Shown piece by piece: positions 1 to 64,000 of a stretch of DNA of 64,000 bases. This DNA comes from Eledone cirrhosa. Its lineage: Eukaryota. The number at the start of each line of letters is the position of its first letter. Position 1 is the stretch's first letter. The notes under the pieces are model-generated. The model searched no databases. It saw nothing but the letters and a program-made list of their open reading frames with translations, and had not been told where the DNA came from. Both the position numbers and the translations under genes were made by a program. The stretch covers positions 1-64,000 of the forward strand of contig CAXHJY010000529.1 in NCBI GenBank assembly GCA_964016885.1. The letters are read 5' to 3'.

Positions 1-3960
<3,960 letters not shown>

Positions 3961-3993
3961 TTTTGAGATATATAAAATCTTTTACCTCCCCAG

Positions 3994-6197
3994 TTTGTCC
4001 TCTCTGGTGGACAGGCGTCCAGTCCTGTATCGTTAGTCCTTTAACGTCAATGAAATTGTGGGGAAACTGACAACGGTTCTTGAGCTTCAAAAAAGATTAT
4101 TTACCTACCATTACTCATCCGTGTGCTAAAGTCTGGTAACAGATGAAAGAATAGGACGCCATATTTTATAGTTTATTCCAAAGAAATATCATTGCTGACA
4201 TATTCCAAAATTTCAAACATTACACCTTTGAAAGTAATAAAGCTTTCAACAACTTTTGCCATTTGTTTTACCAGCAATATAGATTTTCTCGAACTTACAT
4301 TCTTTTTTTTTCTTCTTCGCCGCCATAAGTTGGTGAAATGATTGAAGCTCGCTGTCAGAGATGGACCCAGACTAGAGAACATCGAAGTGTTTCTCTCGCT
4401 AAGTTACATCGAATAAAAAAACTTGAAAGAAAGCAAGAAAAGAACAAATAGGTACTTAATCTTAACATGGTGTGATCCATATGCAGTTAATTTATTAAGA
4501 AGAAAGCAACATCCCCCCCGCCCACGCCGCCCGATGACATGCTTGGTTTAATAGCTGCTACAAGTGGGAACAAAAACAAAACAAAACAAAAAAAACAACA
4601 ATACAACAAAAGGAAGTGTATAACAATGACTTCTGGTTTTAATAAATAGAAGTATACAGTTGAAGGGGCCAACAATGGCCTCGCTCATCCATTCGTTACA
4701 ATCTGTAGGCACCATAATGTCAGCCATAAAAATCACAAATACAAGACAAGAGCTATTCCACAGACATTAATTAATCTGTTTGTCTTTTAACAGAATTTTA
4801 ATAATAATAATAATAATGATAATAATAATAATCAGCTATTAATTTTAATTTTAATTTTTTTTTTTTTATATTCTTAAAACATGTTTACCAAAAAATTTGT
4901 AATTTTTGCCAATTAGCCAAAACTGCTAGAGACAAAGAGGTGAACAATAATTTGTTACTTAACCTCAATACTAACAGATCACGTGATTGACTTTTAGTCC
5001 ACATACTAAAACTGACTTTTTCACAATAGCAGGCTTCAAGAGCAGTCACAAAACCTATATGAAGACTTCCACCGAGATGAGAAAAAAAAGACAAAAAAAA
5101 TATTGGCTAACCATTGTTACCTTTGCATTTAAATAAAGGTTTCCTTGTTCATTATTATTATTATTATTATTTTCCTTTTTTTTTTTCTTCATTCTGTAAG
5201 GAAATCCAAACGATACCGGGTGGTGGTGGTTGGTTGGTTGGTTGGTTGGTGATGTGGGTATGGGGGAGGAGGGGGAAGGTTAGTGGTGGTGGTGGTGTTT
5301 GTAGAGGGGGGTGGGTGGAAAGACAAGGCAAATAAACATTGAAATAGATAGTAAAAACAATTGAGAAGAGATTTTGTGAGTGAACCATCATTCCGGGCGG
5401 AATATTAATTACCTGGCAGAACACTTTAGGGTGTAAATTACGTATATACATACATAGATAGATAGATGCGTATGTATAATATCACAATTGCATACATACA
5501 CACATACATAGGAGTAAAGGTTAGGGGAAGTAGAAATAGAAAAAAAGAAATAGTAGTAGTAGTAGTGGTGGTGGTGGTGATAGAGGTTGAAGAGTTTGTT
5601 GTATGTGTGCTGGTATGAAAGTGCGTATGTTTATATACATCTTTGTTAATTATCGCTAAAAAGGGAGACTTTCTCATTATAAATGGCAGGAGGAGCGAAA
5701 GTGTATTGAAAGGTTTTTTTTGTTTTGTAATTTTTTTTTTTTTTTCTGAAGTTTTAAAGCTGAAGATTGTGTCTTGGAATTTTGTCGGTTTTTTTTTTCC
5801 TTTCTTTTCTTTTATTTTTTCATGGAATACGTTTACTTTTGAAGAACAACGAATGTGTAGGAAAGTTCTCTCACACTTCGTTTAATTAAAATATTACCAA
5901 AACAAGAAACGACAAAATATTTTCACATATCCATGTGCAAAGAAAACAAATTAAGTTTACTTTTGAGCAAAAAGAAATAAAGTGGAGAAAGAGAGACTGT
6001 AAGTGTATATGTAAAGTGTGTGTATATGTGTGTGTGTGTGTAAGACACGTGTTCAGCTGTGTTTTAGGCAAAAAAAATGTAGGTTAGAAATCAAAAGAAA
6101 ATGCAACAGGATGTATAGATTGAAAAAAAAAAAAAAAGATTAAGAGGATTATGAATCTAATGTGTCATGTTTATGTATGTATGCTTGTGTTTATATA

Positions 6198-6235
<38 letters not shown>

Positions 6236-7620
6236 GCAGGAAAATGAAGTGAATGAGATTGTTCTTATATAAAAATATACAAAATGGTCTGCAATTAATC
6301 CTATATATAAGTTTAGTTTCTCTTAAAAGCAGAATTTAAAGATTAGATTTTTTTTCGTTTGTATTTCCATTATTTATTTAGAATAAGACACCTATTTCAT
6401 TGTGGAATTTTCTTATATTTTTCAAGTGTAGTAATAGTAGTAGTAGTTGTAGTAATAGTATTAGTAGTAATTATAGCATTACTCGCATATTTAATATGCA
6501 ATATCCTTATCGCGTTGACAGGAATACAGCTCTTTGAGTGGTGAGTTATATTCATGGAGATACCAGATAATTTGGAAGATGTCAATTGAAGAAGAAGGAA
6601 AAAAAGACAGAAAGAAAAAATAGGAAATAAAACAGCTTCTACTTAAATGTGTATTTAGGACGCCTGCACCCGGGTCTCACAAAAGTAGAAGTGTCATTGT
6701 TCTTAAACATCGGACTCCAACCAAGATAAGTCTATTATCGAATGAATGAATAACAAAATCAATGACAAAATAAAAATAAAAAAAACAAATGTTAAATTTA
6801 GCTTGATGATGATGGTGATGAGGATGATGGAGGTGATGGAGAAGATGATAATGAAGAATTTCGATAATAATTCAAAATTTGGGATCGAAAAAAAGAAATG
6901 ATAAAAGCAAATGTTATGTAATGTAGGTAATCAGATAAATTATTTATAATTTTTTTTGAAAAGTTTTATGTTTTTTTGGTGTGAAACATGATTTTTGGAA
7001 ACAGTTTCTTCCAATTCAAAAACAGAATTTTCTGTAACGATATTATTTTGTTTGTTGTTTTTCAGTCTTTAAATGTTTTTATATTGACTTTAATAGTCTT
7101 TTTCTTTTTCTTTTTACCTCAAGCTGCTTTCCATGAAATTTTCTGAAGCTGGTGCTCTAGGATATCAATTTTACCACAGTCTGTTGTTAGGTGAAATAGC
7201 AATTGGAAATGTTTGTTTGTTTGATTTTTTTTTTTGTTTTTAAATAATGATGAAAAAAAAAAAATATAATAAAATTTGAAAAACTCACAGATAACTGATT
7301 TTAAAAAAAACTGTCTTTAAAACAAGTAGGAACAATGAATGAAAGTTCTAGTAGCTTTTTTTTTAAAAAAAAAAGACCCCAAAAAACAAAAAAACAATGC
7401 TTCTAATAAACAAAATGGTGTCCCTCTAGAGCCGATGGCCAGCTGTTGTGTATTATCACAGCATGGTATAAAGGGAAAGTGGAGATAACAGACCAGATGA
7501 TTTGACAAAAACATTTGTTTTAAAAAAGACAGTAAACTAAAAAATATTGGAGGTGGGGCAAGGGTAAAAGCAATTCAAACAGAGATCACAACTTATAATT
7601 ATCCAGCCCTGCTCTATTCC
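3994..7620 (+). other. Possible terminal exon plus long 3' UTR of an unidentified plus-strand gene
   Basis: Acceptor-like tttacctccccAG ending at 3993; all three frames stop within about 80 nt; followed by about 3.6 kb of AU-rich sequence with no recognisable SINE. No homology recognised. Confidence 0.25.
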
Positions 7621-7899
7621 ACCGTCTCTCCCTTTATTATTATTATTATTATTATTATTATTTTTGATAAAATTGAGAGTCAATGAGAATATTGTGGGGC
7701 GGGTAAAAATGTTTATCTTGTATTTGATTTGTGTGTGTGAGTATGTGTGAGTGAGTATATGTAAGTGTGAGTATATTGCTCCAATAAATAGATGAACCTG
7801 GTAAAATTTGTAAATTTGTTTTATAACATAATTCTGAGTTCAATTTGTAAATATTATTATTATTATTATCATTATCATCATCACTAATATTGATTTTTA

Positions 7900-8070
7900 A
7901 TTTAGGCACAAGGCCAGCAAATTTTTGGAATAAGGGCAAAGTTGATTAAAGCAACCCTAGTACTTAACTGGTTCTATATTTTATCGACAGGAATTGAAAT
8001 CAGAATGTAAAATAACCAGAACAAATACCACAGAGGCATTTTATCAAACATTTTAACAATTCTGTCAACC
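7900..8070 (-). mobile_element. tRNA-derived SINE, family S1 (degenerate)
   Basis: ggcacaaggccagcaa...actggttctatattttatcgac matches the reverse complement of the other S1 copies. Confidence 0.8.
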
Positions 8071-8504
8071 CACCAGTCTGATATTATTATTATTAAACAT
8101 TACCATTAGTATTTATCATTACTGCTATTATAATCTACATTAATTAGTATTATCGCACTTAAGTAATTTATAGGATATTGATTACAAACTCCTGAAAGTA
8201 ACATATGTACTTTGTTGGGATTTTAGTTGAATACATTTTAATTAAACGTCAGAACAGCATTAATTCGTTTAATATTTTATAATATTATTATTATTATTGT
8301 TCAGAAGCCATCAATCTCCTATTATTTAAGTATCCTATTATGTGTAGTTGAGAAGGATTAGAACTTTGCACAAATCAGAACAAATCATTTCTGTCTGTGA
8401 TTATCGACTTCATTTCTGTATTAAATTTAAACGCAGCATACTTAAATATGTTATAGTTAAATCTAAGAGATATAGAACCTGATATTTCGACAAATATTGA
8501 TTTT

Positions 8505-8690
8505 TAATTTAGGCACAAGGCCAGCCATTTTTTTTTTCTTTCATAGTGGGGCGGAAGGGCGAAGCTGATTAAATAAACCCCACTACTTTATTTTATTTTA
8601 TTATGACCTTGGTGTGATTTGAACTCAGAATGTAAAGAGCTAGAATAGATACTGCAATGGCATTTTATCTGACGCCCTATAAATTCTGCC
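8505..8690 (-). mobile_element. SINE S1 (degenerate)
   Basis: ggcacaaggccagc...gatttgaactcagaa (B-box complement). Confidence 0.75.
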
Positions 8691-8993
8691 ATGCAATTGT
8701 AGTTCTTTTGAATCAGACTGCATTGTACAGTCTAGATCAATAGGATTGCACACCGGTTAGTCAGCAAATTACAAAAGATGCAAGTCTCTCTCTTATAAAG
8801 GACAATTGTATTATTATCTTCCTTATAAGACAACAGTAACAATGCTGGAGTTAACTTAAAGATTGCATCTAAAGCATCTTCATTGCATTTCGGGGTTTAT
8901 TACACCCGTCCATCTGAATTTAGAGGAATCCTAAGCAATTTCTCGAGTGTTCCGGAGATGTTTTGACAGAGTATGTACAAGTTTATATCTGAA

Positions 8994-9037
<44 letters not shown>

Positions 9038-9739
9038 CATACATACATACATATTATATCATCATCAATATCGACCATTTTTTCATACTGGCAGAGATCC
9101 AATGAGAATTTTCTGTTAGTCAGAATATTAAAACCAGATATGCTTCGTGCTATCAACCCTCACTTGTTCATAAGATATGGATCTACACATGTCTACAAAG
9201 ATGTAGGCCTTCTTTTGTGTGGAACATAAACAAATATAGCTGACTGCGATGTCAAATCAGTAAAGGGACAAACAAAATCACAGGCACAAATATATAAATA
9301 CACACATATACATGCATTTACAATGAATTTCATTATATGTGTGTGTGTGTATGTATATATATATATATATTATATATGTACATCTATCTATGTATATATA
9401 TTTGTATGTGTGTGTGTTTGTATTGATTCCCCTCTTTAAACCCCACCCTAACTACTCTCTGTCCACATGACTGGGGGAGAGCTGACCACACACAAAGTTG
9501 GGCATCTTAGATCTACATAGACCCATCTAATGAACCAAACCCCTACACCTTGCCCAACCCTACCCCATCATTAGTCGGAACTCACTTTTCCTCTCTTAAA
9601 GGAGCCCAAACATTTGCTCCAGCCCTCAAACTCCTTCCTTCCTCCTAGGTAAGCAATATACAGCTGCCACACCTCTCCCACTGCCTCTCTCTCTGTCCGA
9701 CTGAAGCAGAAGATATAATTTACATAGTGCCAGTTTCCA

Positions 9740-9900
9740 TGATACAATGCACCCAGTACACTCTGTACAATGGTTGGCATTAAGGAAGAATCCCCCCAGC
9801 AATAGAAATCGAGCCAAAATGAAACATGTGAGTGAGACATGGTCAATGATCAGAATTTGACAACCTGTCCAACCCATGCCAGCATGGAAAATGATGATGA
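9740..9900 (+). mobile_element. SINE S3 / RTE-type 3' tail repeat
   Basis: tggttggcattaaggaagaatcc...cccatgccagcatggaaaatgatgatga; related copies at 24720, 24911 and 61500. Confidence 0.65.
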
Positions 9901-9919
9901 CATGTATGTATGTGTGTGG

Positions 9920-9970
<51 letters not shown>

Positions 9971-11090
9971 ATTGCGTGTATGTGTACTTATATGTAAATA
10001 TATAAATACAGCAATTATATTACAGATGGATATATAGATATAATGATGTACAGATACTATTAATAATAATGATAATAATAATGATGATGATGATGATTAT
10101 ATATATATACACACATATATTTATATACGTATATATATACTTACATACATATATACACACATATTTATATACGTATATATATACTTACATACATATATTG
10201 ATATATTCATACATATTTATATACAAATATATATGATATATATATATATAAATGTGCGTGTATGTGTGTATTTGTATATTAATAGATGTACATAGTTATG
10301 CATGTATCTGTATCTGTTGTCGTGTTAAACTGTGCGAATGTGTATTATTAAATGATAATGTGTTTCACTTCGCTCCAACTTTATAGTTTGTCTTTTTTTT
10401 TTATATATTGAGCAGCTACAGAAAGTTATTTCGTTCATCTCCTTGTTATATTAAAGGTAGTCGCAATAGCTGAGTGGATAATAAGCTTGCGCTCGGCTGA
10501 AGAGTCGTAATTCTTTTCATTTTTTCTTTTTGTTTTTTTTTTTCTTTCTAAACTTGCCACTTGGCGCCATAGTGGAAACTTTTGGCTGGGCATGAACATC
10601 TTTGAGGGGACCCCACTGACCTGATAATATTAACAGGTAAGTACAGAGACAGTGAGCAACTCAGTTGTGGGGCGGGGTGCCAAATTAAATGGAAACAGAC
10701 AAGAAGTTTTGATGGTCTACTTTGCCGAGATCAAATCCCACCCTATAATACATGAGAAGGGAATTAATAAAAAGAAAACATTAAATAGCATCTATGCTGT
10801 TTCTACATACATTGTTTACCGAAATCACTCTTAAATAAATCCAGATCTTACATTGATATATATATACATGCATACATCTACGTAAATAGTCGTATGTATA
10901 TAAATGCTTTAGAAAAACATATAGAGAGTGTATCACGTGTCCAGTGAGATAAACCTTCCTTTACCCGCCTTTACAGCATCACATTGCATGACTCCACCCT
11001 ATTCTCTTCTTTTCTCGTTTCTATTTGGCTCCCATCACATGTGAAGACTATGCAACTTTTATTTCTAAGCTAAATGTTAACACGCTTTGG

Positions 11091-11985
11091 TCATCGATCG
11101 ATCACGACTGAAGGTTCTGATTGAACTTGACTTTTTTCGTCATAATTCAAAGATTCTGTGTAAGTCTGTGAGGAATCTTTCATAGATGTTCGTGTATTCT
11201 TGCTTCGCTCCTTGATAACATCGCTTTGGTCGATGCAGAGAGCTTTGTAACAATCTTCAGGTGGTGCACCGACTTCAATGGTGAAATGTTGGTTGTGGTG
11301 CAATGTGGTCGAAGCTGTGTCAGTCTTGGAACTGGAGAAGACTGTGTCAAAAGCAACATGGTTTGAGGTACGAGCAGTATATTTCTTGTTAAAGGATAAA
11401 GTCCGAATGGAAGAAGATTCAGTTGAACTAGTATTGAAATTGGCCTTTTCACTGTTATCACATATAGGGATCACAGACTGAGCTGTGATGTTAGATTGCT
11501 TTGACAACTCTTGATACGTGCTACTAGTTTTACCATTCAATATTAACACATCATCATCAGAGAGAGATACTGGACTAGGAGGCATATTACTGTCAAAACT
11601 GTCATTTGATCCAGCCTGGTATTTGGCTGTTACTTTCGTCATGTCTGATACTGCTTGTAGATTGTTATTATCATTGTTGATGTTTATATTACTACTACAG
11701 CTGGTCTTTGTATCAGAATGTGACGGTGTAGGAAAGAGGTTCAAGATATTTTTCTTTGTTTTTTTAATAGCGCTTAAAACAGCTGGATATTCCCGCAAAT
11801 ATATCAATTCTACATCATGGTTCTCATTTTCTGTTTTTGATATGGTAACTCCAAGACAAACTGAGCTGACCGTTTCTTTGAGAAATTCTTCTGATTTCAT
11901 AGTAAATATCAAGGTGGGACATGTCTCTTTCAGTTCCTCACATGTCATACCAGTGCTCGTGGCTACATCTTGTAAAATGATGCAC
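11091..11985 (-). CDS. BCOR: BCOR/BCORL1-like gene, terminal coding exon (divergent PUFD C-terminal part plus long Ser/Thr-rich tail)
   Basis: Acceptor ctctatttcAG (11986-11987); phase 2 matches exon 13011-13158 (AA|G = Lys); open to TGA at 11091; CIILQDV...FTMKSEEF...VELIYL aligns loosely with PUFD (NWLLLSDV...VTIAEAEF...LDLVEF). Confidence 0.8.
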
Positions 11986-12419
11986 CTGAAATAGAGATAT
12001 AGAAATTCATTTAAAAATAATAAAATAAAGATAGTGGGGAAAATACTTACATGTAAAATTACATACATTGATAATGTTTCAAATTCTATTAGTTTGGATT
12101 TAATTCCTTTGATACCCATTTGAAACAATCCTGGTTTAATGATACACAACTGCTCAGTTTAATATTTTTATAGTTACATTAAGAACCTTCTATCATAATT
12201 TTATTTAAGAAATATTTATTAAATAATGTTTTTTAAGTAAATCTTTGAAACATCAGCATACTAATAAAAAAATTATCTCATTAAATTCTTCAAATTTTCA
12301 GCATTAATTGATATATGTAGGCAATATATTTCATTAGAAATATAGTATGTATGTACATACGGTCCTGTAACTCCTGATAATGTCGTACGGGAGCTGTATT
12401 GATATATGGCATTTCTTGG

Positions 12420-12609
12420 GCATTTAAACCAACCATATCCGGCCAGAATTCTCTCACTTCTTTCTGTTCAAACCGGCTGTAACTGGTCACTCATACTGAT
12501 GTTAAGGTATTGTTCTCAAAATAAATAACATCAAAATCTCATAGATTTGATATTATGTGAAATAAAGCCTTTACTGGAGAAAATACAATAGTAAATGCTA
12601 AAGGGTTAA
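12420..12609 (+). mobile_element. piggyBac-like MITE, copy 1 (left end truncated), inserted in an RTE-like 3' fragment
   Basis: Ends taaatgctaaaggg|TTAA; body shared with 29441-29662 and 40198-40639; flanks (12383-12425 and 12606-12638) match the uninterrupted repeat at 28540-28646. Confidence 0.75.
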
Positions 12610-12711
12610 ACCTGGTGAAGCCCATCCCTCTCCAGGTCTGAGTATACCAGATTTCTTTCAGAGAAAGATAGAGTGACAGGATGGAAGTGAGAGAGAGATA
12701 TAGAGGAAGAA

Positions 12712-12815
12712 TTGACCCCAGTACTAGACTGGTACTTTATTTTATCTACCTTGAAAAGATGAAAGGCAAGGTTGACCTCGGCAGGATTTGAAGTCAGAGA
12801 TCCAAAAGCTGGAGC
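12712..12815 (-). mobile_element. SINE S1 partial
   Basis: gaccccagtactagactggtactttatttt...gatgaaaggcaaggttgacctcggcaggatttgaa. Confidence 0.8.
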
Positions 12816-13010
12816 AATTATTGCATCTGAGAGATGAGATCTGCCAGGTTTTGAAATGACCTAGAAAGGTCATACTGACATATGGCATCGTTACAGGACC
12901 ATACAATACCACACTATACCAAAAGGGTCTTAGACACATTACTCTCATAACCATGTAAAATATATCAATCTACGTGAGTGTTTATATATTTACATAAACA
13001 GTGTACTCAC

Positions 13011-13158
13011 TTCTCATCTGGTTTTGATCTCAGTGTTATGGTCTTCAGTGGAAAGTCATCAAATTTGAAGATTTCTTCATCAGTTATATCTTGGGGGTTT
13101 GGATCAGATGGAACGTCAGCAAAGATAGGATTACCACTATTAACTTCTCGGTCAAAAG
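13011..13158 (-). CDS. BCOR: BCOR-like internal exon (linker and PUFD start): AFDREVNSGNPIFADVPSDPNPQDITDEEIFKFDDFPLKTITLRSKPDEK
   Basis: Acceptor tttttcttcAG (13159-13160), donor GTgagt (13009-13010); 148 nt, phase 1 to 2; resembles BCOR ESGYDVLANPP...FEFEFSETPLLPCYNI. Confidence 0.85.
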
Positions 13159-13254
13159 CTGAAGAAAAAGAAAATAACAATAATAATAACAACAATAATT
13201 GCCTCCTGCTTATGAATGACTTAATGTTTTTTTTTTTTACAAAGAATAACACGA

Positions 13255-13530
13255 AATTAGAAAACCTAAAATCTATCTATAGCTTCAACAAAGACAAAGA
13301 TAAGAATGGGATTAGATAAATGTTCCAAAGCTGCTTTAAGCAAAGACAAATTAAGAAGCACTGAAAATTTTACACAAGACATAGACACGGAAACTAGAGA
13401 ATTAGATTTAAATCACCCATACAAATCCCTGGGATTAGACGAAATGGAACAATGAAAATAAATGTTTAGAAAAGAATACTAGAGAAAGAGTTAAATTAAT
13501 ATCAAAACTGAATTCAATGCCAGAAATCCC
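13255..13530 (+). mobile_element. Decayed non-LTR retrotransposon reverse-transcriptase fragment, R4/Dong-like
   Basis: Translates as MGLDKCSKA...DKL...RELD...PYKSLGLDE...RKEY...KTEFNA with stops, matching the FGLDKC / YKYLGI / ILKTELNA pattern of R4-clade RT. Confidence 0.7.
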
Positions 13531-13774
13531 AGTAAAAATAGCTTCAGATAGATAAGAACCAGGCTTTTGTTAAGATATTTCACATCTTAAAGTATTTACA
13601 CACACACACACACACACATCTGGTTGTATATATACATCATCATTTTACGCCCCCTTTTCCCTGCTTGCAAGGGTGGGACATATATACATGTAAACACACA
13701 TAAACGCAATTATACATACATGTTAGATACACATATTTGTAATTTCTTTACAATATATACACACACACACACGT

Positions 13775-14040
13775 TGCCACCCCGTCGGTTACGACGAGTG
13801 TTCCAGTTGATACGGTCAATGGAATAGCCTGTTTGTGAAATTAAGGTGCAAGTGACTGAGCATTCCTCAGACATGCGTACTCAGGGAGATACAGCGTGAC
13901 ACAGAATTTAACAAAGCTGAGTGGAGTCGAGCAACGTGAAATAAAGTGTTTTGTTCAAGGACAACGTAGCACTGCTTCTGGGAATCGAACTCATCACCTT
14001 ACAATCAAGAGTCGAACAACTTAACCACTAAGCCACCTAC
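13775..14040 (-). mobile_element. CORE-type tRNA SINE (S2) with an additional 3' segment
   Basis: gagcaacgtgaaataaagtgttttgttcaagg...gggaatcgaactc...cttaaccactaagcc is the reverse complement of tRNA head plus CORE-like body. Confidence 0.8.
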
Positions 14041-14132
14041 ATTCATTAATATCACTGATGTACACCTATCAACTAGAGTTTTTGTCCAGTTAAGATTTCT
14101 TAGTCTTAAACAGGAAGGAGTGTGCATGTGTG

Positions 14133-14169
<37 letters not shown>

Positions 14170-14384
14170 TTTTTATGTGTGTGTATATATATATATATGT
14201 GTGTGTTGTGTGTGTGTGTATTGTGTGTGTAGAGAGAAACTTAGAAACGAGCTTAACCCGTTTTTCAACATTTGACATTTTAACGTGAACAATAGACTTA
14301 AATTTTCAATGAAGATATCTTCTATCTTGGAATTATTCTGGTTTTCTAGAGAGTTCCATTTGTAGAAAAACTGACGATCACAGC

Positions 14385-14690
14385 CCCACACACACATAGT
14401 CACACACAGCCACACGCACACATAGTCACACACACAGTCACAGAGCCACACACAGTCACACAATCACACACACCCAGCCACACAATCACACCCAGCCACA
14501 CAACCACACAATCACACAGCCACACAGTCACACAATCACACACACAGTCACACAATCACACACACAACCACACACACCCAGCCACACAATCACACAGCCA
14601 CACAGTCACACAATCACACAGTCACACACACAGCCACACAGTCACACAATCACACAGTCACACACACAGCCACACAGTCACACACACAGT
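14385..14690. repeat. CA-rich minisatellite (cacacagtca / cacagcca units)
   Basis: Direct reading. Confidence 0.9.
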
Positions 14691-14759
14691 ACAATACTTC
14701 AAAATATCTACAACACAGGAAGGCTACGACAGAAGTAAACTGTCAGCCAATAAACAATG

Positions 14760-15180
14760 GTTTCTACTTTAGGCACAAGGCCAGTAATTTGGAGGGAGGA
14801 GAAAGTCGATTAAATCAATCTCAGTGTATTACTGGTACTTTATTTTATCAACCCTGTAAGGATGAAAGGCAAAGTTAACCTCGGCGGGATTTGAACTCAG
14901 ACCGTAAAGGACCGTAACTCTATGCTACAAAGCATGTTGTCCGATGCTCTACCGATTACTGCCAATCCATTGCCCGACAACAAATAAAATAATTGTTTCT
15001 ATTTTTGGAACAAGGCCAGCAATTAGCCCAGTGCATTACTGGTACTCTATTCTATCGACACCCGTAAGGATGAAAGGCAAAGTTAACCTCAGCAGGATTT
15101 GAACTCAGGCCGTAAAGGGCCGTAACTCTATGCCACAAAGCATATTGTCCGACACTATACCGATTACTGGCAATCCAATA
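14760..15180 (-). mobile_element. Two tandem SINE S1 copies (14760-14975, 14993-15180)
   Basis: Each reads tttctacttt..ggcacaaggccag..actggtactt..ggatgaaaggcaaagttaacctc..gatttgaactcag..gccaat. Confidence 0.9.
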
Positions 15181-15359
15181 ATAATAATAATAATAATAAG
15201 TCCTTATCTATTGCATTTTAACTGAGAACAATGTCGACTTCCTTTTGTAGAAAAAAAAAAGAAAAAACTATCAATATTTTACCAACCGAGAGAAAAAGAA
15301 AGATAACAGATATTATTGCAGAAAAAAAAAAAAAAAGCTTTTCGAAACGTGAAAAGATA

Positions 15360-15500
15360 TCACGGAAACTCTGCTGGGTAATAGTGACGTCAGAGAATAG
15401 TACGAACATCCGGTTTACTTGCTGTTCAGCACTAATTTAGAAGCTCAACAGTTACTTTAGAAATAGTAAGAGAAAGTAAGGCTATACGGAAGTAAATGCA
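15360..15500. promoter_or_regulatory. Candidate cis-regulatory cluster (CRE palindrome plus ETS-like cores)
   Basis: TGACGTCA at 15385-15392; catccgg and cggaagt nearby in unique sequence; motif evidence only. Confidence 0.25.
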
Positions 15501-15619
15501 ATTTTTTCAGACAAAGTGTTAGTGTTGTATTCCGAGTACATCTGTTATTGGTCTTGTCTTGTTTTCTCTTTGTCATGAAGTTGAATTAATTGTCAAAGGT
15601 CCTTCAGCCCTACCACTTT

Positions 15620-15890
<271 letters not shown>

Positions 15891-15989
15891 TATGAAGCTT
15901 TTATTAGAAACACAGATACTAGTTTGATTGTACTGTCTGTCTGTGTGTACCTCTGTGTGTGCCTGTTCCTCAGAGTGTGTGCCAGTGCC

Positions 15990-16034
<45 letters not shown>

Positions 16035-16057
16035 ATAGTATTAAAATTAACCCACCT

Positions 16058-16248
16058 TGGGCGGTGAATTGGCAGTATCGGTAGAGGGTCAGATGCCATG
16101 CTTTGCAGCATAGAGTTACGGCCCTTTACAGTCTGAGTTCAAATCCTGCCGAGGTTAACTTTGCCTTTCATCCTTACGGGTCGATAAAATAAAGTACCAG
16201 TAATACACTGGGGTAATTGCTGGCCTTGTGCCAAAAGTAGAAACAATT
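16058..16248 (+). mobile_element. SINE S1, near full length
   Basis: A-box-like tggcagtatcggtaga, B-box gagttcaaatcc, body gcctttcatccttacgggtcgataaaataaagtaccag, tail gctggccttgtgccaaaagtagaaac. Confidence 0.92.
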
Positions 16249-17632
16249 AAAATGATTCCAGCTTATACGTTATCACACAAACTGTTTGCGTGACAGATGG
16301 TAGAAAATATACAGATACCAAGCTGGTTATAAATTTGTCAGATACAATAAATTATTGGGGTGTTGGGTGGTGGTCCCTTAATCGAAATACAGGAAAACGA
16401 TTAATTCCTAACCTAGAATATTCTAAATATATTGTTTTAAAGGTAAGTCAGGGAAGGGGGTGGGACACAGTAGTAATACTCTGAAATCGGTGGAAGGAAA
16501 TAAAGTTGCCCTTAAACTGGAAAGCTGGTCAGAATCTTTGTATCAGAGTGAACTCCGCTAAAGGTACCATGTTGTGGTATTGAAGTGGGACAGCGATTAA
16601 ACCTATTAAATATACTAGCAGAAAAACCACCCTTCGGGTGGTGTTCTGCTAGCATGTGTAGTGTGTATATTGATATTATACGCAAGTATATATACATGTA
16701 GATATGATACATCAAATAAAATCGTAATTGACAATATACACAGAAATTGAACGAAGACTGCGTTACACTGTCTTATGTAATCAGTAACGTAATCCATGAT
16801 ACATTAAAAAAAGACGATATTATATATAAACTGCATTAGGAGAAAATTAGTGACGGAAATATATGAATGTATATTTAAGCGATCGCTAACCGGAAGTGTT
16901 GATATTGTTGACAAGTGAAAATTTTTAAGAAGTGAATCTTAAAATAAACAACAAAATTATTTATATTTAATCAAGAATAACGAAAGTTAGTAGATAAATT
17001 ATGTAATATTCATTCATTATTTATTCAAAGTAATCCAACTTATTTTACAAACGGGATAAAAAATATATTCTGGACGCGGTCCCGCACTCCTTACTTTATT
17101 ATAGTTTAGATTCAGCCAATAATTCAGAACAAACAAAAACACCGGGAACGAAATACTCTAAGGTCTCTCGTCCGGCACTATAACAATGTTGCTAATCCGA
17201 CACTTTGGACTGTTTCTTTGTTAACCTCAAAAGGATAAAAGGTTAAGTTCACCTTGGCGGGATTTGAACTCAGTCCGTAACGATCAATTGATTTAACTTC
17301 AAGTTTGTTCCGGCACCTCTTGTCATTGGTGTTAATTCTCTCTCTCAGCTGATGTTGAACAATTCGACCGGTCAACACAAGGTCCTTATCAGTCACCTAC
17401 CTTTGTGCTTCTGAACATGGGAGGTACGCCACTAACAGCCGACGAATTTACATATTAATTAGGGGCGACTGAGGGGATACAATCTTAAATACTGTGGTGT
17501 GTGTGGAGGGGTGGGGTGTCAATATTGTGGTGTGTGTGGTGGGTGGTGACAATATTGTGGTGTGTGTGGAGGGGTGAGGGGGCTATATTGTAAATTTATG
17601 AAAGTGGTATTATTAAATTGAACTCATCTTTA

Positions 17633-17982
17633 TCTTTATATATATAAAAGCGAGAATGTGTGTGTCTGTGTACAACTTTGGATACCTAAGGCTTTTACAA
17701 TTACCAATCGAATTTGACTAAATTTTCTGTGCACGTTGCACAGGTCGCTAAGATGGTCACATAACAAAAAAATTTCCAATCGGCCCACGTTGAACAATAA
17801 AAAATCGATATCAAAATTATCGGTAGCAAATTGATGTAAGGAAGATAACCAACTTTGACAATCCTTATAAAGAGACTGCTTATTTTGACAGGTTGGGGAC
17901 AAATAATGTTCTTCTTTTACTTCCTAGCTGTATATTCTTAGCATAATTTCAAACCCCGAGCAACGCCGGGTAAATCTGCTAG
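17633..17982 (+). mobile_element. Non-autonomous Helitron
   Basis: 5' TC(tttatatatataaaag) after an A; subterminal hairpin cccgagcaacgccggg; 3' CTAG followed by T; no TSD. Confidence 0.8.
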
Positions 17983-18054
17983 TATTTTCTAAAGTAAATT
18001 TCAAACTTTTATATTATATCTTTTACATTGTGAAGATCATCAAATATTTTGATA

Positions 18055-18550
18055 TGTGGTGCTGGGGGAGGAGGTGGTAATGATCTTGGTGGAAGTGGTG
18101 CTGTGGTGGAGATGGTGTAGTGGTGGAGGTGTTGGTGCTGGTGGGGGTGGGGGTGCAGATGGTGGAGATGGTGGTGGTGCAGATGGTGGAAGTGGTGCTG
18201 TGGTGGAGATGGTGTAGTGGTGGAGGTGTTTGTGCTGGTGGGGAGGGAGGTGCAGATGGTAGAAGTGGTGTAGTGGTGGAGGTTTTGGTGCTGGTGGGGA
18301 GGTGGAGGTGTTGGAGATGGTGCTGGTGCTGGAGGTTGTGAGGGAGGTTCAGATGGTGGAAGTGGTGCTGTGGTGGAGATGGTGGCAGTGGGTGGTAGTA
18401 GAGGTGTTGGTGGTAGTAAACGTGATGTTGTTGGTGGAAGTGGTGCTGTGGTGAAGATGGTGGTGGTGGTGGTGCTGTGGTGGAGGTGTTGGTGGAAGTG
18501 GTGGTGGTTGTGAGGGAGGTACAGATGGGGGGGCTAGTGTTGGTGGTTGT
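18055..18550. repeat. GGT-rich low-complexity minisatellite
   Basis: Recurring ggtggaagtggtgctgtggtggagatggt units. Confidence 0.85.
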
Positions 18551-18994
18551 GAGGCATGACACAACTAAGATTAACAATGAACCGTTGTTTGATTCCGGTT
18601 ATCTGGTTTGACAGTGGAGTGTTTCCTCTTCTAATTAAATAATACATATGTTTTCTGGTGACCAAATATACTTGTCTTGTAGTTTCAAATATTTGATTAG
18701 TTAGCCCAAAGCCTGCAGCGAGCTGCCTTGTAATCTAATTGGCCTCCATCAAATAGGAAAACGAGACAGGAATGCAGTGGAAAAGAAAGCTATGACAAAG
18801 TCATTAACTAGTACATTATTTATAAGTTGGTCTCGTTAGAGAAATGTTTGATACGTTGCAGTATTTATTTATTTATAGAAGAAGGGATTTTTTATCAGAA
18901 TGTTTACTGAGGCTTGTATATTTTATAGCTTATGTCAGCCAGGAAAAACCTTACCATCGTGTAAATATCCATAAATATAGAATTATAAATAAAT

Positions 18995-19038
<44 letters not shown>

Positions 19039-19828
19039 AAAATAACTGAAATAAAATTTATTAAAAAAATCTATAAATAAATGTTCAAATTCATTCAACG
19101 AATTGTTGTTGAATTTGTTGCTGTTGTTGTTGTTAGTAATCTGACCAGTGAATACAATAAAAACATCGTTGGTGACATTACAGAGTAACTTAAGCAATAC
19201 ATTAAAGCAGCTTTAGAAGTAGAAAGACTGAGATGTTTAGACAAGCATCGGAGGAAACAGCTGCCGTACTCGTCACCCTTGGCAACCACACCCACTCAAC
19301 ATTCGCTATTGAATCATCGGCTAACTTACTTTTCCTGTTGCCACAGAAATAAACACACAATATATAGAAATAAAGGAAGAAATAAATCAATGATAAAATA
19401 TAAATGCAAGAAGTTGTTGTTGTTGTTGTTGTTGTTGTTAAGCCGTTTGATGTGAAAAGGAAAATAACATAATGAAGGTTATATATATATAAGACGGTGT
19501 AAATGTTTGGTAGGTTTGGAGAGGCGATGATATCTTGTAAATGTGTTGTTGTTGTTTTTTCAAGACTTGTAAGAGAATAATTAATAGAGACCTCGCTGTG
19601 AACTGTACAACTGCGGCTGGCCTGTTTATTGTGTGTGTGTACTTGTGTTTGTGTGTGTACTTGTGTGTGTGTGTGTACTTGTGTGTGTGTGTACTTGTGT
19701 GTGTGTGTGTACTTGTGTATGTGTGTGTGCGCATGTGTTTGCGTGTGTACAGATGCCATCAATATCAGTAGACTATACCATTGCCACCTCTATATTATGA
19801 TCTGGACAGCGTGTATATCTGATGAGGG

Positions 19829-20146
19829 ATGGGTTCTCTGGCGTCCAGAACCCCAGACGCAAACCACCACGTGATCCCCAGCGGCGGACAAAAAGAAAAA
19901 CTGGAGAAAGTGTTGCTCCCGGTGAATAGCAAAAACAGAGACGCGTTGAAACATCCATTCCAACTGGTGAGGACTGACTCCTACGGATGGAAAATCTCCG
20001 CCCTGATACCAGTAAATAAGACGGTATTAAGGGGACCTAGAACACCAGAAGTCTTCCACCTCGACAGGTTTAACGACGACATCGTCAACTTGTTAAGAAG
20101 AGCTCACCTAGTTAGAGACGAAAACATACGTTTCTGGACCGTGTAA
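19829..20146 (+). CDS. Hypothetical 105-aa protein, candidate nested antisense gene in a BCOR intron
   Basis: Non-repetitive ORF with balanced composition; ATG context gggATGg; starts MGSLAS; upstream acceptor-like sites at 19345-19346 (with ctaac branch site) and 19751-19752; no homology recognised. Confidence 0.5.
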   Translation: MGSLASRTPDANHHVIPSGGQKEKLEKVLLPVNSKNRDALKHPFQLVRTDSYGWKISALIPVNKTVLRGPRTPEVFHLDRFNDDIVNLLRRAHLVRDENIRFWTV

Positions 20147-20304
20147 AATACTGACTTACAAAATCTGAAAAAATACACCACTAATACTGATTCTTTTTAT
20201 ATAGACACAAGGTCAAAGCCTGTGGGGGTGGGGTGGAACACGGGTGATTAGATCGATCAGTGTTTCTTCAGGGGGAATGGAAATGAGAAAGAGACGTAGA
20301 AGAA

Positions 20305-20440
20305 GAATCGACCCCAGTATTAGACTGGTACTTTTTTATCGACCGTGAATGGTTGTAAGGTCAAATTGACATCGGCGGGATTTTAAAATACCGCAAAGCA
20401 TTCTATTCGATGTTCTAACGACTTTTCCGATTCACTGCCT
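20305..20440 (-). mobile_element. SINE S1 (degenerate)
   Basis: aatcgaccccagtattagactggtacttttttatcgac. Confidence 0.75.
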
Positions 20441-20683
20441 ATATCTTAAGATATCTGGTAGGATATCGATTATTTTTGATAGCAGACAATATTAACTTTT
20501 GTTGTGGAGAGCTCTAATTGATTTATCCAGCTCCGGTGTATTAAAGACAATGAGATGTTCTCAGTCCGTCGAGACGAGACAGTTCATCATTTGTAGAGGA
20601 AATAGGAAACTATTTATACGATAATTCGATCAATTCTATAGGAATATTACTTTTATAAAGAGAAGGCGGCGGAGTAACGGGTT

Positions 20684-20835
20684 GACAATTGGTAGAGCGA
20701 CGGATAAAATACTATTGTATTTGTTCCGGCTTTTTACATTCTGAGTTCTAATCACGCCGAAGTCAACTTTACCCTTCATCCATTCGAGGTCAATAAAATA
20801 AAGTACCAGTCATATACTGGAGTTGATTTATTCAA
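20684..20835 (+). mobile_element. SINE S1
   Basis: ctgagttctaatc...ttcatccattcgaggtcaataaaataaagtaccagt. Confidence 0.8.
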
Positions 20836-21094
20836 CTTTGCTGACCGTATGATTAGAAACTGGCTTTCACCATTTGAATTCAGATCATGTGAAATTTCAA
20901 AAATCGAACAGATTCATCAATTTAAGTCTTTACATCTAAAGGTTATTTCAATCCAACATCAAGGTCAAAATCTTATTTTTTTTATCAGAATTATCTCTAA
21001 AAAATACGCTGTCATCCCTTTTGTTACTTCTAAGCAAATATCTTGGTTTATTTATCTATGAATATAAAATATTTCAGGGAGTTAGAAATAATGA

Positions 21095-21355
21095 TTTCTA
21101 GTATAGGCACAAGGTCAGTAATTTGGGGAAAGGGGAAAGTCGATTAAATCGACCCCAGTACGTTACTAGTGCTTTATTTTATCGACCCCGTAAGGATGAA
21201 AGGCAAAGTTAACCTCGGTGGGATTTGAACTCAGACCGTAAAGAACCTTAACTCTATACTGCAAAGCATGGTATCCGACCCCCTACTGATACTGCCAATC
21301 CACCACCCTAGCATGGTATCCGACCCTCTACCGATTCCGCCAATCCACTGCCCTC
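21095..21355 (-). mobile_element. SINE S1 with locally duplicated head
   Basis: Full reverse-complement body; agcatggtatccgacc...gccaatccac occurs twice. Confidence 0.88.
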
Positions 21356-21927
21356 AGGAAGTTAAAAATAATAAAATTTAATCCTTTTATTCCTAAATTA
21401 GAAATTAATCTTACTTTTATAAAGAGAAATCAATATAATTTGATATATTAGAATTAATGAGGTCGGTAAATAATTAGATCACCAGACAAAAGAACGTTCT
21501 GAGTTCGACTTCTGTCGAAACTACCTCAGCATCTAAATATTTCTAGCGACAGCATTGATAAAACAAGCACTGGGATCGATATCATTTTTTTTATTATTGT
21601 TATTAATTTTAGAATATAGAACCCCCGCCGCCCATAAAAACACAATATGGAGTCTCGTGCTTATACAAGAAATCAATATTACTTTTGATGGGGAAAAAAA
21701 CCCCCCTAAAAAAACGAAATCTGTGATGTTTAAATAGTACACAAAAATTCTGCTTCTGCTTACAAGATGATAATCGAAGCAGGTTTAACGGCACAAGGTA
21801 TCGAATGTCTAAATAGCTTCCAATGGGATAATGAATAAAACAAGATGAGCGGCAAAGGCGGATCAACCAACACAAGTTATATAGACTCAAGTACACCACA
21901 CGTCCCTTTCAATAGTATATACAGCAT

Positions 21928-22195
21928 GAAGCCGCATGGCTTAGGGGTTAGAGAATTGGGCTTGCAATCGAAAGGTTGTGAGTTCAATTCTCGGACCGGG
22001 TGATATGTTGTTTCCTTGAGCAAGACACTTTATTTCACGTTGCTCCAGTTTACTCAACTGTAGAAATGAGATGATAGGACTGGGGTCCCTATCATTAAAA
22101 CACCCAAGAAACCTCCAATGAGATATACCTTGGAGGAGGCCAGCTAAACCTACATAGGTGTGAGTTGTAACAACAACAACATCATCATTACAACG
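21928..22195 (+). mobile_element. CORE-type tRNA SINE (S2), full length with (AAC)n tail
   Basis: gcatggcttagggg..gagttcaattctc..ccttgagcaagacactttatttcacgttgctccag..gtagaaatgag; near-identical copy at 25012-25246. Confidence 0.9.
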
Positions 22196-22229
22196 AAACA
22201 TGAATTAAGAATGAACCCTGTTGTTTTTC

Positions 22230-22525
22230 CAGGCGTGTGTTAGCCTAGTGGTAAAGGTGTTGGACTTAAGATCATAATGTTGTGGGTTCGATTCCTGGGC
22301 TGGGTTGTGTGTTGTGATCTTGAGTCAAAAATACTTCATTTCACGTTGCTCCAGTATATTCAGCTGAAAATGAGTACCACTAATAGCTGGAGGCTTAACC
22401 CTGTGTTGGATTAGCGTCCTGGCCAGTGAGTGAGGTGGGGTGAGTTTTGTATTCTCAGTCGCTTCACGTCACAAAAACCAAGGATAAACACTGGCCTGAT
22501 GAACGTCTAAGCTCGAGAGACATAC
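22230..22525 (+). mobile_element. CORE-type tRNA SINE (S2 variant with a different 3' tail)
   Basis: tagcctagtggtaaag..gggttcgattcctgg..tttcacgttgctccag..aaatgagtacc. Confidence 0.85.
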
Positions 22526-22736
22526 TTTAGACAACGAAAATTTACAATTACAACGCTTTGTTTTATTTATTTATCTGTTTTATCACTGACTAAACGCATA
22601 AAAATTTAAGCCAAATTGAAAATTGGATGGCTCACATGTTATGTAGTAGTAGTAGTATTGTGTAGTAATAGTAGTGTATTGTGTAGTAGTGGAGTTTAGA
22701 AGCCGAACTACATATGCAGTCAGACACAAAGCTTAC

Positions 22737-22814
22737 CTTTAATATCCCACGAACCGTGAAATTCCCACGGTGTAACAGCGTGGTTGTCGTCTCCATTTAA
22801 ATCATTAATATAAT
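22737..22814 (-). CDS. BCOR: BCOR-like internal exon: DYINDLNGDDNHAVTPWEFHGSWDIK (not in the ORF track)
   Basis: Acceptor tttttAG (22815-22816), donor GTaagc (22735-22736); 78 nt, phase 1 to 1; matches BCOR DYLNDLQG...WDFYGS. Confidence 0.9.
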
Positions 22815-22904
22815 CTAAAAATAAAAAAAAAAGCATTGGCCGTTAGTAATGGTTCATTGGTGTTGTATGGTTCATTGGTGTACTCTGACAGAGAGAGAGA
22901 TGGG

Positions 22905-23060
22905 TAGAGAAGAAGAGGAACTGGAGAGAGGTGGGGTGACGTGGGGATAGAAGGAGAGGAACTGGAGAGAGGGTGAGAGGTGGGGATAGAAGGAGAGGAA
23001 CTGGGAAGGGGGTGAGAGGTGGGGATAGAAGGAGAGGAACTGGGAAGGGGGTGAGAGAGA
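22905..23060. repeat. 39-bp purine-rich tandem repeat, about 3.5 copies
   Basis: ggggatagaaggagaggaactgggaagggggtgagaggt. Confidence 0.9.
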
Positions 23061-23119
23061 AGAGAGAAAAATACTGCACGGCTAGTTATGTGTTCAGATA
23101 GAATATTTGTAGCTATATA

Positions 23120-24420
<1,301 letters not shown>

Positions 24421-24462
24421 CTTCAATGTACTGTGTCGTTTGCTTTGTTATTTCTGTTTACT

Positions 24463-24517
<55 letters not shown>

Positions 24518-24719
24518 AAACGTAATTAGTTATAGGTGGTGAAACCTTTTAGGAAGAATCTAAGCTACTCTTATATTTCAGTTCCCCTCCATTATTTCAG
24601 CAACATCTGGCCACCTTTAAAACATATCAGACACACGTTTAATAAACAAATATTTTACTAGCTTCGATCGTGACATTTGCTGATTTCCGTGATAAGGTGA
24701 AAAGAAAAGTATGTACGTG

Positions 24720-24900
24720 TCATCATCATCGTTTAACGTCAATTTTCCACGCTACCATGGGTTAGACGGGTTGTCCCAATTGAGGCAAGCTGGGTCAGGT
24801 GACCGTGTGTTACTCATACAGAACTGTTTCTGGCTTGCTTTCTACGGCTAAATGTCCTTCCTAACACCAATCACATTTACAGTGTGCTGGGTGCTTTTTG
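24720..24900 (-). mobile_element. SINE S3 / RTE-type tail
   Basis: catcatcatcgtttaacgtc..ttttccacgctaccatggg..gtccttcctaacaccaa. Confidence 0.75.
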
Positions 24901-24910
24901 TATATATAAA

Positions 24911-25310
24911 TGTGGTTGGCGTTAGGAAGGGCATCCAGCTTTAGAAATCAAGCCAAAATCAGTCGTGGGTGAGCAGAACACGGTCCTCTGACCTGATTCT
25001 CTCCCAAAGTGAAGGCGCATGGCTTAGTGGTTAGAACATTGAAATCGAAAGGTTGTGAGTTCAATTCTCGGACCGAGTGATGTGCTGTTTCCTTGAGCAA
25101 GTCACTTTATTTCCCGTTGCTCCAGTTTACTCAGCTGTAGAAATGAGATGATAGGACTGAGGTCCTTCTCATTAAATCACCCAAGATACCTCCAACGAGA
25201 TATACCTTGGAGGAGGCCAGCTAAACCTGCATAGTTGTGAGCTGTCCCACACAAAGGGTCAGCTCGTCCTACCCATGCTAGCGTAGAAAATGGACGTTAA
25301 ACAACGATGA
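24911..25310 (+). mobile_element. SINE S3 interrupted by a nested S2 SINE (25012-25246)
   Basis: tggttggcgttaggaagggcatccagc...[S2]...cccatgctagcgtagaaaatggacgttaaac. Confidence 0.8.
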
Positions 25311-25374
25311 TATATATATATATATACACAGAGAGGGGGGGGGGGGGTCATGGAAGAAGGAATTATTTGCTTAC

Positions 25375-25520
25375 CTTTCAGTAAATTTATCATCTTCCCC
25401 GACCTTGCTATCTTTATTGGAGACTTGCCACTGTATGTGGTCAAGAGAGGGTCAGCACCAAAGGCCAGAAGTAATCGAACCATTTCCAAATGGTCGTTTT
25501 CCACAGCATCGTGAATTGGT
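25375..25520 (-). CDS. BCOR: BCOR-like exon, third ankyrin repeat: (R)[48 protein letters not shown]
   Basis: Acceptor tatttgcAG (25521-25522), donor GTaagc (25373-25374); 146 nt, phase 2 to 1; close to [36 protein letters not shown]. Confidence 0.93.
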
Positions 25521-26089
25521 CTGCAAATAAATATAGAGATAATAATAATAATAATTGTTTCTTTATTGGCCACAAGGGCTAACATGAAGAAAAAGATTAC
25601 AAACGGCACAGAACGGTACAAAGTGGGTTTGGACCGTGTAAAAAGGTTTTAACAAGATAGAAATAAAAAATAAAAAATTCCCCAAAAAGGTGGAAACCTC
25701 CGAGGGCCACTCGTAATAATAATAATGCTTTCTTTATTAACCAGAAGGGTCGACATAAAGTATAACATTAAGGATGGTACAAATGGGCATTTCTGCGTGT
25801 AAAAATAATTATATATATAAAAAAAAAAAAAAACAAAGGATGTAACAAAAAAATGAGAATAAAGAAGAAATTCCGAAATAGGGGAGGGGGTGGGGGGAGA
25901 CTTCCGAGGGCCACACGTGGAGAAAGCCCATAATAATAACGGTGACATCATTTGTATTACAATTGAAGTAAAATGTGTGTATTATCAAATGTTTGCCTCG
26001 GGTATCATCTTGACACTCGACATGGGAGAGAAGCAGAACTCAAAGGAAGTTTCAAATATATGTATATATGTATATATATTATATATGTA

Positions 26090-26290
26090 GATTCCTAAAG
26101 GGGATCGGGAGGTGACCAGAGTTGAAGAAGGTACTCAATACATTGGTAGAGTATAGGTATCCTTATTTGATATAGAGAAGACTTCTACAGGACTAGAACT
26201 GTTTCATTCATATGAAATCACCAAGGACATTCCTGATGATTTCATACGAATGAAACAGCTGTAGTCCTGCAGAAGCCATTTCTATATCAA

Positions 26291-26292
<2 letters not shown>
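26090..26292. mobile_element. Penelope-like fold-back element, family B, with hammerhead core on +
   Basis: Imperfect palindrome 26165-26292; CTGATGA 26233-26239, GAAA 26252-26255, C-AGCT-G-TA; related copy at 62260-62440. Confidence 0.7.
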
Positions 26293-26372
<80 letters not shown>

Positions 26373-26423
26373 TAATAAAAATAATGACTAGACAAAGAAA
26401 CAGTTCCTTATATTAAAAAATTA

Positions 26424-26557
26424 ATCATTTTACGATCGTTTCTAGGATATATATGTTAGTGTTGGTATGCATATCCTATAGATCTATGTAAAATTTTTAC
26501 AAACTATCAGAGGGAATATACATACCTACACATATATATGCTGTCTTCAGAAATAAT
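26424..26557 (-). ncRNA. Putative type I hammerhead ribozyme with extended stem II (partly degenerate)
   Basis: Minus strand: attattt-CTGAAGA-[cagcatatatatgt...acatatatatccta]-GAAA-C-GATC-G-TA-aaatgat; stem I attattt/aaatgat pairs. Confidence 0.65.
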
Positions 26558-26846
26558 GATATTTGTTTATTGAAAAAAACCAACAAAGATTTAATACAAT
26601 AGGTCTGTTATATATATATATATATATACATTTGATATATATATATATATATATATATATGTTTTTTCGGTATTTTTGGTATTATGTGGGTAAGTCTGCT
26701 TGCCACAATTTTCAATTTGTCAAGCTGTCTAAACGTATGTTATTACTCTAAGGCCTGCAACCTTATTGAGTGCTTTGCTGCTCATTCCTAATTGTAGGGG
26801 GTTAGCTTGGCCACAGCCAAAGCTTCGATTTTACTAAGCTTCCACT

Positions 26847-26883
<37 letters not shown>

Positions 26884-27033
26884 AAACGTTTGGCCGTGAC
26901 CTGGAAATGTTAGGGAAATAACCAGAACAATGTCCAGACTATGCCTGTAAGACAGTTATTGACATCGACAACAAAGTATTCATTGTAAAGCAGATCCTGT
27001 ATCTAACAACTATGCCCCAATTGTCTAATATCA

Positions 27034-27089
<56 letters not shown>

Positions 27090-27129
27090 CATTAAGTTCA
27101 GTGAAGTCCATATGCAGTTGTATGTAAGT

Positions 27130-27222
27130 TTATTTCTACATCCAAGATATATAATTCGCTGGGGTTGACGAAAGGACAATGATACTCCTGCCCAATCTCT
27201 CGACCAGAGTTCGTCAGGTGGT
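27130..27222 (-). ncRNA. Degenerate hammerhead-like relic
   Basis: Minus strand: ccac-CTGACGA-a-ctctggtcga...tcaaccccagc-GAAt-tatata-TC-ttgg, then AATAAA; core mutated. Confidence 0.35.
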
Positions 27223-27226
27223 ATAA

Positions 27227-27344
<118 letters not shown>

Positions 27345-27397
27345 GCGTGTGTGTATGTCCACACACACACACACACATATATACATAACTACATGCA

Positions 27398-27478
27398 CAC
27401 AGAATGTCCCCCCAAAAATTATACCTGTTTATTAGAATGCTGTTGAAGTGTGTATACATTTTTGGAGGTCACCCTGTA
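27398..27478 (+). mobile_element. Tc1/mariner-like MITE (degenerate)
   Basis: tttattagaatgctgttgaagtgtgtatacatttttgg..caccctgTA, shared with 34699-34794. Confidence 0.65.
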
Positions 27479-27998
27479 TATATATGAATACATGTGCGTG
27501 TATACATGTGTGTGTAGTTTTACATTGCTATTATATAACATTTGTATATGTGTACATGATACATTGAAAACCACAGCATGTCTGAAAACATGCTTCATCT
27601 AGCACAATACATGGTTATTCAATTATCTACGTTAGTTGACGAAAGTTAGCAGACGACCGACATGGTATTACATGCTTTGTCTAATGGAGATTCGTTCTTC
27701 TTTCTGTATGAACATCTTCGCCTTTCTTGTGATTTCATGTTAAGTGCTATACTACAAAACATACACAGTCTGATAAAATATGTTTGCAACAGTGCTGTGG
27801 TTTTGACACTATTATAAGCTCACATTTTTACGAAAGGTCAATGGTACCGCAATAAAACTTGGTATAATATCGTTATAATGTAACGATACAGTTCGTTTCC
27901 CACTTGTTAAATATTACACTACACACACACAGACATGATATATATCAGGAATCAAACTCTAGAGTTTTCGACACTTGGGATAGCAGAGTGTGACTACA

Positions 27999-28094
27999 TT
28001 AGAAAGAACCGGGTCTCGTTTCGACTCTAGAATTAGTCTGGAACTAGCTGTCGAAACGGCAAGCGCTCTGCCGCCGTGACCCGGCTCTTTCTAA
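27999..28094. mobile_element. Penelope-like fold-back relic related to family A
   Basis: Inverted ends ttagaaagaaccgggtc / gacccggctctttctaa; gtc-GAAA-CGGC-aagcgctct-GCCG. Confidence 0.55.
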
Positions 28095-28101
28095 CACACA
28101 C

Positions 28102-28268
28102 ACGGTAGAGGGTCGGACACCATGCTTTGACGCATAGAGTTACGGTCCTTGCCAGTGTGACTTCAAATCCCCTCGAGGTTAACTTTGCCTTTCATCTTTA
28201 CGGGGTCGATAAAATAAAGTACCAGTAATGCACTGGGTATTTGCTGGCCTTGTGCCAAAAGTAGAAAA
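28102..28268 (+). mobile_element. SINE S1
   Basis: Same body and tail as 16058-16248. Confidence 0.9.
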
Positions 28269-28269
28269 A

Positions 28270-28403
<134 letters not shown>

Positions 28404-28539
28404 TCTGATGAATAATTAAGTATTGCATATGTAGACAATTTATAATAGACACAGAAACATATGTTAAAGCAAATAAATTCATGTCTTCACGCCGACGTTT
28501 TATTTTCTTGGTGCAATACTTCTTGCTTTATATATATAT

Positions 28540-28646
28540 GGTATGGTATGGTCCCCGAAACTCTTGAGAGGGTCGTAGGGGCACCGTATTGACATACGGC
28601 GTTTCCTGGGCATTTAAAGCCTGACGGAGCCCATCCCTCTCCAGGC
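28540..28646 (-). mobile_element. LINE-like 3' end with (CCATA)n tail
   Basis: Related to 12383-12638 and 55815-55892; short tandem tail on the minus strand. Confidence 0.5.
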
Positions 28647-29219
28647 TATATATATATATATATATTATACTAAGACTAATAGAGCTAAACATTTTTCTTC
28701 CATATCACACCTACTCACCAATATATATATATTTATATTTATTTGTTTCATTTATTCATATATTTATTTTTTTCTTGAATGTTTGATAAAAAGATATTTG
28801 CATATCTTCCAAGCGGAATATCTTGTAGATATTGCTTTCATTATCGCTTCACTAACCAATGCCCGAAGTCGTCTTACTTTTCACTCTACTCTTCTTTACA
28901 ACTTTCTGGTTTGCTGCCAACACTAGAAGAGACCACCAGATTATTATTATTATTATTAGCATCATTATTGCTGCTGTTTGCTGTGAACGGTTACGTTTCA
29001 CAGAGCTCTGCAATAAAAGATATTTCCTTCCAAGAATACCTTACGAAAAAAAAAAAAAAAAAAATGTATTCTTGTTTGTTTTGTTTTTTTGTTGTTCTTT
29101 TTTTATTTTTTTTAAATTTATTTTATTTTTTTTTTAACCTCAAAGGGTTTCGGCACATTTTAAAGTCTACCCCATCATCTGGAGGTTGGTGGTGGTAGGA
29201 AGACGCTTTGTCTTTTAAA

Positions 29220-29260
<41 letters not shown>

Positions 29261-29440
29261 ACCATTTTATCTGCATGATAGCCGCTTCAGAAGTAGCATA
29301 AAGAAGTAGGGGTATTCGTTACACTAAGTTAAACAAGCATGACCTTCATATTATTTTCATAGGAAAATATGAATAAAAACCAAACGCCACATGTGAAGCT
29401 GTTTCGTGTTAAGACACTTGCTAAAACGTCAAATTAAATA

Positions 29441-29662
29441 TTAACCAATCCCCAGCATTTACATTACTATATATATTTTCATGGTAAACTCTTTATCTCA
29501 CATAATTATCTCATATGATATTGAATCTATGAGATTTCGATATTATTTATTTTGAGAACAATACCTTAACATAAGTACGAGCAGCCAGTTACAGCCGCTT
29601 TGAACAGAAAGAGGTGAGATAATTCTGGCCGGATTTGGCCGGTTTAAATGCTAAAGGTTTAA
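29441..29662 (-). mobile_element. piggyBac-like MITE, copy 2
   Basis: Flanked by TTAA; reverse complement of the copy 1/3 body; terminal agcattta / taaatgct inverted repeats. Confidence 0.75.
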
Positions 29663-30296
29663 CCAAACCCCAGAGAAAAAAAGGTATGGACAAAACTGTA
29701 ACAAAATACAGAACCTCCTTTCCGATAAATTTATTCTAAAGGAAGGCGAGGAAGTGTGCGGTTTATCACTGGCTTTTTTTCAACAAACAAAGAAACAAAA
29801 ACAGAGAGCGGCTATGGCGTTTTCCAGATGCTCTCGAAGGACTTAGAATGGGCCCTTGTCTACTGTAGGGTGTATGGAAGTATGACTTTTTTTTAAGGTA
29901 ACGGGTAGAGCTGGTACGACACTCGTCTGTATATAAACTATTATAGTACCCGGGCCTGAGGGGAAGTGAAAAACGTAAAGTACAGGAACAAAAACTGCTA
30001 CGTAGTATTTGTTGGATGCTCTACAGACTCAGCCAATCCGTCAGTAATAACAATAAATGGTAACAATTCCAACTGTTTTTGTTTTTTTTTTACCAAACAT
30101 TATCGAAGAACTAATTAGATAAAATATATATATATAGATAGATAGAGAGAAAGAGGGTGAAATAGAGAGAGACTACTAGATCCTCCCTCACCCCAAAAAA
30201 ACCCTAACAAAAATGATAAGAAAAAAAATTATAGCGAAACTGACCGTAATTTTCTAAAAAGAGGATGACGAGAGAGAAAGTGGAGAGAGAGAGAAG

Positions 30297-30367
<71 letters not shown>

Positions 30368-30789
30368 GCGAAAGAGAAAATGGTGAGAAAGAGATAAAGT
30401 GGTGAGAGGGCGAGAGAGAGAGAATGGTATGAGAGAGAAAGTGGCGAGAAAGAGAGAGAGTGATTACATCAGACATTGAGTTTTGGCATTGATTATTCGT
30501 AATGTGTCTCCTGCCGCAATAAAACAGCAGGATATAGTAATGGCGGCCACACCACCGCCTCCGCCTTCTTGTGATGGATGTAAGGCCAGTTATACCTAGA
30601 ATGATGGAGTAGCATGGCGGAGAACACTGTATGTGTGTATAGATATATATATACATGTGTGTGTATGTATGGGTGTGTGTGTGTATATATACGTGTGTGT
30701 GTGCGTGCATGCGAGTGTGCATATATATATATATATGTATTTTTATATATATGTGTGTGTGCGCGCGCGCGTATGCATATGTATATATA

Positions 30790-30837
<48 letters not shown>

Positions 30838-31002
30838 CGTGTATACACGTATGTATATGTATACAGTAATGGTGTGTAAGAGAGGGGGCATGGTGGAACT
30901 GGCTCCTAGTGAAAGGACCACTAAAACCTTTCAGGATTTATATTCTCTCTCTCTCCCCATTTTTTACTTTCTAAGACAGAGAGAGTGAGTGAGTGAGTGA
31001 GT

Positions 31003-31055
<53 letters not shown>

Positions 31056-31126
31056 CGAGAGAGAGAGAGGCACAGAGTCCATAGAAAGAATAAACGCCCG
31101 CGCACAAATAAGCAGGCACACACACA

Positions 31127-31194
<68 letters not shown>

Positions 31195-31429
31195 CGCTAA
31201 CAAACATGTGGAAACATATCCACATTACATAGCCACATGAATATAAACGCATAGACAACGCTGGCCTTCCAACACACATGTGAATATATACACATATATA
31301 CGTATAATATATTCTGAACTGCAACTACACACACATACCAACGTATGTACACATAGAACATACACACGCACACACACACACACGATGAAAGTAGTACATG
31401 CTCAAACACACACACACAGACAGCTCGCG

Positions 31430-31937
31430 TGCAAGCATACACTTTGAAAGAAGCATACGTACGTATACAAATACACATACACACGGAAGCAGCGTACGTA
31501 CTTACATACATATATATGCAATATTTAAATGCACACTCACACACAAGCATACGTACATATATATATATATATATATATCCACACACACAAGCATACGTAC
31601 ATACATATATATGCACACACAAGCATGCGTACATATATATATATCCACACACAAGCATACGTACATACATATATATATCCACACATACATATATATATAT
31701 ATATATCCACACATACATATATCCACACATACATATATATATATCCACACATACACAAGCATACGTACTTACATACATATATATATACACACACACACAC
31801 ACACAAGCATACGTGCATACATATATATATCCACACATGCACACACACACATATATATATATAAATACACACACACACAAGCATACGTGCATACATATAT
31901 ATATATCCACACATACACAAGCATACGTACATACACA

Positions 31938-31970
<33 letters not shown>

Positions 31971-32157
31971 AGCATACGTGCATACATATATATATATATC
32001 CACACATACACAAGCATACGTACATACACACACATATATATATATATATCCACACATACACAAGCATACGTACATACATACATATATATATGCACACACA
32101 AACAAACTGACATTAAGATGCACATATCTAGTGCGCGAGAACTCATATACTCCTTAG

Positions 32158-32220
<63 letters not shown>
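31430..32220. repeat. Compound CA/TA minisatellite (cacaagcatacgtacata units)
   Basis: Direct reading. Confidence 0.9.
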
Positions 32221-32223
<3 letters not shown>

Positions 32224-32361
32224 AGAGCGGGCGTGTTGCTACGGCAATCATTGTCGCCATGAATTAATATCATGAATTGATCGATATACGATATTATTGG
32301 CAAAAACTAAAAATAAAAATTAGCAGCAAAGAAAGACAAGAACAAAGAAAGAAAGAAACAG

Positions 32362-32396
<35 letters not shown>

Positions 32397-32653
32397 CCAT
32401 AGCTTCTCCGTAACAGATATCTCCATAGATACGGGCTTGGATGTAAAAACAAATAGAGGATGAGGAGGGGGCGGGAGAGGAAGGGTGAGGGGGTTAGCTA
32501 TGGAGAAGTAGGTAGGTGTTGATGTTGTTGTTGTTGTTGTAGAGTTTATAGAAACGGAGGAAAGAAAGAAAGGAAGGAAGGAAGGAAGGGGTGAAGTGAA
32601 GAAATATTTTAGGATCGTCGCCTCCAACTTCATCAAAATGGTTGGAACACACG

Positions 32654-32654
<1 letters not shown>

Positions 32655-32705
<51 letters not shown>

Positions 32706-32758
32706 TATATATAATGTATATATATATACATTATATATATATATATATATATATATAC

Positions 32759-32832
<74 letters not shown>

Positions 32833-32839
32833 CATTATA

Positions 32840-32893
<54 letters not shown>

Positions 32894-32901
32894 ATATACA
32901 C

Positions 32902-32947
<46 letters not shown>

Positions 32948-33054
32948 CTATATTATATATATATATATATACATTATATATATATTATATATATATATAC
33001 ATTATATATATTATATATATATACATTATATATATAATATATATATATATACAT

Positions 33055-33085
<31 letters not shown>

Positions 33086-33500
33086 TATATATATATATAT
33101 AATATATATATATTATATATACATTATATATATATATATATATATACATTATATATATATATATATATATACATTATATATATATATATATATATATATA
33201 CATTATATATATATATATATATATATACATTATATATATATATATATATACATTATATATATATATATATATACATTATATATATATATATATAATATAT
33301 CATTATATATATATATATACATTATATATATATATATATATACATTATATATATATATATATATATATATACATTATATATATTATATATATATATACAT
33401 TATATATATATATATATATATACATTATATATATATATATATATATACATTATATATATATATATATATATACATTATATATATATATATATATATATAT
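32655..33500. repeat. (TA)n with TACAT interruptions
   Basis: Direct reading. Confidence 0.95.
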
Positions 33501-33596
33501 AATCTTATTGAACGGCAATATGTATAGTGATGCATGCTTATATTAACACACACATATATAGGTACACACATGTATATGTTGATATATATATATATA

Positions 33597-33780
33597 ATTG
33601 TTTCTACTTTGGGCACAAGGCCAGCAATTACCCAGTGTATTACTGGTACTTTATTTTATCGACCCCGTAAGAATGAAAGGAAAAGCTAACCTCGCGGGAT
33701 TTGAACTCAGACTGTAAAGGGACGTAACTATGCTAGAAAGCATGGCGTCCAACCCTCTACCGATACTGCCAATTCACCGA
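33597..33780 (-). mobile_element. SINE S1
   Basis: Full reverse-complement match. Confidence 0.9.
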
Positions 33781-33826
33781 TCAAGTAATACATATATGTA
33801 TGTCTGTGTGTGCGTATATATATATA

Positions 33827-33905
<79 letters not shown>

Positions 33906-34367
33906 GTGCGTGTGTGTGTGTGTGTGTGTATGTATATATATATATAACAAATCAGGTAATATATATGCATGTTTATATATATATAACAAGGTAATATATA
34001 TGTCAACGACAGCTACCCATTTCGCTGTACTACTGTTTCACAATAAATTTATATTTCGACACTGGCAGCCAGTTAGTGTAACATTCCGTTTATGGCAGTA
34101 TAAAACGATACCAGTAATACCAGTAAACATCCTCGTGTTAACTCCTACTTCACCCAATCTACTGTACCCTTTTAAGGGAAATCTACCATCTGTTTGCTGT
34201 TTGAAACAATATCAAACTAGATATGAAGAAGAGATTTGTTTTCGATTCTACCTAAAACCATTTCACGTCTCTTCCACTACTAATGCCCTGGCGCCACATA
34301 TACGTGGAAATAGAAGAAATAGAAAAACATTTCATCGTTTCCATTCTTCTGCAAATGTTGCATATAT

Positions 34368-34436
<69 letters not shown>

Positions 34437-34530
34437 AGCAAATATTAGAGTCATCTTATTTGTTATTTCTGTACATTGCACACACACACACACACACACA
34501 CACAAACGTACACATTATCTATATATATAA

Positions 34531-34653
34531 CGGAGTAGTTGTGGTAAGGAACCAGATGGACCATAACGCACCAGAGTACTCAATACTTAGGGTAGTAGCA
34601 ATAGTAGAAATAGCCGTCGAAACGACTTGAGCTCTGCCGTCGGGGTCCTACTT

Positions 34654-34657
<4 letters not shown>
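34531..34657. mobile_element. Penelope-like element, family A, rearranged (antisense tail joined to sense hammerhead 3' half)
   Basis: gtggtaaggaaccagatggaccataacgcacc..gtactcaata followed by agaaatagccgtcGAAAcgac..gccgTCggggtc. Confidence 0.7.
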
Positions 34658-34915
<258 letters not shown>

Positions 34916-34926
34916 TATACATATAT

Positions 34927-35116
34927 ATAGGAACCAGTAAGACCCCGACAGCTGAGCTCAAGCCGTTTCGACGGCTAATTCAGAATTAGCCGTCGAAACG
35001 GCTTGAGCTCAGCTGTCGGGGTCTTACTGGTTCCTATTACCCACTCTACTACCTCAAGTATTGAGTACTTTGGTGCGTTATGGTCCACCTGGTTCCTTAC
35101 CACATTTCCTTCGTTA
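34927..35116. mobile_element. Penelope-like element, family A, with a perfect 55-bp-arm palindrome
   Basis: 34927-34981 is the exact reverse complement of 34983-35037; contains GAAA-CGGC-ttgagctca-GCTG-TC; 3' tail continues to 35116. Confidence 0.8.
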
Positions 35117-35125
35117 TATATATAT

Positions 35126-35185
<60 letters not shown>

Positions 35186-35494
35186 GATATATATTTAATA
35201 TAAAATTGAATAATATATATATATATATATATATATGTTTGATATAATATATATATATTATATTTATTATATTTTACTAAATTCCTGGCGATTCTAGGTT
35301 TCGATTTCTGTATAGAACGGCTTTGATTAATTCGTTAATGTCCTTCAGAGCCGCGTGAAAGTTACCGATATTTATCGATTAATCTCTTCCCCCACCCCAC
35401 CGACTTCTCCATCCCACCCACACACACACACTTCACCCTCGATATCCCGCTAGAAGATATCACAGTTTCATGTCTATGCATTAAAAAATATATA

Positions 35495-36115
35495 ATTACC
35501 ACCACCACCACCACTACCACTACCACTACTACAACAGCCGGAGTAGTAACATCTACAGCAAGAACAATACCATTACTACTACTACCACCACCTACACTAC
35601 TACTACTACCACCACCACCACCTACACTACTACTACCACTACCACCTACACTACTACTACCACCACCACCACGACCTACACTACTACTACTACCACTACC
35701 ACCTACACTACTACAAATAAATACAACCACCACCACCTACACTACTACTACCACTACCACCACCTACACTACTACTACCACCACCACCTACACTACTACC
35801 ACTACCACCTACACTACTACTACTACCACTACCACCTACACTTATACCACTACCACCACCACCTACACTACTACCACTACCGACTACACTACTACTACTA
35901 CTACCACTACCACCTACACTTATACCACTACCACCACCACCTACACTACTACTAATACTACTACCACCACCACCACCACCTACACTACTACTACTACCAC
36001 CACCACCTACACTACTACTAATACTACTACCACCACCACCACCACCTACACTACTACCACCACCACCACCACCACCACCACCTACACTACTACTAATACT
36101 ACTACTACCACCTAG
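35495..36115. repeat. CTA/CCA-rich minisatellite (cctacactactactaccaccacca)
   Basis: Direct reading. Confidence 0.92.
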
Positions 36116-36339
36116 CAGAGGAAAAGAAAATAAGCATAAAATATAAATATGTATATTAAAGCAATTTCACAGCTGTTGAAAACTACTGTCGCCGCCGCCA
36201 CCACCACCACCACCACCACCACCACTGTCATCATCATCATCACAACATCATGATTACACAAAACGTTAAATTATTCCAACTCGCCATCATGGCTATTGAG
36301 CGCGGGCAATAAATTATATGACTACATACATATATAATC

Positions 36340-36379
36340 ATCATATATATATATATATGATATATATATATATATATAT

Positions 36380-36423
<44 letters not shown>

Positions 36424-36629
36424 ATATATATATATATATGATATATATATATATATATATATATATATCATATATATATATATATATATATATATGATAT
36501 ATATATATATATATATATATCATATATATATATATATATATATCATATATATATATATATATATCATATATATATATATATATATATCATATATATATAT
36601 ATATATATCATATATATATATATATATAT

Positions 36630-36664
<35 letters not shown>

Positions 36665-36726
36665 ATATATATATATATATATATATCATATATATATATA
36701 TATATATATCATATATATATATATAT

Positions 36727-36769
<43 letters not shown>

Positions 36770-36784
36770 TATATATATATATAT

Positions 36785-36879
<95 letters not shown>

Positions 36880-37123
36880 ATATATATATATATGATATAT
36901 ATATATATATATGATATATATATATATATATGATATATATATATATATATATGATATATATATATGATATATATATATATATATGATATATATATATATA
37001 TATGATATATATATATATATATGATATATATATATATATATATATATGATATATATATATATATATATATGATATATATATATATATATATGATATATAT
37101 ATATATATATATATATATGATAT

Positions 37124-37154
<31 letters not shown>

Positions 37155-37181
37155 GATATATATATATATATATATATATAT

Positions 37182-37215
<34 letters not shown>

Positions 37216-38053
37216 ATATATATATATATATATGATATATATATATATATATGATATATATATATATATATATATGATATATATATATATATATATGATA
37301 TATATATATATATATATATGATATATATATATATATGATATATATATATATATATATATGATATATATATATATATATGATATATATATATATATATGTG
37401 ATATATATATATGATATATATATATATATATGATATATATATATATATATGATATATATATATATATATATATATATGATATATATATATATATATATAT
37501 GATATATATATATATATATATATGATATATATATATATATATATATGATATATATATATATATATATGATATATATATATGATATATATATATATATATG
37601 ATATATATATATATATGATATATATATATATATATATATGATATATATATATATATATATATGATATATATATATATATATATATGATATATATATATAT
37701 ATATATATATATGATATATATATATATGATATATATATATATGATATATATATATATATATATATATGATATATATATATATGATATATATATATATGAT
37801 ATATATATATATGATATATATATATATATATATATATCATATATATATATATGATATATATATATATATATATATATATCATATATATATATATATATAT
37901 GATATATATATATATATATATATATATGATATATATATATATATATATGATATATATATATATATATATATGATATATATATATATATATATATGATATA
38001 TATATATATATATGATATATATATGATATATATATATGATATATATATATATA
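36340..38053. repeat. (TA)n with TGA/TCA interruptions, about 1.7 kb
   Basis: Direct reading. Confidence 0.97.
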
Positions 38054-38405
38054 TCACTTTTGAGCTGACTTTTGGGATGCTACCATACAGCTCTGAGTTT
38101 TTCATCCTCAGTGTATACTGATTAATGTTCAGAGCCAAAAGTCAGCTCAAAAGTGACACAGAGGAGACTGAGGTTGGCTGGACATGCTCACCGACATCCA
38201 GAGTTGACATTGCACTCAGTGCTCCTTTGGGAGCCCCTACATGGACACACTAGAAGAGGAAGACCAAGGTTAACATATGTTGATGCCCTAAGGACAGACA
38301 CTGGTCTGTTGGAGATGCAGAATATGGCAGCGATAATGAGGGACAGAGACCGCTGGAGAGAACTCGTCCATGGATCTCGGGAATTTTACCCGCCTTAGAT
38401 AGATA
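38054..38405 (+). mobile_element. 5'-truncated, 5'-inverted RTE-clade LINE 3' fragment
   Basis: Plus strand encodes KVTQRRLRLAGHAHRHPE...LLWEP..G...RGRPRLTYVD...RDRWR; minus strand 38054-38138 encodes the preceding ALNI...NSELYGSIPKVSSKV; short TAGA tail. Confidence 0.85.
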
Positions 38406-38489
38406 TATATATATATGATATATATATATATATATATATGATATATATATATATATATATATATACAAATACAGACACATAATTATATA

Positions 38490-38545
38490 TGCGGTGCCCC
38501 AGCATGGCCTCAGCCTGTTGGCTGGAACATGTAAAAGAGTAAAAG
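38490..38545 (+). repeat. Short dispersed repeat (also about 54236-54282 on + and 49330-49378 on -)
   Basis: gcggtgccccagcatggcctcagc..ggctggaaca..taaaa. Confidence 0.75.
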
Positions 38546-38619
38546 AATATAACAGATGATTGACTTGTCATTTAGAATAATTATTTTCTAACAGTTGTTA
38601 GTAAAGTTAGCAAGACCGC

Positions 38620-39170
38620 AGCATTGCTTAGCTAGCAGCGATACTCTATAGAGTACAACAACACTGACAAACACAGCATTGCTTAGCTAGCAGCGATACT
38701 CTATAGAGTACAACAACACTGACAAACACAGCATTGCTTAGCTAGCAGCGATACTCTATAGAGTACAACAACACTGACAAACACAGCATTGCTTAGCTAG
38801 CAGCGATACTCTATAGAGTACAACAACACTGACAAACACAGCATTGCTTAGCTAGCAGCGATACTCTATAGAGTACAACAACACTGACAAACACAGCATT
38901 GCTTAGCTAGCAGCGATACTCTATAGACTACAACAACACTGACAAACACAGCATTGCTTAGCTAGCAGCGATACTCTATAGACTACAACAACACTGACAA
39001 ACACAGCATTGCTTAGCTAGCAGCGATACTCTATAGAGTACAACAACAATGACAAACACAGCATTGCTTAGCTAGCAGCGATACTCTATAGAGTACAACA
39101 ACACTGACAAACACAGCATTGCTTAGCTAGCAGCGATACTCTATAGAGTACAACAACACTGACAAACACA
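38620..39170. repeat. 55-bp tandem minisatellite, 10 near-identical copies
   Basis: agcattgcttagctagcagcgatactctatagagtacaacaacactgacaaacac; no spacers. Confidence 0.97.
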
Positions 39171-39329
39171 TCATTGTTATTGTTGTTGTCTATCGAGATA
39201 AGAGCCATACTGATACTTTTGTTGAAGCTAACGAGGAGACTTCCACTAACCAGAAATAACAACTAAATCTCTCTCAAATAACACACGACCGTTATACTGC
39301 AATAAAAAAAAATGATAGCATTATATCAT

Positions 39330-39718
39330 ATAGCCTTTCATCTTTACGGGGTCGATAAAATAAAGTACTAGTAATACACTGAGTAATTGCTGGCCTTGTG
39401 CCAAAAGTAGAAACAACTATATAATATATCTCTAGATACGTCATCTGAATGAAAGACGGGATGTTCATGAATGGAAAGCCTTCATTCACACATGTTATTC
39501 ACACATGTCTACTCTTGCTTTCTTCTAACATTGACACAAGACAAGTAATTCTTAAAGTGCGAGATCGATTAATGCTTGATTGGTATTTTACTTTATCGAT
39601 CCCGTAAAGATGAAAGGCAAAGTTGACCTAGTTAGGATTTGAACTCAGAACATAAAGAGCCAAACCAAATACTGCTAAGCATTCGTCCGATGCCCTACCG
39701 ACTCAGGCAATCCACTGC
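39330..39718. mobile_element. Two SINE S1 copies in opposite orientation (39330-39418 +, 39520-39718 -)
   Basis: Body and tail motifs as above. Confidence 0.82.
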
Positions 39719-40197
39719 AGTTAAGTTACAATAAGAATAAAAATGAAAGTCCTGCTTTATCTGGCTTTGATTAGTCATTGATAAAAGAGGAAGTATGACA
39801 TCGTAGTCCTCATTTGAGTTTATTGTGGTGGGTATATATGGTTAACTTGGACAGCAGGATGTCTCGAGATACTTGTTGAATATATCTAGAGCCACTCCCT
39901 GGAGATCTATTGAATTTTTTGATTGTATGATTAGATACACAAAAACAAGCTAACACATACACAGACAAACACGTACACAGTCACAGACGAACATACACAC
40001 ACACACATACGTATTTTTGATTTCTTTCGCTACATTCGAATCAACATATCTAGTGGGACTGGCTACCTGTGAAACCGAGGTCATGCCCAAGAGAGAGCCA
40101 GTATAAACAATAGTTGCTCCAAGACAGTTTTTGAGGGAATCCATTCAATATTTCTTTGAAAAAAAATCATTTTCTGCAGAAGAGTGACTTCTATCTT

Positions 40198-40639
40198 TTA
40201 ATACTTTAGCATTTAAACCGGCCATATCCGGCCAGAATTATCTCACCTCTTTCTATTCAAACCAGCTGTAACCGACTGCTCATACTGATGTTAAGGTATT
40301 GTTCTCAAAATAAATAATATCAAAATCTCATAGATTCAAAATAAAGTTAGATAATTATGTAAGGTAAAGCCTTTACTATGAAACTATAATAGTATATATA
40401 GAGTAATGTAAATGTTATGTGATATTTATGTAAGGTAAAGCCTTTACTATGAAAATATAATAATATATATAGAGTAATGTAAATGTTATGTGATATTTAT
40501 GTAAGGTAAAGCCTTTACTATGAAAATATAATAATATATATAGAGTAATGTAAATGTTATGTGATATTTATGTAAGGTAAAGCCTTTGCTATGAAAATAT
40601 AATAGTATATATAGAGTAATGTAAATGCTAAAGGGTTAA
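40198..40639 (+). mobile_element. piggyBac-like MITE, copy 3, with an internal 71-bp repeat x4
   Basis: TTAA|tactttagcattta ... taaatgctaaaggg|TTAA; gtaaggtaaagcc at 40359, 40430, 40501, 40572. Confidence 0.82.
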
Positions 40640-40943
40640 GAGGTCCCGCAGTCACTACCCTAGGTTTCTAACTATGCTGTAATCACGTACTTTGTGACAC
40701 AGACTTCATAATCAACCTTATCGAAGGCCCTTGTAAAGTGGAGATATAGATATCTACGTGTGAGCCTTTTAGTAACAGTTTCAACAGGCAGTTATAGTGA
40801 AATAAACGTTGTGTAAGTTGGAAGACATGTCTGTTAACAAGTCATTTTATTTTAGGAACCTGATAAGTTCCTCCCTGATAACTCGTTCTTTGACTTGATA
40901 TATACACACACACTATATATATACATATACATACATATACACA

Positions 40944-40986
<43 letters not shown>

Positions 40987-41000
40987 CATACATATACACA

Positions 41001-41039
<39 letters not shown>

Positions 41040-41117
41040 CATACATATACACACACTATATATATATATATATATATATACATATACACACACTATATAT
41101 ATATATACACACACACA

Positions 41118-41168
<51 letters not shown>

Positions 41169-41440
41169 ATATATATATATATATACACATACAACATATA
41201 TAAACATATATATATACACACATACAACATATATAAACATATATATATATACACACATACAACATATATAAACATATATATATATACACACATACAACAT
41301 ATATAAACATATATATATATATACACACATACAACATATATAACCATATATATACACAAATACACACACAACACATATATATATATACATATATATATAC
41401 ACTCACATACATTATACACACACACACACACACACATTAT

Positions 41441-41608
41441 ATGGCAGTATTGGAGGGTCAGACATGCTTTCCAGCGTAGTTACGTCCCTTTACGATCTGA
41501 GTTCAAATCCCGCCGAGGTTAACTTTGCCTTACATCCTTACGGGGTTGATAAAATAAAGTACCAGTAATGTACTGGTTAATTTCTGGCCTTGTGCCAAAA
41601 GTAGAAAC

Positions 41609-41612
<4 letters not shown>
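41441..41612 (+). mobile_element. SINE S1
   Basis: B-box gagttcaaatcc plus body and tail. Confidence 0.9.
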
Positions 41613-41651
<39 letters not shown>

Positions 41652-42153
41652 CAAAATCTGTTTTAAGCAATTTGAGATAAGAGTCTCTTTCTTGCCTTAC
41701 AAAATGTAAAACCTTTTTTTACAACAGACACGTGATTGAAATATCAAATATTTGTACGGAAGGTAGAATTTATCGTTGAGTTCAGCTAAGTTCAACAACA
41801 ACGACTACAACAACAACAACAACAACAACAACGACTACAACAACAACAACAAGGACTACAACAACGACTACAACAGCAACAACAACAACAACAACAACAA
41901 GAACGACAGAAACGAAAGTCAATATGATTAAAAATAAAACCACCAAAGACACGGCTTTCTGAGACTGACGCGCCTAAAATAACAAAATCATAGATTATGA
42001 CAGTAAAGTAGAGATAGAGAGAATGTGGTGGTGGTGGTGGTGGTGGTGAGGGGTGGGGTGGGGGGGGGGGTGAGATGTTACAGAAATGAGATGGTAATTT
42101 CTTTAAAGGAGAGAGAGTGAGGGACATGTTATGGAGTGAAGGAAGATATTACA

Positions 42154-42196
<43 letters not shown>

Positions 42197-42261
42197 TAAG
42201 GACAAGCAGACATTTTAGAATAGCTAATTACAGAGCTAAATGTGAAGTGTGAAAACACTCC

Positions 42262-42684
42262 TTGGAGAGTCTAGCTTTATTATAGAGATACGTTGGAGAG
42301 TCTAGCTTTATTATAGAGATACATTGGAGAGTCTAGCTTTATTATAGACATACATTGGAGAGTCTAGCTTTATTATAGAGATACGTTGGAGAGTCTAGCT
42401 TTATTATAGACATACATTGGAGAGTCGAGCTTTATTATAGAGATACGTTGGAGAGTCTAGCTTTATTATAGACATACATTGGAGAGTCGAGCTTTATTAT
42501 AGAGATACGTTGGAGAGTCTAGCTTTATTATAGACATACATTGGAGAGTCGAGCTTTATTATAGAGATACATTGGAGAGTCTAGCTTTATTATAGAGATA
42601 CATTGGAGAGTCTAGCTTTATTATAGAGATACGTTGGAGAGTCTAGCTTTATTATAGAGATACGTTGGAGAGTCTAGCTTTATT
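42262..42684. repeat. 31-bp tandem minisatellite, 13 copies plus a partial one
   Basis: ttggagagtctagctttattatagagatacg. Confidence 0.97.
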
Positions 42685-43235
42685 TTATATTTTTACTACA
42701 CTAGTGAGGTCGACATCAAAGTTATACAATTATACAAAAAACAAAACCTGACAAAGGGCAGAAGAACTCATAAGAGTCAACGGCTATCCGAAAGTGTGTA
42801 AATATGTATATACACATGTACCGCGCGATTAAACCACTGGGAGTGAAGGACCCCTAGCCTTTGTCAGGGCATTCTTCTAGGAGAAAGCAACTCAGGAAAC
42901 TGGGATAACTCCGACATAAAACCTGCGGCTCAGTAGTTACCGATGATGTTGATCTTTTTTTCTTTTCGGGTTATAGCTACTGTCTCTCAGAGAGTGGGAT
43001 TGGCTCAGTGCACAGTCTTTCCTCACTTTAGGAAAATATCTTCACGCACAGGCATTGCACGATAGAATTAACTAATAATTATTAATAATGGTATATCGTG
43101 CAATGGCCATACTCGATAACGAGGGACCAGCCATCATATATATATAGTGAAAAATTGAACGGGAACAAAACAGAGAGGCAATACGAACAAAGGTTTATTA
43201 ATTTCACGCTCTTGAGAGTGGGGTGGTGGTGGGGA

Positions 43236-43272
43236 ACGACGTTTCGGGCATAAGCCCTTCTTCAGGTGAAAA
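43236..43272 (-). ncRNA. Minimal Penelope-type hammerhead ribozyme motif
   Basis: Minus strand: ttcac-CTGAAGA-A-GGGC-ttat-GCCC-GAAA-CGTC, AATAAA about 40 nt downstream. Confidence 0.7.
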
Positions 43273-44249
43273 GTGTGTGGGAAGAGAGTTCAAAGGGTGT
43301 GTAGGGGAGTGGTGGAGAGACATATAGCAAAAAGGGGGTGAGAGGAAACGGTGCAAATGAAATTAAAAATAAAGGCATGATCAAAATATAATTAAAATGA
43401 GGTAAAACAGGTGGTGGAAGGGTGTGGGGCGTGTAGGGGTGGTGGCGGGTGGAGTGGGGAGAGGGAGACGGGGTGTCCGAGCGGGGAGGGCTGAAGGTGG
43501 TGTGTGTGTGTAGGTGTACGTGTGTATGTGAAAGCAAGGGTTGGGGGAAGAACGGGGTTGCATGTTCAGAAGATGTGTGTGGGATGGGGTGTAGGTCGGA
43601 GTGTGCGCGCGTGTGTGGATAGAGGATTCCGGAGGCTGAATGTGTAAATGTGTGGTGGTACGCACGTGTGTGTGTGGTGTTTATGCGTGTTGTGTATGTT
43701 GGTGGCGTGTGGGAAAAATATTTTTGGGGGGTGTATGTTGGGGGGTGAGTCGTAAAGGTATTTCCGTAAAAAGATGTGGTGGAATGCTGAGTAAAATCCT
43801 TGGGATGCGGTAGATTCTCGGGATCAAGGTTCACACATGTGTAATCCGTGAAGAGATTGGCCGGAAGATGGGAGATGTGGGGTGCGCGCGCAACAGGAAG
43901 TGGTCAGAGGGTCAAGGCAGGAGGAGGGTTGTGTGTCTGTGTGTGCGGGGAGGTGGTCAGAGAGGCATAGCAGCACTAGGGTAGAATGCTAAGTGAAGAA
44001 AGTATATATATATATATTGACGGGACTAGCATAAGGTTTCCCTGCTAGTAGCGGTTGCATCTCAGCGCACTCAATATATATATATGTATGTGTGCGTGTA
44101 TGTGTGTGTGTATGTATGTGTGTGTATGTGTATGTGTGTGTGTATGTGTGTAGATAGAGAGAGAGAAATACAATTACATACATGTGACATTCTATTTATT
44201 AATTACATAATAAAGAGAAACGTCATTTACAGTGAATGGCGATCAAACC

Positions 44250-44555
44250 GAGACATGTAGGTAGAAGACATGTGGGTAGGTAGAAGACCTGTGGGTAGGT
44301 AGAAGACTTGTGGGTAGAGGGAGACATGTGGGTAGGTAGAAGACTTGTGGGTAGAGGAAGACATGTGGGTAGAGAGAAGACTTGTGGGTAGAGGGAGACA
44401 TGTGGGTAGAGGGAGATATGTGGGTAGGTAGAAGACATGTGGGTAGAGGGAGACATGTGGGTAGAGGGAGACATGTGGGTAGGTAGAAGACATGTGGGTA
44501 AAGGGAGACATGTGGGTAGGTAGAAGACATGTGGGTAGAGGGAGACATGTGGGTT
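44250..44555. repeat. 18-19 bp minisatellite (gacatgtgggtagaggga / gacatgtgggtaggtagaa)
   Basis: Direct reading. Confidence 0.93.
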
Positions 44556-45059
44556 GATAAAGACATGTACAAACAGACTGTCAATTTATTGTCGAGTTTC
44601 GATTAATTCATAAAGAAAGCAGTCAATAGGAATTATGACGTCATCCAATTGATCTTTAATCATATTGGGCCATCATTCATTGTCATTCAATACGTATTTG
44701 ATCACATTAGGTCACCGTTTACAATAATTCCGTCCATCATATCGATCTCAATTATTATTTTAATATAGTACATACTTTATTGATTTGTAGTTATTGAACC
44801 TCTACATTAATCGATAAAAAAGAGGTTTTTAAATATCATAAACACAGACACATCCATAATCAGTTACCTGCAGGTTTAGGGTCCTTCAGATTTAGGTATT
44901 CAGCTCCCTGTACCAAGAGGACTGAATATAAGTATATACAATTATATAGCCTGTTTGTAGGTCAGACAACAACATTTATGAGAGGCCATATGCCCTGGGT
45001 GGTCGGGTGACCCAAGACTGAATGTCTTTATATAATTGTTTATTGTGCATACAAATATA

Positions 45060-45260
45060 TAGCCTGCTTGTAGGTCAGAGAACAGCATTTTGGGAGAGGT
45101 CATCCGTCCTTGCTAACTTGTTTGTAGGTCAAACAACAGCATTTTGGGGGAGGTCATCTGTCCTTGCTAACTTGTTTGTAGGTCAAACAACAGCATTTTG
45201 GGGGAGGTCATCTGCTCTTAATAACTTGTTTGTAGGTCAGACAACAATATTTTGGAGAGA
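45060..45260. repeat. 54-bp tandem repeat, about 3.5 copies (related unit near 44950)
   Basis: tttgtaggtcaaacaacagcattttgggggaggtcatctgtccttgctaacttg. Confidence 0.9.
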
Positions 45261-45952
45261 CCTTTGTGGATCTGTGAGGGCTCCTCAGTTAACCTTAGAT
45301 ATTCAGTTCACTGTAACAGAATGATTGAACACCTTATATATAATACTATATGTATCTGTTACCTATCTTAAACCGCCTTAACCTTAATATAGTAACTTGT
45401 CTTTATAATTCTTCTTTCATCCGACACCTTTGTGGTAAATAAAAAGAAAAATCGTCATCGACATTATTAGTACCAGTAACAAACTGGGGTCGGTTTAATC
45501 GACTTTCCCGTCCCCAAAATTGCTGGCCTTGTGCCCAAATCTGAAACCTGTATTAGTATTAGTATTAATCGTATTATGGTTCTACATGATAGTATTTCAT
45601 ATTTCATTCATGACACGGATAAATAGATAGAGAGAGAGTGAGAGAGAGTGAGAGAGAGAGTGAGAGAGAGTGAGAGAGAGAGAGAGAGTGAGAGATAATA
45701 AAGATAAGAGAATGTTAAAGTTAAAGTGAAGGGGAAAAAATAGTCACGAAGCAATTTAACAGATTGAGAGGAGTGGTGGGAGGAGGTGTCGTTAGAGAAG
45801 AGGGGTGGGGAGTGTCAGAGGAGGGGGTTGGGGGATAGAGAGGGGAGGGGAGGGGGAGCGGTATGTGGGAGGAGGAGGGAGGCATGCAGGAAAGGAAATG
45901 TTGTAAGATTAATGAATAATGTATATAAAACAAAAACGAAGCTAATTGCGGA

Positions 45953-45975
45953 TAGTAGTAGTAGTAGTAGCATAA

Positions 45976-46029
<54 letters not shown>

Positions 46030-46030
46030 C

Positions 46031-46074
<44 letters not shown>

Positions 46075-46122
46075 CATAATAGTAGTAGTAGTAGTAGTAG
46101 CATAATAGTAGTAGTAGCATAA

Positions 46123-46164
<42 letters not shown>

Positions 46165-46395
46165 CAGTAATAGTAGTAGTAGCAGTAGTAGTAGCATAAT
46201 AGTAGTAGTAGTAGTAGTAGTAGTAGTAATAGTAGTAGTAGTAATAGTAGTAGTAGCAGTAATAGTAGTAGTAGTAGTAATAGTAGTAGTAGTAGTAATA
46301 GTAGTAGTAATAGTAGTAGTAGTAGTAATAGTAGTAGTAGCAGTAATAGTAGTAGTAGTAGTGTAGAGTGGTAGTAGTAGTAGTAGTAGCAGTAG
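45953..46395. repeat. (TAG)n microsatellite
   Basis: Direct reading. Confidence 0.97.
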
Positions 46396-46699
46396 TGAGA
46401 ATGTGAAATAGTAGTAGTGGTTATGTGGTTCTATTTAGATATAAATGTTTCCGGACATCGTTAAAGAACGAACCTATATGTACTCACTTGACCTGCTAGA
46501 AATAGCAGTCAAATCTCGACTTCCACTAAACCATCATAGAAAAAAATGTTTGGTTTAATTGAAATAGTGTTGTCCTGGAAACGAGGACTGACTATGAAGG
46601 AGTGATGCTAGAGTTGTAAAATCTTGAATGCACCAATTTCAACTTATCTTATTAATAACTGCATTGTTTCTTTCCAGGGACTATGTTGAAAAATAACCC

Positions 46700-46988
46700 T
46701 CATTTGGTCATTCCATGAGAATATCTTGGTCAGCCTATGAAATTTTTAAAAAATAAATTTCATTTCGTCATTCCATGAGAGTATCTTGGTCAGCCTATGA
46801 AATTTTTAAAAAATAAATTTCATTTCGTCATTCCATGAGAATATCTTGGTCAGCCTATGAAATTTTTAAAAAATAAATTTCATTTCGTCATTCCATGAGA
46901 GTATCTTGGTCAGCCTATGAACCTTTTAAAAAGTATACTTCATTTGGTCATTCCATGAGAGTATCTTGGTCAGCCTATGAAATTTTTA
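46700..46988. repeat. About 60-bp tandem repeat, 5 copies
   Basis: catttcgtcattccatgagagtatcttggtcagcctatgaaatttttaaaaaataaattt. Confidence 0.95.
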
Positions 46989-47224
46989 GCCGACCCATGT
47001 ACACTATGTGTAAAGGAAAAAAATTCAGGAGGATCGTGGCTTGAATTTCCCGCTTAAATTTGAACCTTACAATGAACCGATGTTAAAATAATATAAGTTA
47101 CAATGTAAACCTCAAGTAAGTGTTATGTTTCTAAACAGAACGGAGTGAAACTACGAAGAAATGTTTAAATATTCGGCTGGATTACGTTACAGCGCCATCT
47201 GCCACTCTTCCTACGGATGTATTC

Positions 47225-47430
47225 AGTTAAAGGCGTCACATTTATTTAAACATTTGAAACAAGAAGCTGAAGAAGTCATTTAAAATTTTGTTTCTCGTGG
47301 ATGTTTTTGAAAAGTTCAAGAAACGATCTAATTAGTATCCATAGCACTTGCACAGCAGACAAATCAGCAAGTACTGAGACATCACGGCTGCATTGGAATT
47401 TCAAACACCATTCAAGGGTTTCATAGAAAG
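47225..47430 (+). mobile_element. Decayed pogo/Tigger-like transposase fragment
   Basis: With frameshifts reads FVSRG(W)FEKFKKR...KSAST..TAALEF, like the F.AS.GWF.KFK.R...GESASAD motif after the CENP-B-type HTH. Confidence 0.55.
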
Positions 47431-47608
47431 GTAAATATCAACTAAGTCTTTTACATCTGTCGCCGACAAGGATACGAAAAACGATACTACAAACCAACTA
47501 CCGCTGATCTCCAAGGGTTCTCTGACACCACAACTAGATAGGAATTGGCAGCAACTATATATATATATCAAACTAAACAAATCAAGTTTGTGCTAGTACG
47601 CCGAAATT

Positions 47609-47685
47609 TCTCACTCAGTGGGACGGGGGTGTATTTTTGTTAAGAGGTGCCTACTGACTGTAGGTTTCGCTTTGTACTTAGGCAA
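47609..47685. repeat. About 75-bp dispersed repeat with an inverted near-identical copy at 61271-61346
   Basis: tgggacgggggtgtattt..taagaggtgcctactgactgtaggtttcgctttgtacttaggcaaggcgggtctt. Confidence 0.85.
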
Positions 47686-47790
47686 GGCGGGTCTTATATA
47701 TACTAATAATAAATGTGAAGACTAAAATCCAAAGAGGGCTCGATAAGGATAAATATATATCAAATATATAAGAAACTTAGAGCAAATATT

Positions 47791-47917
47791 TATTAAAATA
47801 ACAGATTAAAGTTTAAGCAAAGAATCGCTGCTTTCACCCTTAACGGGAGTTTCAGACGATCCCGTTAAGGGTGAAAGCAGCGATTCTTTGCTTAAACTTT
47901 AATCTGTTATTTTAATA
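47791..47917. mobile_element. Penelope-like fold-back element, family C (58-bp perfect arms, 11-nt loop)
   Basis: 47791-47848 is the reverse complement of 47860-47917; loop and right arm read CaGACGA-tCCCgttaaGGGt-GAAA. Confidence 0.65.
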
Positions 47918-47984
47918 TATATATATCTATATATATATATATATATATAACGTTGTGACAGATAACTCCATTAATTCGGGAATC

Positions 47985-48077
47985 CACAAGTCTGATGAGC
48001 TAGCGATTCCAGAGTCAGGCATGATCACTCCTGATCGTACCTTGAGTTGATCGATCGTGAAACGCGCGTCGCGTGTG
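47985..48077 (+). ncRNA. Putative type I hammerhead ribozyme, Penelope-type, with extended stem II
   Basis: cacaagt-CTGATGA(47992-47998)-gctagcgat...atcgatcgt-GAAA-C-GCGC-G-TC(48070)-gcgtgtg, then AATAAA at 48078. Confidence 0.75.
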
Positions 48078-48794
48078 AATAAACACAATGATGTTATGTT
48101 GATACTTCTTTCCTACTCCATATATGTGTGTGTGCGTGTGTGTACAATATATATATATATGTATATAATAGAATATAACCTATAATACACCACACGCACC
48201 CACATTTATATCTGTGTCTTGTTTATATATATATATGTATCGTACTAAAGTTATAATTAGCCGTTTACACTCTACTAAGACCAATTATAAATAACAAATA
48301 AAAAAGAGCCAACCGGTGTAAAACAAGTTACAAACGTCACCCCATAATATGCCCGGAGAACAAATATCAATGTTAATATGTCTGTACCAACAAGCTGAAT
48401 CACTGATAACAATGATTAATAATGTTAAAAACTGACTAAAATTCCGGTTTGAAAATAAAAAATATTAAAAGCAGATGTCTAGACGAATTAATTTATAAAA
48501 TAATAAAACATTTGTCTTAAACGTAACCAGCGATTATAAGACTGTAGAAGCAGCTTTTAATGTGTATTTGTGTTTGTGTGAAAGTGCGTGTGTGTGTGTG
48601 TGTGTGTTTTTGTTTGTTTGTTTGTTTGTTGAAATTTTATAGCTGGAGTTGTAATAATGGAAAGTAGTGTAATAATTATTATAAGAGGCAACCGAAATTT
48701 ATAGCTAAATCAAACCGGTTATCCACTAGAATTGGTTTACCATACAGATATAGTCATTATAATTTAAAATTGATAGCTATATGCTGTAAGACTT

Positions 48795-48905
48795 GTAGCT
48801 GAGTGGTTAGAGAATTGGATTCACTACCGCGAGGTAGTGAATATGATTCCCAGCTCGAGCGATGCGTTATGTTCTTGAACAAGATACTTTATTTTACGTT
48901 GCTTT
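48795..48905 (+). mobile_element. Old CORE-type SINE (S2) head
   Basis: gtagctgagtggttagag..gattccc..ttcttgaacaagatactttattttacgttgct. Confidence 0.7.
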
Positions 48906-49685
48906 TTTCTGCCAGGAGTTGCGACAGGGAGATTGTATAAGTATATTGGAAAGACTAATGGACACATTGTTTCATTGATCCAATCTGACGAGTTCCACTC
49001 CACTCGGTATACGAATGAAGTCTGGGGTCTTGTCGTTCATTGGTGGATGTACAGATATGCTGTAACATTTTCTAAGAGTTCATTTATCAGTGGTTCTCTT
49101 GCATAAAATCACGTAGACTTCATTCTAGGTTCTAGTAGGTAATGACGTCATTCCATTCCCAAAACTATGTAGATTACGAGGTAGCATTTTCCGCCTTTTT
49201 CTTAGCTGCGTTCCAAAAGAAACAGGCGTGCTTATGGCACCGGATATTGAAATTATTGGTAATTACCTCAATGTGTTCCTTCTGCGTGGCTAAGGTATTA
49301 ACAAAATATATTTATACAGTTCTATTTACTCTTTTATCTGTTCCAGCCATCCGGCTGAGGCCATGCTGGGGTACCGCCCTTATTTAGTTATGAAAGTTTA
49401 GACAATTTCAATTATCATTATTATTTCTGTTAATTATTTAATTCAACCAAATTAGACGAAGCAACAATATTCAGGGCTGGATTAGGTACGACAGAGATAG
49501 TTTCAGGTTATTTCTATTAGATATTCCTTGTATGTATTTATGTCGTAAATATACCTCGGTCCTAGGTGGAGCTACTGTAGAGATTCTTAAAGTGGGCGCT
49601 ACAACCCCCCCCCCCCGGGTGAGAAGCTCCAGGGGGCCCCGTAAAAATGATATAATAGTATATTAAATATCAATCGATACATATT

Positions 49686-49760
49686 ACAGTAAAATTCCGT
49701 TATAACGAAATTCACGTGGTATAAAAAAAATTCGCTGTAACGAAAAATTCTTCATAACAA
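49686..49760 (+). mobile_element. pogo/Tigger-like terminal repeat fragment
   Basis: TA|CAGTAAAATTCCGTTATAACGAA start. Confidence 0.4.
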
Positions 49761-49869
49761 GATCAACCTAACACATTGAACGTGTGTGTGGTCGGGGGGG
49801 GGGGATTTCATTTAGACATTATAGTATCTATATATATATATATATATATAGACACTATAATGTCTAAAT

Positions 49870-49913
<44 letters not shown>

Positions 49914-49923
49914 TATATATATA

Positions 49924-50013
49924 TAACGAAGAAAATGTGGTAAGGAACCAGGTGGACCATAACGCACCAAAGTACTCAATACTTAGGGTAGTAGAGTGGG
50001 GTCCTACTCGTTC

Positions 50014-50017
<4 letters not shown>
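49924..50017 (-). mobile_element. Penelope-like family A 3' tail fragment
   Basis: gtggtaaggaaccaggtggaccataacgcaccaaagtactcaatac. Confidence 0.75.
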
Positions 50018-50044
<27 letters not shown>

Positions 50045-50142
50045 CTATATATATAGTTAGAATTAATACATAGAGCACTCTTTTTTCCTTTGATTTTCCT
50101 TCGGAATTACCTATATATATAGATAGCGTCTATCTCTCTCTC

Positions 50143-50175
<33 letters not shown>

Positions 50176-52189
50176 CACTATGTATGCGTGTGTGCCTGAA
50201 GCACTAAAAGATATGTAGGAAAAGGTAGGGGGGGGTATGTATTGTCATTAACGGTAATGGGTTGTGTTTGCTTATTGCACATTAAGTTTCCCAGGAATCA
50301 GACTCCAGTCACTCAGTCTGACTGACTGCAAGGTTATCAATATATTTGTCATCAGTTCGATCAGTACAGCAATCATTTACATAATCACTTCTCCTCTTAG
50401 GAGAAGTGATTATGTAAATGATTCATAGCGTTATTGTTGCTGTTGTTGCTGTTACTGTATTTTGTGTTTGTGTATATATATGATGGTGGTATGGTGGTAA
50501 TGGTGGTGGTGGTATGGTGGTGGTGGTGGTGATGGTGGTATGGTGGTGGTGGTGATGGTGGTATGGTGGTATGGTGGTGGTGGTGGTAATGGTGGTGGTG
50601 GTGGTGGTATGGTGGTGGTGGTGGTGGTGGAATAAAGAATTGCCGCAATGACAGGCAGACAAGGTGGGGTGGGGTGGGGTAGGAGGGTGGTGTGGGTGAG
50701 AAGAAGGAACGTGAAATGAAATATGGCAGCTGGAAAGGTGGTGATGGTGATGGTGATGATGGTGTATGGTAATGGAATGAGAGACAGGGGGGGGGGGACA
50801 TTAAAATGACGTCTATAGCGTAAGAGTAGCAGTGAGAGAGAGAGAGGGAGGGGGGAGAATAAGGGCTAGAAGGGAAACTTCAAGACGTCAGATTGATAGA
50901 GAGATAGGCAGGAGAGTTAATCCGGAGAAAGAGACAAGGGGACAGAGGGGGAAGGAGAGGGAGAGAGCAGGAGGGGGAGAGAGAGGGAGAGAGCAGGAGG
51001 GGGAGAGGGGCGGAAAGGGAGATCAGTCAATGCGTTTAAAATGATACATGAAGGTGACTGGTGGCGCTGCGGTGCTAGAGATGCTTATTATTGGTTATTG
51101 ATTGACGTCTTAGGATCAGACACGATAGAAACTTTACCCCCACCTCCACCAGGCACGATAGAAACCCTCCACCCCCGCTACCAACCATCACCACCACCAC
51201 GATAGAAACATTCCGCTCTCCACCACCACCACCACCATCATCATCACCACCACATTAGGATCAGACACGATAGAAACGACCCCCCCCCCCCTCCACCACA
51301 TATATATTACATAAGGTCACTAGAAGAAGAAAGAAAAAAAGAACGAGAAGCGGAAGAATAAATAAGAGAAATGTGAAAAAGAAAAAGAAGGATAAGGAGA
51401 AAGAGAAGAAAGCAAAGAAGAAGGTAAAGAAGGCAAAGAAGAAGGTAAAGAAGGCAAAGAAGAAGGTAAAGAAGGCAAAGAAGAAGAAGGTAAAGAAGGC
51501 AAAGAAGAAGAAAAAAAAGAAAAAGAAGAAAAGCGGAATAGAAGGTAGGAGAAGAAGGAAACTGTGGGAAGGGAAGTTACCTACTTCTTTTGTTTGTTGT
51601 TGTTGTTGTTGTGATGATGGAAGGAGAAAAGTAGATTGAAAAGATCGACATAGTTAGATAAGGATATGGCGGGGGGGGGGGGGGTGACGTAATAGAAAGA
51701 TGGGGAGGAGGAGGAGGAGGAGGAGGAAGGTAGTAGAGAAAAAATAAAAAACGAACGATAAAAAAACTAGGAGAATGTGAGTGGTGAGGGTGGTGGTGGT
51801 GTGATGGGGAGGGGGAAGGTAGTGTGTGGTAGTGGAGGGTGAGGGTGGTGGTGGTGGGATTTTGTGATAGGGGAGGGAGGTGGTGGTGTGTCGGTTACGG
51901 TAGAAGCAGTATCGTAATGAAATAGAGAACGAACTTATAACTGAAGAGATAGTGGAAACTGGGTATAGTGATATTGTAGTGGGGGGTGAGGTATAGTGGT
52001 GGGATGGGGAAAGACGATAATATTGGGTGTGGCAGATTCCCTGTGTGTGTGTGTGAGTATGTATGAATGTGTATATGTGTGTAATGTGACAAAGTTCAGG
52101 AAACAGATTGCAGTTTTTCGGAGAGAGGGGAGGGATGCTGTTACGTAGTTGATTTTTTTCTAAAACCCATGTTCTTTTATTTTATAAAT

Positions 52190-52610
52190 CCTCACCCTCA
52201 ACCCACCAAAAAACCAGCCAACCAACCATCCAGCCCACCCACTAACCCACCAACCAACCAACCCATCATCTATCCCATCTACTCCCCCACAAACCCACCA
52301 ACACACCAGCCAACCAATCCACCATCCAACGAACCTACCAACCCACCCACCTGTCAACCTCCCAACCAACCAACCAACCAACCCACCTACCTACCAAACC
52401 CCAGCCAACCCACCCACCAACCAACCAATCCACCTACCAACCCCCAACCAACCCACCCACCTGCCAACCCACCAACCAACCAATCCACCTACCAACCCCC
52501 ACCTTCCAACCCACCAATCCATCTACCAACCCCCCAACCAACCAACCTACCAACCAACCAAGCCCCCAACCCACCCCCAAACCTACCAACCACCAGCCAA
52601 CCAACCCTAC
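52190..52610. repeat. (CCAA/CCCA)n low-complexity tract
   Basis: Direct reading. Confidence 0.9.
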
Positions 52611-52901
52611 TAAAAAATGATAAACGTGGAAAATATGCAGAGTCAACAGTTAGTAATGTAATTAAATGAACGTAAAGAAAGAGAAAAAAAAAGAACAGAA
52701 CAAAAAAAAAAACATGCCTTCCGCGTTTCTCGGTTTTATATAGGCTACACATACACACACACACACCCACACACACACACATTTGCGACACACAGACACA
52801 CATTTGCGACATACACTCACATGTATTTGCGACACACACACAGACACATACATTTGCAATAGACACATGTATTTGCCACACATACACACACATGTATTTG
52901 C

Positions 52902-52933
<32 letters not shown>

Positions 52934-53231
52934 TTTGCAATAAACACACACGTATCTGCAACACACACATACACACATTTGCAATAAACACACACGTATC
53001 TGCAACACACACATACACACATTTGCAATAGACACACACGTATCTGCAACACACAGACATCGTATCTGCTAAAATCGAATTATTTCTCAATTGCTCTATA
53101 TTCGCCTGTCTACATATATATGGTTCTTTTCTACCCCTCCCTCCTCTCCCCCACCATCCCACCACCCCACACTCTCTACCTCCCCCCACCACCCCACACT
53201 CTCTATCTCTCCCCCTCCTATCCTCTATCCA

Positions 53232-53618
53232 GAATTGGCAGTATCGGTAGAGTGTTGGACGCCATGCTTTCCAGCATAGTTACGACCCTTTATGATCTGA
53301 GTTCAAGTCCCGCCGAGGTTAACTTTGCCTTTCACCCTTACGGGGTCGATAAAAATAAAGTACCAGTAATGCACTGGGATAATTGCTGGCTTTGTGCTAA
53401 AAATAGAAACAATTATTATTATTATGCAATATATAAGGTGGTATCAGTATCGGTAGAGCGCTGGACAACATGCTTTGCGGCATATGGTTACGTCCCTTTA
53501 TGTTCACCCTTACAGGGTCAATAAAATAAAGTACCAGTAATGCACTGGTGTCGATTTAATCGACTTTCCCTACACTTCCACCAAAGTTGCTGGCCTTGTG
53601 CCTCAATCAGAAACCAAT
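53232..53618 (+). mobile_element. Two tandem SINE S1 copies (53232-53412, 53438-53618)
   Basis: Head, body and tail motifs; second copy internally deleted. Confidence 0.9.
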
Positions 53619-53984
53619 ATTTCTACATCAATTCAAACATTAAATGTGTTGTTGGTTTTCTTATTTCCTAAAACTAATAATTATTCACTTCAGACTTGAA
53701 GACGAGGCAAAGTAAACATTCTGACCTCCAGTTTTGTATTTTCTGTTTGTTTCATTCACGAGTGACGTAAATGGTAAGAGATTAATTAGTTTCCAATTGG
53801 AAGCAATTGTAATGATATATAGTCAGAATCTCGCTCACTTGAGGCTTATCATTTCATCTACGGCCGCTTGCCACCACGTAAAATACAGTTGAATTGTTTC
53901 TAACTTTGTAACTAGATAGGACATTTTAGGAGGGATGAAAAGTAGTGAATTTCTTCTAGGAAAGAATTAAACACAATATCTAAA

Positions 53985-54575
53985 ACGTATATATAGTGTA
54001 TATATATATAGCTATGACTTCTAATACGTATATATACAGTGTATATATATAGCTATGACTTCTAATACGTATATATATAGTGTATCTATAGCTATGACTT
54101 CTAATACGTATATATATATATATATACAGTGTATCTTATAGCTATGACTTCTAATACGTATATGTATAGTGTATATACAGTGTATATATAGCTATGACTT
54201 CTAATACGTATATACAGTGTATATAGCTAAGACATGCGATGCCCCAGCACGGCCTCAGCCGGGTGGCTGGAACAGGTAAAAAAATATATATAGTGTATAT
54301 ATAGCTATGACTTCTAATACGTATATATACAGGGTATATATAGCTATGACTTCTAATACGTATGTATGCAGTGTATATATAGCTATGACTTCTAATACGT
54401 ATGTATACAGGGTATATATAGCTATGACTTCTAATACGTATGTATGCAGTGTATATATAGCTATGACTTGTAAAACCTATATATACAGTGTATATATAGG
54501 TATGACTTTTAAATAATATATGTATATATGGTGTAAACAGCTAAGACATGTAAAACGTATATATACAGTGTATAT
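53985..54575. repeat. About 39-bp minisatellite (tatagctatgacttctaatacgta...), interrupted by a short dispersed repeat
   Basis: About 10 recognisable units. Confidence 0.9.
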
Positions 54576-54964
54576 AACCAACTTCTGAATAATAATTAAC
54601 CATATACAATGTATGTAGTTAAGATTTCTAAATAATAATAATAATAATAAAACCGTAATTATATTATCTTAAGTTTACCCTAACCTTCAAATATTCGCTG
54701 TATTCTTGTATAAATATTACAATTGAATTATGTCACCAAACGTATGAGTGCCATGTAAATTAATGTGAACATTTAAGATATTCCTTATGACATATTTAAT
54801 AATGTATTCGTCATATACTTCCCTACACGGAATCGGAGGGGGGGGGGGGTAAATATTTATTCGCTGACGAGGATGCAATAACGTCGGAAATGCTTTATGT
54901 AACTTGTCTTTGTAATGCCCCCCCACCCCATTCGGTGCCCTAGTGGAAAATATAAGAAATCTTT

Positions 54965-55014
<50 letters not shown>

Positions 55015-55483
55015 ACGCATTAAAAACAAACTCAGGCTAAAATAACCAAAGCACTAAACACAAACGTCAGTTGCTCTCACAATGGTTGCTAAGATTGTAA
55101 CTTATCTGACGGACATAAATGTTACTCGGTCACTGATAATATTCACTTCTAAAGCTGTATACACACACACACACACACTTACAGAGTAGTGTACAATACA
55201 CGACACACACATTCACACACTTACAGAGTAGTGTACAATACACACACTCACTCACACGACACACACTCAGTCACACACGACACATACACATGACATATAT
55301 CTTAGCAACTAAGGAAGATATTCGGTGACAATGACAATCGGTTTAACGCCTAAATATAATCTGAAGTATTAATCGGAAGTAAACAAATGAAGCTGCCTCT
55401 CGTTCAGAAAACCCAGCTTACTATAGACAGAGGATCATTATATAGGTTTACAGGATTTAATACAGAGAGAGAGAGAGAGACAG

Positions 55484-55517
<34 letters not shown>

Positions 55518-55571
55518 AGACAGAGACAGGGAGTGCGCATATAAATATCAGCAACTTATACTATGTTTAGA

Positions 55572-55735
55572 GACGGTAAATTGGCAGAGTCGTTAGAACG
55601 TCAGATAAAATGCTGTGTGTTATTAGTTCCAGATCTCTACTCTCTGAGTTCAAATCCTGACGAAGCTAACTTTGCTTGTCATCGTTTCAAGACCGAGGGG
55701 AAAAATCTACCAGTTTAATACTGGGGTCAAATCTT
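55572..55735 (+). mobile_element. SINE S1 (degenerate)
   Basis: ttggcagagtcgttagaac..ctgagttcaaatcc..taccagtttaatactggggtc. Confidence 0.8.
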
Positions 55736-56920
55736 CCCCCATATCTCTTTCTCATTTTCCATTCTCTCAATCTCCCTAACTTTCTCTTGAATAAATCTGG
55801 CGTATTCAGATATGGAGAGGTTTTTTAATGTCCTAGAAACGTCCTATGTCAATACGGTGGCAGTCGTAGGGGTGCCGTATTGACATATGGCTATCGCAAT
55901 GATATATATGCCTGGGTGGGGGTAAAACACCCAAGGAGTGCAGAACACCAGGCGCAAGCCCGTTCATGGTCACAGCAGACAGAACAGAGAAAGTGTTACC
56001 CCACCGGAGGAGAGCGACGAGGGAGACACATTGAAATAACCATCCCAACTCGCGAGGGTCACTCCGGTCGATGGTCAACTCCTCTCCAATACCACACAGC
56101 TAGTGTGGAAATGGTTCAGGTTCAGGGGAACCAAGAAAGCCAGAAAGTCTCCACCATTATAGAGACTTCAGTCTGCCGGAAATTAACGTGAAATACAAAA
56201 CGAGGCATTGAAAGAGAAACCTAAACAGACGAAATACGAAATATCACCGAAAGAAAGACTAAAACAAAAAATAATAATATAGGCTCTCACACTGGAAACA
56301 TCAGCAAAATATTGAATTTTATAGATATTGAGATAAGCAATAAAGCATCATACATCACATGAGCTTGAACCAAAAAAAAAACAAGAGAAAAATGAATAGA
56401 TCCATGATACTACTACTACTACTACTACTACTACTGTTACTATTATTAACACACAAAAATATGTAAATATGCATATGTGTCTGTGTGTCTATCTATGTTA
56501 GTAAGCCAAATGTAAAAATATATAATAATAATAATAATAATATATAATAATAAACTAACAAAGAAGTTTGAGTGAAGTAAGGCTATCGGGTGACATAGAA
56601 AAACAATGTAACTCTTTATGAGGCGATTCTCTGCGTGTCAGACAGCAGTTTCAAATGCATCACTGAACGGTTTCATCAGTTGTAAGAGAGAGAGACACAG
56701 CTGTTGTTGTTGTTGTTGTTGTTGTTGCTGCTCTTTGTAATGGTTGTTAAGAAGGATTTGTTTTTGGAGTGCATAAAAATATCCCAAGTGCATTTGGCAA
56801 TCTGAAACCTTACCCAAAACTAGATTGCTATGGCTTTTAGTCTTTCTCTCTTTCTTCTTCATCTTCTTCTTCCATACAAATGAGCTGGCTGTGCGTGTTT
56901 GTAGGTGTATGTAACTTACG

Positions 56921-56956
<36 letters not shown>

Positions 56957-58572
56957 ATGCATGTAGGCATGTGTATATATATGTTATGTATGCATGTATA
57001 TGTATGTGTTATGTGTGGGTGGATGCATGTATATATATGTTATGTATGTATATGTATGTATGTGTATATATATATATATATGTTATACATATGTTATGTA
57101 TGTATATATGTATATATATGTTATCTATGTATGTATGGTATGTATGTAAGTATATATATGTTACGTATGTATAAATGTTATATATATGCCTGTTATGTTA
57201 TGTATGTGTTGTGTTATGTTGACGAGGTGTAAGAGATAGTAAATGTTTCATTCTGTTGATCAAAAGAGTCAGGTAACATTGCCAAGTAGTCTAAAAGAAT
57301 GAATGTACCTGTTAATGAATGAGACAAGGTAGACCAACGTAAAGTCGGCCGCTCTTTCATTAACGTCAACAAAACAATGATTCGCCGCCTCCTCCACCGT
57401 AAGAATGTCTAATGAAACAAATATAGCATTTATCCACCCCGTCACAGTAGCTTTCAAACACGCAAACACATACACACATACACTCACACACATACACTCA
57501 AATACACATACACACATACACTCACACACATACACTCAAATACACTCACACACATACTCTAACACACAAACACACTCATACACTCACACAAACACATATA
57601 CACTCACAAGCTAACGAGGAAGTCTCTGCGCTGTCAATTTCTTTCGCAAGAAACAGCAGCTAAATATCCATTGAATCTCAGCCTACCGTGTCTTTACAAA
57701 ACAAACAACAAAAGGTGGCGAGTGGGGCAGAAAGAACGCTGGATAAGGTAATTCTGGAAACTGGATAACGAAGTGGGACCAAAGATCTCCCCGAGACTTT
57801 GTTTAAAAAGGTATCTAGGTTGACAAAGGTATCTAGGTTCGTTAACTTATGATCTATTGTGGTCGTACTAGTCTAACCCATTTCTTAAATGAAATAAAAT
57901 GTTTCGCTGTTGAGGTCTTATAAGACCAAAACATGTCCATTGTCATCACCAAGATGGCCGTCTAACATCTTTATATCCGATATCAAGCTGGTTATATATG
58001 AAGACTTTAGGTATTTTTTTGTCACTCATTCTGATGACATGAGCAGCCCAACATAGTTGTGATTGCATGAGAAGGTACCATCGTATGACGATGATGATGA
58101 TGACATTAGCAAACTTGCACATGGAACAACGAACACAAAGGAAGACAAACTAACACTCACACCCACTGTGGTTAGGGGAGGGCCGGGGGGGGGGGAGTTT
58201 GTCTTGTTATATTCAGATCGTAAAACACCTTCAATAAAATATGGCGCTCAGACAGTTTACTGCTAGAGAGGGGGGAGGTGGAGAATACGACTAATGCAGC
58301 AAACACCTGTGCAGTTGTTGCACTTGTTGCAGTTGTTGTCTATAACCTTTTATGTCTATAACTAACATACACAGACTGTATTAAAGTAGTTATGTGCATG
58401 GTAAACATTTATAGAATTGACAAACGTGTCTGCAAACGTGGAGTGTGTGTGTAGGTGGAGATGTCTGTAGGTGGCGGGCTCACGACTTGCAAGAAATAGC
58501 AGTTATATCACCCTCAGTCCACATTGCCCCGGCCTTAGGAATGAGGCTCATCGGAGATACAGAGTGAATGAA

Positions 58573-58611
<39 letters not shown>

Positions 58612-58620
58612 AGAAAAGAG

Positions 58621-58668
<48 letters not shown>

Positions 58669-58706
58669 GTGAGTGAGTGAGTGAGAGAGAGAGAAAGAGA
58701 GAGAGT

Positions 58707-58782
<76 letters not shown>

Positions 58783-59311
58783 TACTATGCAGGAGTTTGT
58801 AAAATTGTGAAAAGTACGCGTGTCGCAACGATCAAGTGTGTGGTTTATAGCAGACAGATTTTAAAAGGTCGCCTTTGTAGAACTGCTTGCATGTGTCGGG
58901 TGGAGGTGGAGGTGAAGGTGTCGGGTGGATGTGAAGGTGTCGGGTGGAGGTGAAGGTGTCGGGTGGAGGTGATGGTGGCGGCAGCAGGCGGTGGTGGAGA
59001 CGGGTATGGAAACAAGGAACGGCGTGCGCTTGCTATTTCTTCGCACAGTATATAAGAAAGATATTTGAAGAGATTGAGGATGTGTGAAAGAGGGGGTGGA
59101 GGAAGAGATGGAAAAAATAAGATAAAATGAGAGAGATAGAGAGGGAGAGAAAGAGAGATAGAGAGGGAGAGAGAGAGAGATGAAAGACAGAGCTGACGTA
59201 AGAGAAAGATTGACGTAAATGCTAGGCAGCCTTACGTGTCGTTCTAGTTTACTTCAGGTTTGCCTGCTTCTTAAATTACGACAGTAATGGAAACAATAAT
59301 AATAATAATAA

Positions 59312-59570
59312 TTGTTTCTACTTTAGGCACAAGGCCAGCAATTACCCAGTACATTACTGGTACTTTATTTTATTGACTCCGTAAGGATGAAAGGCAAAGT
59401 TAACCTCACAGGATTTGAACTCAGAACATAAAGGGCCGTAACACTATGCTGCAAAGCACGGTGTCTGACGTTATATCGATACTGCTAATAATAATAATAA
59501 TGTTTCTACTTTTGGCACAAGGCCAGCAATTACCCCACTATATTACTGGTACTTTATTTTATCGACCCTT
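59312..59570 (-). mobile_element. SINE S1 plus a second 3' partial copy
   Basis: Reverse-complement tail motif at 59313 and 59501. Confidence 0.88.
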
Positions 59571-59721
59571 AGTAATGATATTAATAATAAAGAAGAAACG
59601 AAGAAGGGAGAGAGAGAGAGAGAAAGAAAGAAGGACATAGAAAGAGAGGAGTGAGAGAGAGAGAGGGAGATCTGTTGATAAATATCAGTAAAGAGAGCAA
59701 CGATCTAAAAGTAAAACTCGT

Positions 59722-60615
59722 TGAAACCACCATCACACAAACCACCATCACACAAACCACCATTACATAAACCACAATCACACAAACCACAATCACACAT
59801 CACACATCACACAAACCACCATCACACAAACCACAATCACACAAACCACAATCACACAAACCACAATCACACAAACCACAATCACAATCACACAAACCAC
59901 AATCACACAAACCACAATCACACAAACCACAATCACACAAACCACAATCACACAAACCACAATCACACAAACCACAATCACACAAACCACAATCACACAA
60001 ACCACCATCACACAAACCACAATCACACAAACCACAATCACACAAACCACAATCACAATCACACAAACCACAATCACACAAACCACAATCACACAAACCA
60101 CAATCACACAAACCACAATCACACAAACCACCATCACACAAACCACAATCACACAAACCACAATCACAATCACACAAACCACAATCACACAAACCACAAT
60201 CACACAAACCACAATCACACAAACCACAATCACACAAACCACAATCACACAAACCACAATCACACAAACCACCATCACACAAACCACCATCACACATCAC
60301 ACATCACACAAACCACCATCACACAAACCACAATCACACAAACCACCATCACACAAACCACAATCACACAAACCACAATCACACAAACCACAATCACACA
60401 AACCACAATCACACAAACCACCATCACACAAACCACCATCACACATCACACATCACACAAACCACCATCACACAAACCACAATCACACAAACCACCATCA
60501 CACAAACCACAATCAGACAAACCACAATCACACAAACCACCATCACACAAACCACCATCACACAAACCACCATCACACAAACCACCATCACACAAACCAC
60601 CATCACACAAACCAC
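59722..60615. repeat. 15-bp minisatellite (acacaaaccacaatc)n
   Basis: Direct reading; source of the HTNHN / CDCGL ORFs. Confidence 0.97.
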
Positions 60616-60888
60616 GATCTACGTGACTATCCCTATCGATCAGATCGTTAGTGACCGCGGGAGGCTTATCAACACTTGTATGGATAACGAGTGTGTCTGT
60701 GTCTGCCTGTGTGTGCCTATCTACACACGTACGGATGTTGGTGTGTGTGTGTGTGTGTGTGTGCCTATCAACACACGTATGGATATATATGTGTATGTGT
60801 GCCTATCAACACACGTATGGATGTGTATGTGTGCGCGCGCCTATCAACACGCTATGGATATATATATGTGTATGTGTGCAGTTGTTTA

Positions 60889-60954
<66 letters not shown>

Positions 60955-61015
60955 ACAGAGGAAATATTTATTAGAATGCTGTTGAAATGTCTATACATAT
61001 TTTGAGACACCCTGC
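60955..61015 (+). mobile_element. Tc1/mariner-like MITE, right half
   Basis: atatttattagaatgctgttgaa..gacaccctg. Confidence 0.65.
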
Positions 61016-61081
61016 ACTTCCACCAAGCGTGAACCTAATATAACTGTACAATTGCCGTCTTTTGTTTGTTCATTTTTCAAC

Positions 61082-61167
<86 letters not shown>

Positions 61168-61419
61168 TGATGGTAGCTAAGATGCTTCCATATCTATCTC
61201 TCTCACACACTTACACCTCTCCAAGACAATGTCACTGGACCGAGATCTTTGGCGCTACGCAGTAATACAGAAGACCCGCCTTGCCTAAGTACAAAGCGAA
61301 ACCTACAGTCAGTAGGCACCTCTTACCAAAATACACCCCCGTCCCAACCCTACCCCCATCCCCATCTACACCACCCCTTTCGATGTAAAGCTATGTTGGC
61401 ACCACAACATCCAGTCCTA

Positions 61420-61680
61420 AATAAATGAGGTCGTGTAGGTGTCACGACAAAAAGTACACACAGTCCACGCTGTAATGTGGCCGTGTAGGTAACACGGTAA
61501 AAACCTCCCAGTCCACACTGTAAACGTGGTTGGTGTTAGGAAGGGCATCTAGCCGTAGAAAACCCGCCAGACAGTTCTGAGCAAGACAACCAATCTTGCC
61601 TCAAGTGGGACAATTTCCCGTCCAGACCCATGCTAGCGTGGAAAATGGACGTTAAACGATGATGACGATGATGATGATAG
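61420..61680 (+). mobile_element. SINE S3 / RTE-type tail with (GAT)n end
   Basis: gtggttggtgttaggaagggcatctagccgtagaaa..cccatgctagcgtggaaaatggacgttaaacgatgatg. Confidence 0.8.
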
Positions 61681-62028
61681 ATATCAAACCTAGTGTCGTT
61701 GGTAGAGTGTCAACCGCCCAGGACAACCTTTCAGTTTACACCACCTACACACAACACAACATATTTCTGGATTATACAAAATAACCGAATGTACTCCCCA
61801 CCCCCTCTCATACACGCACACGGCCCCTAGCTTGGCTGCTGAACCAAAAAGAAAAACCTAAAGTACCCATTCTGGGGTTAAAAGGGTTAGAAAGAGGAAA
61901 CAACGGTGTGTTTGGAGAATTTCACTGAAATTCTTTGTGTATCTCTATCGTTGATCTACCGATTTAGATAGATCTCATTCTCTCCCTCTTTCTCCTTTTC
62001 TGTAAGACAGATATATATATATATATAT

Positions 62029-62218
62029 AACAAAGGAATTGTGGTAAGGAACCAGATGGACCATAACGCACCAGAGTACTCAATACTTAAGGTAGTAGAG
62101 TGGGAAATAGGAAAAAGTATGACCCCGACGGCAGAGCTCAAGCCGTTTCGACGGCTATTTCTGGTCCAGAAATAGCCGTCGAAACGGCTTGAGCTCTGCC
62201 GTCGGGGTCATACTTTTT

Positions 62219-62223
<5 letters not shown>
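62029..62223. mobile_element. Penelope-like element, family A, with a perfect 58-bp-arm palindrome
   Basis: 62107-62164 is the reverse complement of 62166-62223; GAAA-CGGC-ttgagctct-GCCG-TC; antisense tail 62029-62106. Confidence 0.8.
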
Positions 62224-62259
<36 letters not shown>

Positions 62260-62266
<7 letters not shown>

Positions 62267-62438
62267 TGAGATTCTACAGGACTAGAACTGTTTCATTCTT
62301 TAGAAATCAACCTGATGATTTCTAAAGAATGAAACAGTTCTAGTCCTGTAGAATCTCATCTATATTAAAACTTTTATACTCTGCTATGTATTGAGTACCT
62401 TACTTACTGTGGTTACCTCCGATTCAACCCGGAATAAC

Positions 62439-62440
<2 letters not shown>
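62260..62440. mobile_element. Penelope-like element, family B, with a perfect 50-bp-arm palindrome
   Basis: 62260-62309 is the reverse complement of 62316-62365; CTGATGA 62312-62318, GAAA 62331-62334; tail contains tattgagtac. Confidence 0.75.
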
Positions 62441-62513
<73 letters not shown>

Positions 62514-62614
62514 TCCTTGTCTGTCTATCTCTGTCCACACACTCCCTCCATATACCCTCTCTTCTTCTCTGTCTCCCTCTCTTCACTCACACACTCCTTC
62601 CATATCCCCCGTCT

Positions 62615-63045
62615 TCCTCTCTCTCTCTCTCTCTCTTTCTCTCTCCCTGTATGTGTGTGTCTCTCTGTCTCTCTCTCCCTGTCTGTGTGTGTGTCTCTCT
62701 CTCTCTCTATCTGTCTCTCTCTCCCTGTCTGTGTGTGTGTGTGTCTCTTTCTATCTGTCTGTGTGTGTGTGTCTCTCTCTCTCTCTCTGTCTGTCTGTGT
62801 GTCCCTCTCTCTCTCTGTCTGTGTGTCCCTCTCTCTCCCTGTCTGTGTGTCTCACTCTCTCTCTCTCTGTGTCTCACTCTCTCTGTCTGTGTCTCACTCT
62901 CTCCCTCTGTCTGTGTGTCTCACTCTCTCTCTCTGTCTGTGTGTGTCTCTCTCTCTATCTGTGTCTCACTCTCTCTCTCTGTCTGTGTGTCTCACTCTCT
63001 CTCTCTCTGTCTGTGTGTGTCTCTCTCTCCCTCTCTCCCTCTCTC
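62615..63045. repeat. TC/TG compound microsatellite
   Basis: Direct reading. Confidence 0.93.
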
Positions 63046-63418
63046 CAGTCACCTCAGTCATAACATATTATTACATGGAAGAGGGAGACAGCAGCAATGT
63101 TGTTTGAGAAGCAAATCACGATTCTTCTCAGAAACTCATTTGAAGCGTGCTGAACATCATAGTAGTATTTACTGGGACATACATACACATACACATATAT
63201 TGACATACACACACACACACACACATATATTTACATATATATATATTGACATACATACATAGACACACACGCACATATTTACATATATATATATATTGAC
63301 ATACATACATAGACACACACACACATATTTACATATATATATATTGACATACATACATAGATACACACACACATATTTACATATATATATATATAGAGAG
63401 AGACATACATATGTACAT

Positions 63419-63509
<91 letters not shown>

Positions 63510-64000
63510 TATTTAATGGGACATACATACATATACACACTGGCAAGTACGCACGGACACCTATGGAAGCACGCAAGCAAATATACATACACACACACAG
63601 ATAGATAGATAGATATATACGTACGTACACACAGACACACATATACCCACACACACACACACACACACACAAGCACGTACTACTGCTGTATGTCCTACGC
63701 TAGAGTCGAGTCGTTTAAAGTCACGCACGTTCAGCTGAAACGGTCAGTCGACGATAGTAGAGAGAGAGAGGAGGCGAGAGAGAGAGAGATAGAGCAGAGA
63801 GAACAGAGAGAGGGAGGAGAGAGAGAGAACAGAGAGAAGGAGGAGAGAGAGAGAACAGAGAGAGGGAGGAGAGAGAGAGAGCAGAGATAGGGAGGAGAGA
63901 GAGTTGTAATTAATTGAATAGCTACTTGCATTATGTCTGTCCCAGTATTTTGTAGGCTCCAGTGAAATTTCTATGATTTATTGTTGCTAACTTCGCTAAG

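Follow-up and report, generated by a model that had tools for sequence, protein, structure and literature searches.

The 64,000-nt stretch of DNA analysed here (the window) is animal-like in character and rich in microsatellites. Its positions 1-3950, ~3.9 kb in all and of 7% GC, are (AT)n interrupted by ATGT/GTAT units. On the minus strand, a frame at 25262-25648 with an ankyrin-repeat match (Ank_5, E 3.9e-8) is probably a host exon, and a 355-codon frame at 11091-12158 gave no Pfam match. An AT-rich palindrome with 25-nt arms and without hammerhead letters lies at 50371-50423. The feature under study is an element of 190 bases at 34927-35116, embedded in (AT)n and made up of two exact inverted arms of 55 nt each around a single central base, plus a tail of ~78 nt on one side (Table 1). 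The perfect arms and the 1-nt centre had been described in an earlier reading made from the sequence only, and both were found as described; the longest arm in five base shuffles of the window measured only 9-12 nt. The palindrome is genuine and has a layout already known for Penelope-like elements; the palindrome itself is an ordinary and probably inert product.

Table 1. Parts of the palindromic element at 34927-35116, its flanks, and the related family A copies in the window
Feature	Position	Strand	Remark
Left flank	34800..34926	.	(AT)n target
Short (tail-less) arm	34927..34981	-	Exact reverse complement of 34983-35037
Junction	34981..34983	.	CAG triplet, 1-nt centre A34982
Presumed helix II 3′ side	34983..34994	+	Position before GAAA
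Hammerhead 3′ half	34995..35017	+	GAAA, helix III, self-complementary loop, GUC site
Helix I 3′ strand, presumed (GGGGTC), plus spacer up to fixed inner end	35018..35037	+	
Tail, ~78 nt	35038..35115	+	One side only, ends at fixed outer end
11-nt motif GTATTGAGTAC	35058..35068	+	Common to family A and B tails
Right flank	35116..35240	.	(AT)n target; target-site duplication unreadable in (AT)n
Asymmetric family A copy	34529..34657	-	Tailed arm ends at parent 35046; junction of 7 letters
Asymmetric family A copy	49924..50017	-	Tailed arm stops at parent 35040, 3-nt GGG overlap
Second palindromic family A copy	62031..62223	-	58-nt arms, centre T62165

What can be recognised in the right arm is the 3′ half of a type I hammerhead, not a complete one. 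GAAA (34995-34998) is followed by a helix III of five pairs, C34999-T35003 with A35011-G35015, one of them G-U, around a self-complementary loop, TGAGCTCA (35004-35011), and then by GTC (35015-35017) and GGGGTC, with cleavage predicted after C35017. This succession of motifs had been read correctly, save that helix III is one pair longer than had been drawn. GTCGAAACG is unchanged in 4/4 aligned copies, and GAAA, the A15.1-U16.1 pair, helix III and an NUH site are present in three of the four; a distant relative at 28000 has GCC at the NUH-site position and another self-complementary loop (AGCGCT vs GAGCTC). The other half of the ribozyme had been said to be missing and replaced by a mirror copy, and no CUGANGA indeed lies upstream in the 34927 copy. 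Nor was it found in the 30 upstream letters of the loose contig ends of this family (family A), among the loose ends listed, so that the family A copy with an intact CUGANGA half that the sequence-only reading had called for was found neither in the window nor in that set. A 5′ partner for helix I was not found for family A, and the 5′ strand of helix II is unseen in every family A copy examined; for helix I and for a helix II closed by G10.1-C11.1, the sole partners in the 34927 copy come from the mirror of that copy. The left arm resembles the 5′ side of helix II only by virtue of mirroring the right arm, and the suggestion of a centre formed by the loop of a pre-existing stem II is left unconfirmed. 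With CUGANGA absent, the 34927 stub is predicted from its letters not to self-cleave. Positions 34988-35003 can form an alternative hairpin with a CGAA loop, and a GCCGTC that precedes GAAA recurs at the cleavage site as GCC/TGTC; this hairpin would thus compete with the hammerhead fold. An Rfam search over the window gave no match at the gathering score; the weak matches were to microRNA-type hairpin models on the palindrome or (AT)n, all under the cut-off. A complete-looking hammerhead with a helix II region of ~60 nt lies between (AT)n tracts at 47950-48120, and a similar motif begins at 22496. Long helix II domains may thus occur in this genome, and the CUGANGA of family A could then lie hidden far upstream.

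BLAST within the window identified four family A copies (34927, 62031, 34530 and 49926) and the distant relative at 28000; the inverted pair at 24793-24993 was considered and is not family A. Each family A copy in the window stands alone and has the inverted layout, and no tandem monomers with a complete hammerhead are present. The four copies share the same outer end and a near-identical inner end, both running into simple repeat, and the junction alone varies. The inner end (..TTCCTAT, then simple repeat) is identical at 62107 and 49926 and nearly so at 34530, with (AG)n following it in the 49926 copy. The tail of the 34927 copy recurs in the other three. The copy at 62031, referred to also as the 62107 copy, turns 3 nt further 5′ than 34982, at a GTC triplet, and its central T62165 belongs to the tail-less arm, the parent letter being taken from contig loose ends. 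The two arms of each of these palindromes agree with each other, and the 34927 arms, as had been noticed earlier, differ from the 62107 copy, namely at six positions (34986, 35011, 35014, 35024, 35029 and 35030); family A copies with differing centres are ~91% alike (12 differences in 132 columns). In the asymmetric 34530 copy the tail-less arm extends to parent 34982 and so exceeds the tailed arm by 64 nt on the 5′ side. In the 49926 copy the tail-less arm starts 0-3 nt after the predicted GUC cleavage site (n = 1), a single hint of run-off from cleaved RNA. In the relative at 28000-28095 the left arm lacks the helix III hairpin entirely (~19 nt), a gap of the kind that skipping over it would leave.

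Two sister families are present in the window. Family B (62256-62440 and 26087-26297) has the same palindrome-plus-tail layout and has retained CTGATGA, which occurs with GAAA at 26233 and 62312. ATTC stands between the likely helix I strand and the core in this family. The centres are ACCTGA at 62310 in the 62260 copy and 16 nt at 26221 in the 26087 copy. The arms of the latter differ at seven columns, and at five of these the tailed arm has the letter found in both 62260 arms, which would suit a reading of the two arms from two different templates; a 5-to-0 split has a ~6% chance (two-sided) under random ageing. Family C (47791-47917) is a palindrome with 58-nt arms and an 11-nt centre at 47849, its tail being tentative. 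Within that 11-nt centre are one strand of helix I and CAGACGA, which departs from the hammerhead core by a single letter. Both arms of the family B and C palindromes include helix II, and their centres lie 5′ of it (0/3 at helix II). The 11-nt motif GTATTGAGTAC is exact in all six family A and B tails (35058, 26131, 34576, 49972, 62076 and 62388) and has no further match with one mismatch or fewer anywhere in the 64-kb window. In the tails that allow both distances to be taken, it stands 20-23 nt from the inner and 42-47 nt from the outer end. A conserved tail hairpin was considered and is unsupported, the 11 pieces that were folded all lying within the range of their own shuffles (z -1.4 to +0.8). 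A reading frame is open from the centre through the whole tail (34979-35158) in both long family A copies, and a second frame nearby reads AVETA before a stop in loop III. The frame through the tail had no protein or Pfam match, the 44-codon query from the 62107 copy being a weak test, and its openness may be due to chance.

Family A is a high-copy family, with matches in 13,341 contigs of public run X3 (which carries another organism label and was aligned at 80% likeness), 39 of X1, which may be where this DNA comes from, and one of X2 (from another study). Pattern scans of viral, prokaryote-genome and metagenome contigs yielded no further family A loci. X1 contains exact contigs for 34984-35037 and 35008-35085, and the X2 contig covers 34984-35112 with zero differences. 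Behind 35037, loose (AT)n occurs in three X1 and 74 X3 contigs, which confirms the fixed inner end; loose ends at 35031, in 156 X3 contigs and one X1 contig, mark a subfamily in which GGGGTC stands further from the inner end owing to additional letters. Upstream of 34981, AATTTAGTC forms the end of two X1 contigs, which agree fully, and of 74 X3 contigs, with an agreement of 0.48; similar upstream letters are found in one X3 joint and in the 28000 relative. These letters are not the mirror, and they are missing from both perfect palindromes.

Family A junctions appear to cluster in ~16 nt just 5′ of GAAA. Four centre variants were recovered from X3 (2, 18, 2 and 1 contigs), and 14 of the 15 X3 joints listed out of 16, each found in one contig, join the left arm at 34968-34983 to 35031-35083. 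The clustering appears real because none of the 15 leaves the left arm at 34950-34967. Triplet microhomology was considered as the cause of the centre position and rejected, since such triplets occur at 19/55 positions. The arms also carry a polarity. Had one tail-primed cDNA produced both arms, its mirror could extend no further than the part copied before, and the tailed arm would have to be the one extending furthest 5′. The tail-less arm nevertheless reaches further 5′ in 4/6 securely tailed copies of the window, namely 34530 (by 64 nt), 49926 (~20 nt), 26087 (the 16-nt centre) and 62107 (one centre base, so that its polarity depends on a single letter), and the tailed arm does so at 34927 and 62260. 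This small sample was counted without the 28000 relative, whose tail is unidentifiable, and with the tentative family C copy at 47791 kept apart, the 11-nt centre of which also favours the tail-less arm. Because the arms carry copy-specific letters and the centres vary, the mirror was likely made anew at each insertion, as the sequence-only reading had held in proposing copying within each insertion. In the literature covered, in which most subscription papers, older Penelope reviews among them, are not represented, no paper was found that maps such junctions onto a hammerhead or scores arm polarity, and such work may well have been published.

The layout matches that reported for endonuclease-bearing (EN+) Penelope-like elements. 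Arkhipova et al. (2013; PMC3846280) describe inverted pseudo-LTRs with a one-sided tail and junction palindromes, for which self-priming was proposed, and Craig et al. (2021; PMC8557442) the same inverted-repeat-plus-tail layout with a 30-40-bp tail and (TA)n bias. The shared features are a head-to-head inverted and 5′-truncated copy with a junction palindrome, a tail on one end only and the (TA)n bias; of the hammerhead described for the terminal repeat, family A shows the 3′ half and family B CTGATGA with GAAA. An inverted 5′-truncated terminus with a one-sided tail is found in six tailed copies of two families in the window, and all six tailed A and B copies lie in AT-rich or microsatellite sequence, with simple repeat at both ends. 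In comparison with the units in those two reports, only the terminus is left here, the tail is ~78 nt as opposed to 30-40, the truncation falls inside the hammerhead, and no parent ORF is linked to the element. The window holds 412 frames of 55 codons or more, 179 of them non-simple, and no RT or GIY-YIG domain was found by Pfam in the 150 of the 179 that were searched. The ORF for a telomerase-like RT with a GIY-YIG endonuclease would belong to the parent element, and its presence in a stub is not to be expected. Hammerheads in Penelope-like repeats were reported by Cervera and De la Pena (2014; PMC4209133), who also describe opposite-strand hammerhead pairs 100-700 bp apart, tied to truncated elements, and a Drosophila virilis intron that ends at helix I. 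The metazoan Penelope hammerheads they present share with the 34927 copy the type I order, GAAA, a self-complementary helix III loop and GUC; helix III is longer here (5 pairs), and CUGANGA and the helix I and helix II 5′ strands are missing from the 34927 copy. Non-LTR retrozymes, for which a preprint (bioRxiv 10.64898/2026.07.22.740005) and PMC8969392 provide context, differ from family A in consisting of tandem monomers that each have a complete type I hammerhead. The Penelope protein of a lizard (Poseidon of Anolis carolinensis) nicks and extends both strands at AT-rich DNA in vitro, from two RNA start sites that bound the tail, with no need of cleavage and with priming without target homology (Frangieh et al. 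2024; PMC11167929). Nicking and extension of both strands at AT-rich DNA and two tail-bounding starts would be common to Poseidon and the present element; the joining of the two cDNAs is not covered by that work, and its homology-free priming differs from the 2-3 nt match seen here.

Taken together, the 34927 element is best read as a heavily 5′-truncated Penelope-like insertion produced from two separately primed cDNAs that were joined, a reading to which we give a probability of roughly 0.6; membership of the stub among Penelope-like elements is likely. The element protein would nick both strands of the (AT)n, and each nick would start cDNA synthesis on the element RNA, one of them at the outer (35115) and the other at the inner site (35037). 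Both priming ends read TAT, like the target, and the two fixed RNA starts, ~78 nt apart, would flank the 11-nt motif, a candidate binding site that may position the two priming sites. The arm at 34927..34981 would then run from the fixed inner end to the centre and represent the cDNA primed at the inner site. Both cDNAs would often halt in or just past the structured hammerhead region, in this copy at 34982, perhaps owing to stalling at a helix foot, to the RNA 5′ end or to a splice boundary. Their 3′ ends would pair by a few bases (C-G, one mismatch, G-C) and repair would fix the join, the CAG triplet of the junction being the putative microhomology; the joining bases would be CAG at 34982, GTC at 62165 and GGG at 49998. 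Equal stops would yield a perfect palindrome and unequal stops an asymmetric copy, although a copy that was inserted as a full palindrome could become asymmetric through a later deletion as well. The agreement between the arms of the 34927 copy would be explained by a common template, since one RNA or one source locus likely served for both. The fixed ends, the variable centres and the longer tail-less arms support the reading as two joined cDNAs; the length of the tail (~78 nt vs 30-40 nt in the published units) and the match of the ends to the target by 2-3 nt are points that it has to face. In twin priming of the mammalian L1, cDNA synthesis starts from two nicks in the target and the two products are linked through microhomology, with an inversion as the outcome; the second primer acts at variable internal sites, and the pieces barely overlap. 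Here, by contrast, the second site is fixed near the 3′ end, and the two pieces therefore overlap and form a palindrome.

It is unlikely, but deserves weighing, that one cDNA (or an antisense RNA) primed itself by chance microhomology near a stall, later deletions or repair having reshaped the copies. Palindromes are deletion-prone and their arms can be homogenised, and later deletion or arm-to-arm repair could give both the 1-nt centres and the asymmetric copies; the 47791 copy has a GGGA/TCCC stem around an 11-nt loop that a single strand could form. For Penelope-like elements, PMC3846280 put forward an antisense template. Chance self-priming would, however, require one-sided deletions that spared the tail-less arm in 14 of the 15 joints listed, would not produce two different variants in the 26087 arms, and leaves the fixed inner end unexplained.

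The sequence-only reading had favoured a more specific course, in which a single tail-primed cDNA snapped back on a pre-existing helix II hairpin and copied itself, so that the ribozyme fold dictated where the inverted terminus formed. One part of it stood, in that the family A junctions do lie just 5′ of GAAA. The identity of the arms within a copy, the self-priming proposed for Penelope junction palindromes (PMC3846280), a GGCTA in one X1 loose end that could pair with TAGCC, and the natural upstream letters kept between the arms of the 28000 relative are all in keeping with it. Those letters would have to remain as a loop, yet both perfect palindromes lack them and have a loop of 1 nt instead. 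A 1-nt loop cannot be an intramolecular hairpin. The cDNA strand folds in the presumed helix II region at -7.0 kcal/mol, and the loop of its strongest hairpin (34994-34997) falls not at the centre but 12-15 nt away. Furthermore, the polarity is wrong in 4/6 tailed copies, families B and C have their centres 5′ of helix II, and the stop of the mirror at one fixed inner site is unexplained. We therefore regard the snap-back as quite improbable.

Less probable again is a ready-made palindromic non-autonomous element (MITE-like or retrozyme-like) that was copied whole. The high copy number, the length of ~190 nt and the lack of coding capacity would suit such an element, and retrozymes have been tied to Penelope terminal repeats (bioRxiv 10.64898/2026.07.22.740005), but the centres differ among copies that are ~91% alike as well as among the four X3 variants, the tail is one-sided and there are no tandem units. 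Finally, a sequencing or assembly fold-back artefact is hardly credible even though none of the contigs listed spans the whole element or bridges 34982 under a 31-letter rule, because the mirror ends at a family-fixed point, the two flanks differ, arm-to-(AT)n and arm-to-tail joints are both present in short-read contigs of X1 and X3, and neither imperfect arms (26087 and 28000) nor asymmetric copies can be fold-backs.

A further proposal, which we consider a long shot, concerns the hammerhead and could hold alongside two joined cDNAs. The family A ribozyme might be split by an intron and complete only after splicing, with the unspliced RNA serving as the template. Upstream of the centre the sequence is AT-rich, with TTTAG and CCAG as its endings and no CUGANGA within 30 nt, and it looks like a 3′ splice site with its AG at 34982-34983. 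If this were true, both cDNAs would stop at the splice boundary and half-ribozyme palindromes would flood the genome; the element would carry a splice-gated ribozyme that is also a truncation hot spot for two-cDNA insertion.

For the formation of the inverted ends of Penelope-like elements, self-priming was proposed in 2013 (PMC3846280), and two-strand, two-site priming, though not the joining step, was seen in vitro in 2024 (PMC11167929). Very short, high-copy stubs such as those of family A record both cDNA ends, and the 11-nt motif of their tails provides a candidate binding site. Which arm owns the centre letters would be a simple discriminator between the two models that can be applied genome-wide, and the small sample available here favours two cDNAs.
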